From the IMG/VR virus record IMGVR_UViG_2541047698_000019: a stretch of 40,640 nt of DNA, one strand, 5' to 3'. The DNA is from a virus. Its lineage: Duplodnaviria; Heunggongvirae; Uroviricota; Caudoviricetes. Below, piece after piece: positions 1 to 40,640 of the stretch. The position numbers were made by a program, and so were the translations under genes. The notes beneath the pieces are model-generated. The model worked only from the letters and a program-made list of their open reading frames with translations, did not search any database and had not been told where the DNA came from. Each line of letters opens with the position of its first letter. Within the stretch, counting starts at the first letter, position 1.

Positions 1-957
1 ATGTCAGGTATAATTTCAAGTGCAACAGAATTCTTCAATAATACACTTCATTCAAATCAATACGAAATTAAAGATGCGAGCAAAGAAAAAATAAAGGATA
101 TATATAATAAATCGGTTGATTATGCAACTGCGAATAATCGCGATGTGATTATTGCAAAAATAGATTTATTTATTCAAAAAATCACCCTTAATTTATGGAC
201 AGCAAGTATCAAAAATGTGTCGTTAATCAGCAGAATAAATGAACTCAAACTGTGGGTCGATAAGTGTATTGATGACTGCTCTCAAGAGCAATTAGGCGAT
301 CGTGATTATATCGCTTTATATGTAGACAGGGCGATTTTTCATTATGCGATTAGTTTTGTCTGTAATAAAGTAGAACATCAGACAGTAAGTCTCATAGACA
401 GATGTACTTTTGATGTAGCAAGCCCGAATGGACTCCCATCAACTATTCAACTATTTTATGAAAAATCTATTGATGATGAATCTATAGCTTCGTTACATCT
501 ACAAACTTTAGGTGATGGTTTTATAAATTTAGAAAATGCATATCATCAATATGACGATATTCGCTTAAAACCCTTGGCTTCCCTTTTAATTTCATGTTCA
601 TATGGTAGTGCATTAGCAGATCTGGTAGCTGCAGTGGATATTGATGAGTATTGCGAAAAATACATAACAGATCAGGTGAAAACGTTATCTCAACAAGAGA
701 TGAAAAAAAATCTGAAGGAGATGAAAAATCTGGCAGTCGCAGGGAAACTGGATTTCAATGACATTGTAACTGATATGAAACGTCAGGAAGACGAAGGAAA
801 ACGAGTCCTAAAAGACGTTACAAAAATGCATGGTGCGGCGCAGAAATTAAATGACTTCGTACAATCGTGTGACCCAGATTCAACGGAATTGATTCAAATT
901 CCAAACGATATCTCTAATTCAATTTATGATCTATTTGGTATTGAACTAGTAAAATAA
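1..957 (+). CDS. hypothetical protein, AT-rich, host flank upstream of the dusA promoter
   Basis: Full ORF from the track (318 aa) with ATG at position 1, followed by a hairpin terminator. Markedly AT-rich relative to the rest of the window. No family recognised. Confidence 0.45.
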
Positions 958-997
958 TATGTGAAGTTCTTCGATGGTATGGAAGGTATTACATAAA

Positions 998-1028
998 AGA
1001 ACCCAATGCTTATTGGGTTCTTTTTTTC
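998..1028 (+). terminator. rho-independent terminator after the 1-957 gene
   Basis: Stem agaacccaat / attgggttct with loop gctt, followed by a run of seven T. Confidence 0.6.
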
Positions 1029-1319
1029 TCTATCAGTGCTATTAGCAGGGAGAGATATCACCGTAGTTTAATGTGTGATTTTTATTTATCGTCGAACCTG
1101 GATTGTTTATCATTGGCCTTAACAAAGCTAACGGCTAATAAGATTATTTCCATCACTTCGTGAGAGCTTCATGCCTTGAGAGGATCTCAATTTTCTTTTG
1201 CAATGAGACAGGCGCTTCCTGTTGTTATGGTATAGTACCCCGCTATTGAGCCTCCTGAACAGTGATGCTGAATAACATAACCCCATGATATATCGATAAA
1301 ATAATCTCTACATTTGAAA

Positions 1320-1423
1320 ATGCACGGTAATTCTGAAATGCAAAAAATCAACCAAACCAGCGCAATGCCTGAAAAAACTGACGTTCACTGGAGTGGTCGG
1401 TTTAGCGTTGCACCAATGCTCGA
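1320..1423 (+). pseudogene. dusA: displaced original 5' end of dusA (about 35 codons) at the distal prophage junction
   Basis: ATG at 1320 opens a frame reading MHGNSEMQKINQTSAMPEKTDVHWSGRFSVAPMLD, about 80 percent identical in DNA to the start of the intact dusA at 39227, then runs into unrelated sequence and stops at 1440-1442. From memory this matches the E. coli K-12 DusA N-terminus. Confidence 0.7.
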
Positions 1424-1567
1424 TAGGATGTACCGTTTTTGAAAAACAAGTAGTTATACACTCTGTGGGAGCCTATTGGGAACCCGGCGTTTTCATTTCA
1501 AGGTGTAATCCATACGCGGCTTAAGAATGAGATATAATGCGATTTTTAGTGTTCCGCTTGAGAGGCC

Positions 1568-2104
1568 ATGATGCTTACCCTGGACGAGATAGGTCAATCA
1601 GTACGTAACAATATCCAGTTGATTATTGATCATGTCGGCTTACCTCTTGCTGTTGGTCCGCTCAGTGATGATGATTACAAGATTCTGTGTGGTGGCTATG
1701 GTGAGCTTGAATGGGACTATGCGTTAAGTACCTATGGCAACTCCAGAGAAAAGTATGAGTTCTGCATAAAACTTGTTCAGCAAGGTCGGGTTCAGGGAAT
1801 ACCATCAGGAGCAGCAATTTGTGTTTATGGGGTTGAAGAAAACATCTTTCGTATCCATATGATCGAAAGGTTTTCTAGAGAAGATGAATCTCACCCATTG
1901 AAAGGGCGCATGGTTTTACTCACTCTTATGAGTGCTTTTATATTTTGTAAAGCTGTTGAATGTAAAGTTGTCCACATTGTAGAGCCAGTACCAGAACTGG
2001 TGCAGTATTACGAGTCTTTTGGTTTCCGCATGGAACAGTGCGGTTATGTGATGTCGGCAGTCATTGATGAGCTGCAGGATATCTTTCTTAAATTTGCTCA
2101 GTAG
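1568..2104 (+). CDS. hypothetical cargo protein, possibly a divergent GNAT-like fold
   Basis: ORF track (178 aa), RBS gagagg upstream of ATG. C-terminal stretch LKGRMVLLTLMSAF...VQYYESFGF is reminiscent of acetyltransferase motifs A/B. Assignment tentative. Confidence 0.5.
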   Translation: MMLTLDEIGQSVRNNIQLIIDHVGLPLAVGPLSDDDYKILCGGYGELEWDYALSTYGNSREKYEFCIKLVQQGRVQGIPSGAAICVYGVEENIFRIHMIERFSREDESHPLKGRMVLLTLMSAFIFCKAVECKVVHIVEPVPELVQYYESFGFRMEQCGYVMSAVIDELQDIFLKFAQ

Positions 2105-2121
2105 GTATAGACGAGAAGGGT

Positions 2122-2134
2122 CTACAAATTGTAG
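2122..2134. repeat. 13-bp perfect palindrome CTACAAATTGTAG just after the 1568-2104 stop
   Basis: Read directly from the sequence; 6-bp arms with a 1-nt centre. Confidence 0.5.
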
Positions 2135-2209
2135 GATACCCGTCCAGATTACCTTAAAGGTACATCTATGGCAGTCGTTTTGTGCTTAAACTACTAAGAA
2201 ACGATGTCA

Positions 2210-2230
2210 CCAATCGACATGATCGATTGG
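2210..2230. repeat. inverted repeat CCAATCGA-catga-TCGATTGG upstream of the small ORF
   Basis: 8-bp perfect arms, 5-nt spacer, read directly. Possible operator. Confidence 0.5.
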
Positions 2231-2300
2231 CATAAGTTAGCGAAACAAGCTAGCTTTAAAGAGAGGGTTAGAGACGCCTTTACTGTCTCGGGAGTTTTCT

Positions 2301-2474
2301 ATGAAAGATCAAAAAGCAACCAAGCCACAGGTTAAGTTCGACACAATGAAAGCATTCGCAGGTATGGGTGCTGCTGTTGAAGTTCTGATGAAGGCTGCTC
2401 CTAATGCGTTCACTCACGCTACTGTCTCTGGTAAAGAGCAGCAGGGTAAGCTTCGTCGTCGCAAAGCAGCATGA
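2301..2474 (+). CDS. small basic hypothetical protein (57 aa)
   Basis: ATG at 2301 preceded by gggag at 6-nt spacing. Translation MKDQKATKPQVKFDTMKAFAGMGAAVEVLMKAAPNAFTHATVSGKEQQGKLRRRKAA. Below the ORF-track size cutoff. Followed by a terminator. Confidence 0.4.
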   Translation: MKDQKATKPQVKFDTMKAFAGMGAAVEVLMKAAPNAFTHATVSGKEQQGKLRRRKAA

Positions 2475-2493
2475 TCATAGCTGGTGCTTTTTG

Positions 2494-2519
2494 AAAACCC
2501 GCCTTTAGGCGGGTTTTTT
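2494..2519. terminator. bidirectional rho-independent terminator
   Basis: aaaa-cccgcc-ttta-ggcggg-tttttt. Sits between the convergent 2301-2474 (+) and 2522-2830 (-) genes. Confidence 0.7.
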
Positions 2520-2521
2520 CT

Positions 2522-2830
2522 TTAGTGATGTTCTTTGCCCTTCTGTTTGCCTGTTCTGACCTGTTCCCACTCGATACGTCCTTCTTCTCGTCTTTTGTCT
2601 ATGTATTCCGCAAGATCCTGAATATTGATGCAACGTTTTGCTTTTTGTGATGTGCCGATGCGATATGTTGGAACGGGCAACTTACAAGCGTTTGCTTTTG
2701 CTTCTGCCGTGGCTGGACTCATGCCAAAGTACTTTTGGCTAACTGCTGAGAGTTCAATGTTAGGGGTATTGAATTCAGCCATCAGTAAAAACAAGGTGTT
2801 CATAATTTTCTCCATCAAAACCGGCTGCAC
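2522..2830 (-). CDS. PrtN-like / excisionase-like small DNA-binding protein
   Basis: 102-aa ORF at the distal end of the leftward early operon. Resembles the pyocin-activator PrtN family often annotated as excisionase in prophages (from memory). Confidence 0.5.
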   Translation of the reverse strand: MQPVLMEKIMNTLFLLMAEFNTPNIELSAVSQKYFGMSPATAEAKANACKLPVPTYRIGTSQKAKRCINIQDLAEYIDKRREEGRIEWEQVRTGKQKGKEHH

Positions 2831-2839
2831 CCGGGAAAA

Positions 2840-3415
2840 TCATAATTCTGTGCTGGTGGCAGGAATTAATTTCTGCCAGATAGCGGAAACATATTTTGCC
2901 TGATGACGGGCATCGGCCAGGGCGTTGTGCCGTTCGCCATCGAAAGGCATGTCCATTTTGGGGTCGAATCCGATGTAACGCCCAAGCGTAACGATCGTGC
3001 GTACATCGTGGTCATTCCAGTATGCCCACGGGCAGATTTGTCCTGCTCGCTCATAAGCTCCACGTAAAATTACGTTGTCGAAGGTGGCCCCGTTACCCCA
3101 GACTTTTAAATATTTCGTATTGGCTGCGTGCCGGTTAATGAAATGATTTAGTTCTGAGAGAGCATCGCTGATCGACAAAGTATCATCAATACAGATTGCA
3201 GCTCGTGCTTCAGTGCTTTGTTTCAACCACCACAGGATGGTATCGCCGTCAGGTGTAGCTCCTTGCCCCATAGCACTTTCCAGGCTAACAACCGTATAGA
3301 ATTCTTGTCCGATGTCTCCGGTTTCTGGAGTGAAGAACACCGCGCCAATGGAAACGATCGGTGCATCCTTATTTTTCCCCATCGTCTCAAGGTCGATCAT
3401 TAAGTTGTTCATCAC
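2840..3415 (-). CDS. 3'-5' exonuclease (DEDDh / DnaQ-like)
   Basis: 191 aa. MIDLETMG...SIGAV near the N-terminus (Exo I motif) and H-x4-D (HNALAD) near the C-terminus. Confidence 0.7.
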   Translation of the reverse strand: MMNNLMIDLETMGKNKDAPIVSIGAVFFTPETGDIGQEFYTVVSLESAMGQGATPDGDTILWWLKQSTEARAAICIDDTLSISDALSELNHFINRHAANTKYLKVWGNGATFDNVILRGAYERAGQICPWAYWNDHDVRTIVTLGRYIGFDPKMDMPFDGERHNALADARHQAKYVSAIWQKLIPATSTEL

Positions 3416-4035
3416 TTCACCTCCTGCGGCGGTTCCGGTAGCGGCATCCAGTGAGTTGCTTGCTCAATACCATTACCCGGCTTAATCGTTGCATCTCCGC
3501 GCCGAAAGGTGCTTCCGGTATAGCGTGCGGAGCATATTAGCGGTTCAACCAGAGGGCTATCGAAATTCACCGAAATAAGCACGTTCTGGCCCTTTTCAGG
3601 CATTCGATCACTACAGCTTATCCAACCATCCGGAGTTACCGGAGAGTTGCCCGACAGCTCGTTCAACTTGTAAGTCTGGCTTACAGGTTCGGCACCATTA
3701 AGCATGGCGGCGCGGCAGGCGTTCCAGCCTTCATCAAAGCCGACTATGCCATTATTTAAAGACGGACGAGCATCTGGCACCACCGGCACTGGCTTGGCTA
3801 TATATAGCGGCTGAACATACCAGCCCTTTGATAACCAACTGTCAGCAATGTTTTTACTCCTCGTTATTGCCGGAATACCTAAGCCATTTTCTGAATGCAG
3901 CCATGCCACCGGCTCCTCTTCTAGCGATGCCAGAGCAATTTCATAAGCACGGCGCTCAATATCGTCTCGAACCTCTAGGCTGCTGATTCGTTCTTTGATT
4001 TCTTTAATCAGTTCTTTATTGGTAAATGTGGTCAT
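3412..4035 (-). CDS. DUF551-domain phage protein
   Basis: 207 aa. C-terminal W...HWMPLPEPP signature typical of DUF551. Start overlaps the upstream stop. Confidence 0.55.
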   Translation of the reverse strand: MTTFTNKELIKEIKERISSLEVRDDIERRAYEIALASLEEEPVAWLHSENGLGIPAITRSKNIADSWLSKGWYVQPLYIAKPVPVVPDARPSLNNGIVGFDEGWNACRAAMLNGAEPVSQTYKLNELSGNSPVTPDGWISCSDRMPEKGQNVLISVNFDSPLVEPLICSARYTGSTFRRGDATIKPGNGIEQATHWMPLPEPPQEVK

Positions 4036-4397
4036 TATGCTCCAGCCTCCGGCGCTTTTGGCATTACTGCCCAGTGAGTGATATTGAAGTTTTCAAGGTC
4101 CCCGACCTGAAATGTCCACTGCCATTCTCCGGTTTCTTTTTGTCCCCAGGTGTACCAGAGAGAACGCCAGCCAATCAGCCAGCCTTCTCCGTTAGCATCA
4201 AATAACAGAACACTTTCATTTGCTGGTGGCAGTTCAGCTGACACTGGTATTATTTTGTTTTCCAGTGCCGCACATTTAGCTTCAAGCGCGTCGAATTTAC
4301 GTACCAGGTACTCAGCATTTGTTTCGTTCACTTTCAGATCTCGCGGTACACATTTCCCGCGAAGAAACCCTTCCATTTCGAAAACATTCATGCGCAT
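4035..4397 (-). CDS. DUF551-like phage protein (paralogue of 3412-4035)
   Basis: 120 aa. C-terminal ...ITHWAVMPKAPE resembles the DUF551 signature. Confidence 0.45.
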   Translation of the reverse strand: MRMNVFEMEGFLRGKCVPRDLKVNETNAEYLVRKFDALEAKCAALENKIIPVSAELPPANESVLLFDANGEGWLIGWRSLWYTWGQKETGEWQWTFQVGDLENFNITHWAVMPKAPEAGA

Positions 4398-4951
4398 TTG
4401 CGTAACTCCGATAACTCGTTAAAACGTTCCATAAACATCCCGTAGGCATGGCTAGGTGCCAGTGGAATCACGTTGAACATCTCTGTTGCCGGGATGCCTT
4501 CCAGTACAGGCCAGAAAGAGCCATCATCAAGCCCGAGATCGCGGCGTTCGGTTGCCAGCATGATAAGATCGGCATATTTCACGGGCGTACTCATAACTGG
4601 GGGTAACCCGTATTTCTCACGGATTACGGCGTCAATTTTTTCTTCCATCCGTTTATAGTCAGGAAGAAGGCGTTTCAGTGGAGCGGGAATATCCTGGCAA
4701 TACGCTTCTGTTGCATCATGCATTAACGCTTCAAAAGCAAATTCCTGCGGCACCAGCTGGCTGCAAAGCACCGCATGTTGGGCGACACTGTAGAAGTGAG
4801 AAAGATGACCGGCAAAGCGGCAGATATTTGAAAGGGAAACCGCGATATCGTTAATCACGATGTCGTCTTTATTTATCTTGTCATAATAAAAATGCTTCCC
4901 GGAAAAAGTTTTAATAAATGACATTTTGTTCTCCGCGTATATGCGCTGCAC
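4388..4951 (-). CDS. HD-domain phosphohydrolase (YfdR-like 5'-deoxynucleotidase)
   Basis: 187 aa with H...HD metal-binding pattern (HLSHFYSVAQHAV ... MHDATEAY). Size and position match the prophage YfdR family. Confidence 0.65.
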   Translation of the reverse strand: MQRIYAENKMSFIKTFSGKHFYYDKINKDDIVINDIAVSLSNICRFAGHLSHFYSVAQHAVLCSQLVPQEFAFEALMHDATEAYCQDIPAPLKRLLPDYKRMEEKIDAVIREKYGLPPVMSTPVKYADLIMLATERRDLGLDDGSFWPVLEGIPATEMFNVIPLAPSHAYGMFMERFNELSELRKCA

Positions 4952-5051
4952 CGCGCTGAGTTTGGGTAAAAGGAAGCCCTCACCATCCGGTGATTATTGA
5001 GTTAATTACGTTTCCATAAATGCCCCCGCAGGGGCATTTGCAGTAATGAAA

Positions 5052-5876
5052 TCAGGCGGTGAAAGTACCAATAAAGGTTTCTACTTTGCTGTCTTTGAAT
5101 TTCTCAACAAGCAGATCACGAAATTCGTTAGCCATATCTTCCTGCACCGCTTCCAGCTGAATAATGCGCAGAACCAGTACAGGACGATCGCCAGTGATAA
5201 TGCTGAGGCGTAATTTAAACGGACGTTCTTTCAGACCTTCAAACGGAACGCATTTAAATTCAAATGCCACTGGCATAATGTCTTTGGTCTTCGCTTCGAC
5301 AGATTCCATCAGGGAGCGTTTGCCGCTGAAGTCATTATCTTCAAAATCAGCGGTCTGGTTTGCTTCAATCGTGATTTTACGGACTGCCGCAGCCGCTTTT
5401 GTTGCCTGAATAGCGTCACCATTAGCATCAAAGCCCACAAGGTAGTCGGCCCAGTCTTCAATCCATTCTGCCAGTGACTTCTGGGAGTTACGCTCGCCGT
5501 TAACAGACAACAGGGCAGAGAACGGTGCTGTCTTTTTCAGTTTGAGAGTGGCGGTGTTATCTGCGTGACCTGGTTCATCAATAGTACCCAGGTTAAGTAC
5601 ACTGACGGCACGCATATTATCAGCATCGATAAAGCAGCGGGTGCCTTCATCTGCAAGATCTTTAGAATAACGGGTAAAGTCATCGATGCTGGCAGTGGAA
5701 AGCGCACCACGGAAACGGAAGCGATTTAAATTAAATTTTTCCAGATCATGAATGCGGAAATTCTCAGGCAATGCCACAGCATCGGCACCAATCTTACTGA
5801 TAATTTCATTAACACCCTGAGCAGAAATAAGGGCATGGATTTGATTAATTGCGGTTGCGTCTAAGTTCTGAGACAT
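5052..5876 (-). CDS. YfdQ-like protein (DUF2303)
   Basis: 274 aa, the same length as E. coli CPS-53 YfdQ. Gene order 120/274/187/120 aa parallels yfdP-Q-R-S (from memory). Confidence 0.55.
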
Positions 5877-5941
5877 AATAAGTCCTCACTATATAAAGAT
5901 ATTCAGTGATGAGATAAATAATCAGTTAATTAAGAACGATA

Positions 5942-6304
5942 TTAATGACCTGCTGCGCGTAGTTTTCCGTCAGGTTCACCGGCAAGAGTCAGTAATTGTC
6001 CCTGGTCTTCCTGCAGAATAGTCAGGCGACCACCGCGATTGACATACATCGGCGTTTCGGTGGTGTCTTCTTCGGAAATTTTCCCGCGGTTAGTCGGGCG
6101 AACATATGAGAGTTTGTGTTTGATTTTCACACGGTTCTCATCAAATGGTTCGATTTCCAGGTTGAGTGAGACCTTACCTTTGGTTTTCGTGTTCATCACA
6201 CCGGAAGCGACTTCACTGAGAACAGCGCCGATTTTGGTTTCAAATACGCCGCCGTCCAGCTCCCCGATAAATGCCTGCACATCAGTACTGCGTTCGCTAG
6301 CCAT
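5942..6304 (-). CDS. hypothetical phage protein (YfdP-like by position)
   Basis: ORF track 5942-6532, trimmed to the ATG at 6304 (MASERSTDVQ...) which has a GAGGAG RBS 8 nt upstream; 120 aa. Confidence 0.5.
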   Translation of the reverse strand: MASERSTDVQAFIGELDGGVFETKIGAVLSEVASGVMNTKTKGKVSLNLEIEPFDENRVKIKHKLSYVRPTNRGKISEEDTTETPMYVNRGGRLTILQEDQGQLLTLAGEPDGKLRAAGH

Positions 6305-6352
6305 TTTGCTGCTCCTCATCATATCGACCCTGCAAGGTCGGTTAGTTTCTCC

Positions 6353-6441
6353 ACAAAACAGAGAAGAACACCTGCGGTGGCAGCCGCCCGGATGGATTGG
6401 GTTATGAGCCCGTCGTCCGGTGATGCTCTTCTCTGTTTTGT
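6353..6441. repeat. long inverted repeat: 15-bp perfect arms ACAAAACAGAGAAGA / TCTTCTCTGTTTTGT separated by about 59 nt
   Basis: Read directly. Lies in the intergenic region between the minus-strand early genes and the plus-strand moron. Confidence 0.5.
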
Positions 6442-6583
6442 AAAAAGAGCGGTACCAGCCGGAAGCAAGGGTACAAACTGGTACCGCCAGGACTACACAC
6501 AGCAATGAAACTATTGCCTGTCTTTTCACCACTTCAGGCTCGGTGGTATGCTGGAGTTCTCACACAGCCAGCAAGGAAACCTA

Positions 6584-6925
6584 ATGAACCAGTTTTATGT
6601 TCATGTTCGTCTGTTTGAAGCAACAGCCGAACAGACCAAAAAATTTGAAGAATTAATGCTTAACTTTCTGTACCAGAAAACAATCAAAGAGTCTGACGAT
6701 AGCTGCTGCAGACTGATTCCAGAGGGATATATCCTCAAAAGCACAATGAACTGCCAACAAATCCTTGATCAAACTTTTTCCATTGCTAACAGTGCTGGTG
6801 TTGACGCAAATATATTTGTCTGCAAATTTGAACAAAGCGTATGCTTACTTCCGTCTGCTTCCTTAGTTGGCAACGATTTTGTTCATCACGATCTTACGCC
6901 TAAGCCCATCAAGCTCGATTCTTAA
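6584..6925 (+). CDS. hypothetical AT-rich moron protein, antisense to the early-left operon
   Basis: ORF track 6548-6925; preferred start is the ATG 36 nt in (MNQFYVH...) with AAGGAA RBS. Candidate promoter TTCACC-N16-TATGCT upstream. About 40 percent GC. The 3' end overlaps 6863-7171 (-) by 63 bp. Confidence 0.35.
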   Translation: MNQFYVHVRLFEATAEQTKKFEELMLNFLYQKTIKESDDSCCRLIPEGYILKSTMNCQQILDQTFSIANSAGVDANIFVCKFEQSVCLLPSASLVGNDFVHHDLTPKPIKLDS

Positions 6926-7171
6926 TGCCTTAACCATTGTGTCGTGATAAACACGGCTCACCCTCTCTCCATTGCATGGCAGTGGGGTGATCGTGTTAGC
7001 CATGAAATTCATGAACTTGGTTCGATCAGGGTCTTGCGCCTCGCAAGTCTTTAATGCCTGTTTTGCTAACAAAATACGGGCCTCAGTGCCTGCATTTGGC
7101 TCTATCTGCTGCAAACGTTTAGCGTCTTCCAGCAACAATGCGATCACATGCTTCAAATCCTGCTCATTCAT
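6863..7171 (-). CDS. hypothetical protein, first gene of the leftward early operon
   Basis: 102 aa with GGAGAG RBS upstream of the start. Located immediately left of the OL-like operator cluster. Confidence 0.5.
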   Translation of the reverse strand: MNEQDLKHVIALLLEDAKRLQQIEPNAGTEARILLAKQALKTCEAQDPDRTKFMNFMANTITPLPCNGERVSRVYHDTMVKALRIELDGLRRKIVMNKIVAN

Positions 7172-7260
7172 CTATTCTCTCCACTGAAATCATCCGCTAA
7201 CGAATCATCCTGGACTTCATATGCCCCAGGCGGCTACTTCGTGGGCGTCCTGCCTGTTCG

Positions 7261-7320
7261 TTACTGCAACATCTTTAAGTTGTAATCTAGTTGTTGTTTT
7301 GGTTGTTGTCAACAACTTTA
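7261..7320. promoter_or_regulatory. OL/PL-like operator-promoter region with repeated GTTGTTG / CAACAACTTTA motifs
   Basis: 15-bp perfect palindrome GTTGTTGTCAACAAC (7302-7316) plus additional AGTTGT/GTTGTTG repeats. The same motif family recurs at 8221-8310. Confidence 0.5.
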
Positions 7321-7506
7321 TGTGGTTTTGACGGATGTGAAATGAGGGCAAGGGTTATCAAAAAAGGAGGTTGTATGGACGATGCGCTTTTAATTACACA
7401 AGGGACACTTTCCTTCCGTGATTGGAAACTCTCAAATCACGGGAGGAAGATTGAAAAGGCGGGTAATAATGGTAACTAAATTTCTGAAGGAAGGTTTTTT
7501 GATGCA

Positions 7507-8193
7507 TTACCAAGTGCGCGATGACCAGAATACTCTACCTATAACGTGAATTCTGGAACGCCTATCTTCGAAGGTGAGTATTTCATCTGGATACTCATCT
7601 TTATTGAAACTTCTTAGAATCAGACCACCGTCAGGTAAATTGATCAATATTTTAACTCTAAGTAATACGCCATCACGTATGGCATAAAGATCCCCATCAC
7701 GAATAGGAACCGTTTGGGAAACATCAACAGCAACAAAATCTCCATTGTTAAGTACAGGTAGTAAACTATTGCCCCAAATTTTTACGATCTTTGCATTGGA
7801 GACACATACACCAGCTTTTCTTAAATCAATCCTTCTTAGCGGGAACCAGTCTACAGTTGATTCAACTATTTCAGCCAAACATCCATTACCCGCTGATAAC
7901 TCGACATCTAGGACTGGAATGTTTGCAAAAATGTCAGGATCTAATGCTGTACTTTCAGCCTCCTTTACAACAAGGTCTGGGAAAGACGCGTTATCCTCAA
8001 TGCCCAATTGCAACCACTTTTGAGAAACCCCTAACACTTTAGCAATCTCTTTAATTTTCCGAGGCTGTTGAGTTTCTCCATTCTCGATTTTCGCTACGGA
8101 TTGTTGTGAAAGCCCAATTTTTTCAGCTAGTTGCGCCTGACTCATTCCTGCTTTTTCTCTTTCGCTTTTTAGTCTTTCTGCCAATGTTTTCAC
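7507..8193 (-). CDS. CI-like phage repressor (XRE-family HTH plus S24 LexA-like peptidase domain)
   Basis: 228 aa. N-terminal HTH (MSQAQLAEKIGLSQQSVAKIENG). C-terminal autocleavage-domain features (AG cleavage-site motif, S...K spacing). Non-ATG (GTG) start with GAGGGGGA RBS. Confidence 0.85.
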   Translation of the reverse strand: MKTLAERLKSEREKAGMSQAQLAEKIGLSQQSVAKIENGETQQPRKIKEIAKVLGVSQKWLQLGIEDNASFPDLVVKEAESTALDPDIFANIPVLDVELSAGNGCLAEIVESTVDWFPLRRIDLRKAGVCVSNAKIVKIWGNSLLPVLNNGDFVAVDVSQTVPIRDGDLYAIRDGVLLRVKILINLPDGGLILRSFNKDEYPDEILTFEDRRSRIHVIGRVFWSSRTW

Positions 8194-8220
8194 AACATAT
8201 CCCCCTCGTTTTTATTGAGG

Positions 8221-8310
8221 TTACAACTTTATGTTTTGGCTTTCCAACATCTAAAAGTTGTGATAAAAGTTGTTGTAGTTGTATAATCGAAGTTATCAAC
8301 AACTTTACTA
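8221..8310. promoter_or_regulatory. OR/PR/PRM-like divergent operator-promoter region
   Basis: Three copies of the ACAACTTTA / AAAGTTGTTG motif. TATAAT at about 8282-8287 oriented toward the cro-like gene. Lies between the divergent repressor and cro-like genes. Confidence 0.5.
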
Positions 8311-8330
8311 CTTACAGATAGGAGAAAGCT

Positions 8331-8579
8331 ATGACACCTGAGCAATTAGCCTTATCAGAGGCAATCGCTCTGGCTGGTGGTCAATCAGAATTGGCTCGGA
8401 AGCTCACAGCCAGCAGTGGTCGTTTAGTAAAGCAACAACATGTCTGGAACTGGTTGAACAGAGAAAAGCGTCCCCCTGCAAAGCTCTCGATATTTATTGA
8501 AATGACCACTGGCGTATCAAAAGAAAAATTACGTCCAGATATTTTTCAAAAGATTAAAGACTTATCAGATGGAAAGTAA
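8331..8579 (+). CDS. Cro-like / YdaS-like HTH regulator
   Basis: 82 aa, divergent from the repressor, AGGAG RBS. Small HTH protein. Confidence 0.65.
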   Translation: MTPEQLALSEAIALAGGQSELARKLTASSGRLVKQQHVWNWLNREKRPPAKLSIFIEMTTGVSKEKLRPDIFQKIKDLSDGK

Positions 8580-9159
8580 CCACAGTTTTAAGGAGATAGC
8601 CGTGGGTAAGCATCACTGGAAAGTAGAAAAACAGCCTGAGTGGTACGTGAAAGCTGTCAGAAAAACTATCGCAACATTGCCGGGTGGTTACGCTGAAGCA
8701 GCTGACTGGCTGGATGTAACAGAGAACGCATTATTTAACCGCCTTCGTGCTGATGGCGATCAGATTTTCCCGCTGGGATGGGCAATGATTTTGCAACGTG
8801 CTGGTGGAACTCACTTCATTGCTGACGCTGTGGCGCAGTCTGCAAATGGCGTCTTTGTGTCTCTTCCTGACGTCGAGGATGTGGACAACGCCGATATAAA
8901 CCAGCGCCTGCTGGAAGTCATCGAACAGATCGGGAGTTACTCAAAGCAGATTCGTTCGGCAATCGAAGATGGGGTAGTGGAGCCACACGAGCAGACAGCA
9001 ATTAATGATGAGTTGTATCTGTCAATTTCGAAGCTCCAGGAGCATGCAGCACTGGTCTACAAAATCTTTTGCGCTCCAGAAAAGAGTAACGCCCGCGAGT
9101 GTGCAGCTCCGGGCGTCGTGGCGTCGATTGCTTCTGGTTGTGGAGAAACTAACGCATGA
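8569..9159 (+). CDS. CII-like regulatory protein (YdaT family)
   Basis: 196 aa, directly downstream of the cro-like gene in the classic Cro/CII position. Family assignment from memory. Confidence 0.5.
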
Positions 9160-9547
9160 ACAGTTTAACAACACACTACCGTCGCTCGCAACTGATTGCG
9201 CTTCCTGTACCGGGTGGAAAAGCGAAGGTGGAGTATTGCTATGCAGTGAATGTACCAGGTGACAGGGAAATTGTAACCCACAGATTTGCAGAGTGGGCTG
9301 TGGGTGATTTCAACCGGCAGAAGGAGACAGTCCTTTGCAACAAGTTAACCGCTGGTTCAAAGATCACTACGGAGTGCCCGTCAGAGTCATTCGTTGGGAA
9401 CCGGAAACACAACGGGTTATCTACCTCCGCGAAGGCTATGAGCATGAATGCTTCAGTCCGCTCGAACAGTTTCGTCGTAAATTCAGGGAAATAGAGGTCG
9501 GTCATGAGCCTGTTAATGACATCCCAGCCCATTGTGATAAATCGTGA
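9156..9547 (+). pseudogene. hypothetical gene apparently split by a frameshift (ORFs 9156-9494 and 9335-9547)
   Basis: First ORF starts with an ATGA overlap on the CII-like stop. Its second half is low-complexity, while the overlapping frame ([27 protein letters not shown]...) has no internal ATG and ends by overlapping the replication-gene start. Confidence 0.3.
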
Positions 9548-10496
9548 TCTTGCATGCCGTATTGGTCTGAATGAGGCAATTGTGTTGCAGCAGCTTCATT
9601 ACTGGCTGAATGAAACGAATTCAGGCACTGAGCATGGCGGAATTCGCTGGGTTTATAACACGACAGAACAGTGGCTGGAGCAGTTTCCGTTCTGGTCAGA
9701 GTCCACTCTGAAACGCACATTTGCAAGCCTGAAATCACTTGGGGTTTTGCGTCGCGAGCAACTCAATAAATCGAAGCGTGACATGACCAACTTCTACACG
9801 ATCAACTATGAAAGTGAGCTTTTAGAAGAGGTCAAAGTGAACGAATCCATCAGGTCAAAATGCACTTCTCCATTGGGTCAAAGTGACCTGATGGATGGGC
9901 GCAAAATGACACGATCCATAGGTTCAAAACGACACGCTGTCATCGGGTCAAAATGGCCCAATGATCTTACAGAGAATACAACAGAGATTACTACAGAGAA
10001 TAAAACATCTTCTCGTCCGGACGCTTCGCAACCGGACACGCAAACGGCCGAACAGGAGTTTTTAACTCGCCATCCTGATGCGGTTGTATTCAGTCCTAAA
10101 AAGCGCCAGTGGGGAACGCAGGATGATTTGACCTGTGCACAGTGGCTCTGGAAAAAAATCATCGCCCTGTACGAGCAGGCCGCCGAATGTGACGGCGAAG
10201 TGGTTCGTCCCAAAGAACCGAACTGGACAGCCTGGGCAAACGAAATTCGCCTGATGTGTGTACAGGATGGGCGTACTCACAAACAAATCTGCGAGATGTA
10301 CAGCCGCGTCAGCCGCGATCCGTTCTGGTGCCGTAACGTGCTCAGCCCGTCGAAGCTGCGGGAAAAATGGGATGAGCTTTCCCTGCGCTTATCGCCGTCC
10401 GTCAGCACGTACACCGAAAAACGCGAAGACCCGTACTTCAAAGCCAGTTACGACAACGTGGACTACAGCCAGATCCCGGCAGGATTCAGGGGGTGA
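9504..10496 (+). CDS. phage replication initiation / replisome-organiser protein (N-terminal wHTH, DnaT-like C-terminal region)
   Basis: 330 aa, GAGGT RBS. Position and domain architecture are typical of lambdoid O-like / primosomal proteins. Confidence 0.6.
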   Translation: MSLLMTSQPIVINRDLACRIGLNEAIVLQQLHYWLNETNSGTEHGGIRWVYNTTEQWLEQFPFWSESTLKRTFASLKSLGVLRREQLNKSKRDMTNFYTINYESELLEEVKVNESIRSKCTSPLGQSDLMDGRKMTRSIGSKRHAVIGSKWPNDLTENTTEITTENKTSSRPDASQPDTQTAEQEFLTRHPDAVVFSPKKRQWGTQDDLTCAQWLWKKIIALYEQAAECDGEVVRPKEPNWTAWANEIRLMCVQDGRTHKQICEMYSRVSRDPFWCRNVLSPSKLREKWDELSLRLSPSVSTYTEKREDPYFKASYDNVDYSQIPAGFRG

Positions 10497-10987
10497 TCAT
10501 GAGTCTTTTGAATGACGTTCAGAAATTCATTGAAGCCCATCCGGGGTGTACTTCCGGAGACATTGCGGATGCTTTTGCAGGTTACTCACGGCAGCGCGTT
10601 CTGCAGTCAGCAAGCAAGTTACGTCAGAGTGGGCGTGTGGCTCACCGTTGTGAAGGAGATACACGCAGACATTTCCCACGCCTTACTGAGAGAGCGCAGG
10701 AGCCGGAACCACAACCAGTTCGTGAAACCAGACCTGTGCGCAATTTCTATGTCGGCACTAACGATCCCCGGGTGATTTTGTGCCTGACCCGCCAGGCGGA
10801 AGAACTGGAGTCAAGGGGCTTATACCGTCGTGCTGCAACCGTGTGGATGGCGGCATTCCGTGAAAGCCACTCCCAGCCAGAACGAAACAATTTTCTGGCA
10901 CGTCGTGAGCGGTGCTTACGGAAAAGCAGCAAGCGCGCTGCATCGGGTGAAGAGTGGTATCTGTCAGGGAATTACGTGGGGGCTTAA
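10493..10987 (+). CDS. putative regulator with PerC-like C-terminal region
   Basis: 164 aa. C-terminal GLYRRAATVWMAAF...RRERC resembles the PerC-family signature (from memory). Confidence 0.4.
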   Translation: MIMSLLNDVQKFIEAHPGCTSGDIADAFAGYSRQRVLQSASKLRQSGRVAHRCEGDTRRHFPRLTERAQEPEPQPVRETRPVRNFYVGTNDPRVILCLTRQAEELESRGLYRRAATVWMAAFRESHSQPERNNFLARRERCLRKSSKRAASGEEWYLSGNYVGA

Positions 10988-11593
10988 TGAGTAATAAATA
11001 TTGCCGGGCGCTGGTGGAACTGCGGAACAAACCAGCCCATGAACTGAAGGAAGTGGGCGATCAGTGGCGCACGCCGGATAACATTTTCTGGGGAATTAAC
11101 ACCCTGTTTGGCCCGTTTGTCCTGGATCTGTTTACTGACGGTGATAACGCCAAATGTACCGCGTATTACACGGCGGAAGACAACGCGCTGGCGCATGACT
11201 GGTCAGAACGTCTTGCGGAGCTTAAAGGTGCTGCCTTTGGTAATCCCCCATACAGCCGCGCCAGTCAGCATGAGGGGCAATACATCACCGGCATGCGTTA
11301 CATCATGAAACATGCCTGCCACCAGCGAAGTGTGGTGGCCGGAAGATGCAGATCATATTGCTTTTATTCGCGGGCGTATTGGTTTTGAACTGCCTGCCTG
11401 GTTTATCCCGAAAGATGAGAAGCAGGTGCCGACAGGCGCTTTCTTCGCTGGTGCTATTGCTGTTTTCGACAAGACCTGGAAGGGACCGGCAATCAGCTAC
11501 ATCGGGCGCGATGAACTTGAGGCATGTGGTGAGGCGTTTCTGGCGCAGGTTCGCCAGCAGGCGGAAAAACTGGTCAGGGAGATGGCGGCATGA
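10987..11593 (+). pseudogene. phage Dam-type N6-adenine DNA methyltransferase, apparently frameshifted (ORFs 10954-11388 and 11312-11593)
   Basis: First ORF carries the NPPY catalytic motif. A second overlapping frame continues protein-like sequence (EVWWPEDADHIAFIRGRIGFELP...). ATG for MSNKY at 10987. Confidence 0.55.
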
Positions 11594-11916
11594 CGACGTT
11601 AACTCAATGCCAGCAGCAGGTGCTGGATATGCTGATTTCTTACCAGAAAGAACGTGGCTTCCCGCCAACCAATCAGGAGGTGGCAACCATGCTGGGATAC
11701 CGTTCAGTGAATGCAGCGGTGGAGCATCTTCGCGCACTGGAGAAAAAAGGCGTCATCACGATAAAGCGTGGCGTGGCCCGGGGGATAACGCTTCATACTG
11801 CGATGAAGGACGACGACAGCGAGGCGGTCGGGATTATCCGCTCACTGCTTGCCGGTGAGGAAAACGCCAGGCTGCGTGCAACCCACTGGTTACATGAGAG
11901 GAGCCTGAAAGTATGA
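11590..11916 (+). CDS. LexA N-terminal DNA-binding-domain-like protein (no peptidase domain)
   Basis: 108 aa. LTQCQQQVLDMLISYQKERGFPPTNQEVATMLGYRSVNAAVEHLRALEKKGVI matches the LexA winged-helix pattern. Confidence 0.5.
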   Translation: MTTLTQCQQQVLDMLISYQKERGFPPTNQEVATMLGYRSVNAAVEHLRALEKKGVITIKRGVARGITLHTAMKDDDSEAVGIIRSLLAGEENARLRATHWLHERSLKV

Positions 11917-12302
11917 AGCTGATCCTTCCTTTCCCGCCCAGTGTGAACACGTACTGGCGACACCCCAACAAAGGGGCATTTGCTGGTAAGAGCCTGATAA
12001 GCGAGGCGGGGCGAAAATTTCAGAGCGCGGCGTGCGCAGCAATAGTTGAGCAGTTACGTCGTCTGCCGAAACCAACGTCGGCACCTGCTTCAGTGGAGAT
12101 CGTGTTGTTTCCTCCGGATAACCGGATCCGCGATCTGGGCAACTATAACAAGGCGCTGTTTGACGCCCTGACCCACGCGGGTGTGTGGGAAGACGACAGA
12201 CAGGTGAAAAGAATGCTGGTGGAGTGGGGACCGGTTATCCCGAAAGGGAAGGTCGAGATCACTATCAGTAAGTATGAGAAACCGGCGGGTGCAGCCGCCT
12301 GA
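11913..12302 (+). CDS. rusA: RusA-family Holliday-junction resolvase
   Basis: 129 aa. MKLILPFPPSVNTYW N-terminus and conserved acidic residues typical of RusA. Confidence 0.8.
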   Translation: MKLILPFPPSVNTYWRHPNKGAFAGKSLISEAGRKFQSAACAAIVEQLRRLPKPTSAPASVEIVLFPPDNRIRDLGNYNKALFDALTHAGVWEDDRQVKRMLVEWGPVIPKGKVEITISKYEKPAGAAA

Positions 12303-12321
12303 TTAAGAGGAGAAACGAAGT

Positions 12322-13131
12322 ATGAATAATCTGATGGTCATTGATGGTATTGAAGTTCGTCGTGATGCTTATGGGCGTTACAGCCTGAATGATCTGCATC
12401 GCGCAGCAGTAGCATCTGGTGCAAATGCCAGAACCAAGGAGCCAGGAAAGTTTCTTTCCAGCCAACAAACTGTTGAGCTTGTTCATGAATTGACCAACAC
12501 CCAGAATTTGGGTGTTGGCCCGGTGAGTGTGATTCATGGGGGAAATGAACGGGGAACGTATGTCTGCAAGGAACTGGTGTATGCCTATGCAATGTGGATC
12601 AGCCCGTCATTCCATCTGAAGGTGATCCGTACTTTCGATATGGTAACCAGCGCACCGGAAAAATTATCCGGACAGGCTGCTGACAAGATGCAGGCTGGTG
12701 TGATCCTGCTGGACTTTATGCGCCGGGAATTAAACCTGTCTAACTCATCAGTGCTTGGTGCCTGTCAGAAACTCCAGGAGGCTGTTGGCTTACCGAATCT
12801 GGCACCGCGCTATGCCATTGATGCTCCTGCTGATGCACACGATGGCTCAAGCCGCCCCACGCTGTCACTGAGTGCACTGCTGAAGCAGTATGGTATCCGC
12901 CTGACAGCTAATCAGGCATATCACCAGATGGCGAAGCTGGGGATCGTTGAACAACGTGAACGATACAGCCGTACCGCGATTAACAACATCAAAAAATTCT
13001 GGTCGCTGACCGCGAAAGGCTGCATGTTCGGCAAGAACATCACCAGTCCTGCAAATCCGCGCGAGACGCAGCCGCATTTCTTCGAATCCCGATTCCCTGA
13101 GCTGTTAAAGCTGCTCGATACCGTTCATTGA
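12322..13131 (+). CDS. KilA-N domain protein
   Basis: 269 aa with N-terminal KilA-N-like region (YSLNDLHRAA ... FHLKVIRTFD). Confidence 0.55.
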   Translation: MNNLMVIDGIEVRRDAYGRYSLNDLHRAAVASGANARTKEPGKFLSSQQTVELVHELTNTQNLGVGPVSVIHGGNERGTYVCKELVYAYAMWISPSFHLKVIRTFDMVTSAPEKLSGQAADKMQAGVILLDFMRRELNLSNSSVLGACQKLQEAVGLPNLAPRYAIDAPADAHDGSSRPTLSLSALLKQYGIRLTANQAYHQMAKLGIVEQRERYSRTAINNIKKFWSLTAKGCMFGKNITSPANPRETQPHFFESRFPELLKLLDTVH

Positions 13132-13132
13132 G

Positions 13133-14128
13133 GTGACCGTGAGAGCACTACTGACCCCTGAAATTGCCCCGCGTATGGGGATCGTATTGTTCAGACCAGG
13201 TTCAGAGCTGATGCCCTTGTTTATGCAGGGGCGTGTCCTGCTGGAGCCTGAGCCGGAACGTTATTCATCTTTCGCCAGTGGTGCCGTTCCGGCGGCATCA
13301 CAACCGCTGGCGGATGATCCTGCCGTTCGGGCCGTGTTCCGCAATGAGGCAGTGATCCGTCGTGCTGGTGGCGTGGAATGTCTTGAAAGCTGGTTACTTC
13401 GTGAAAAAGGCTGCCAGTGGCCTCATTCCGACTGGCACAGCGAGAACATGACAACAATGCGACACGCTCCGGGCGCAATCCGTCTGTGCTGGCACTGCGA
13501 TAACCAGCTGCGCGATCAGTTCACGGAACGGCTGGAATCAATGGCAACGGATAACTGTGCCCGCTGGGTGTTGTCTGTTGTGCGTCGGGATCTCGGTTTT
13601 GATGACAGTCATGTTGTGACAATGCCGGAACTGTGCTGGTGGCTGATTCGTAATGATCTGGCGGATGCCTTACCGGAAAGTGCAGCCCGTAAGGCACTGA
13701 GATTACCGAAGCCTGTTGTGCCGTCTGTTACCCGGGAAAGTGACCTTGTGCCTTCGGTTCCTGCCACCAGCATCATCCAGGATAAGGCGAAAAAGGTGCT
13801 GGCGCTGAAAGTGGATCCGGAGTCGCCGGAGTCTTTTATGTTACGCCCAAAACGTCGCCGCTGGGTTAATGAAAAGTACACGCGCTGGGTTAAGACACAG
13901 CCGTGTGCATGTTGTGGAAAGCCTGCTGATGATCCCCACCACCTGATAGGTCACGGTCAGGGGGGAATGGGTACAAAAGCGCATGACCTCTTTGTGTTGC
14001 CTTTGTGCAGAAAGCATCACGACGAGCTGCATGCGGATACCGTGGCATTTGAAGAGAAGTATGGCTCCCAGTTGGAGCTGATATTTCGTTTTATCGATCG
14101 TGCGCTGGCAACAGGCGTACTGGCGTAA
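13133..14128 (+). CDS. DUF968 (YdfU-like) protein with C-terminal HNH-like motif
   Basis: 331 aa. C-terminal CCGKPADDPHHLIGHGQGG...CRKHHDELH. Non-ATG (GTG) start. Confidence 0.55.
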   Translation: MTVRALLTPEIAPRMGIVLFRPGSELMPLFMQGRVLLEPEPERYSSFASGAVPAASQPLADDPAVRAVFRNEAVIRRAGGVECLESWLLREKGCQWPHSDWHSENMTTMRHAPGAIRLCWHCDNQLRDQFTERLESMATDNCARWVLSVVRRDLGFDDSHVVTMPELCWWLIRNDLADALPESAARKALRLPKPVVPSVTRESDLVPSVPATSIIQDKAKKVLALKVDPESPESFMLRPKRRRWVNEKYTRWVKTQPCACCGKPADDPHHLIGHGQGGMGTKAHDLFVLPLCRKHHDELHADTVAFEEKYGSQLELIFRFIDRALATGVLA

Positions 14129-14141
14129 GTGGAGAACGAGC

Positions 14142-14894
14142 ATGAACCTTGAAGCCTTACCGAAATATTACTCCCCGAAATCTCCAAAACTGAGCGATGA
14201 TGCACCGGCGACAGGCTCTGGTGGTTTAACAATTACGGATGTGATGGCTGCGCAGGGGATGGTGCAGTCGAAAGCACCGCTTGGGTTTGCCTTATTCCTG
14301 GCAAAAGTTGGTGTTCAGGATCCTCAGTTTGCGATTGAAGGTCTGCTCAATTACGCGATGGCACTGGATAACCCGACATTGAATAAATTGAGTGAAGAAA
14401 CCCGGCTACAGATCATTCCTTACCTTGTGAATTTTGCCTTTGCTGATTATTCCAGGTCTGCGGCAAGTAAGGCTCGCTGTGAGCATTGTGCAGGTACGGG
14501 ATTTCATAATGTATTGCGCGAAGTGGTGAAACACTCCAGAAGCGGGGAGTCTGTTATCAAGGAAGAGTGGGTGAAGGAACTATGTCAGCATTGTCATGGT
14601 AAGGGAGAAGTCAGCACAGCGTGCAGAGGGTGTAAGGGTAAAGGTATTGTCCTGGATGAAAAAAGGACCCGGCTTCATGGCACGCCTGTTTATAAGATTT
14701 GTGGGCGTTGCAATGGAAACCGGTTTAGCCGTTTACCAACCACACTGGCGCGGTGTCATGTCCAGAAGCTGGTACCAGCCCTGACTGATTATCAGTGGTA
14801 CAAAGGATATGCAGATGTCATTGATAAACTGGTGACAAAGTGCTGGCAGGAAGAAGCATATGCTGAGGCGCAATTAAGAAAAGTGACGAGATAA
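14142..14894 (+). CDS. late-gene antiterminator Q-like protein
   Basis: ORF track 14100-14894 trimmed to the ATG of MNLEALPKYY (GGAG RBS). Cys-rich zinc-binding cluster CxxC...CxxC. Located immediately upstream of the late promoter/terminator and lysis cassette. Confidence 0.65.
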   Translation: MNLEALPKYYSPKSPKLSDDAPATGSGGLTITDVMAAQGMVQSKAPLGFALFLAKVGVQDPQFAIEGLLNYAMALDNPTLNKLSEETRLQIIPYLVNFAFADYSRSAASKARCEHCAGTGFHNVLREVVKHSRSGESVIKEEWVKELCQHCHGKGEVSTACRGCKGKGIVLDEKRTRLHGTPVYKICGRCNGNRFSRLPTTLARCHVQKLVPALTDYQWYKGYADVIDKLVTKCWQEEAYAEAQLRKVTR

Positions 14895-14925
14895 ATGATT
14901 TTCGCCGAAGATAGCGACATGATTC

Positions 14926-14954
14926 TTGCATTTTTCAAAAAATCTGGTTAGGAT
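14926..14954 (+). promoter_or_regulatory. candidate late promoter (PR'-like) TTGCAT-N17-TAGGAT overlapping a 17-bp palindrome GTTAGGAttcTCCTAAC
   Basis: Hexamers and spacing read directly. Position downstream of Q and upstream of a strong terminator matches the lambdoid PR'/qut/tR' layout. Confidence 0.35.
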
Positions 14955-15000
14955 TCTCCTAACGATGGGCTTTGTGTGTCTACCGTTGATAATCTTCAAG

Positions 15001-15026
15001 AAACCGCCACCGAGCGGTTTTTTATT
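15001..15026 (+). terminator. rho-independent terminator (tR'-like)
   Basis: aaaccgc-caccga-gcggttt followed by a T-run. Confidence 0.6.
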
Positions 15027-15182
15027 GATGTCAATTGTGTTTTTAAGGCTCTCCTTCCTTAAAGTGTGTTGTACAAAAAACTGGCAGCCAGCTACGCTCA
15101 TTTTGAAAAAGTGACACCCTTCAATGTTTCTTTTGAATGGAATTGCTACCCATAAATCTCTATCAAAAACAGGAGAGCATAT

Positions 15183-15425
15183 ATGGTGGAGCGTTGTTCT
15201 GTTTGTGAGCAGTCATTAAGTTATTCACGAGAAGTTGAACAAGATGGCGTTGAATATAAATCTTGCCCAAAATGTTCTGCTGATGCCGGAGTGCACGTTT
15301 TTTATAAAACAATAGACTTTGGTTATAGGGATATGGGAGACGGAAGGCATATCGTTCAGTCATGGTGTCCGGCTTGTCGTTCTGGTGAAAAACCTTCTAT
15401 ACCACCAGCATTTAAATGTTGTTAA
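15183..15425 (+). CDS. small zinc-ribbon protein (moron between Q and the holin)
   Basis: 80 aa, AGGAG RBS. Two CxxC pairs (C5/C8, C28/C31), a third CxxC (C62/C65) and a terminal CC. AT-rich. Bracketed by terminators. Confidence 0.5.
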   Translation: MVERCSVCEQSLSYSREVEQDGVEYKSCPKCSADAGVHVFYKTIDFGYRDMGDGRHIVQSWCPACRSGEKPSIPPAFKCC

Positions 15426-15442
15426 CTCAATGAATTATAAAA

Positions 15443-15469
15443 AGAGGCTGCCTGTGGGCGGCCTTTTTT
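15443..15469 (+). terminator. rho-independent terminator after the zinc-ribbon gene
   Basis: gaggctgcc-tgtg-ggcggcc followed by tttttt. Confidence 0.65.
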
Positions 15470-15547
15470 GTGCACTACGCAACTTTTGCGACTCAGCGCT
15501 ATAACCAGCTTCTTTCCCTTCACTCGTTGCACTTCCGATAACCGGAG

Positions 15548-15898
15548 GTGGGAATTATGAAAATGCATAACGATCCTCATTCCTGGTCTGACTTACTTGA
15601 ATTATTACAGAGCTGGTGGCGTGGAGACACACCGCTGGGCGCAGTAATTATGTCGATCGTTATGGCTGGCTTGCGCATTGCCTATTTTGGCGGTGGTGGT
15701 GGCTGGAAGCGAAAAACGCTCGAGATTTTGCTCTGCGGCGCTCTGACGCTGACTTTTGCATCCGCTCTTGAGTATGTCGGATGGCCTAAATCGCTTTCTG
15801 TTGCCATTGGTGGTGGCGTTGGGTTGATCGGTGTCGATGCTATTCGTGGGGCTGCAATGAGAGTAATCGGTAACAAGTTTGGTGGCTCTAAGGAGTAA
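15548..15898 (+). CDS. holin
   Basis: 116 aa with hydrophobic segments, Gly-rich turn and charged C-terminus. Multi-Met N-terminus MGIMKMH suggests a dual-start holin/antiholin. Immediately upstream of the endolysin. Confidence 0.65.
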   Translation: MGIMKMHNDPHSWSDLLELLQSWWRGDTPLGAVIMSIVMAGLRIAYFGGGGGWKRKTLEILLCGALTLTFASALEYVGWPKSLSVAIGGGVGLIGVDAIRGAAMRVIGNKFGGSKE

Positions 15899-15901
15899 TT
15901 T

Positions 15902-16378
15902 ATGCAGGTACTAAATTCCCAGCGTAAAGCTTTCCTTGATATGGTGGCTTGGTCAGAAGGAACGGATAACGGACGACAACCGACACGTAACCACGGTTAT
16001 GACGTTATTGTCGGTGGTGAACTCTTCACTGATTACTCCGATCACCCTCGCAAACTTGTCACGCTAAACCCCAAACTCAAATCAACAGCCGCCGGACGTT
16101 ACCAGTTTCTTTCACGCTGGTGGGATGCTTACCGTAAACAGCTTGGCCTGAAAGATTTTTCTCCAGAAAGCCAGGACGCTGTAGCTCTGCAGCAGATTAA
16201 AGAGCGTGGCGCTTTACCGATGATTGATCGCGGTGATATCCGTCAGGCAATCGACCGTTGCAGCAATATCTGGGCTTCACTGCCGGGCGCTGGTTACGGT
16301 CAGTATGAACATAAAATCGGTGACCTGATTGCCCGGTTTAAAGAGGCTGGTGGGGTGGTAAATGAAGTTGAGCTATAA
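15902..16378 (+). CDS. endolysin, lambda R-like lytic transglycosylase
   Basis: 158 aa. NQRKAFLDMVAWSEGTDNGRQPTRNHGYDVIVGGELFTDYSDHP... is near-identical in pattern to lambda R (from memory). Confidence 0.9.
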   Translation: MQVLNSQRKAFLDMVAWSEGTDNGRQPTRNHGYDVIVGGELFTDYSDHPRKLVTLNPKLKSTAAGRYQFLSRWWDAYRKQLGLKDFSPESQDAVALQQIKERGALPMIDRGDIRQAIDRCSNIWASLPGAGYGQYEHKIGDLIARFKEAGGVVNEVEL

Positions 16379-16754
16379 GCTGGTTATCGCTGCTTTCTTC
16401 GTTACTGTCATTGGTTCTTTCATCTGGTCAGCCAACCACTACTACAACAAATATCAGTACGAAAAGAAACGTGCTGATGAGGCTGTACGAAATGCTGAAT
16501 CAGCAACAGCCATTACCAATAACGTCCTGCAATCACTACAAATCGTCAATACAGTTCTGGAGGCTAACCAGCATGCAAAACAGCAGATCGCACTGGAGTC
16601 ACAGAGAACCCAGGAAGATATCAAAGTGGCTGTTGCGGATGATGATTGTGCTTCACGTACTGTGCCTGCTGCCGCTGCTGACCGGTTGCGGAAGTACGCG
16701 GACAGTTTACGTGCAGGTTCCAACGATGCCGTTACCGGCGAACCTGCTCGCTGA
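16362..16754 (+). CDS. Rz-like inner-membrane spanin
   Basis: 130 aa. N-terminal TM segment then coiled-coil-like region. Overlaps the endolysin stop. Confidence 0.7.
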   Translation: MKLSYKLVIAAFFVTVIGSFIWSANHYYNKYQYEKKRADEAVRNAESATAITNNVLQSLQIVNTVLEANQHAKQQIALESQRTQEDIKVAVADDDCASRTVPAAAADRLRKYADSLRAGSNDAVTGEPAR

Positions 16755-16914
16755 AACTCCACAGCCAGTTATCCCCAATCCTCTGACTTATGGAGGTAGT
16801 CTGGATTTAAATGTCAGTTTATTGTCGGCATTATGGCAGTGCAATTTGGATAAAGCGGGGATTAGAAAGATAGAGGCGAGCCGGTCAGGTAGAAGTGAAT
16901 CAGGCTCAAAGTGA
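16639..16914 (+). CDS. Rz1-like outer-membrane lipoprotein spanin (overlapped architecture)
   Basis: +1 frame inside Rz, starting at the MM 76 codons into ORF 16411-16914. Lipobox LLTGC and a Pro-rich region. Extends about 160 nt beyond the Rz stop. Confidence 0.55.
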   Translation: MMIVLHVLCLLPLLTGCGSTRTVYVQVPTMPLPANLLAETPQPVIPNPLTYGGSLDLNVSLLSALWQCNLDKAGIRKIEASRSGRSESGSK

Positions 16915-17064
16915 AGCGGAAAAGCTCTTCGGCATAAGGTGACATAATAATAATTACAGTCAACTGACTTTTGGAACGAAACATGTTTAACCTCCTTAAT
17001 TGATGTTATTCGAGTGATGAAGGCATTCTGTCCTTCTGTAGTGTCCAGTAAATCAAACAGGAAA

Positions 17065-17086
17065 CTTGTCCAACGTGTTGGACAAG
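17065..17086. repeat. 22-bp perfect palindrome CTTGTCCAACGTGTTGGACAAG
   Basis: Read directly. Intergenic between the lysis cassette and the HNH/terminase genes. Confidence 0.6.
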
Positions 17087-17206
17087 CCTCTCCATTAGTG
17101 AGTTGTATTGATCACAACTCTACAAAGAATTCATTACTGGGTAGATGAAAATAGTTTCACGATGAATGGAGGAGGCTATGTCGGTGGCTTCTTCATTGGA
17201 GTACAT

Positions 17207-17557
17207 ATGCCATCACGAATCCCAAAAGCCTGCCGTGTTCGTGGCTGCCGCCATACCACCACAGACCCGTCAGGCTACTGCGAAAGCCACAAAAGCGAAG
17301 GCTGGAAGCAATACAAGCCAGGACAATCCCGTCATCAGCGCGGCTACGGTTCGAAATGGGATGCTATCCGTGAACGTGTACTGAAGCGTGACAAAGGCCT
17401 GTGTCAGTTATGTCTGCGTGTCGGTGTGGTGCGTGAGGCGAAAACCGTTGACCACATCATCCCTAAAGCACATGGCGGCACTGATGCCGACAGTAATCTG
17501 CAGAGTCTGTGCTGGCCGTGCCACAAGGCGAAGACGGCCCGTGAACGGCTTAAGTGA
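17207..17557 (+). CDS. HNH endonuclease (terminase-associated)
   Basis: ORF 17108-17557 trimmed to MPSRIPKACR (GGAG RBS). HNH motif DHIIPKAHGG...N...CWPCH. Immediately upstream of the terminase genes. Confidence 0.75.
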   Translation: MPSRIPKACRVRGCRHTTTDPSGYCESHKSEGWKQYKPGQSRHQRGYGSKWDAIRERVLKRDKGLCQLCLRVGVVREAKTVDHIIPKAHGGTDADSNLQSLCWPCHKAKTARERLK

Positions 17558-17673
17558 TAATAATTCTCAACTTCCTGAGGGGAGGGGCGGGTCAAATCTC
17601 TGTGACCTGACGTCTTCCGGACTGCCCGCCCCATCGTTTTTTTATACCCGCGAAAAATGAAATTTAACCAGGA

Positions 17674-18177
17674 GTGCCGCATATGGCTGGAACGGCGGGG
17701 CGTTCCGGGCGTCGCCCCAAGCCAACGGCGCGCAAGGCGCTGGCCGGAAACCCCGGCAAGCGAGCCCTGAATAAAGATGAACCTGTTTTTACGCCCATCA
17801 AAGGTGTTGAGCCACCGGAGTGGTTCGCTGAAGAAGATCTCCCTCTCGCTACGATCATGTGGCAACTGACAACTAAAGAACTCTGCGGTCAGGGCCTGCT
17901 GTGCGTGACTGACCTCGCGGTGCTTGAGCGGTGGTGCGTGGCCTACGAGTTCTGGCGACGTGCCGTGAAAAATATTGCCAGACAGGGCAACACCATCACC
18001 GGTGCAATGGGCGGTATGGTCAAAAATCCGGAGCTGACCGCCAAAAAAGAACAGGAGTCCGAGATGAGCAGCACGGGGGCAATGCTCGGACTCGACCCCA
18101 GCAGCCGCCAGCGTCTGATTGGCCTGGCGGGGCAGAAGAAAGCCACTAACCCGTTTCTGAAAATCATCGAATCATGA
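17674..18177 (+). CDS. terminase small subunit
   Basis: 167 aa, basic N-terminus, directly upstream of and overlapping the large terminase. Preceded by a GC-rich hairpin plus T-run in 17590-17640 that may be a terminator or cos-related. Confidence 0.7.
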
Positions 18178-19907
18178 GCCGGAAATCTTACCCCAACGTA
18201 AATGCTGCCAATCAGTATGCCCGTGATGTCGTGCGCGGAAAGATTGTGGCCTGCCAGTTTGTGATTCAGGCCTGCCAGCGCCATCTTGATGACCTGATGG
18301 CGGAAAAAAGTAAGTCGTTTCGTTACCGCTTCGACAAGGACCTGGCTGAACGGGCCGCGAAATTTATTCAGCTGTTGCCGCACACCAAGGGTGAGTGGGC
18401 ATTCAAACGGATGCCCATCACGCTGGAGCCGTGGCAGCTATTTGTGATCTGCTGTGCGTTTGGCTGGGTCAATAAAGGCACCCGGTTGCGCCGCTTCCGG
18501 GAGGTGTATACCGAAATCCCCCGTAAGAACGGCAAATCAGCAATCTCTGCCGGTGTTGCCCTGTATTGTTTTGCCTGTGATAACGAGTTTGGCGCGGAAG
18601 TGTATTCCGGTGCCACGACAGAGAAACAGGCGTGGGAAGTCTTTCGCCCGGCGCGACTGATGTGTAAACGCACACCCATGCTGACGGAAGCGTTCGGGAT
18701 TGAGGTTAACGCTTCAAACATGAACCGTCCGGAGGATGGCGCGCGGTTTGAACCGCTGATCGGTAACCCCGGTGATGGTTCATCACCCCACTGTGCGGTG
18801 GTGGATGAATATCACGAGCACGCCACCGATGCGCTTTACACCACGATGCTTACCGGGATGGGGGCGCGACGTCAGCCACTGATGTGGGCCATCACCACCG
18901 CCGGGTACAACATTGAGGGGCCGTGCTACGACAAGCGGCGGGAAGTCATCGAGATGCTCAACGGCTCGGTGCCTAACGATGAACTGTTCGGGATCATCTA
19001 TACCGTTGACGAAGGTGACGACTGGACCGACCCGCAGGTGCTGGAAAAAGCCAATCCAAATATTGGCGTGTCGGTTTATCGCGAATTTTTGTTAAGTCAG
19101 CAGCAGCGTGCGAAAAATAACGCCCGCCTGGCAAACGTCTTTAAAACAAAACACCTCAATATCTGGGTGTCGGCGCGTTCGGCTTATTTCAATCTGGTGA
19201 GCTGGCAGAGCTGCGAGGATAAATCACTGACCCTTGAGCAGTTCGAGGGGCAACCGTGCATTCTGGCCTTTGACCTGGCGCGTAAGCTGGATATGAACAG
19301 CATGGCGCGACTTTATACCCGCGAGATTGACGGTAAAACGCATTACTACAGTGTGGCCCCGCGCTTCTGGGTACCGTATGACACGGTGTACAGCGTCGAG
19401 AAAAATGAAGATCGCCGGACAGCCGAACGCTTTCAGAAATGGGTGGAAATGGGCGTCCTGATCGTTACCGATGGTGCAGAGGTGGATTATCGCTACATCC
19501 TCGAAGAGGCCAAAGCGGCGAACAAAATCAGCCCGGTCAGTGAGTCACCCATCGACCCTTTCGGGGCGACCGGGCTGTCACATGACCTTGCTGATGAAGA
19601 CCTGAATCCCGTTACTATCGTCCAGAACTTCGCCAATATGTCCGACCCGATGAAAGAGCTGGAAGCAGCGATTGAATCGGGGCGCTTTCATCATGACGGC
19701 AATCCCATCATGACCTGGTGTATCGGCAATGTGGTCGGCAAAAACATGCCTGGTAACGATGATTTAGTGAAGCCCGTCAAGGAGCAGGCGGAAAACAAAA
19801 TCGATGGTGCGGTTGCACTGATTATGACGATCGGTCGGGCAATGCTCAAAGAACCTGACGATTTCCTCTCATCTCTTGATCCGGACGATGATCTCTTAAT
19901 TCTATGA
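18174..19907 (+). CDS. terminase large subunit
   Basis: 577 aa. ATPase then nuclease architecture, with Walker-type segments and conserved acidic residues. Confidence 0.9.
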
Positions 19908-20065
19908 AATCACTAATTGCTGATGTTATCGGGCTGGCTGGTTTTGGCCTGCTTACGTGCGGGGTTTACCTGCAGTTTGGTATGGCTCCGGCTCTGATTT
20001 TGTCCGGTGCTTTACTGCTGGTGGGCGCACTGGCTATGGCCAGAAGGGGGACGCGTGCTGCTTGA
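19904..20065 (+). CDS. small hydrophobic protein (53 aa)
   Basis: ATGA overlap with the TerL stop. Translation [53 protein letters not shown]. Not in the ORF track because it is under 60 aa. Confidence 0.35.
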
Positions 20066-21281
20066 TGCTCTGTTCAGAAGTAAATCACTGGAGAATCCTT
20101 CCACCCCGATAACCGGTGATGCCGTTGATACTGATGGGCTGTTCCGGGCAGACGTTTATGTCAGTCCTGAGACTGCGATGAAACTGGCTGCGGTGTATTC
20201 CTGTATCTATGTCCTGTCTTCCAGCCTTGCCCAGATGCCGTTGCATGTTATGCGCAGGCACAAGGGGAAGGTTGAACCCGCACGCGATCATCCGGCGTTT
20301 TATCTGGTTCATGATGAGCCCAATACCTGGCAAACCAGCTACAAATGGCGCGAACTGAAGCAACGTCACATCCTTGGCTGGGGGAATGGGTATACCTGGG
20401 TGAAACGTAATCGTCGCGGTGAAGTCATATCCCTGGATTGCTGTATGCCGTGGGAAACGACGCTGATGAATACTGGTGGCCGATATACCTACGGTTTGTA
20501 CAACGAATATGGGGCGTTTGCGATCAGTCCGGACGATATGATCCACATCCGTGCGCTGGGTAATAATCAGAAGATGGGGCTGAGTCCGATTATGCAACAT
20601 GCCGAAACAATAGGCATGGGGATGAGCGGTCAGAAGTACACAGAAAGCTTCTTCAGCGGTAATGCCCGTCCGGCGGGGATAGTATCCGTTAAAAGCGGAC
20701 TCAATAAGGAAAGCTGGGGCTGGCTTAAAGATCAGTGGCAGAAGGCATCGCAGGCGTTACGCCGCCAGGAAAACAAAACCATGCTGCTGCCAGCCGATCT
20801 GGATTACAAGGCACTGACTGTGTCGCCAGTTGACGCTCAGATCATTGACATGATGAAGCTGAACCGTTCAATGATCGCCGGTATTTTCAATATTCCTGCG
20901 CACATGATTAATGACCTCGAAAAAGCCACCTTCTCCAATATTTCTGCGCAGGCGATTCAGTTTGTCCGCTACACGATGATGCCGTGGGTGACGAACTGGG
21001 AGCAGGAGCTTAACCGTCGCTTGTTTACCCGCGCTGAGTTAGCCGCCGGGTATTACGTCAGGTTCAATCTGACGGGGCTTTTACGCGGAACTCCGCAGGA
21101 GCGCGCGCAATTCTATCACTTCGCTATTACCGATGGATGGATGAGCCGTAATGAGGCCCGCGCATTCGAGGATATGAATCCGGTTGAAGGGCTGGATGAG
21201 ATGCTGGTAAGCGTGAATGCTGCTAACCCGGCAGGAGATTTTAAGCCCCCAAAAAATGATGAGGGAAAAACCAATGAATGA
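20055..21281 (+). CDS. portal protein (HK97 family)
   Basis: ORF 20007-21281. Start uncertain: GTG at 20055 with AGGGGGA RBS, or ATG at 20007. Size and position are typical of a portal. Confidence 0.8.
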   Translation: MLLDALFRSKSLENPSTPITGDAVDTDGLFRADVYVSPETAMKLAAVYSCIYVLSSSLAQMPLHVMRRHKGKVEPARDHPAFYLVHDEPNTWQTSYKWRELKQRHILGWGNGYTWVKRNRRGEVISLDCCMPWETTLMNTGGRYTYGLYNEYGAFAISPDDMIHIRALGNNQKMGLSPIMQHAETIGMGMSGQKYTESFFSGNARPAGIVSVKSGLNKESWGWLKDQWQKASQALRRQENKTMLLPADLDYKALTVSPVDAQIIDMMKLNRSMIAGIFNIPAHMINDLEKATFSNISAQAIQFVRYTMMPWVTNWEQELNRRLFTRAELAAGYYVRFNLTGLLRGTPQERAQFYHFAITDGWMSRNEARAFEDMNPVEGLDEMLVSVNAANPAGDFKPPKNDEGKTNE

Positions 21282-21876
21282 CCGTGAAATCCGTTGTTAC
21301 AGCGGTGAGGTGCGTGCTGAGAGGCATGACGATAACCCGGCGCACATTATCGGTTATGGATCGGTGTTTGACTGTCGTTCTGAGCTGATATTCGGTTCAT
21401 TCCGCGAAATCATCCGGCCCGGCGCTTTTGACGATGTGCTTGGTGATGATGTACGCGCACTGTTTAACCACGATCCTAATTTTATTCTTGGGCGTAGTGC
21501 AGCAGGCACGCTGAATCTTTCAGTTGATGAGCGCGGATTACGCTATGACATCCAGGCTCCGGAGACACAGACCATTCGTGATCTGGTGCTGGCCCCGATG
21601 CAACGTGGAGATATTAACCAGTCATCTTTCGCTTTCCGTGTCGCCCGTGACGGTGAGGAGTGGTATCAGGATGAGGATGGGGTTGTTATTCGCGAGATAA
21701 CCCGCTTTTCCCGTCTGCTGGATGTCAGTCCTGTGACATATCCTGCCTATCAGGAGGCTGACTCGGCTGTTCGCTCCATGAAAGCATGGCAGGAGGCGCG
21801 CAACAGCGGCGCGCTACAGAAAGCCATTAATCAACGTATGGCGCGTGAACGCGTCCTGACCCTTCTTAACGCGTAA
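21274..21876 (+). CDS. prohead protease (HK97 gp4-like)
   Basis: ORF 21217-21876 trimmed to MNDREIR with RBS. Sits between the portal and the capsid. Confidence 0.75.
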   Translation: MNDREIRCYSGEVRAERHDDNPAHIIGYGSVFDCRSELIFGSFREIIRPGAFDDVLGDDVRALFNHDPNFILGRSAAGTLNLSVDERGLRYDIQAPETQTIRDLVLAPMQRGDINQSSFAFRVARDGEEWYQDEDGVVIREITRFSRLLDVSPVTYPAYQEADSAVRSMKAWQEARNSGALQKAINQRMARERVLTLLNA

Positions 21877-21886
21877 AGGAAACATC

Positions 21887-23116
21887 ATGAAACTGCATGA
21901 ACTGAAACAGAAACGTAATACTATCGCAACTGACATGCGCGCCCTGAATGAAAAAATTGGTGATAACGCATGGACGGAAGAGCAGCGCACTGAGTGGAAC
22001 AAAGCAAAATCCGAACTGGAAGCGCTTGATGAACGAATTGCACGCGAAGAAGAACTGCGTCGTCAGGATCAGGCGTACATTGAAAGCAATGAGGAAGAGC
22101 AGCGTCAGAATCTTGATCCGGAAAACAATCCGCAACAGGATGAGAAACGAGCTCAGGTTTTTGATAAGTGGATGCGTCACGGTGCCAGTGAGCTGACATC
22201 AGAAGAACGAAAGGCGTTGCGTGAACTTCGTGCTCAGGGTGTAGCTCAGGATGAAAAGGGCGGATATACCGTACCAGAAACATTCCTGGCGAAAGTTGTT
22301 GAGAAGATGAAATCCTACGGTGGCATCGCCAGTGTGGCGCAGATTCTGACCACTTCTGACGGTCGCACTATGGAGTGGGCAACAGCTGATGGTACTTCCG
22401 AAGTTGGTGTTCTGCTGGGCGAAAATGAAGAAGCCGGTGAAGAAGACACCGATTTCGGTATGGGAAGCCTTGGGGCGCTCAAAATGACATCGAAAATCAT
22501 TCGTGTGTCTAATGAGTTGTTGCAGGACAGCGCGATCGATATGGAAGCTTATCTTGCCCGTCGCATTGCTGAACGTATTGGTCGTGGTGAAGCCCGTTAT
22601 CTGATTCAGGGAACTGGTGCTGGTACGCCTAAACAACCCAAAGGGCTGGCAGCATCAGTGACCGGCACAACACAGACTGCCGCGGCAAATGCGGTGAAAT
22701 GGCAGGAAATTCTGGCTCTGAAACACAGCATTGATCCTGCATATCGTCGCGGACCGAAATTCCGCCTGGCGTTTAACGATAATACGCTGAAACTGATCAG
22801 TGAGATGGAAGACGGTCAGGGACGCCCTTTATGGTTGCCGGATATTGTTGGTGTGGCACCTGCTTCAGTGTTGAATGTACCGTATGTCATTGATCAGGAA
22901 ATTGATGATATCGGGGCGGGTAAAAAATTCATGTTCTGTGGTGACTTTGATCGCTTCATTATCCGTCGTGTGCGATACATGATTCTTAAACGTCTGGTTG
23001 AGCGTTACGCGGAATATGATCAGACCGGTTTTCTGGCCTTCCATCGTTTTGACTGTATCCTGGAAGACACCTCTGCCATTAAAGCGCTGGTGGGGAAAGG
23101 TAGCGTTGGTGGTTGA
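21887..23116 (+). CDS. major capsid protein (HK97 fold, with N-terminal delta/scaffold domain)
   Basis: 409 aa. Coiled-coil-rich N-terminal about 100 aa, then capsid body. Followed by hairpin attenuators in 23120-23190. Confidence 0.85.
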   Translation: MKLHELKQKRNTIATDMRALNEKIGDNAWTEEQRTEWNKAKSELEALDERIAREEELRRQDQAYIESNEEEQRQNLDPENNPQQDEKRAQVFDKWMRHGASELTSEERKALRELRAQGVAQDEKGGYTVPETFLAKVVEKMKSYGGIASVAQILTTSDGRTMEWATADGTSEVGVLLGENEEAGEEDTDFGMGSLGALKMTSKIIRVSNELLQDSAIDMEAYLARRIAERIGRGEARYLIQGTGAGTPKQPKGLAASVTGTTQTAAANAVKWQEILALKHSIDPAYRRGPKFRLAFNDNTLKLISEMEDGQGRPLWLPDIVGVAPASVLNVPYVIDQEIDDIGAGKKFMFCGDFDRFIIRRVRYMILKRLVERYAEYDQTGFLAFHRFDCILEDTSAIKALVGKGSVGG

Positions 23117-23194
23117 TTAGTCTTTTTACGTAATACAGCACGCCGCGTAATGCGGTTTTTTTGTGCCCGCGTTCTGGCGGGCACAGGAGGTTTT

Positions 23195-23518
23195 ATGCTG
23201 TTAAAAATGGAAGAGATTAAGCTTCAGCTTCGTCTGGATGATGATTTCTCTGATGAAGATGAGTTGCTTGAACTGCTTGGGAAGGCCGCTCAGAGTCGGA
23301 CGGAAAACTTCCTTAACCGTACGTTGTATGCAACCGCAGATGACAGGCCTGCGGATGATCCTGATGGGCTTGTGATATCTGATGATGTGAAGCTGGCGCT
23401 CCTGCTACTTGTCAGCCATTTCTACGAAAACCGCTCAACGGTTACAGACGTTGAGAAAATGGAGTTGCCAATGAGTTTTAACTGGTTGGTTGCTCCTTAT
23501 CGCCTTATACCACTATGA
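23195..23518 (+). CDS. head-tail connector / DNA-packaging protein (gp6-like)
   Basis: ORF 23150-23518 trimmed to MLLKMEEIK (AGGAGG RBS). Confidence 0.6.
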   Translation: MLLKMEEIKLQLRLDDDFSDEDELLELLGKAAQSRTENFLNRTLYATADDRPADDPDGLVISDDVKLALLLLVSHFYENRSTVTDVEKMELPMSFNWLVAPYRLIPL

Positions 23519-23925
23519 AAATTCGTCAGGCGCAGACCAGCGCAACCTACATTCTGCCGGACCCCGGCGAACTGAATAAACGTGTCCTGATCCGCCAGCG
23601 GGTGGATATGCCCGCGGATAACTTTGGCGTGGAGCCTCAATACCCGGTTGCGTTCCGGGCATGGGCGAAGGTTATCCAGACCAGTGCCACCACCTGGCAG
23701 GAAACCGCGCAGATCGGAGACGCCATCACCCATTACATCACCATTCGCTACCGCTGGGGGATCACTGCTGATTATGAGGTGGTCTGTGATGACAGTGTGT
23801 ACCGGGTGAAACGTCAGCGTGATCTGAACGGGGCGCGGCGCTTTCTGCTGCTGGAGTGTACGGAACTGGGTGCCGAAGAACAAATGGGAGGACGCAGTGG
23901 ATCAGACAGCATTTTTACACGTTGA
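23515..23925 (+). CDS. head-tail joining / head closure protein
   Basis: 136 aa, ATGA-coupled start. Position after the gp6-like connector. Confidence 0.6.
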   Translation: MKIRQAQTSATYILPDPGELNKRVLIRQRVDMPADNFGVEPQYPVAFRAWAKVIQTSATTWQETAQIGDAITHYITIRYRWGITADYEVVCDDSVYRVKRQRDLNGARRFLLLECTELGAEEQMGGRSGSDSIFTR

Positions 23926-24421
23926 TTTCAAACAACCGGAGGAGATGGAGTTTAACCGTGCCAGGCTCCGAAGGGCATTTGTTCAAATCGGGCGTGTCTA
24001 TATGCGTGATGCCCGGCGGCTGGTGATGCGACGTGGTCGGTCTGCTCCAGGTGAAAACCCCGGCTATCAGACCGGACGACTTGCGCGTTCTATAGGTTAT
24101 TACGTCCCCCGTAAAAGCTCCCGTCGTTCTGGCCTGATGGTCAGGATTTCCCCTAACCAGAAAAACGGGCAGGGTAACCGGCGTTTTCCTGAAGGTTCTG
24201 CGTATTATCCGGCGTTTCTGTATTACGGTGTGCGTCATGCCGCATACGGGATGAGCAAAAAGGATAAGCGCCAGAAAAAGCAGCATTCATCCCGCTGGCG
24301 GCTGGCACCACGTAATAACTTTATGGCTGATGTCATCGACCAGCGTCGTTACTGGACACAAAAGTTACTGTCCCGTGAGTTACAGCGGTCATTACGTCCT
24401 GTAAGAAGGAAAAAAACATGA
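23897..24421 (+). CDS. HK97 gp10-like tail-component protein
   Basis: ORF 23870-24421. Likely GTG start at 23897 with GGGAGG RBS. Basic protein. Confidence 0.5.
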   Translation: MDQTAFLHVDFKQPEEMEFNRARLRRAFVQIGRVYMRDARRLVMRRGRSAPGENPGYQTGRLARSIGYYVPRKSSRRSGLMVRISPNQKNGQGNRRFPEGSAYYPAFLYYGVRHAAYGMSKKDKRQKKQHSSRWRLAPRNNFMADVIDQRRYWTQKLLSRELQRSLRPVRRKKT

Positions 24422-24978
24422 AACTGACTCCTGTTATTGCTGCGCTGCGTGCCCGCTGCCCGTATTTTGAAAACCGGGTGGCAGGCGCGGCCCAGTTCAA
24501 AAATCTGCCGGAGGTCGGAAAGCTGAAACTCCCGGCGGCATATGTGGTACCGGGGGATGATTCTCCGGGAGAAAACAAAAGCCAGACCGACTACTGGCAG
24601 GAGCTGAAAGAGGGTTTCTCCGTGGTTGTCATACTGAGTAACGGGCGTGATGAGCGCGGTCAGTTTGCCTCGTATGATGTGGTGGACGATGTCCGGCAGA
24701 TGCTCTTTAAGGCCCTGCTGGGCTGGAACCCGGAAGCGTGCGGTAACCCGATTACCTATGACGGCGGCACGCTGCTGGATCTGAATCGTCATGAGCTGAT
24801 TTATCAGTTCGATTTTTCGGTCATCAGCGAGCTGACTGAAGACGATACCCGCCAGCAGGATGACCTGAACAGTCTGGATGAACTGCAAACGCTGGCGATT
24901 GATGTTGATTATCTTGAGCCCGGTAACGGGCCTGACGGCGATATCGAACATCACACCGAAATAACCCTTCCTTCCTGA
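24418..24978 (+). CDS. tail completion/terminator-like protein (upstream of the sheath gene)
   Basis: 186 aa, translationally coupled. Positional inference from Mu/SfV-type tail clusters. Confidence 0.45.
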   Translation: MKLTPVIAALRARCPYFENRVAGAAQFKNLPEVGKLKLPAAYVVPGDDSPGENKSQTDYWQELKEGFSVVVILSNGRDERGQFASYDVVDDVRQMLFKALLGWNPEACGNPITYDGGTLLDLNRHELIYQFDFSVISELTEDDTRQQDDLNSLDELQTLAIDVDYLEPGNGPDGDIEHHTEITLPS

Positions 24979-24986
24979 GGATCCTC

Positions 24987-25157
24987 ATGTTTGTCAAACC
25001 TGTTAAAGGGCGGTCAGTTCCTGATCCTGCCCGCGGCGACCTTTTGCCCGCCGAAGGGCGAAATGTTGATGAGAACAACTACTGGCTGCGCCGTGAAGCA
25101 GCGGGTGATATCCGGCGCGTGAATAAAAAGGTGAACACCGATGACGATAAGCTTTAA
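24987..25157 (+). CDS. small DUF2635-like protein (56 aa)
   Basis: ATG with GAGGA RBS. Translation MFVKPVKGRSVPDPARGDLLPAEGRNVDENNYWLRREAAGDIRRVNKKVNTDDDKL. This family typically precedes sheath genes (from memory). Overlaps the sheath start. Confidence 0.4.
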   Translation: MFVKPVKGRSVPDPARGDLLPAEGRNVDENNYWLRREAAGDIRRVNKKVNTDDDKL

Positions 25158-26637
25158 CACCATTCCGTCGAATACGCTGGTTCCGTTGTTTTATGCGGAA
25201 ATGGATAACCAGGCGGCGAATACTGCACAGGACAGCCGAGCATCGCTGCTGATTGGTCATGCCAATAACGGTGCAGAGATTGTTGCCAACAGTCTGGTAC
25301 TGATGCCGTCGGCAGACTATGCACGCCAGATTTGTGGTGCGGGAAGTCAGCTGGCGCGTATGGTCGAGGCTTATCGCCAGACTGACCCGTTTGGCGAGCT
25401 GTATGTGATTGCCGTTCCGGAAGCCACAGGCGCGGCGGCAACGGTTACGCTGACGGTGACCGGGGCAGCAACCGAAACCGGCACGGTGAATGTGTATGTG
25501 GGACGTACCCGCGTGCAGGCACCGGTGACCAACGGCGATAACGTCACGACGATTGCCAGCAGTATCAAAGATGCCATCAATGCCGTTCCGGCCCTGCCGT
25601 TTACGGCCTCATCTTCGGCAGGCGTGGTCACACTGACCGCGCGTCATAAGGGGCTTTGCGGGAATGAAATTCCTGTCAGCCTCAATTACTACGGCTTTGG
25701 TGGGGGCGAAGTGCTGCCAGCGGGCGTACAGATTGCCGTGGCGACGGGTACCGCCGGAACGGGTGCTCCGGTTCTCACCGGCGCGGTGGCTGCAATGGCG
25801 GATGAGCCGTTTGATTATATCGGCCTGCCGTTCAACGACACGGCCTCCGTTAACACGCTGGTGACCGAGATGAACGATACCAGCGGTCGCTGGAGCTATG
25901 CGCGTCAGCTGTATGGTCATGTGTATACGGCAAAGACCGGCACGCTGTCAGAACTGGTGACCGCAGGTGACCAGTTTAACCAGCAGCACATTACCCTGGC
26001 GGGGTACGAAAAAGACACCCAGACGCCTGCCGACGAGCTGGCGGCAAGCCGTACCGCCCGCGCAGCGGTGTTTATCCGCAACGATCCGGCACGTCCCACG
26101 CAGACCGGTGAGCTGGTGGGTATGCTGCCTGCGCCGAAGGGGAAACGGTTCACGATGACCGAACAACAGACCCTGCTGTCTCATGGCGTGGCAACGGCGT
26201 ATGTCGAAAGCGGGGTACTGCGCATTCAGCGTGATGTCACCACGTACAGGAAAAACGCTTACGGGGTTGCGGATAACAGCTACCTCGACAGCGAGACGCT
26301 GCATACCAGCGCGTATGTACTGCGCAAACTGAAATCCGTCATTACCAGTAAGTACGGGCGTCACAAGCTTGCCAGTGACGGTACCCGCTTTGGTCCTGGT
26401 CAGGCGATTGTCACCCCGGCGGTGATCAAAGGGGAACTGCTGGCAACCTACCGTCAGCTCGAGCGTGCGGGGATCGTGGAAAACTACGAACTGTTCAAGC
26501 AGTACCTGGTTGTGGAGCGTGATGCCAGCGATCCGAACCGCCTGAACACGCTGTTCCCGCCTGACTATGTTAACCAGTTGCGTGTCTTTGCCGTGGTTAA
26601 CCAGTTCCGTCTTCAGTATTCAGAGGAGTCTGCATAA
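25141..26637 (+). CDS. contractile tail sheath protein
   Basis: 498 aa. Size and position match Mu gpL-like sheath proteins. Confidence 0.85.
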   Translation: MTISFNTIPSNTLVPLFYAEMDNQAANTAQDSRASLLIGHANNGAEIVANSLVLMPSADYARQICGAGSQLARMVEAYRQTDPFGELYVIAVPEATGAAATVTLTVTGAATETGTVNVYVGRTRVQAPVTNGDNVTTIASSIKDAINAVPALPFTASSSAGVVTLTARHKGLCGNEIPVSLNYYGFGGGEVLPAGVQIAVATGTAGTGAPVLTGAVAAMADEPFDYIGLPFNDTASVNTLVTEMNDTSGRWSYARQLYGHVYTAKTGTLSELVTAGDQFNQQHITLAGYEKDTQTPADELAASRTARAAVFIRNDPARPTQTGELVGMLPAPKGKRFTMTEQQTLLSHGVATAYVESGVLRIQRDVTTYRKNAYGVADNSYLDSETLHTSAYVLRKLKSVITSKYGRHKLASDGTRFGPGQAIVTPAVIKGELLATYRQLERAGIVENYELFKQYLVVERDASDPNRLNTLFPPDYVNQLRVFAVVNQFRLQYSEESA

Positions 26638-26993
26638 TGGCCCGTATCGGGGGAACCTGTTATTTCAAAATTGACGGTCAGCAGCTATCGCTGACCGGCG
26701 GCATTGAGGTGCCCATGAACAGGACGGTCAATGATGACATCATCGGCCTGGACGGCTCAGTGGACCGCAAGGAAACTCACCGTGCGCCTTATGTCAAAGG
26801 GACCTTCAAGGTGCCGAAGAATTTTCCGGTGAACAAAATCACCTCGTCTGATGAGATGACAATCACTGCCGAGCTGGCGAACGGTCAGGTCTATGTACTG
26901 TCGTCTGCCTGGCTGCACGGCGAAGCGAACCATAATGCCGAAGAAGGCACGGTTGATCTTGAGTTCCACGGTGAAGAAGGGGATTACCAGTAA
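26637..26993 (+). CDS. tail tube protein
   Basis: 118 aa, ATGA-coupled to the sheath stop. Confidence 0.8.
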   Translation: MARIGGTCYFKIDGQQLSLTGGIEVPMNRTVNDDIIGLDGSVDRKETHRAPYVKGTFKVPKNFPVNKITSSDEMTITAELANGQVYVLSSAWLHGEANHNAEEGTVDLEFHGEEGDYQ

Positions 26994-27262
26994 TGAAAGA
27001 GCTTGAGTTAAAGAAACCGATTACCGCTCATGGCGAGACACTCTCCGTACTGGAGTTTGATGAGCCCACCGGGAAAGATGTCCGCGAGCTGGGATATCCC
27101 TACCAGATGAATCAGGATGAGTCCGTCAGACTTCTGGCGCATGTGGTATCGAAATACATCGTGCGGCTGGCGAAAGTGCCGCAAAGCTCTGTCGACCAGA
27201 TGTCTCCGGCAGACCTGAATGCAGCGGCGTGGCTTGTGGCCGGTTTTTTCCTCCAGGCCTGA
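26993..27262 (+). CDS. tail assembly chaperone (short form)
   Basis: 89 aa. Lies between the tube and tape-measure genes. Ends just after the slippery site. Confidence 0.6.
   Translation: MKELELKKPITAHGETLSVLEFDEPTGKDVRELGYPYQMNQDESVRLLAHVVSKYIVRLAKVPQSSVDQMSPADLNAAAWLVAGFFLQA
27244..27250 (+). other. -1 programmed ribosomal frameshift slippery heptamer T TTT TTC; the shifted frame extends the chaperone to 27411
   Basis: Zero-frame codons GGT TTT TTC. The -1 frame continues as FFPPGLTAEYLTDRFF... (ORF 27229-27411). Confidence 0.55.
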
Positions 27263-27403
27263 CGGCTGAATACCTCACTGATCGCTTCTTTGACTGCGCC
27301 AGCTACTGGCGCATTAATCCCTTCGAATTGCTGAATATGCCGATCAGTGAAATTCCCTTGCTGGTCAGTCAGGCAAACAGGATAGAGCAGGAGAAACGCA
27401 CAC

Positions 27404-29239
27404 ATGGCTGAATTTGAGCTTAAGGCGTTGATCACCGGTGTCGACAGGCTTTCTCCCGCGCTGTCGAAAATGCAAAAGAAAATCCGGGGATTTAAACGCC
27501 AGGCGGAAGAAGCGTCACAGGGTGGGCTGGCGCTTGGTGGCGGACTGGCAGCGGGTCTGACGCTTTCCCTGAAATCTTATGCCGATCAGGAAAACGCCGC
27601 CACCGGGCTGAAAGTCGCCATGATGGATGCGAACGGCGAGGTTGGAAAGAGCTTTCAGGACATCAATAAACTGGCTATTGGCCTGGGTAACCAGCTACCC
27701 GGTACAACGGCTGATTTCCAGAACATGATGCAGATGCTGGTGCGTCAGGGGATCCCGGCAGAAAACATTCTTGGCGGTGTGGGTAAAGCGACAGCTTATC
27801 TTGCGGTACAACTGAAAAAAACACCGGAAGCGGCTGCTGAGTTTGCTGCAAAGATGCAGGATGCTACCGGAACGGCGTCAGAAGACATGATGGGGCTGTT
27901 CGACACTATCCAGAAGGCGTTTTATCTGGGCGTTGACGATACCAACATGTTGTCCTTCTTCACTAAAACCAGTTCTGTTCTGAAGATGGTGAATAAGGAC
28001 GGACTTCAGGCTGCACAGAGCCTTGCCCCTATCAGCGTCATGATGGATCAGATGGGGATGAACGGGGAGTCGGCAGGTAATGCCCTGCGAAAAGTTATCC
28101 AGTCCGGATTAAGCGTTAAGAAAATCAGGGACGTCAATAAAGTCATGGCCCGCCAGAAACTCGGGGGGCAGCTCGATTTTACTGACGGCAAAGGGAGTTT
28201 TGGCGGTCTTGATAACATGTTTAAGCAACTGGCAAAGCTGCGAAAACTGACCGACGTTAAGCGAACAGGTGTACTTAAGGCAATATTTGGTGATGATGCC
28301 GAAACCCTTCAGGTGGTCAATGCTCTGATCGATAAAGGAAAGGATGGTTACGATCAGATCCAGCAGAAGATGAATAAACAGGCCAGCCTGAATAAACGTG
28401 TTCAGGCACAGCTTGGTACGCTGTCCAACCTGTGGGAGGCAATGACGGGGACCGCAACTAACGGTCTTGCAGCTATTGGCGGCGCATTTTCTGGTGACGC
28501 TAAAAATATCACGCAATGGCTGGGGGAGTTGGGGGAAAAATTCACGAAGTTTGCGGATGAAAATCCCCGGGTTATTCGCGGCGTCGTCGGGCTTGCTGCC
28601 GGTCTTGCGATTCTGAAACTGGGATTGATGGGCGTGGGCAGTGCCATCAGTATTGTCAGCAGGATCATGTCGATGACGCCGATTGGCATGATTGCGACGG
28701 CGATTGCTCTGGCTGCGGGATTAATTATCACTAACTGGGATGTTGTCGGACCTTATTTCAAGAAGCTCTGGGAAACCATTGGTCCTTATTTTGAGGCTGG
28801 CTGGGAACTTCTGAAGAAGGTTTTTGCCTGGTCGCCGCTGGGGATGGTAATCAATAACTGGGGACCGGTTGTTAAGTGGTTTCAGGATATGTGGGACAAG
28901 CTGAAGCCAATTATTGAGTGGTTTACCGACAGTTCCGGTGACACGGTCGATGCCATTAACTCTGCGCAGTGGGGCGCGGGTGCTTATGATGCTTATGGGA
29001 CGGGAATACCGGCACGGGGATACACACCTTATCAGGCGGTGGATCCGGCTCAGTCAAACAACGCCTCCGATGCCACAGGCCCGAATCCCTTCATGATTAA
29101 CAAAGCTTCTGCGCCAAAAGTTGATGGTGAGATCAAGGTCTCTTTTGTGAATTCGCCTCCGGGTATGCGGGTTATGGAAACGCGATCCAGCGGTTTTGAT
29201 GTCAGCCATGATGTTGGCTATACGCGCTTTGGCAGGTAA
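27404..29239 (+). CDS. tail tape measure protein
   Basis: 611 aa, Ala/Gly-rich with a hydrophobic central region. Confidence 0.85.
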   Translation: MAEFELKALITGVDRLSPALSKMQKKIRGFKRQAEEASQGGLALGGGLAAGLTLSLKSYADQENAATGLKVAMMDANGEVGKSFQDINKLAIGLGNQLPGTTADFQNMMQMLVRQGIPAENILGGVGKATAYLAVQLKKTPEAAAEFAAKMQDATGTASEDMMGLFDTIQKAFYLGVDDTNMLSFFTKTSSVLKMVNKDGLQAAQSLAPISVMMDQMGMNGESAGNALRKVIQSGLSVKKIRDVNKVMARQKLGGQLDFTDGKGSFGGLDNMFKQLAKLRKLTDVKRTGVLKAIFGDDAETLQVVNALIDKGKDGYDQIQQKMNKQASLNKRVQAQLGTLSNLWEAMTGTATNGLAAIGGAFSGDAKNITQWLGELGEKFTKFADENPRVIRGVVGLAAGLAILKLGLMGVGSAISIVSRIMSMTPIGMIATAIALAAGLIITNWDVVGPYFKKLWETIGPYFEAGWELLKKVFAWSPLGMVINNWGPVVKWFQDMWDKLKPIIEWFTDSSGDTVDAINSAQWGAGAYDAYGTGIPARGYTPYQAVDPAQSNNASDATGPNPFMINKASAPKVDGEIKVSFVNSPPGMRVMETRSSGFDVSHDVGYTRFGR

Positions 29240-29299
29240 TGAAAAATTAATCTGTTAATGAGTCCCACTCCGGTGGGATTTTTTATGTACGGAGTTTAT

Positions 29300-30628
29300 A
29301 TGACGTGGAAAGACAGACTTCAGGACGCGTCATTTCGCGGTGTGCCGTTTAAGGTTGAAGAAGAAAGTGCGGGAACCGGTCGTCGTGTGGAAACGCACGA
29401 ATACCCGAACCGCGACAAACCCTATACCGAAGACCTGGGGAAAATCACTTTCCGCCCGTCCATCACAGCTTATGTGGTGGGAGATGACTGCTTTGACCAG
29501 CGCGATCGCCTGATTGACGCGCTGAATAAACCCGGTCCCGGCACGCTTGTCCATCCGACTTACGGTGAGCTGAAAGTCTGTGTTGACGGAGAGGTTCGGG
29601 TCAGCACATCGAAGAGTGAAGGGCGTATTGTCCGCTTTGACCTGAAGTTTGTCGAAGCGGGAGAACTCTCTTACCCCACTTCAGGTGCGGCGACGGCGCA
29701 GACGCTGATGTCATCCTGTTCTGCACTGGATGACTGCATCAGTGACAGCTTCAGTGGTTTCAGTATCGATGGCGTGGCAGATTTTGTGCAGAACGACGTC
29801 GTCGGTAATGCCAGCACAATGCTTGGGTATGTTTCTGATGCGATGAAAGTGGTGGATTCTGCCGTATCGGATGCCGCCAGGCTGTTGCAGGGGGATATCT
29901 CGGTACTTCTGCCGCCGCCATCGTCAGGCAAAAATTTCGTTGAGCAGGTGCAGAAAATGTGGCGTACCGGGAAACGCCTTTATGGTAACGCCAGCGACCT
30001 GGTCACCATGATCAAAACGCTTTCCGGTGTCAGCCTCGGCAGCGATCTGCAACCGCGCGGCGTCTGGAAAACGGACAGTAAAACCACCGCCACGGCGACG
30101 CAGCAGCGTAACGTGGTTGCCAGCACCCTTCGTACGACCGCAATCAGCGAAGCGGCGTATGCCGTCACACGATTGCCTGCGCCCACAACTTCCGCGGTGA
30201 TGCAGAATGCCACAGTGGGGCAGTCAACAACACCCGCGCAGAGCACCGGCTGGCCTTCTGTCACGCATCCGGCACTGAACAATGCACCGGCGGTGAAAAA
30301 CACGGTTGACCTGCCAACGTGGGAAGAACTGACCGACATTCGCGACACACTGAATACGGCAATTGATAAGGAGTTGTCCCGTACAACCAGTGATGCGCTG
30401 TTTCTGGCGCTGCGCCGGGTGAAAGCAGATCTGAATGCGGATATCAACACGCGCCTTGAACAGTCTGCACGGATCATTCAGCGCACGCCGGATGAGGTTT
30501 TACCCGCGCTGGTGCTGGCGGCGACCTGGTTTGATAACGCGGCGCGTGACGCGGACATTATCCGGCGTAATGCCATTACGCATCCCGGCTTTGTGCCGGT
30601 GATCCCTCTGAAGGTGCCAGTGCAATGA
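29300..30628 (+). CDS. DNA circularisation protein (Mu gpN-like)
   Basis: ORF 29258-30628 trimmed to MTWKDRLQDASFRGVPF (GGAG RBS). Confidence 0.7.
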   Translation: MTWKDRLQDASFRGVPFKVEEESAGTGRRVETHEYPNRDKPYTEDLGKITFRPSITAYVVGDDCFDQRDRLIDALNKPGPGTLVHPTYGELKVCVDGEVRVSTSKSEGRIVRFDLKFVEAGELSYPTSGAATAQTLMSSCSALDDCISDSFSGFSIDGVADFVQNDVVGNASTMLGYVSDAMKVVDSAVSDAARLLQGDISVLLPPPSSGKNFVEQVQKMWRTGKRLYGNASDLVTMIKTLSGVSLGSDLQPRGVWKTDSKTTATATQQRNVVASTLRTTAISEAAYAVTRLPAPTTSAVMQNATVGQSTTPAQSTGWPSVTHPALNNAPAVKNTVDLPTWEELTDIRDTLNTAIDKELSRTTSDALFLALRRVKADLNADINTRLEQSARIIQRTPDEVLPALVLAATWFDNAARDADIIRRNAITHPGFVPVIPLKVPVQ

Positions 30629-31704
30629 ACGATAACGTCACGCTACGGGTAAATGGCCGGGAGTGGAATGGCTGGACATCGGTGCGCATCGGTGCCGGTG
30701 TTGAACGACTGGCGCGGGATTTCAGTGTGGAGATCACCCGCCAGTGGCCGGGAGATGAGGGTATTACCACGCTTCAGCCGCGCATTAAAAACGGTTCAAA
30801 AGTGGAAGTGCTGATTGGTGATGAGCTGGTGATCACCGGCTGGGTGGAGGCGACGCCCGTTCGTTACGATGCCCGTTCGGTCAGCACCGGTATTGCCGGA
30901 CGTAGTCTGACCGCTGATCTGATTGACTGTGCAGCCGAACCGACACAGTTTAACGGACGATCGCTGGTACAGATTGCGCAGGCGCTTGCTGCGCCTTTCG
31001 GCATTGAGGTGGTGAACAGCGGTGCGCCGTCGGGTGTTATTCCTGATGTCCAGCCTGATCACGGTGAAACGGTGATTGAGGTGATCAACAAAATACTTGG
31101 TCAGCAGCAGGCGCTGGCTTACGACGACCCGCACGGCAGGCTGGTGATTGGCGGTATTGGCTCAACGCGGGCACATACCGCGCTGGTACTCGGGGAAAAC
31201 ATCCTTTCCTGCGATACGGAGAAGAGTATCCGGGAGCGGTTTTCTGTTTACCAGGTGGCGGGGCAGCGTGCCGGAAACGATGATGATTTCGGTGAGGCCA
31301 CCACCACCGCGCTGCGGGCCCGCACAGAGGACGCATTTATTGCCCGTTACCGTCCGATGTATATCAGGCAGACAGGGCAGGCTACGGGGGCAGGCTGTAT
31401 TGCGCGTGCTGACTTTGAAGCCCGGCAACGGGCGGCGCGGACGGATGAAACCACCTATGTGGTGCAGGGCTGGCGACAGGGTAACGGTACGCTGTGGCAG
31501 CCCAACCAGCGGGTGATTGTCTTCGATCCGGTCTGTGGTTTCGACAATACCGAACTGCTTGTCTCGGAAGTCACGTTTACTCAGGACCAGAACGGCACCC
31601 TGACGGAAATCCGTGTCGGCCCGCCTGATGCTTATCTGCCTGAACCCGAAGCCCCCGGCGCGCGGAAAAAGAAAAAAGCCAGAGTACAGGAGGACCCGTT
31701 CTGA
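30625..31704 (+). CDS. baseplate hub / tail protein (Mu gpP-like)
   Basis: 359 aa. Position and N-terminal pattern. Confidence 0.7.
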   Translation: MNDNVTLRVNGREWNGWTSVRIGAGVERLARDFSVEITRQWPGDEGITTLQPRIKNGSKVEVLIGDELVITGWVEATPVRYDARSVSTGIAGRSLTADLIDCAAEPTQFNGRSLVQIAQALAAPFGIEVVNSGAPSGVIPDVQPDHGETVIEVINKILGQQQALAYDDPHGRLVIGGIGSTRAHTALVLGENILSCDTEKSIRERFSVYQVAGQRAGNDDDFGEATTTALRARTEDAFIARYRPMYIRQTGQATGAGCIARADFEARQRAARTDETTYVVQGWRQGNGTLWQPNQRVIVFDPVCGFDNTELLVSEVTFTQDQNGTLTEIRVGPPDAYLPEPEAPGARKKKKARVQEDPF

Positions 31705-32252
31705 TGAGGACGATTGAAGCCATGCAGCGACAACTCCTCGGCCTGATTGGGCGGGCCGTGGTGAAAAGCATCAGTGCCGCCACGAAATGTCAGACCGTGG
31801 ATGTGTCCCTGATTGCCGGTGAACCCAAAGCCGGGGTTGAACATCTTGAACCCTACGGTTTTACCGCAAGGGCAAACAGCGGTGCGGAAGCGGTGGTGTT
31901 GTTTCCGGATGGCGACCGTTCTCATGCGGTGGTTGTTACGGTGTCGGACCGTCGCTACCGCCTGAAAGGGCTGCAGACGGGTGAGGTGGCTGTCTATGAC
32001 GATCAGGGGCAGTCCGTGACGCTGACCCGGGAGGGGATCGTGGTGGACGGTGCAGGTAAAACGATCACGTTTCGCAATGCGCCTAAGGCACGTTTTGAAA
32101 TGGACCTGGAAGTGACCGGACAGGTGAAAGACCTGTGCGACTCCGGCGGCACCACCATGTCAGCGATGCGGCTTGCCTATAACGGGCATCGTCACAGAGA
32201 GAACGGTCAGGGCAGTAACACCGACAAACCTGATAAAGCGATGGAGGCATGA
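31704..32252 (+). CDS. baseplate assembly protein V (spike)
   Basis: 182 aa. Confidence 0.7.
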   Translation: MRTIEAMQRQLLGLIGRAVVKSISAATKCQTVDVSLIAGEPKAGVEHLEPYGFTARANSGAEAVVLFPDGDRSHAVVVTVSDRRYRLKGLQTGEVAVYDDQGQSVTLTREGIVVDGAGKTITFRNAPKARFEMDLEVTGQVKDLCDSGGTTMSAMRLAYNGHRHRENGQGSNTDKPDKAMEA

Positions 32253-32677
32253 TGGAAGTGTGGCTGACGGTGAACGGTAAACGCACCTGCGCCAGCGCAC
32301 CGCTGGATCCGCTGACCCGCGCCGTGGTGATTTCCCTGTTTACCTGGCGGCGGGCGGAGCCTGATGACAATGCCGACGTCCCGATGGGATGGTGGGGGGA
32401 TACCTGGCCTGCGGTACAGAATGACCGTTACGGCTCCCGACTGTGGCTGCTTCAACGCAGCAAACTGACCAATCAACTGGTGCAGACGGTAAGGGGGTAT
32501 ATCCGCGAATGCCTGCAATGGATGATTGATGACGGCGTGGTGTCCCGTATTGATCTGGATATCCGCCGCACCGGGATTAATGAACTGGGTAACAGTATCA
32601 CTCTCTGGCGTCGTGACGGACCGGTAATGATTTCTTTTGATGATCTGTGGAGTGCGATAACGCATGGCGAACAGTGA
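32249..32677 (+). CDS. baseplate protein (Mu gp46-like)
   Basis: 142 aa. Confidence 0.6.
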   Translation: MMEVWLTVNGKRTCASAPLDPLTRAVVISLFTWRRAEPDDNADVPMGWWGDTWPAVQNDRYGSRLWLLQRSKLTNQLVQTVRGYIRECLQWMIDDGVVSRIDLDIRRTGINELGNSITLWRRDGPVMISFDDLWSAITHGEQ

Positions 32678-33722
32678 ATTTCAGCGCCCGACGCTGGCAG
32701 AAAATATCAGTATGCTCCGTAACGATTTATTCGCCAGGCTGGACGTCAGCGACACGCTCCGGCGCATGGATGAAGACGTGCGGGCAAAGGTGTATGCGGC
32801 GGCGCTGCATACGGTTTACGGTTACATCGATTATCTGGCAATGAACATGCTGCCTGACCTGTGCGATGAGTCCTGGCTGGCGCGACATGCTGCGATGAAA
32901 CGGTGTCCGCGCAAGGGGGCCACGGCTGCCAGCGGGTATATGCGCTGGGAAGGTGTCAGCGATGGCCTGAAGGTGACCGCCGGGAGTGTTATTCAGCGCG
33001 ATGACCTGGTTCAGTACATGGCAACTGCCGATGCAACCAGCTCCGGTGGTGTCCTGCGCGTGCCGATCGCATGCTCAAATGCAGGCGCGGTCGGTAACGC
33101 TGACGACGGTTCGGCATTAATCCTGGTCACGCCGGTGAATGGTCTGCCGTCTTCCGGTGTGGCTGACACCCTGACAGGCGGATTTGATACTGAAGAGCTG
33201 GAAACGTGGCGCGCCCGCGTCATTGAGCGGTATTACTGGACGCCGCAGGGCGGGGCTGACGGGGACTATGTCGTCTGGGCTAAAGAAGTGCCCGGCATTA
33301 CCCGCGCATGGACATACCGTCACTGGATGGGAACGGGAACTGTCGGTGTGATGATTGCCAGCAGTGACCTGATTAATCCCATTCCGGAAGAATCAACGGA
33401 AACGGCGGCAAGACAACATATCGGGCCACTGGCCCCGGTGGCAGGCTCTGATTTGTATGTGTTCAGGCCGGTGGCACATACGGTGGATTTTCATATCCGC
33501 GTGACGCCGGACACACCGGAAATACGGGCTGCCATCACCGCGGAGTTGCGTTCGTTCCTGCTGCGTGATGGTTATCCGCAGGGAGAACTGAAGGTATCGC
33601 GTATCAGTGAGGCGATTTCCGGTGCGAACGGGGAATACAGCCATCAGTTGCTTGCACCGGCAGACAATATCTCCATTGCAAAAAATGAACTGGCGGTTCT
33701 GGGGACGATTTCATGGACGTGA
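32664..33722 (+). CDS. baseplate J-like protein (Mu gp47-like)
   Basis: 352 aa. Confidence 0.75.
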
Positions 33723-34297
33723 CAAACGATGATTACATCCGTCTGTTGTCGGCACTGTTGCCCCCCGGTCCGGCGTGGTCAGCCAGCGATCCGGCGATTG
33801 CCGGTGCGGCACCGTCATTAACCCGCGTTCATCAGCGTGCGGATGCCCTGATGCGGGAGCTGGATCCGCGCACCACCACCGAACTGATAAACCGCTGGGA
33901 GCGTCTGTGCGGCCTGCCGGATGAATGTATTCCGGCAGGGACACAGACCCTTCGCCAGCGTCAGCAACGACTGGATGCGAAGGTTAACCTGGCGGGCGGC
34001 ATCAATGAGGATTTTTACCTTGCACAGCTTGCTGCCCTGGGCAGACCAGACGCCACCATCACGCGATACGACAAAAGCACGTTCACCTGCTCATCGGCCT
34101 GTACTGACGCGGTGAATGCGCCGGAATGGCGGTATTACTGGCAGGTCAACATGCCAGCCGCCACCAACACCACCTGGATGACATGTGGCGATCCCTGTGA
34201 TTCCGCACTGCGTATCTGGGGCGACACCGTTGTCGAGTGTGTGCTTAACAAACTCTGCCCGTCGCATACCTACGTAATTTTTAAATATCCGGAGTAA
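33713..34297 (+). CDS. tail protein (Mu gp48-like, DUF2313)
   Basis: 194 aa. Confidence 0.65.
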
Positions 34298-34300
34298 TTC

Positions 34301-35305
34301 ATGCATCGTATAGACACGAAAACCGCGCAGAAGGATAAGTTCGGCGCGGGTAAGAACGGTTTTACCCGTGGTAACCCCCAGACCGGCACGCCTGCTACCG
34401 ATCTGGATGATGACTACTTTGACATGTTGCAGGAAGAGCTTTGTGGCGTGGTGGAGGCATCCGGTGCCAGCCTGGAGAAGGGGCGAAACGACCAGTTGCT
34501 TACCGCGCTTCGTGCGCTGCTGTTAAGCCGCAAGAATCCGTTTGGTGATATCAAATCGGATGGCACGGTGAAAACGGCTCTCGAAAACCTTGGTTTGGGA
34601 GATGGAACAGGAAGACTCATTGCAGTGTACCGGATTGACACATCCCGGCAAATTACACTGCCGAAAGATGCCAGGTTTGTTGTGGCAGATATGATTGGTG
34701 GCGGAGGCGGCGGTGGCAGTAACTCCACGACCGTACAACCCGGATATGCGTCAGCAGGGCAGGGCGGGAATTCAGGTAGCCGTGTGGTAGCAAAATTCAC
34801 AGTTGATGCCAGTCAGAAAATTAATATTACTATTGGCGCAGGTGGTGCGGGGGGCGTGACAACTCCCGCAACCGGAGCTAATGGAAGTGACGGTGGGGCT
34901 ACGATTATCGACGGTATTACAGCTACTGGTGGGCGAGGTGGAGCTAAGGGGGCAGCATTTAATGTTCTGCCAACCGGCGGGCCTACAGCGATTCAGAATG
35001 CTAATAACACCATTCCTGGAGGAGCAGAATTGATAGCACAGCATCTCGGGTATGGTGGAAGCTCTGGATTTCTGTTCTCGGATAAAAATGCGATTGGCGG
35101 GAAAGGGGCTGACTCTGAATTCGGAGTGGGCGGTGTGGCAGTCGGAATTAGCTCAGGAGTCAATGCATCGACGGGAAAAAATGCCACAGGTAATGGCTCT
35201 GGCGGAAGCGGCGCGGTCTCTATTTATGGATCAGGGTCTACCGGGGTGTCTATGTCGGGTGGAGCAGGGGCTGACGGTCTGGCGATTTTGTGGGTATACG
35301 GCTAA
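34301..35305 (+). CDS. tail fibre protein with glycine-rich C-terminal region
   Basis: 334 aa. Conserved N-terminal attachment region then Gly/Ser/Ala-rich repeats. Confidence 0.7.
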
Positions 35306-35700
35306 TGAACAGATACGCATTAATTAAAAACAATATTGTTGTTAATATCGTTGTTTGGGATGGCGCAGGAGATATGTTTGCCGATTTTAAGGCAGTTAAT
35401 ATCTCTGGTGTTGCAGTTGATATTGGATGGATCTATGACGGAAATAATTTCACAGCCCCCCCCGAACCTGAGAAAACTAAAGAACAGTTAATCCAGGAAG
35501 CAGAACTCGAAAAAGAAGGGCGCATACGTGCTGCAAATGATTTTATTAACAGCAAGCAGTGGCCCGGTAAAGCGGCTATTGGTCGTCTGAAAGGTGACGA
35601 ACTGGAGCAATATAATTTGTGGCTGGATTATCTGGACGCACTGGATGCTGTAGATACTTCAACTGCACCAGAAATAGACTGGCCTCAGCAATCAGAATAA
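35305..35700 (+). CDS. tail fibre assembly protein
   Basis: ORF 35290-35700 trimmed to the ATG of [10 protein letters not shown]. Confidence 0.6.
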   Translation: MNRYALIKNNIVVNIVVWDGAGDMFADFKAVNISGVAVDIGWIYDGNNFTAPPEPEKTKEQLIQEAELEKEGRIRAANDFINSKQWPGKAAIGRLKGDELEQYNLWLDYLDALDAVDTSTAPEIDWPQQSE

Positions 35701-35727
35701 AAATATGGGGCAGCGCCCCATATTTCT
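35701..35727. terminator. bidirectional rho-independent terminator
   Basis: aaa-atatggggc-agc-gccccatat-ttt between the convergent tail-fibre-assembly (+) and acyltransferase (-) genes. Confidence 0.7.
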
Positions 35728-35736
35728 CGTTGACTG

Positions 35737-36783
35737 TCATATTAAAGCTTTTCGTAAAAGTGTCTTGCCGATTAAAACACCTCTTCGCTCTACAAGCTTG
35801 TGCGCAAAATAACAAACTATAAATAACAATAATAATATTTGAATGTTACTATTGATGTATTTAATTCCGATTTTATTAACTACTAATAACAAAGAGTCCC
35901 AAATCCAGTTATGAAATAAGTACACAGCATAAGTCATTTCAGATAGCAAATTGCATGCTTTGGATTCAATGAATCTATCTTTAAATAACCACGAACAAAG
36001 AAAAATAACAGTTCCTGTGAATGCGTAGTTGTAGTGCCCCCAGAATGGGTTTATTTTTTCAATGAGAGATAAATGAAGATAGAACATAGTTACGATGGAT
36101 ATTAAAGCAACAATCCGATTAACTAACTTATGCTCTGTAAGGTACACTACTACACCTATAAACAAAAATGGCGTATACAAGGTGAAGTAAGCATTATGAA
36201 AATCCTTCGCTACAGGGAAAGGATTAATGGTGGATATAAATAATGATATAAAAAGTAGTAGAACTGTTAAAACGTTTCCTTTATTTATGAGTCCGACTTT
36301 TTTAACCAAACCCATAAACACATAGAACAGCATTTCTATTCTTAACGTCCATTCAACACCAGCCAATGAAAGAGGTGTGTTAAAGAAATCGCCTATAAGC
36401 AATAATCTAGGTATTATTATGCTCAGAGGTGGAATGTTTCCACCATTATAGTATTGGATCAACATTTCAGCTAAAACAGCAAAAATATAGAGTGGGTATA
36501 TTCTAAATATTCTTTTTAAATAAAATTCAAAAGTTGCTTCTTTTTGTAGTACGTGGGTGATGATGTACCCTGAAACAAGAAAGAAGATCACAACCCCCAT
36601 TGCACCACCGAAACTGGCATCTGCTAGTAATCCGTAAAAAAGCCTCAGTGTAACGTGGTTACTTGGATCGTTCGCCAACGAAGATAAATCTTTGTTGAAC
36701 TTATGACCTAACACCACAAGGGAGAACGCAATTACACGCATGTAATCTAAAAAAAGAATTCGACGATTGTTCATGATTTTCAT
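35737..36783 (-). CDS. acyltransferase family 3 membrane protein (O-antigen acetylase, Oac-like)
   Basis: 348 aa polytopic membrane protein with the family-typical N-terminal FLDYMRVIAFSLVVLGH region. Very AT-rich. Confidence 0.75.
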   Translation of the reverse strand: MKIMNNRRILFLDYMRVIAFSLVVLGHKFNKDLSSLANDPSNHVTLRLFYGLLADASFGGAMGVVIFFLVSGYIITHVLQKEATFEFYLKRIFRIYPLYIFAVLAEMLIQYYNGGNIPPLSIIIPRLLLIGDFFNTPLSLAGVEWTLRIEMLFYVFMGLVKKVGLINKGNVLTVLLLFISLFISTINPFPVAKDFHNAYFTLYTPFLFIGVVVYLTEHKLVNRIVALISIVTMFYLHLSLIEKINPFWGHYNYAFTGTVIFLCSWLFKDRFIESKACNLLSEMTYAVYLFHNWIWDSLLLVVNKIGIKYINSNIQILLLLFIVCYFAHKLVERRGVLIGKTLLRKALI

Positions 36784-36858
36784 TTAATTTATTGAGTTGT
36801 GATCATTTTATAGCAACTAACCATTGTTAGCTATGCTGTCACCTTGTAAACAAGATGG

Positions 36859-37185
36859 TTATGTGACATCACCGTCGATCCAGTCCTCCCACCACTGCAT
36901 CATTTCTCTGCGCTTATCGAGATACTGAGCATGGTTATAAATCCAACGCACAGATCCGCCGTTGGCATGCGCCAGTTGAGCTTTAATGACTTTGCGACGC
37001 AACTCAATAATCAAGAGCATGGAGTCAATCATCCAATCATCAATTGATCGAGAATTGAAGTGGTTGTTGAGACAAAACTGAGACACACAAAGCCTTGCAC
37101 TTGATTGCAAGGCTTTGGGCTCTTCTGTGGGGGCTACATGTCTGAAGAGCGTTGTGCCGTATTTGTGACATGCATATAACAACAT
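36859..37185 (-). CDS. hypothetical protein (doubtful)
   Basis: 108-aa ORF with no convincing RBS and no family recognised. May be a remnant. Confidence 0.25.
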   Translation of the reverse strand: MLLYACHKYGTTLFRHVAPTEEPKALQSSARLCVSQFCLNNHFNSRSIDDWMIDSMLLIIELRRKVIKAQLAHANGGSVRWIYNHAQYLDKRREMMQWWEDWIDGDVT

Positions 37186-37266
37186 AATGCATCAACTTTC
37201 TGTTTGTGCCATCAGCTATGGCTTAGTGAATGCAGTTAATGCTTGCTAGAATGATTGGTGCTACAG

Positions 37267-37293
37267 ATTCGTAATGCGAAGGTTGTAGGTTCG
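37267..37293 (+). other. tRNA-Thr-like fragment (anticodon-arm to T-arm segment), not a functional tRNA
   Basis: ATTCGTAATGCGAAGGTTGTAGGTTCG closely resembles the corresponding part of enterobacterial tRNA-Thr (thrW, from memory), but the flanking sequence cannot form the acceptor, anticodon or T stems. Confidence 0.4.
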
Positions 37294-37452
37294 TCCCCCT
37301 TTTCAGTACTACCTAAATCAATAAGTTACCTAACTTTCAGTTATGACAGAAAGATATATATGCCAAGTAAAGTATAGAGAAACTGTCAAAGCAATAAAGG
37401 CTGGTGCTCCGTGTGTGGCGGCTGATGTATAGACATTTATGCAGATGAAACG

Positions 37453-37478
37453 AAAAAAAGCCCGCATCTGCGGGCTTT
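37453..37478 (-). terminator. rho-independent terminator on the minus strand
   Basis: On the minus strand: aagcccgc-agat-gcgggctt followed by seven U. Lies about 250 nt downstream of the dinI-like gene. Confidence 0.65.
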
Positions 37479-37594
37479 CATGTCATTAGGGCACTGCGGC
37501 TCCTTTGCGTATCCTTTTTGTTTCCTCACAGTCTGGTCGGTGCCCTGCTGAGACCAATAACTTCCAGTTTTTGTTAGTGTTATCCTTACACCGT

Positions 37595-37608
37595 CCAATC
37601 ATGATTGG
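37595..37608. repeat. 14-bp perfect palindrome CCAATCATGATTGG
   Basis: Read directly. Shares the CCAATC/GATTGG half-sites with the inverted repeat at 2210-2230. Confidence 0.5.
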
Positions 37609-37730
37609 TGGGCTGGCGGGAGTTGAAACTGCAGGCACGTCGTATGCAAGAACATGCTGTGGCTGGCTGCTTTACTTTCGATAGTGCGAGTATTGAATGA
37701 TTTCCAGCCGTTACCGATTTTACGTGTTAA

Positions 37731-37979
37731 TTAGTGAACAAACCACTCGTCAGCAGATTCCCAGGTATCTTTCAGAGTCTCCTGAACAAAAGTTTTTACA
37801 GAATCCTTATCTGCGGTGCGTGTAACAGAAAGGCCATCGTTGCTGGTGGCTTTTACGATCACCTCTACATCATCATAACGTTTACTGATGCGTCGGGTTA
37901 ATTCTTCCTTTAACGCGTCCACAGCACCGGTTGGCATTTTAGTCATTTTTTCTTTGGCTATGCAGATTTCAATACGCAT
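37731..37979 (-). CDS. DinI-like DNA-damage-inducible protein
   Basis: 82 aa. [10 protein letters not shown]...[17 protein letters not shown] parallels E. coli DinI (from memory). AGAGGGA RBS. Confidence 0.8.
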
Positions 37980-37992
37980 AAAAGTCCCTCTA

Positions 37993-38040
37993 TACTGTGT
38001 TTGTATACAGTGTTATTTTTAACTGTATGGATAAACAGTG
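37993..38040. promoter_or_regulatory. two tandem LexA (SOS) boxes upstream of the dinI-like gene
   Basis: TACTGTGTTTGTATACAGTG and AACTGTATGGATAAACAGTG both fit CTGT-N8-ACAG. Confidence 0.65.
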
Positions 38041-39138
38041 TCAAGAGGTCTTATTTCTGCTCCTTTGGAGCTCTTCAAAACGATTATGTAAAGATTTCGG
38101 ATACAGTTCGGTATATACCTGCCATAGCACGTTTAATGAACGATGCCCTGTAACTTGGGCGACTTCCTCAATACTAAAACCAGCCTCAAATAAGCGACTT
38201 GCCCCTTCTCTACGCAAATCATGGTATCGCAGATCTTTAATACCTAATTTGCTTCTTACCCTCTGAAATCCCGCAGTAACAGAAGTGCTGTTATATGGAA
38301 AAATGAATTCCGATTTTTGGGGCTGTCGTTGGACGATATCCCAGGCTTCCCCAAGCAAGGCTACTTTCATGTGGTTGCCTTCCTTTTTGCGTGGATCTTT
38401 CCTGTCTCTTACGAGTATAGATTTTTGTTCTTGGTCGAGATCTTCCCATCGTAACCGGCATACTTCTCCGATTCGCATACAGGACCACACAGAAAATTTG
38501 AGGATATCAACGAACGGAATTTTTGAGCATTTATGAGTAGATCGTTGTTGAAGGCCTTCAATGAGCATGTCCAGTTCATCAGATGCTGGTCTACGATTAC
38601 GACGGTTTGATTTACCAATCAAACCAAGTTTAAGTAGATATGGACGAGCGCTTTTCGCTGGGTTTGATGTGTAATTAATTCCGTATACAGGTTTGGCTGC
38701 ATCCAGAACACTGCCAAGATAACTAACATCGTGGCTGACTGTTGCTGGACCTGCACCAGCGTTGTTTCTTAGCCTGCAATGTTCAATTACGTCATTTTCG
38801 GTCAGTTCGGATAGTTTGATCGCGGAGATGTCACTATCCATAAGCAGTTCCAGCACATATCTTTTAGTACGGCCTGCTTTACCTCCGGCATTTGGGTCAT
38901 TTAAATATTTGTGTAGTAAGTCACGGACTGTAAGTCCGTCAACTGCATTTGATGATGGAATGCCATATAGATCTAATTCCATCACTTTCTGTGTACCCCA
39001 TGTTTTGGCATGGGCATGTTTAGGGAATGTTTTGCTTTCCCTGTAAGTGATAACACCTTTTTCTTTGATAATCACATTACAGCGATAGCGTGGTGTGCCA
39101 TCGGATTTTAGTCGTTTCTCTATGTTATAGTACGCCAT
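38041..39138 (-). CDS. tyrosine integrase (dusA-associated integrase type)
   Basis: 365 aa. C-terminal catalytic region with R...H-x-x-R...Y pattern (HDLRR, GHRS, Y near the C-terminus). Adjacent to and divergent from dusA. Confidence 0.9.
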   Translation of the reverse strand: MAYYNIEKRLKSDGTPRYRCNVIIKEKGVITYRESKTFPKHAHAKTWGTQKVMELDLYGIPSSNAVDGLTVRDLLHKYLNDPNAGGKAGRTKRYVLELLMDSDISAIKLSELTENDVIEHCRLRNNAGAGPATVSHDVSYLGSVLDAAKPVYGINYTSNPAKSARPYLLKLGLIGKSNRRNRRPASDELDMLIEGLQQRSTHKCSKIPFVDILKFSVWSCMRIGEVCRLRWEDLDQEQKSILVRDRKDPRKKEGNHMKVALLGEAWDIVQRQPQKSEFIFPYNSTSVTAGFQRVRSKLGIKDLRYHDLRREGASRLFEAGFSIEEVAQVTGHRSLNVLWQVYTELYPKSLHNRFEELQRSRNKTS

Positions 39139-39158
39139 TACACGACCTCGTTATTTCG

Positions 39159-39193
39159 GGTTCCCATAAAATGTGGGAACCTGTGCGGGAACC
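39159..39193. repeat. inverted repeat GGTTCCCA-N7-TGGGAACC followed by a direct repeat GCGGGAACC in the int/dusA intergenic region
   Basis: Read directly. Candidate integrase arm-type site or operator within the phage-supplied dusA promoter region. Confidence 0.45.
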
Positions 39194-39226
39194 TAACGCG
39201 AGAAAAATAGCCTGAAATGTTCAAAA

Positions 39227-39330
39227 ATGCACGATAATCCTGAAACACAGAAAACTAATCAAACCAGCGTGATGCCTGAAAAAACTGGCGCTTACTGGAG
39301 TTCCCGGTTTAGCATTGCTCCTATGCTCGA
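39227..39330 (+). repeat. phage-supplied replacement 5' end of dusA (direct-repeat copy at the right junction)
   Basis: About 80 percent identical to 1320-1423. Identity ends in a shared ATGCTCGA, after which this copy continues as dusA and the left copy as phage DNA. Confidence 0.7.
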
Positions 39331-40264
39331 CTGGACGGACAGACATTGCCGCTATTTCTTGCGTCTGCTTTCCCGCAATACGTTGCTGTATACCGAAATG
39401 GTGACTACAGGGGCGATTATTCACGGTAAAGGTGATTACCTGGCGTACAGTGAAGAAGAACATCCGGTAGCATTGCAACTGGGCGGTAGCGATCCGGCGG
39501 CGCTGGCGCAGTGTGCAAAGCTGGCAGAAGCGCGCGGATATGATGAGATCAACCTGAATGTCGGCTGCCCGTCTGACCGGGTGCAGAACGGCATGTTTGG
39601 GGCGTGTCTGATGGGTAATGCGCAGCTGGTTGCCGACTGCGTGAAAGCGATGCGCGATGTGGTGTCGATTCCGGTGACGGTGAAAACGCGTATTGGCATC
39701 GACGACCAGGACAGCTATGAATTTCTCTGCGATTTCATCAACACCGTTTCCGGCAAAGGCGAGTGTGAGATGTTCATCATCCACGCACGTAAAGCCTGGC
39801 TTTCGGGGTTAAGCCCGAAAGAAAACCGTGAAATCCCGCCGCTCGATTATCCGCGTGTGTATCAACTGAAGCGTGACTTTCCGCATCTGACAATGTCGAT
39901 TAACGGTGGCATCAAGTCGCTGGAAGAGGCTAAAGCGCATTTGCAACATATGGATGGCGTGATGGTCGGGCGCGAAGCGTATCAGAATCCGGGTATTCTG
40001 GCGGCGGTAGACCGAGAGATCTTTGGTTCCTCGGATACCGATGCCGATCCGGTGGCGGTAGTGCGCGCCATGTATCCGTACATTGAGCGTGAACTCAGCC
40101 AGGGGACGTATCTTGGCCATATTACCCGGCATATGCTGGGCTTGTTCCAGGGTATTCCTGGCGCGCGGCAGTGGCGGCGTTATTTAAGTGAAAATGCCCA
40201 TAAAGCGGGTGCAGACATTAATGTGCTGGAACACGCGCTCAAACTGGTGGCGGATAAGCGTTAA
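39227..40264 (+). CDS. dusA: tRNA-dihydrouridine(20/20a) synthase DusA
   Basis: 345 aa. TIM-barrel Dus-family signatures and near-identity to E. coli DusA outside the first about 35 residues. Confidence 0.95.
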
Positions 40265-40346
40265 CTTTTCACCAAAAAATAGTCAAATTCACCACGCCCT
40301 GCGCACCGTCGCGGGGCGTTTTGCTGTTAAATCAATAGATTATTTT

Positions 40347-40362
40347 TGGCATGATTCTTGTA
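40347..40362 (+). promoter_or_regulatory. candidate sigma-54 promoter for pspG (TGGCAT-N5-TTGT)
   Basis: TGGCATGATTCTTGT about 40 nt upstream of the pspG start. pspG is known to be PspF/sigma-54 dependent. Confidence 0.4.
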
Positions 40363-40397
40363 ATGCCAGCAAGAGATTTCATATTTGGGAGAGCATC

Positions 40398-40640
40398 ATG
40401 CTGGAACTACTTTTTGTGATTGGCTTTTTTGTCATGTTGATGGTCACCGGCGTTTCGTTGCTGGGCATTATCGCCGCGCTGGTTGTGGCGACGGCCATTA
40501 TGTTCCTCGGCGGTATGCTGGCATTGATGATTAAGTTGCTGCCGTGGTTACTCCTGGCGATTGCGGTGGTGTGGGTTATTAAGGCGATTAAAGCACCAAA
40601 AGTGCCGAAATATCAGCGTTATGACCGCTGGCGTTACTAA
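40398..40640 (+). CDS. pspG: phage shock protein G
   Basis: 80-aa hydrophobic protein MLELLFVIGFFVMLMVTGVSLLGIIAALVV... matching E. coli PspG. ORF track 40188-40640 trimmed to this Met. Confidence 0.9.
   Translation: MLELLFVIGFFVMLMVTGVSLLGIIAALVVATAIMFLGGMLALMIKLLPWLLLAIAVVWVIKAIKAPKVPKYQRYDRWRY

Follow-up and report, generated by a model that had tools for sequence, protein, structure and literature searches.

A dinI-like gene lies directly behind the integrase gene of a prophage, and two LexA boxes occupy the short gap that separates the two genes. This arrangement raises the question of which gene the boxes control, and of what a phage-borne member of the DinI family would do for the prophage or for its host. 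The locus was analyzed in a stretch of DNA of 40,640 nucleotides (IMG/VR record IMGVR_UViG_2541047698_000019), which is called the window here. The coordinates that an earlier note had given for the locus proved to be right, and the positions of the individual features are listed in Table 1. The integrase ORF terminates with TGA, and the dinI-like ORF begins 61 bp later. All features of the cassette, as well as the integrase and the prophage repressor, are encoded on the minus strand. Read on the strand of the gene, the gap has the sequence TTGACA-CTGTTTATCCATACAG-TTAAAAATAACA-CTGTATACAAACACAG-TATAGAGGGACTTTT-ATG.

Table 1. Features of the dinI locus and of the surrounding prophage (positions in the window)
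Feature	Position	Strand	Basis
CI-like prophage repressor (HTH_3 + Peptidase_S24), presumed RecA*-dependent induction switch	7507-8193	minus	Pfam Peptidase_S24, E = 9.5e-14
O-acetyltransferase, between tail-fibre genes and dinI	35737-36783		annotated by Pfam/PHROG searches
Remainder of dinI 3' UTR, ssrA-type attP remnant	37443-37627	minus	83% identical to phage LLS attP / 'tmRNA pseudogene' region
Intrinsic terminator closing the dinI 3' UTR, stem followed by T-run	37456-37479 (stem)	minus	terminator scan
Conserved non-coding linker of 93 nt, first part of dinI 3' UTR	37631-37723	minus	shared with lambda, HK97 and phi80
dinI-like gene, 82 aa, predicted RecA-filament-binding protein	37731-37979	minus	Pfam DinI, PHROG 189, PDB 1GHH/7YWA match
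int-dinI intergenic gap, 61 bp	37980-38040	minus	ORF coordinates
Shine-Dalgarno sequence GAGGG, 6 nt ahead of ATG	37986-37990	minus	direct reading
Proximal LexA box CACTGTATACAAACACAGTA, just past the -10, over the expected transcription start	37993-38012 (core 37995-38010)	minus	predicted; heterology index 4.05
-10 region TAAAAAT (TAAAAA with 17-nt spacer or AAAAAT with 18-nt spacer)	38015-38021	minus	predicted; scan and direct reading
Distal LexA box CACTGTTTATCCATACAGTT, fills the -35/-10 spacer	38021-38040 (core 38023-38038)	minus	predicted; core pattern and heterology index 5.27
-35 hexamer TTGACA of the predicted dinI promoter, contains int stop TGA (38041-38043)	38039-38044	minus	consensus scan
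Tyrosine integrase, 365 aa, dusA-targeting type, directly upstream of the cassette	38041-39138	minus	Pfam Phage_integrase

Flanked by a yjbM-like DUF2713 gene on one side and by dusA on the other, the prophage extends from about 1.4 to 39.2 kb in the window. The integrase gene adjoins dusA (39227-40264), the 5' end of which is supplied by the phage and begins at 39227. The native 5' end of dusA has been displaced and is found as a diverged duplicate at 1320-1424, beside the yjbM-like gene. The structural genes are 97.7% identical to those of Shigella phage SfV. Judged from its sequence, the element is an SfV-like prophage inserted in dusA; elements with dusA-targeting integrases are a family described in PMC4482086. 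Between the tail-fibre genes and dinI there is a dead thrW-type attP/integrase remnant, and its presence shows that a swap of the integration module has taken place. A live dusA-type module of int and dinI is thus found beside dead attachment remnants of both the thrW and the ssrA type. The translation of the repressor contains an Ala-Gly site and the Ser/Lys motifs GNS and RVK in addition to the HTH_3 and Peptidase_S24 domains, in agreement with its earlier description as an autocleaving S24-type protein. Since the repressor is of the S24 type, induction should proceed by RecA*-stimulated autocleavage and not by an antirepressor.

The product of the dinI-like gene is a member of the DinI family by several measures, and its earlier designation was borne out. 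It matches the Pfam DinI profile (PF06183) with 70.4 bits against a cut-off of 24.2 (E = 1.6e-19), residues 16-80 covering positions 1-63 of the 63 in the profile. The match to PHROG 189, 'RecA filament binding protein DinI', has an E value of 3.2e-30, where the protein covers only positions 71-149 of 151. E. coli DinI (PDB codes 1GHH and 7YWA) is matched over the full length with 47% identity and two short indels (E = 4.3e-13). The score for NCBIfam NF007893, the chromosomal DinI equivalog, is 72.7 bits and lies under the cut-off of 111, so the protein is best regarded as a DinI-like paralogue rather than as the housekeeping orthologue. A single-sequence AF2 model (pLDDT 81.7) has the element order E-H-H-E-E-H-H and corresponds to the small alpha/beta fold of DinI, which is characterized by a three-stranded sheet and two helices, one of them the C-terminal acidic helix. 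When this model was compared with the Protein Data Bank using Foldseek, 1GHH and 7YWA were the top matches (E about 8e-6, TM 0.62), and there were no others at E <= 0.001.

In the RecA-DinI complex determined by cryo-EM (7YWA), a pocket consisting of Leu-13, Leu-21, Trp-71, Trp-77, and Phe-78 takes up loop L2 of RecA, and an acidic patch of Glu-24, Glu-69, and Asp-76 faces RecA residues Lys-232, Arg-243, and Lys-245. Mutation of the residues of DinI that contact RecA impairs filament stabilization (PMC9926225). The equivalents of the eight residues in our alignment are, in the same order, Met-15, Leu-23, Trp-73, Trp-79, Phe-80, Glu-26, Asp-71, and Glu-78. Five of them are identical to those of E. 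coli DinI (Leu-23, Glu-26, Trp-73, Trp-79, and Phe-80), and the other three (Met-15, Asp-71, and Glu-78) are conservative replacements. From this conservation, the 82-residue protein is predicted to bind and stabilize RecA filaments. In view of the 47% identity and of the NF007893 score below the cut-off, it could bind RecA with another affinity than E. coli DinI does, and its effects could be balanced differently. Compared with diverged proteins of the same 82-residue class, dN/dS amounts to 0.13-0.24, and the protein is therefore under purifying selection.

Both LexA boxes in the gap have perfect CTGT-N8-ACAG cores, and their designation as near-consensus in the earlier note is a fair one. 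The proximal box, CACTGTATACAAACACAGTA, matches TACTGTATATATATACAGTA at 16 of 20 positions, and the distal box, CACTGTTTATCCATACAGTT, at 15 of 20. With 28 bp between their centres and no overlap, the boxes can properly be called tandem. The end of the proximal box is 13 nt away from the ATG. The core pattern occurs three times in the 40.6-kb window, against an expectation of 0.51, and two of these occurrences are the boxes of the dinI promoter; the third, at 6611, has a poor score as a 20-mer. When every 20-mer in the window was scored, the approximate heterology index was 4.05 for the proximal box and 5.27 for the distal box, followed by 11.2 for the next-best site. These values are approximate because the matrix was rebuilt from a set of E. 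coli SOS boxes and is not the exact Lewis matrix; the functional E. coli boxes behind it range from 0.7 to 9.1, and both dinI boxes fall inside this range. None of 30 shuffled windows contained a 20-mer site at or below 5.27 on the same index. By the index scores, the distance to the next-best site, and the shuffled windows, the prophage has no credible LexA targets other than these two boxes.

The predicted dinI promoter matches the consensus at 10 of 12 positions and was the sole good match in the scan, with a perfect -35 hexamer and a weak -10 hexamer (4 of 6). Promoter-like matches were no more common in the scanned DNA than in shuffled sequences, and the placement of the boxes relative to the +1 position depends on that consensus scan. 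A promoter on the plus strand that would make use of the palindromic boxes was also considered, and the promoter scan gave none. Neither a terminator scan nor reading of the sequence revealed a terminator between int and dinI. By analogy with other LexA-controlled dinI genes, the two predicted boxes would bind LexA and make the promoter responsive to DNA damage.

A comparison of related loci shows which DNA the boxes travel with. A contig scan with the single protein returned four near-identical loci, and a viral scan returned relatives at 98% identity or more. Of the close relatives from IMG/VR and GTDB, 61 had 70 nt or more of sequence upstream of the gene, and 60 of these 61 retain both perfect box cores. 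Immediately on the 5' side of TTGACA, at least four unrelated kinds of DNA were encountered, namely the integrase found here, att-arm-like DNA with an 'ATGCCCC' repeat, and two more. Divergence begins immediately before the -35 hexamer, and the TTGACA hexamer itself is retained in the relatives despite the changed upstream DNA. That at least four upstream contexts precede one and the same cassette shows that the boxes travel with dinI and not with int. On the other side, the similarity between cassettes stops 80-110 nt past the dinI stop codon. The unit of int and dinI is present with 96.6-96.7% DNA identity in phages mEp460 and SKA5. The dinI part also occurs in the cdtI phage, in CP-1639, and in dozens of Stx1 and Stx2 phages, and it persists in prophage remnants that lack an integrase. 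Using a query of 315 nt that comprises the promoter and the gene, and counting matches at 80% coverage or more, we found the cassette in 1759 of 5426 complete E. coli genomes (32%), in up to six places per genome. Taken from its sequence distribution, the promoter together with dinI behaves as a mobile cassette.

More distant phage homologues of dinI were gathered by tblastn against phage records, and in 11 of 12 a CTG-N10-CAG box is located no more than 60 nt from the ATG. The homologues belong to two classes. The 82-residue class is found in E. coli and Klebsiella, in phages such as 1720a-02, PhiR12_2, P-EibC, BP-4795, and P18-100, where the gene stands alone at the prophage end and usually has two boxes. 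The 77-residue class includes Gifsy-1, mEp237, SEN34, Aeromonas pAEv1818, Klebsiella phi9.2, and the 74-residue protein of PHB10; here the gene is located in the nin region and has one box. Among the loci of the twelve homologues compared, a small ORF and a DUF1367 gene always follow dinI of the 77-residue class. By its length, position, and boxes, the gene in the window is assigned to the stand-alone 82-residue class.

The DNA downstream of dinI is a mosaic of a conserved linker and an attachment-site remnant. The linker forms the downstream limit of the sequence that the cassettes have in common. It is 86% identical, without gaps, to lambda 24164-24256, a region devoid of dinI, and in HK97 it directly follows sib, again without dinI; it is also present in phi80 and others. 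A degenerate dinI beside the lambda copy was sought by blastn and tblastn, and none was found. A coding function of the linker was rejected, as the sole open frame is interrupted by a stop codon in lambda, and most of the differences between lambda and the window in this frame are non-synonymous. A Gifsy-style antirepressor downstream of dinI was likewise rejected, in view of the mosaic nature of the DNA and of a search that yielded no conserved ORF, family match, or DUF1367 gene. The downstream ORF of 50 residues has no match in Pfam or PHROG, and that of 53 residues has none in Pfam. A search of the whole window against Rfam gave nothing at the gathering threshold, and a permissive search of 36800-38100 gave only terminator look-alikes below threshold (STnc350 with 29 bits against 60, and a Leu leader). 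ARAGORN detected no tRNA or tmRNA. The 3' UTR has no structure signal (z-score of the MFE fold 0.00), and its duplex with positions -60 to +30 of E. coli ftsZ has an energy of -41.9 kcal/mol compared with -39.8 +/- 4.3 for shuffled sequences, 31% of which were as good; the pairing is also no better than that of other segments of the window. The dinI cassette is monocistronic and has no downstream partner gene.

The closest counterparts of the locus are found in coliphages. The same cassette, with 82-residue proteins that are 58-99% identical, is present in mEp460 (gene 21), SKA5, cdtI (gp30), 1720a-02, P-EibC, BP-4795 (ORF85), and many Stx1 and Stx2 phages. These copies share the TTGACA -35 hexamer, the two LexA boxes, the Shine-Dalgarno sequence, and the position by the tail-fibre genes at the int/att end; mEp460 and SKA5 also carry the same integrase as the window. 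The cassette itself is essentially unchanged, whereas the 3' flank past about 100 nt varies by phage, and in BP-4795 the distal box is degenerate. The records of these phages annotate the gene but not the LexA boxes, and that of mEp460 annotates a promoter and a 'DinI-like protein'. The cassette is thus a common unit that has already been annotated, a point absent from the earlier note.

Among the systems studied by experiment, the dinI-gfoA(gftA/gfhA)-irsA operons of Gifsy-1, -2, and -3 likewise have a phage dinI homologue directly behind a promoter with a LexA box (PMC3121763). The Gifsy homologues have one box, with a heterology index of 3.9-5.3 and 19 nt from the ATG, and are up-regulated 4.5-23-fold with nalidixic acid (PMC8072944). 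DinI-3xFLAG of Gifsy-2 accumulates after mitomycin C, and replacing the region of the box abolishes the response (PMC3121763). [quoted passage not shown] The Gifsy class differs from the window gene in its length of 77 residues (44% identity), its single box, and its location in the nin region. The two features that define the Gifsy operons, an antirepressor ORF with a DUF1367/irsA gene downstream of dinI and a repressor without an autocleavage domain, are both missing from the window: its cassette has no partner genes, and, in contrast to the Gifsy repressors, which are not cleaved, its repressor is of the S24 type.

In phi80, the dinL gene (DinI family, MsgA-like) has an annotated 'predicted LexA binding site' right after a TTGACA -35 hexamer, in the position of the distal box of the window, and is followed by the same linker of about 90 nt and then by tail-fibre genes, as on the 3' side of the cassette. 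It differs in that it encodes an MsgA-like protein of 79 residues and has a single box. The chromosomal dinI of E. coli is usually described with one LexA box. It encodes a protein of the same family and fold (1GHH; 7YWA) with 47% identity and is LexA-regulated, as is predicted for the window gene; the latter differs by its location in a mobile cassette, its two good boxes, and two short indels. In Salmonella, dinI has one good box and one poor box, with heterology indices of 4.0 and 17.6 (PMC8072944). Tum of phage 186 and its split versions in PSP3 and Fels-2 are LexA-controlled phage genes with a DinI-like module, but induction is driven there by an antirepressor half, which is joined to the DinI-like half or lies next to it and has no equivalent in the window (PMC3121763). 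Finally, the dinI-DinR locus of Klebsiella pneumoniae, which is bound by LexA in ChIP, gives a LexA-controlled dinI mRNA with a functional 3' end (PMC10907235). DinR needs a stretch of the 3' UTR that is specific to Klebsiella and pairs with ftsZ, whereas the 3' UTR in the window is devoid of such pairing and of a structure signal.

Together, these observations lead us to propose, as the probable explanation, that the locus is a self-contained LexA-repressed 'moron' at the int/att end of an SfV-like prophage, consisting of a sigma-70 promoter, two operators, a monocistronic gene of the dinI family, and a 3' UTR, and that its net effect would most likely be a brake or delay on slow RecA* cleavages. 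In the undamaged cell, LexA dimers on the spacer operator and the start-site operator would keep the promoter shut. After DNA damage, RecA* would stimulate autocleavage of LexA, the promoter would open, and the 82-residue protein would accumulate. Its hydrophobic pocket would receive loop L2 of RecA, with the acidic patch facing Lys-232, Arg-243, and Lys-245. The bound protein would stabilize RecA filaments and compete with other clients of the groove, resulting in a dose-dependent brake or delay on slow RecA*-dependent cleavages, namely those of the prophage's own S24 repressor, of the repressors of co-resident prophages, and of UmuD. LexA, UmuD, and lambda CI share the same features of the RecA groove (PMC9926225), and DinI produced after damage is therefore expected to stabilize filaments and to compete with CI-type repressors and UmuD. 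As the groove is common to DinI and lambda CI, the phage dinI could plausibly affect induction, and a limitation of induction by phage DinI has already been suggested for Stx phages (PMC8456039). The phage copy may be redundant, as a dinI gene is already present on the chromosome of E. coli.

The boxes might serve a gene other than dinI. The earlier note had suggested that they could affect read-through from the integrase gene. LexA would then act as a roadblock or control the 3' end of int transcripts. The overlap of the -35 hexamer with the int stop codon and the absence of an int-dinI terminator would fit this suggestion. However, the boxes travel with dinI behind unrelated upstream DNA without an integrase, and they are placed as the operators of a promoter are. 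To our knowledge, bound LexA is not an established transcription roadblock. The suggestion thus found no support, and we consider control of the integrase highly improbable. It is also very unlikely that the true payload of the SOS promoter lies downstream of dinI, in the form of a small antirepressor as in Gifsy or an sRNA derived from the 3' UTR as for DinR of Klebsiella. Both precedents are real (PMC3121763; PMC10907235), and the transcript would bear a 3' UTR of about 280 nt with a good terminator and U-tail. Against this, the downstream DNA offers only the 50- and 53-residue ORFs, without family matches, in an ssrA-type attP remnant, and the shared sequence ends about 100 nt past the stop codon, and lambda and HK97 have the 93-nt linker in the absence of dinI. 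A DUF1367/irsA gene is missing here, unlike in all loci of the Gifsy class, and the repressor is of the cleavable S24 type. An sRNA finds no counterpart in an Rfam match at threshold, in the fold z-score of 0, or in a pairing with the ftsZ leader better than that of shuffled sequences.

That the boxes are chance palindromes and the gene a decaying passenger is hardly credible. The weak -10 hexamer could be taken in its favour, and nothing else; two perfect cores lie within 61 bp where 0.51 would be expected in 40.6 kb, no shuffled window (0 of 30) has sites of such quality, and the dN/dS values of 0.13-0.24 speak against decay. The boxes are kept in all but one of the 61 relatives and across divergent homologues, and because of this conservation chance boxes can be excluded. 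A more serious alternative is that dinI is a host-directed gene of lysogenic conversion, from which the lysogen benefits through filament stabilization for repair, restraint of UmuD and mutagenesis, or quinolone tolerance, without a meaningful role in the prophage's own induction. The cassette is located at the end of the prophage, away from the immunity and lytic operons, and its neighbours include other conversion genes such as the O-acetyltransferase (Table 1). It survives in remnants without an integrase, and 32% of the complete E. coli genomes carry it, with as many as six copies per genome. Moreover, induction was unaffected by deletion of the Gifsy dinI genes (PMC3121763), cargo of the dinI type has been listed as a fitness gene (PMC6456863), and a DinI-like gene has been linked to quinolone adaptation (bioRxiv 10.1101/2023.06.20.545734). 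On the other hand, according to the structural data the protein should compete with CI-type repressors for one and the same groove of RecA (PMC9926225). A role in conversion is compatible with the proposed brake on RecA* cleavages and does not exclude it, because the molecular mechanism is identical; as an explanation in its own right we consider it possible but somewhat doubtful.

Starting from the LexA-repressed cassette proposed above, a more far-reaching idea is that the two-operator cassette is an induction governor owned by the phage. The protein would be made only once LexA is depleted, would compete with S24 repressors of the CI type for the RecA groove, and would set the amount and duration of damage that is needed before this prophage and co-resident prophages lyse. 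Because genomes carry one to six copies, the dosage of the cassette would tune the thresholds in polylysogens, including those of Stx phages and of toxin release. We regard this idea as unlikely.

The gene family, LexA control in phages, and the likely target are known, and annotations of the cassette can be found in many records of phages and of E. coli. The locus is not of a novel kind, since LexA control of phage dinI homologues has been shown for Gifsy and annotated for phi80. The two-operator promoter is the only feature of the 82-residue class for which we did not find a description in the literature; when the literature was searched for LexA ChIP data or expression data on the 82-residue two-box class of E. 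coli prophages, it yielded nothing specific, nor any experiment on the stand-alone two-operator class. Lambdoid and SfV-like phages exchange modules at their int/att end, and the window presents a clear case of this. By itself the finding changes little. It concerns an ordinary and very widespread prophage cargo gene. Its wider relevance lies in prevalence, with about one-third of complete E. coli genomes carrying the cassette, some of them in up to six copies, and with Stx-converting phages among the carriers. If it is true that the cassette shifts the RecA*-dependent cleavage of repressors or UmuD, then the thresholds of prophage induction, the antibiotic-triggered release of Shiga toxin, and SOS mutagenesis would be affected.

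The window holds two diverged copies of the 5' end of dusA. The left copy adjoins a yjbM-like DUF2713 gene and is the displaced native end, while the right copy, which is in frame with dusA, is phage-supplied. Such a pair, displaced native and phage-supplied, is typical of dusA-targeting integrases, and the two copies set the prophage limits at roughly 1.4–39.2 kb. With SfII and SfI, the structural genes share 97.3% identity. An APEC strain is the source of phage SKA5, which likewise joins an SfV-like structural module to the same int+dinI module, which consists of a dusA-type tyrosine integrase and the dinI cassette (the dinI gene with its predicted promoter and two LexA boxes). The O-acetyltransferase product matches the O-antigen acetylase family more weakly than its PHROG, and the gene is probably a serotype-converting cargo of the SfV-like prophage.

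Features of the window and their coordinates
Feature	Position	Strand	Remark
dusA 5'-end copy, left	1320-1424		diverged
CTGT-N8-ACAG, third in the window	6611-6626		CTGTTTGAAGCAACAG; within an ORF
Packaging, head and contractile-tail genes	14000-34600		97.7% identity to Shigella phage SfV
Acyl_transf_3 O-acetyltransferase	35737-36783	-	PHROG 3333
ORF belonging to the thrW-type integration remnant	36859-37185	-	
thrW-tRNA-like attP and C-terminal end of a P4/SfX/HK446-type integrase	37046-37341	+	82-84% identity to HK446, mEpX2, HK542 and SfX
Part of dinI 3' UTR resembling phage LLS attP	37443-37627	-	83% identity
Non-coding linker, 93 nt	37631-37723	-	conserved 79-92% across many lambdoid phages
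dusA 5'-end copy, right	39227-39330		diverged

The third LexA-type core scores poorly with the 20-nt matrix, an approximate heterology-index matrix rebuilt from E. coli SOS boxes, and is probably a chance match. The dinI product (37731-37979) matches only positions 71-149 of the 151 in the PHROG 189 DinI profile. This is consistent with a family that also includes Tum-type proteins, where an antirepressor half is fused ahead of a DinI-like half.

The linker marks where the int/att/cargo region meets the tail-fibre genes. Lambdoid phages both with and without dinI carry it, including lambda (24164-24256), phi80, Chlobot, PhiR42_1 and HK97, in which it immediately follows sib. Neither a coding pattern nor a structural signal was found in it, and it may be a recombination joint.

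Among related cassettes without the window's integrase upstream, L092, L093, L102 and several IMG/VR loci carry repeated ATGCCCC / TGATGCCCCAT motifs just 5' of the -35 element. These resemble the arm-type sites that an integrase of a different att system would bind, so the cassette often directly abuts attP. In the window, the stretch of dinI 3' UTR resembling LLS matches a region of that phage annotated as attP / "tmRNA pseudogene", and it contains GTTTCAACTCCCGCCAGCCCACCA (37606-37629), which we take to resemble the ssrA 3' end. ARAGORN and Rfam gave no call for the ssrA-like stretch. It would be a second attachment-site remnant in the window.

The thrW-type remnant matches HK446, mEpX2, HK542 and SfX, whose records carry the annotation "attP; similar to thrW". 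It sits between the O-acetyltransferase gene and the live dusA-type int+dinI module, and it is dead. This position implies that an SfV-like phage switched integration site through module replacement.
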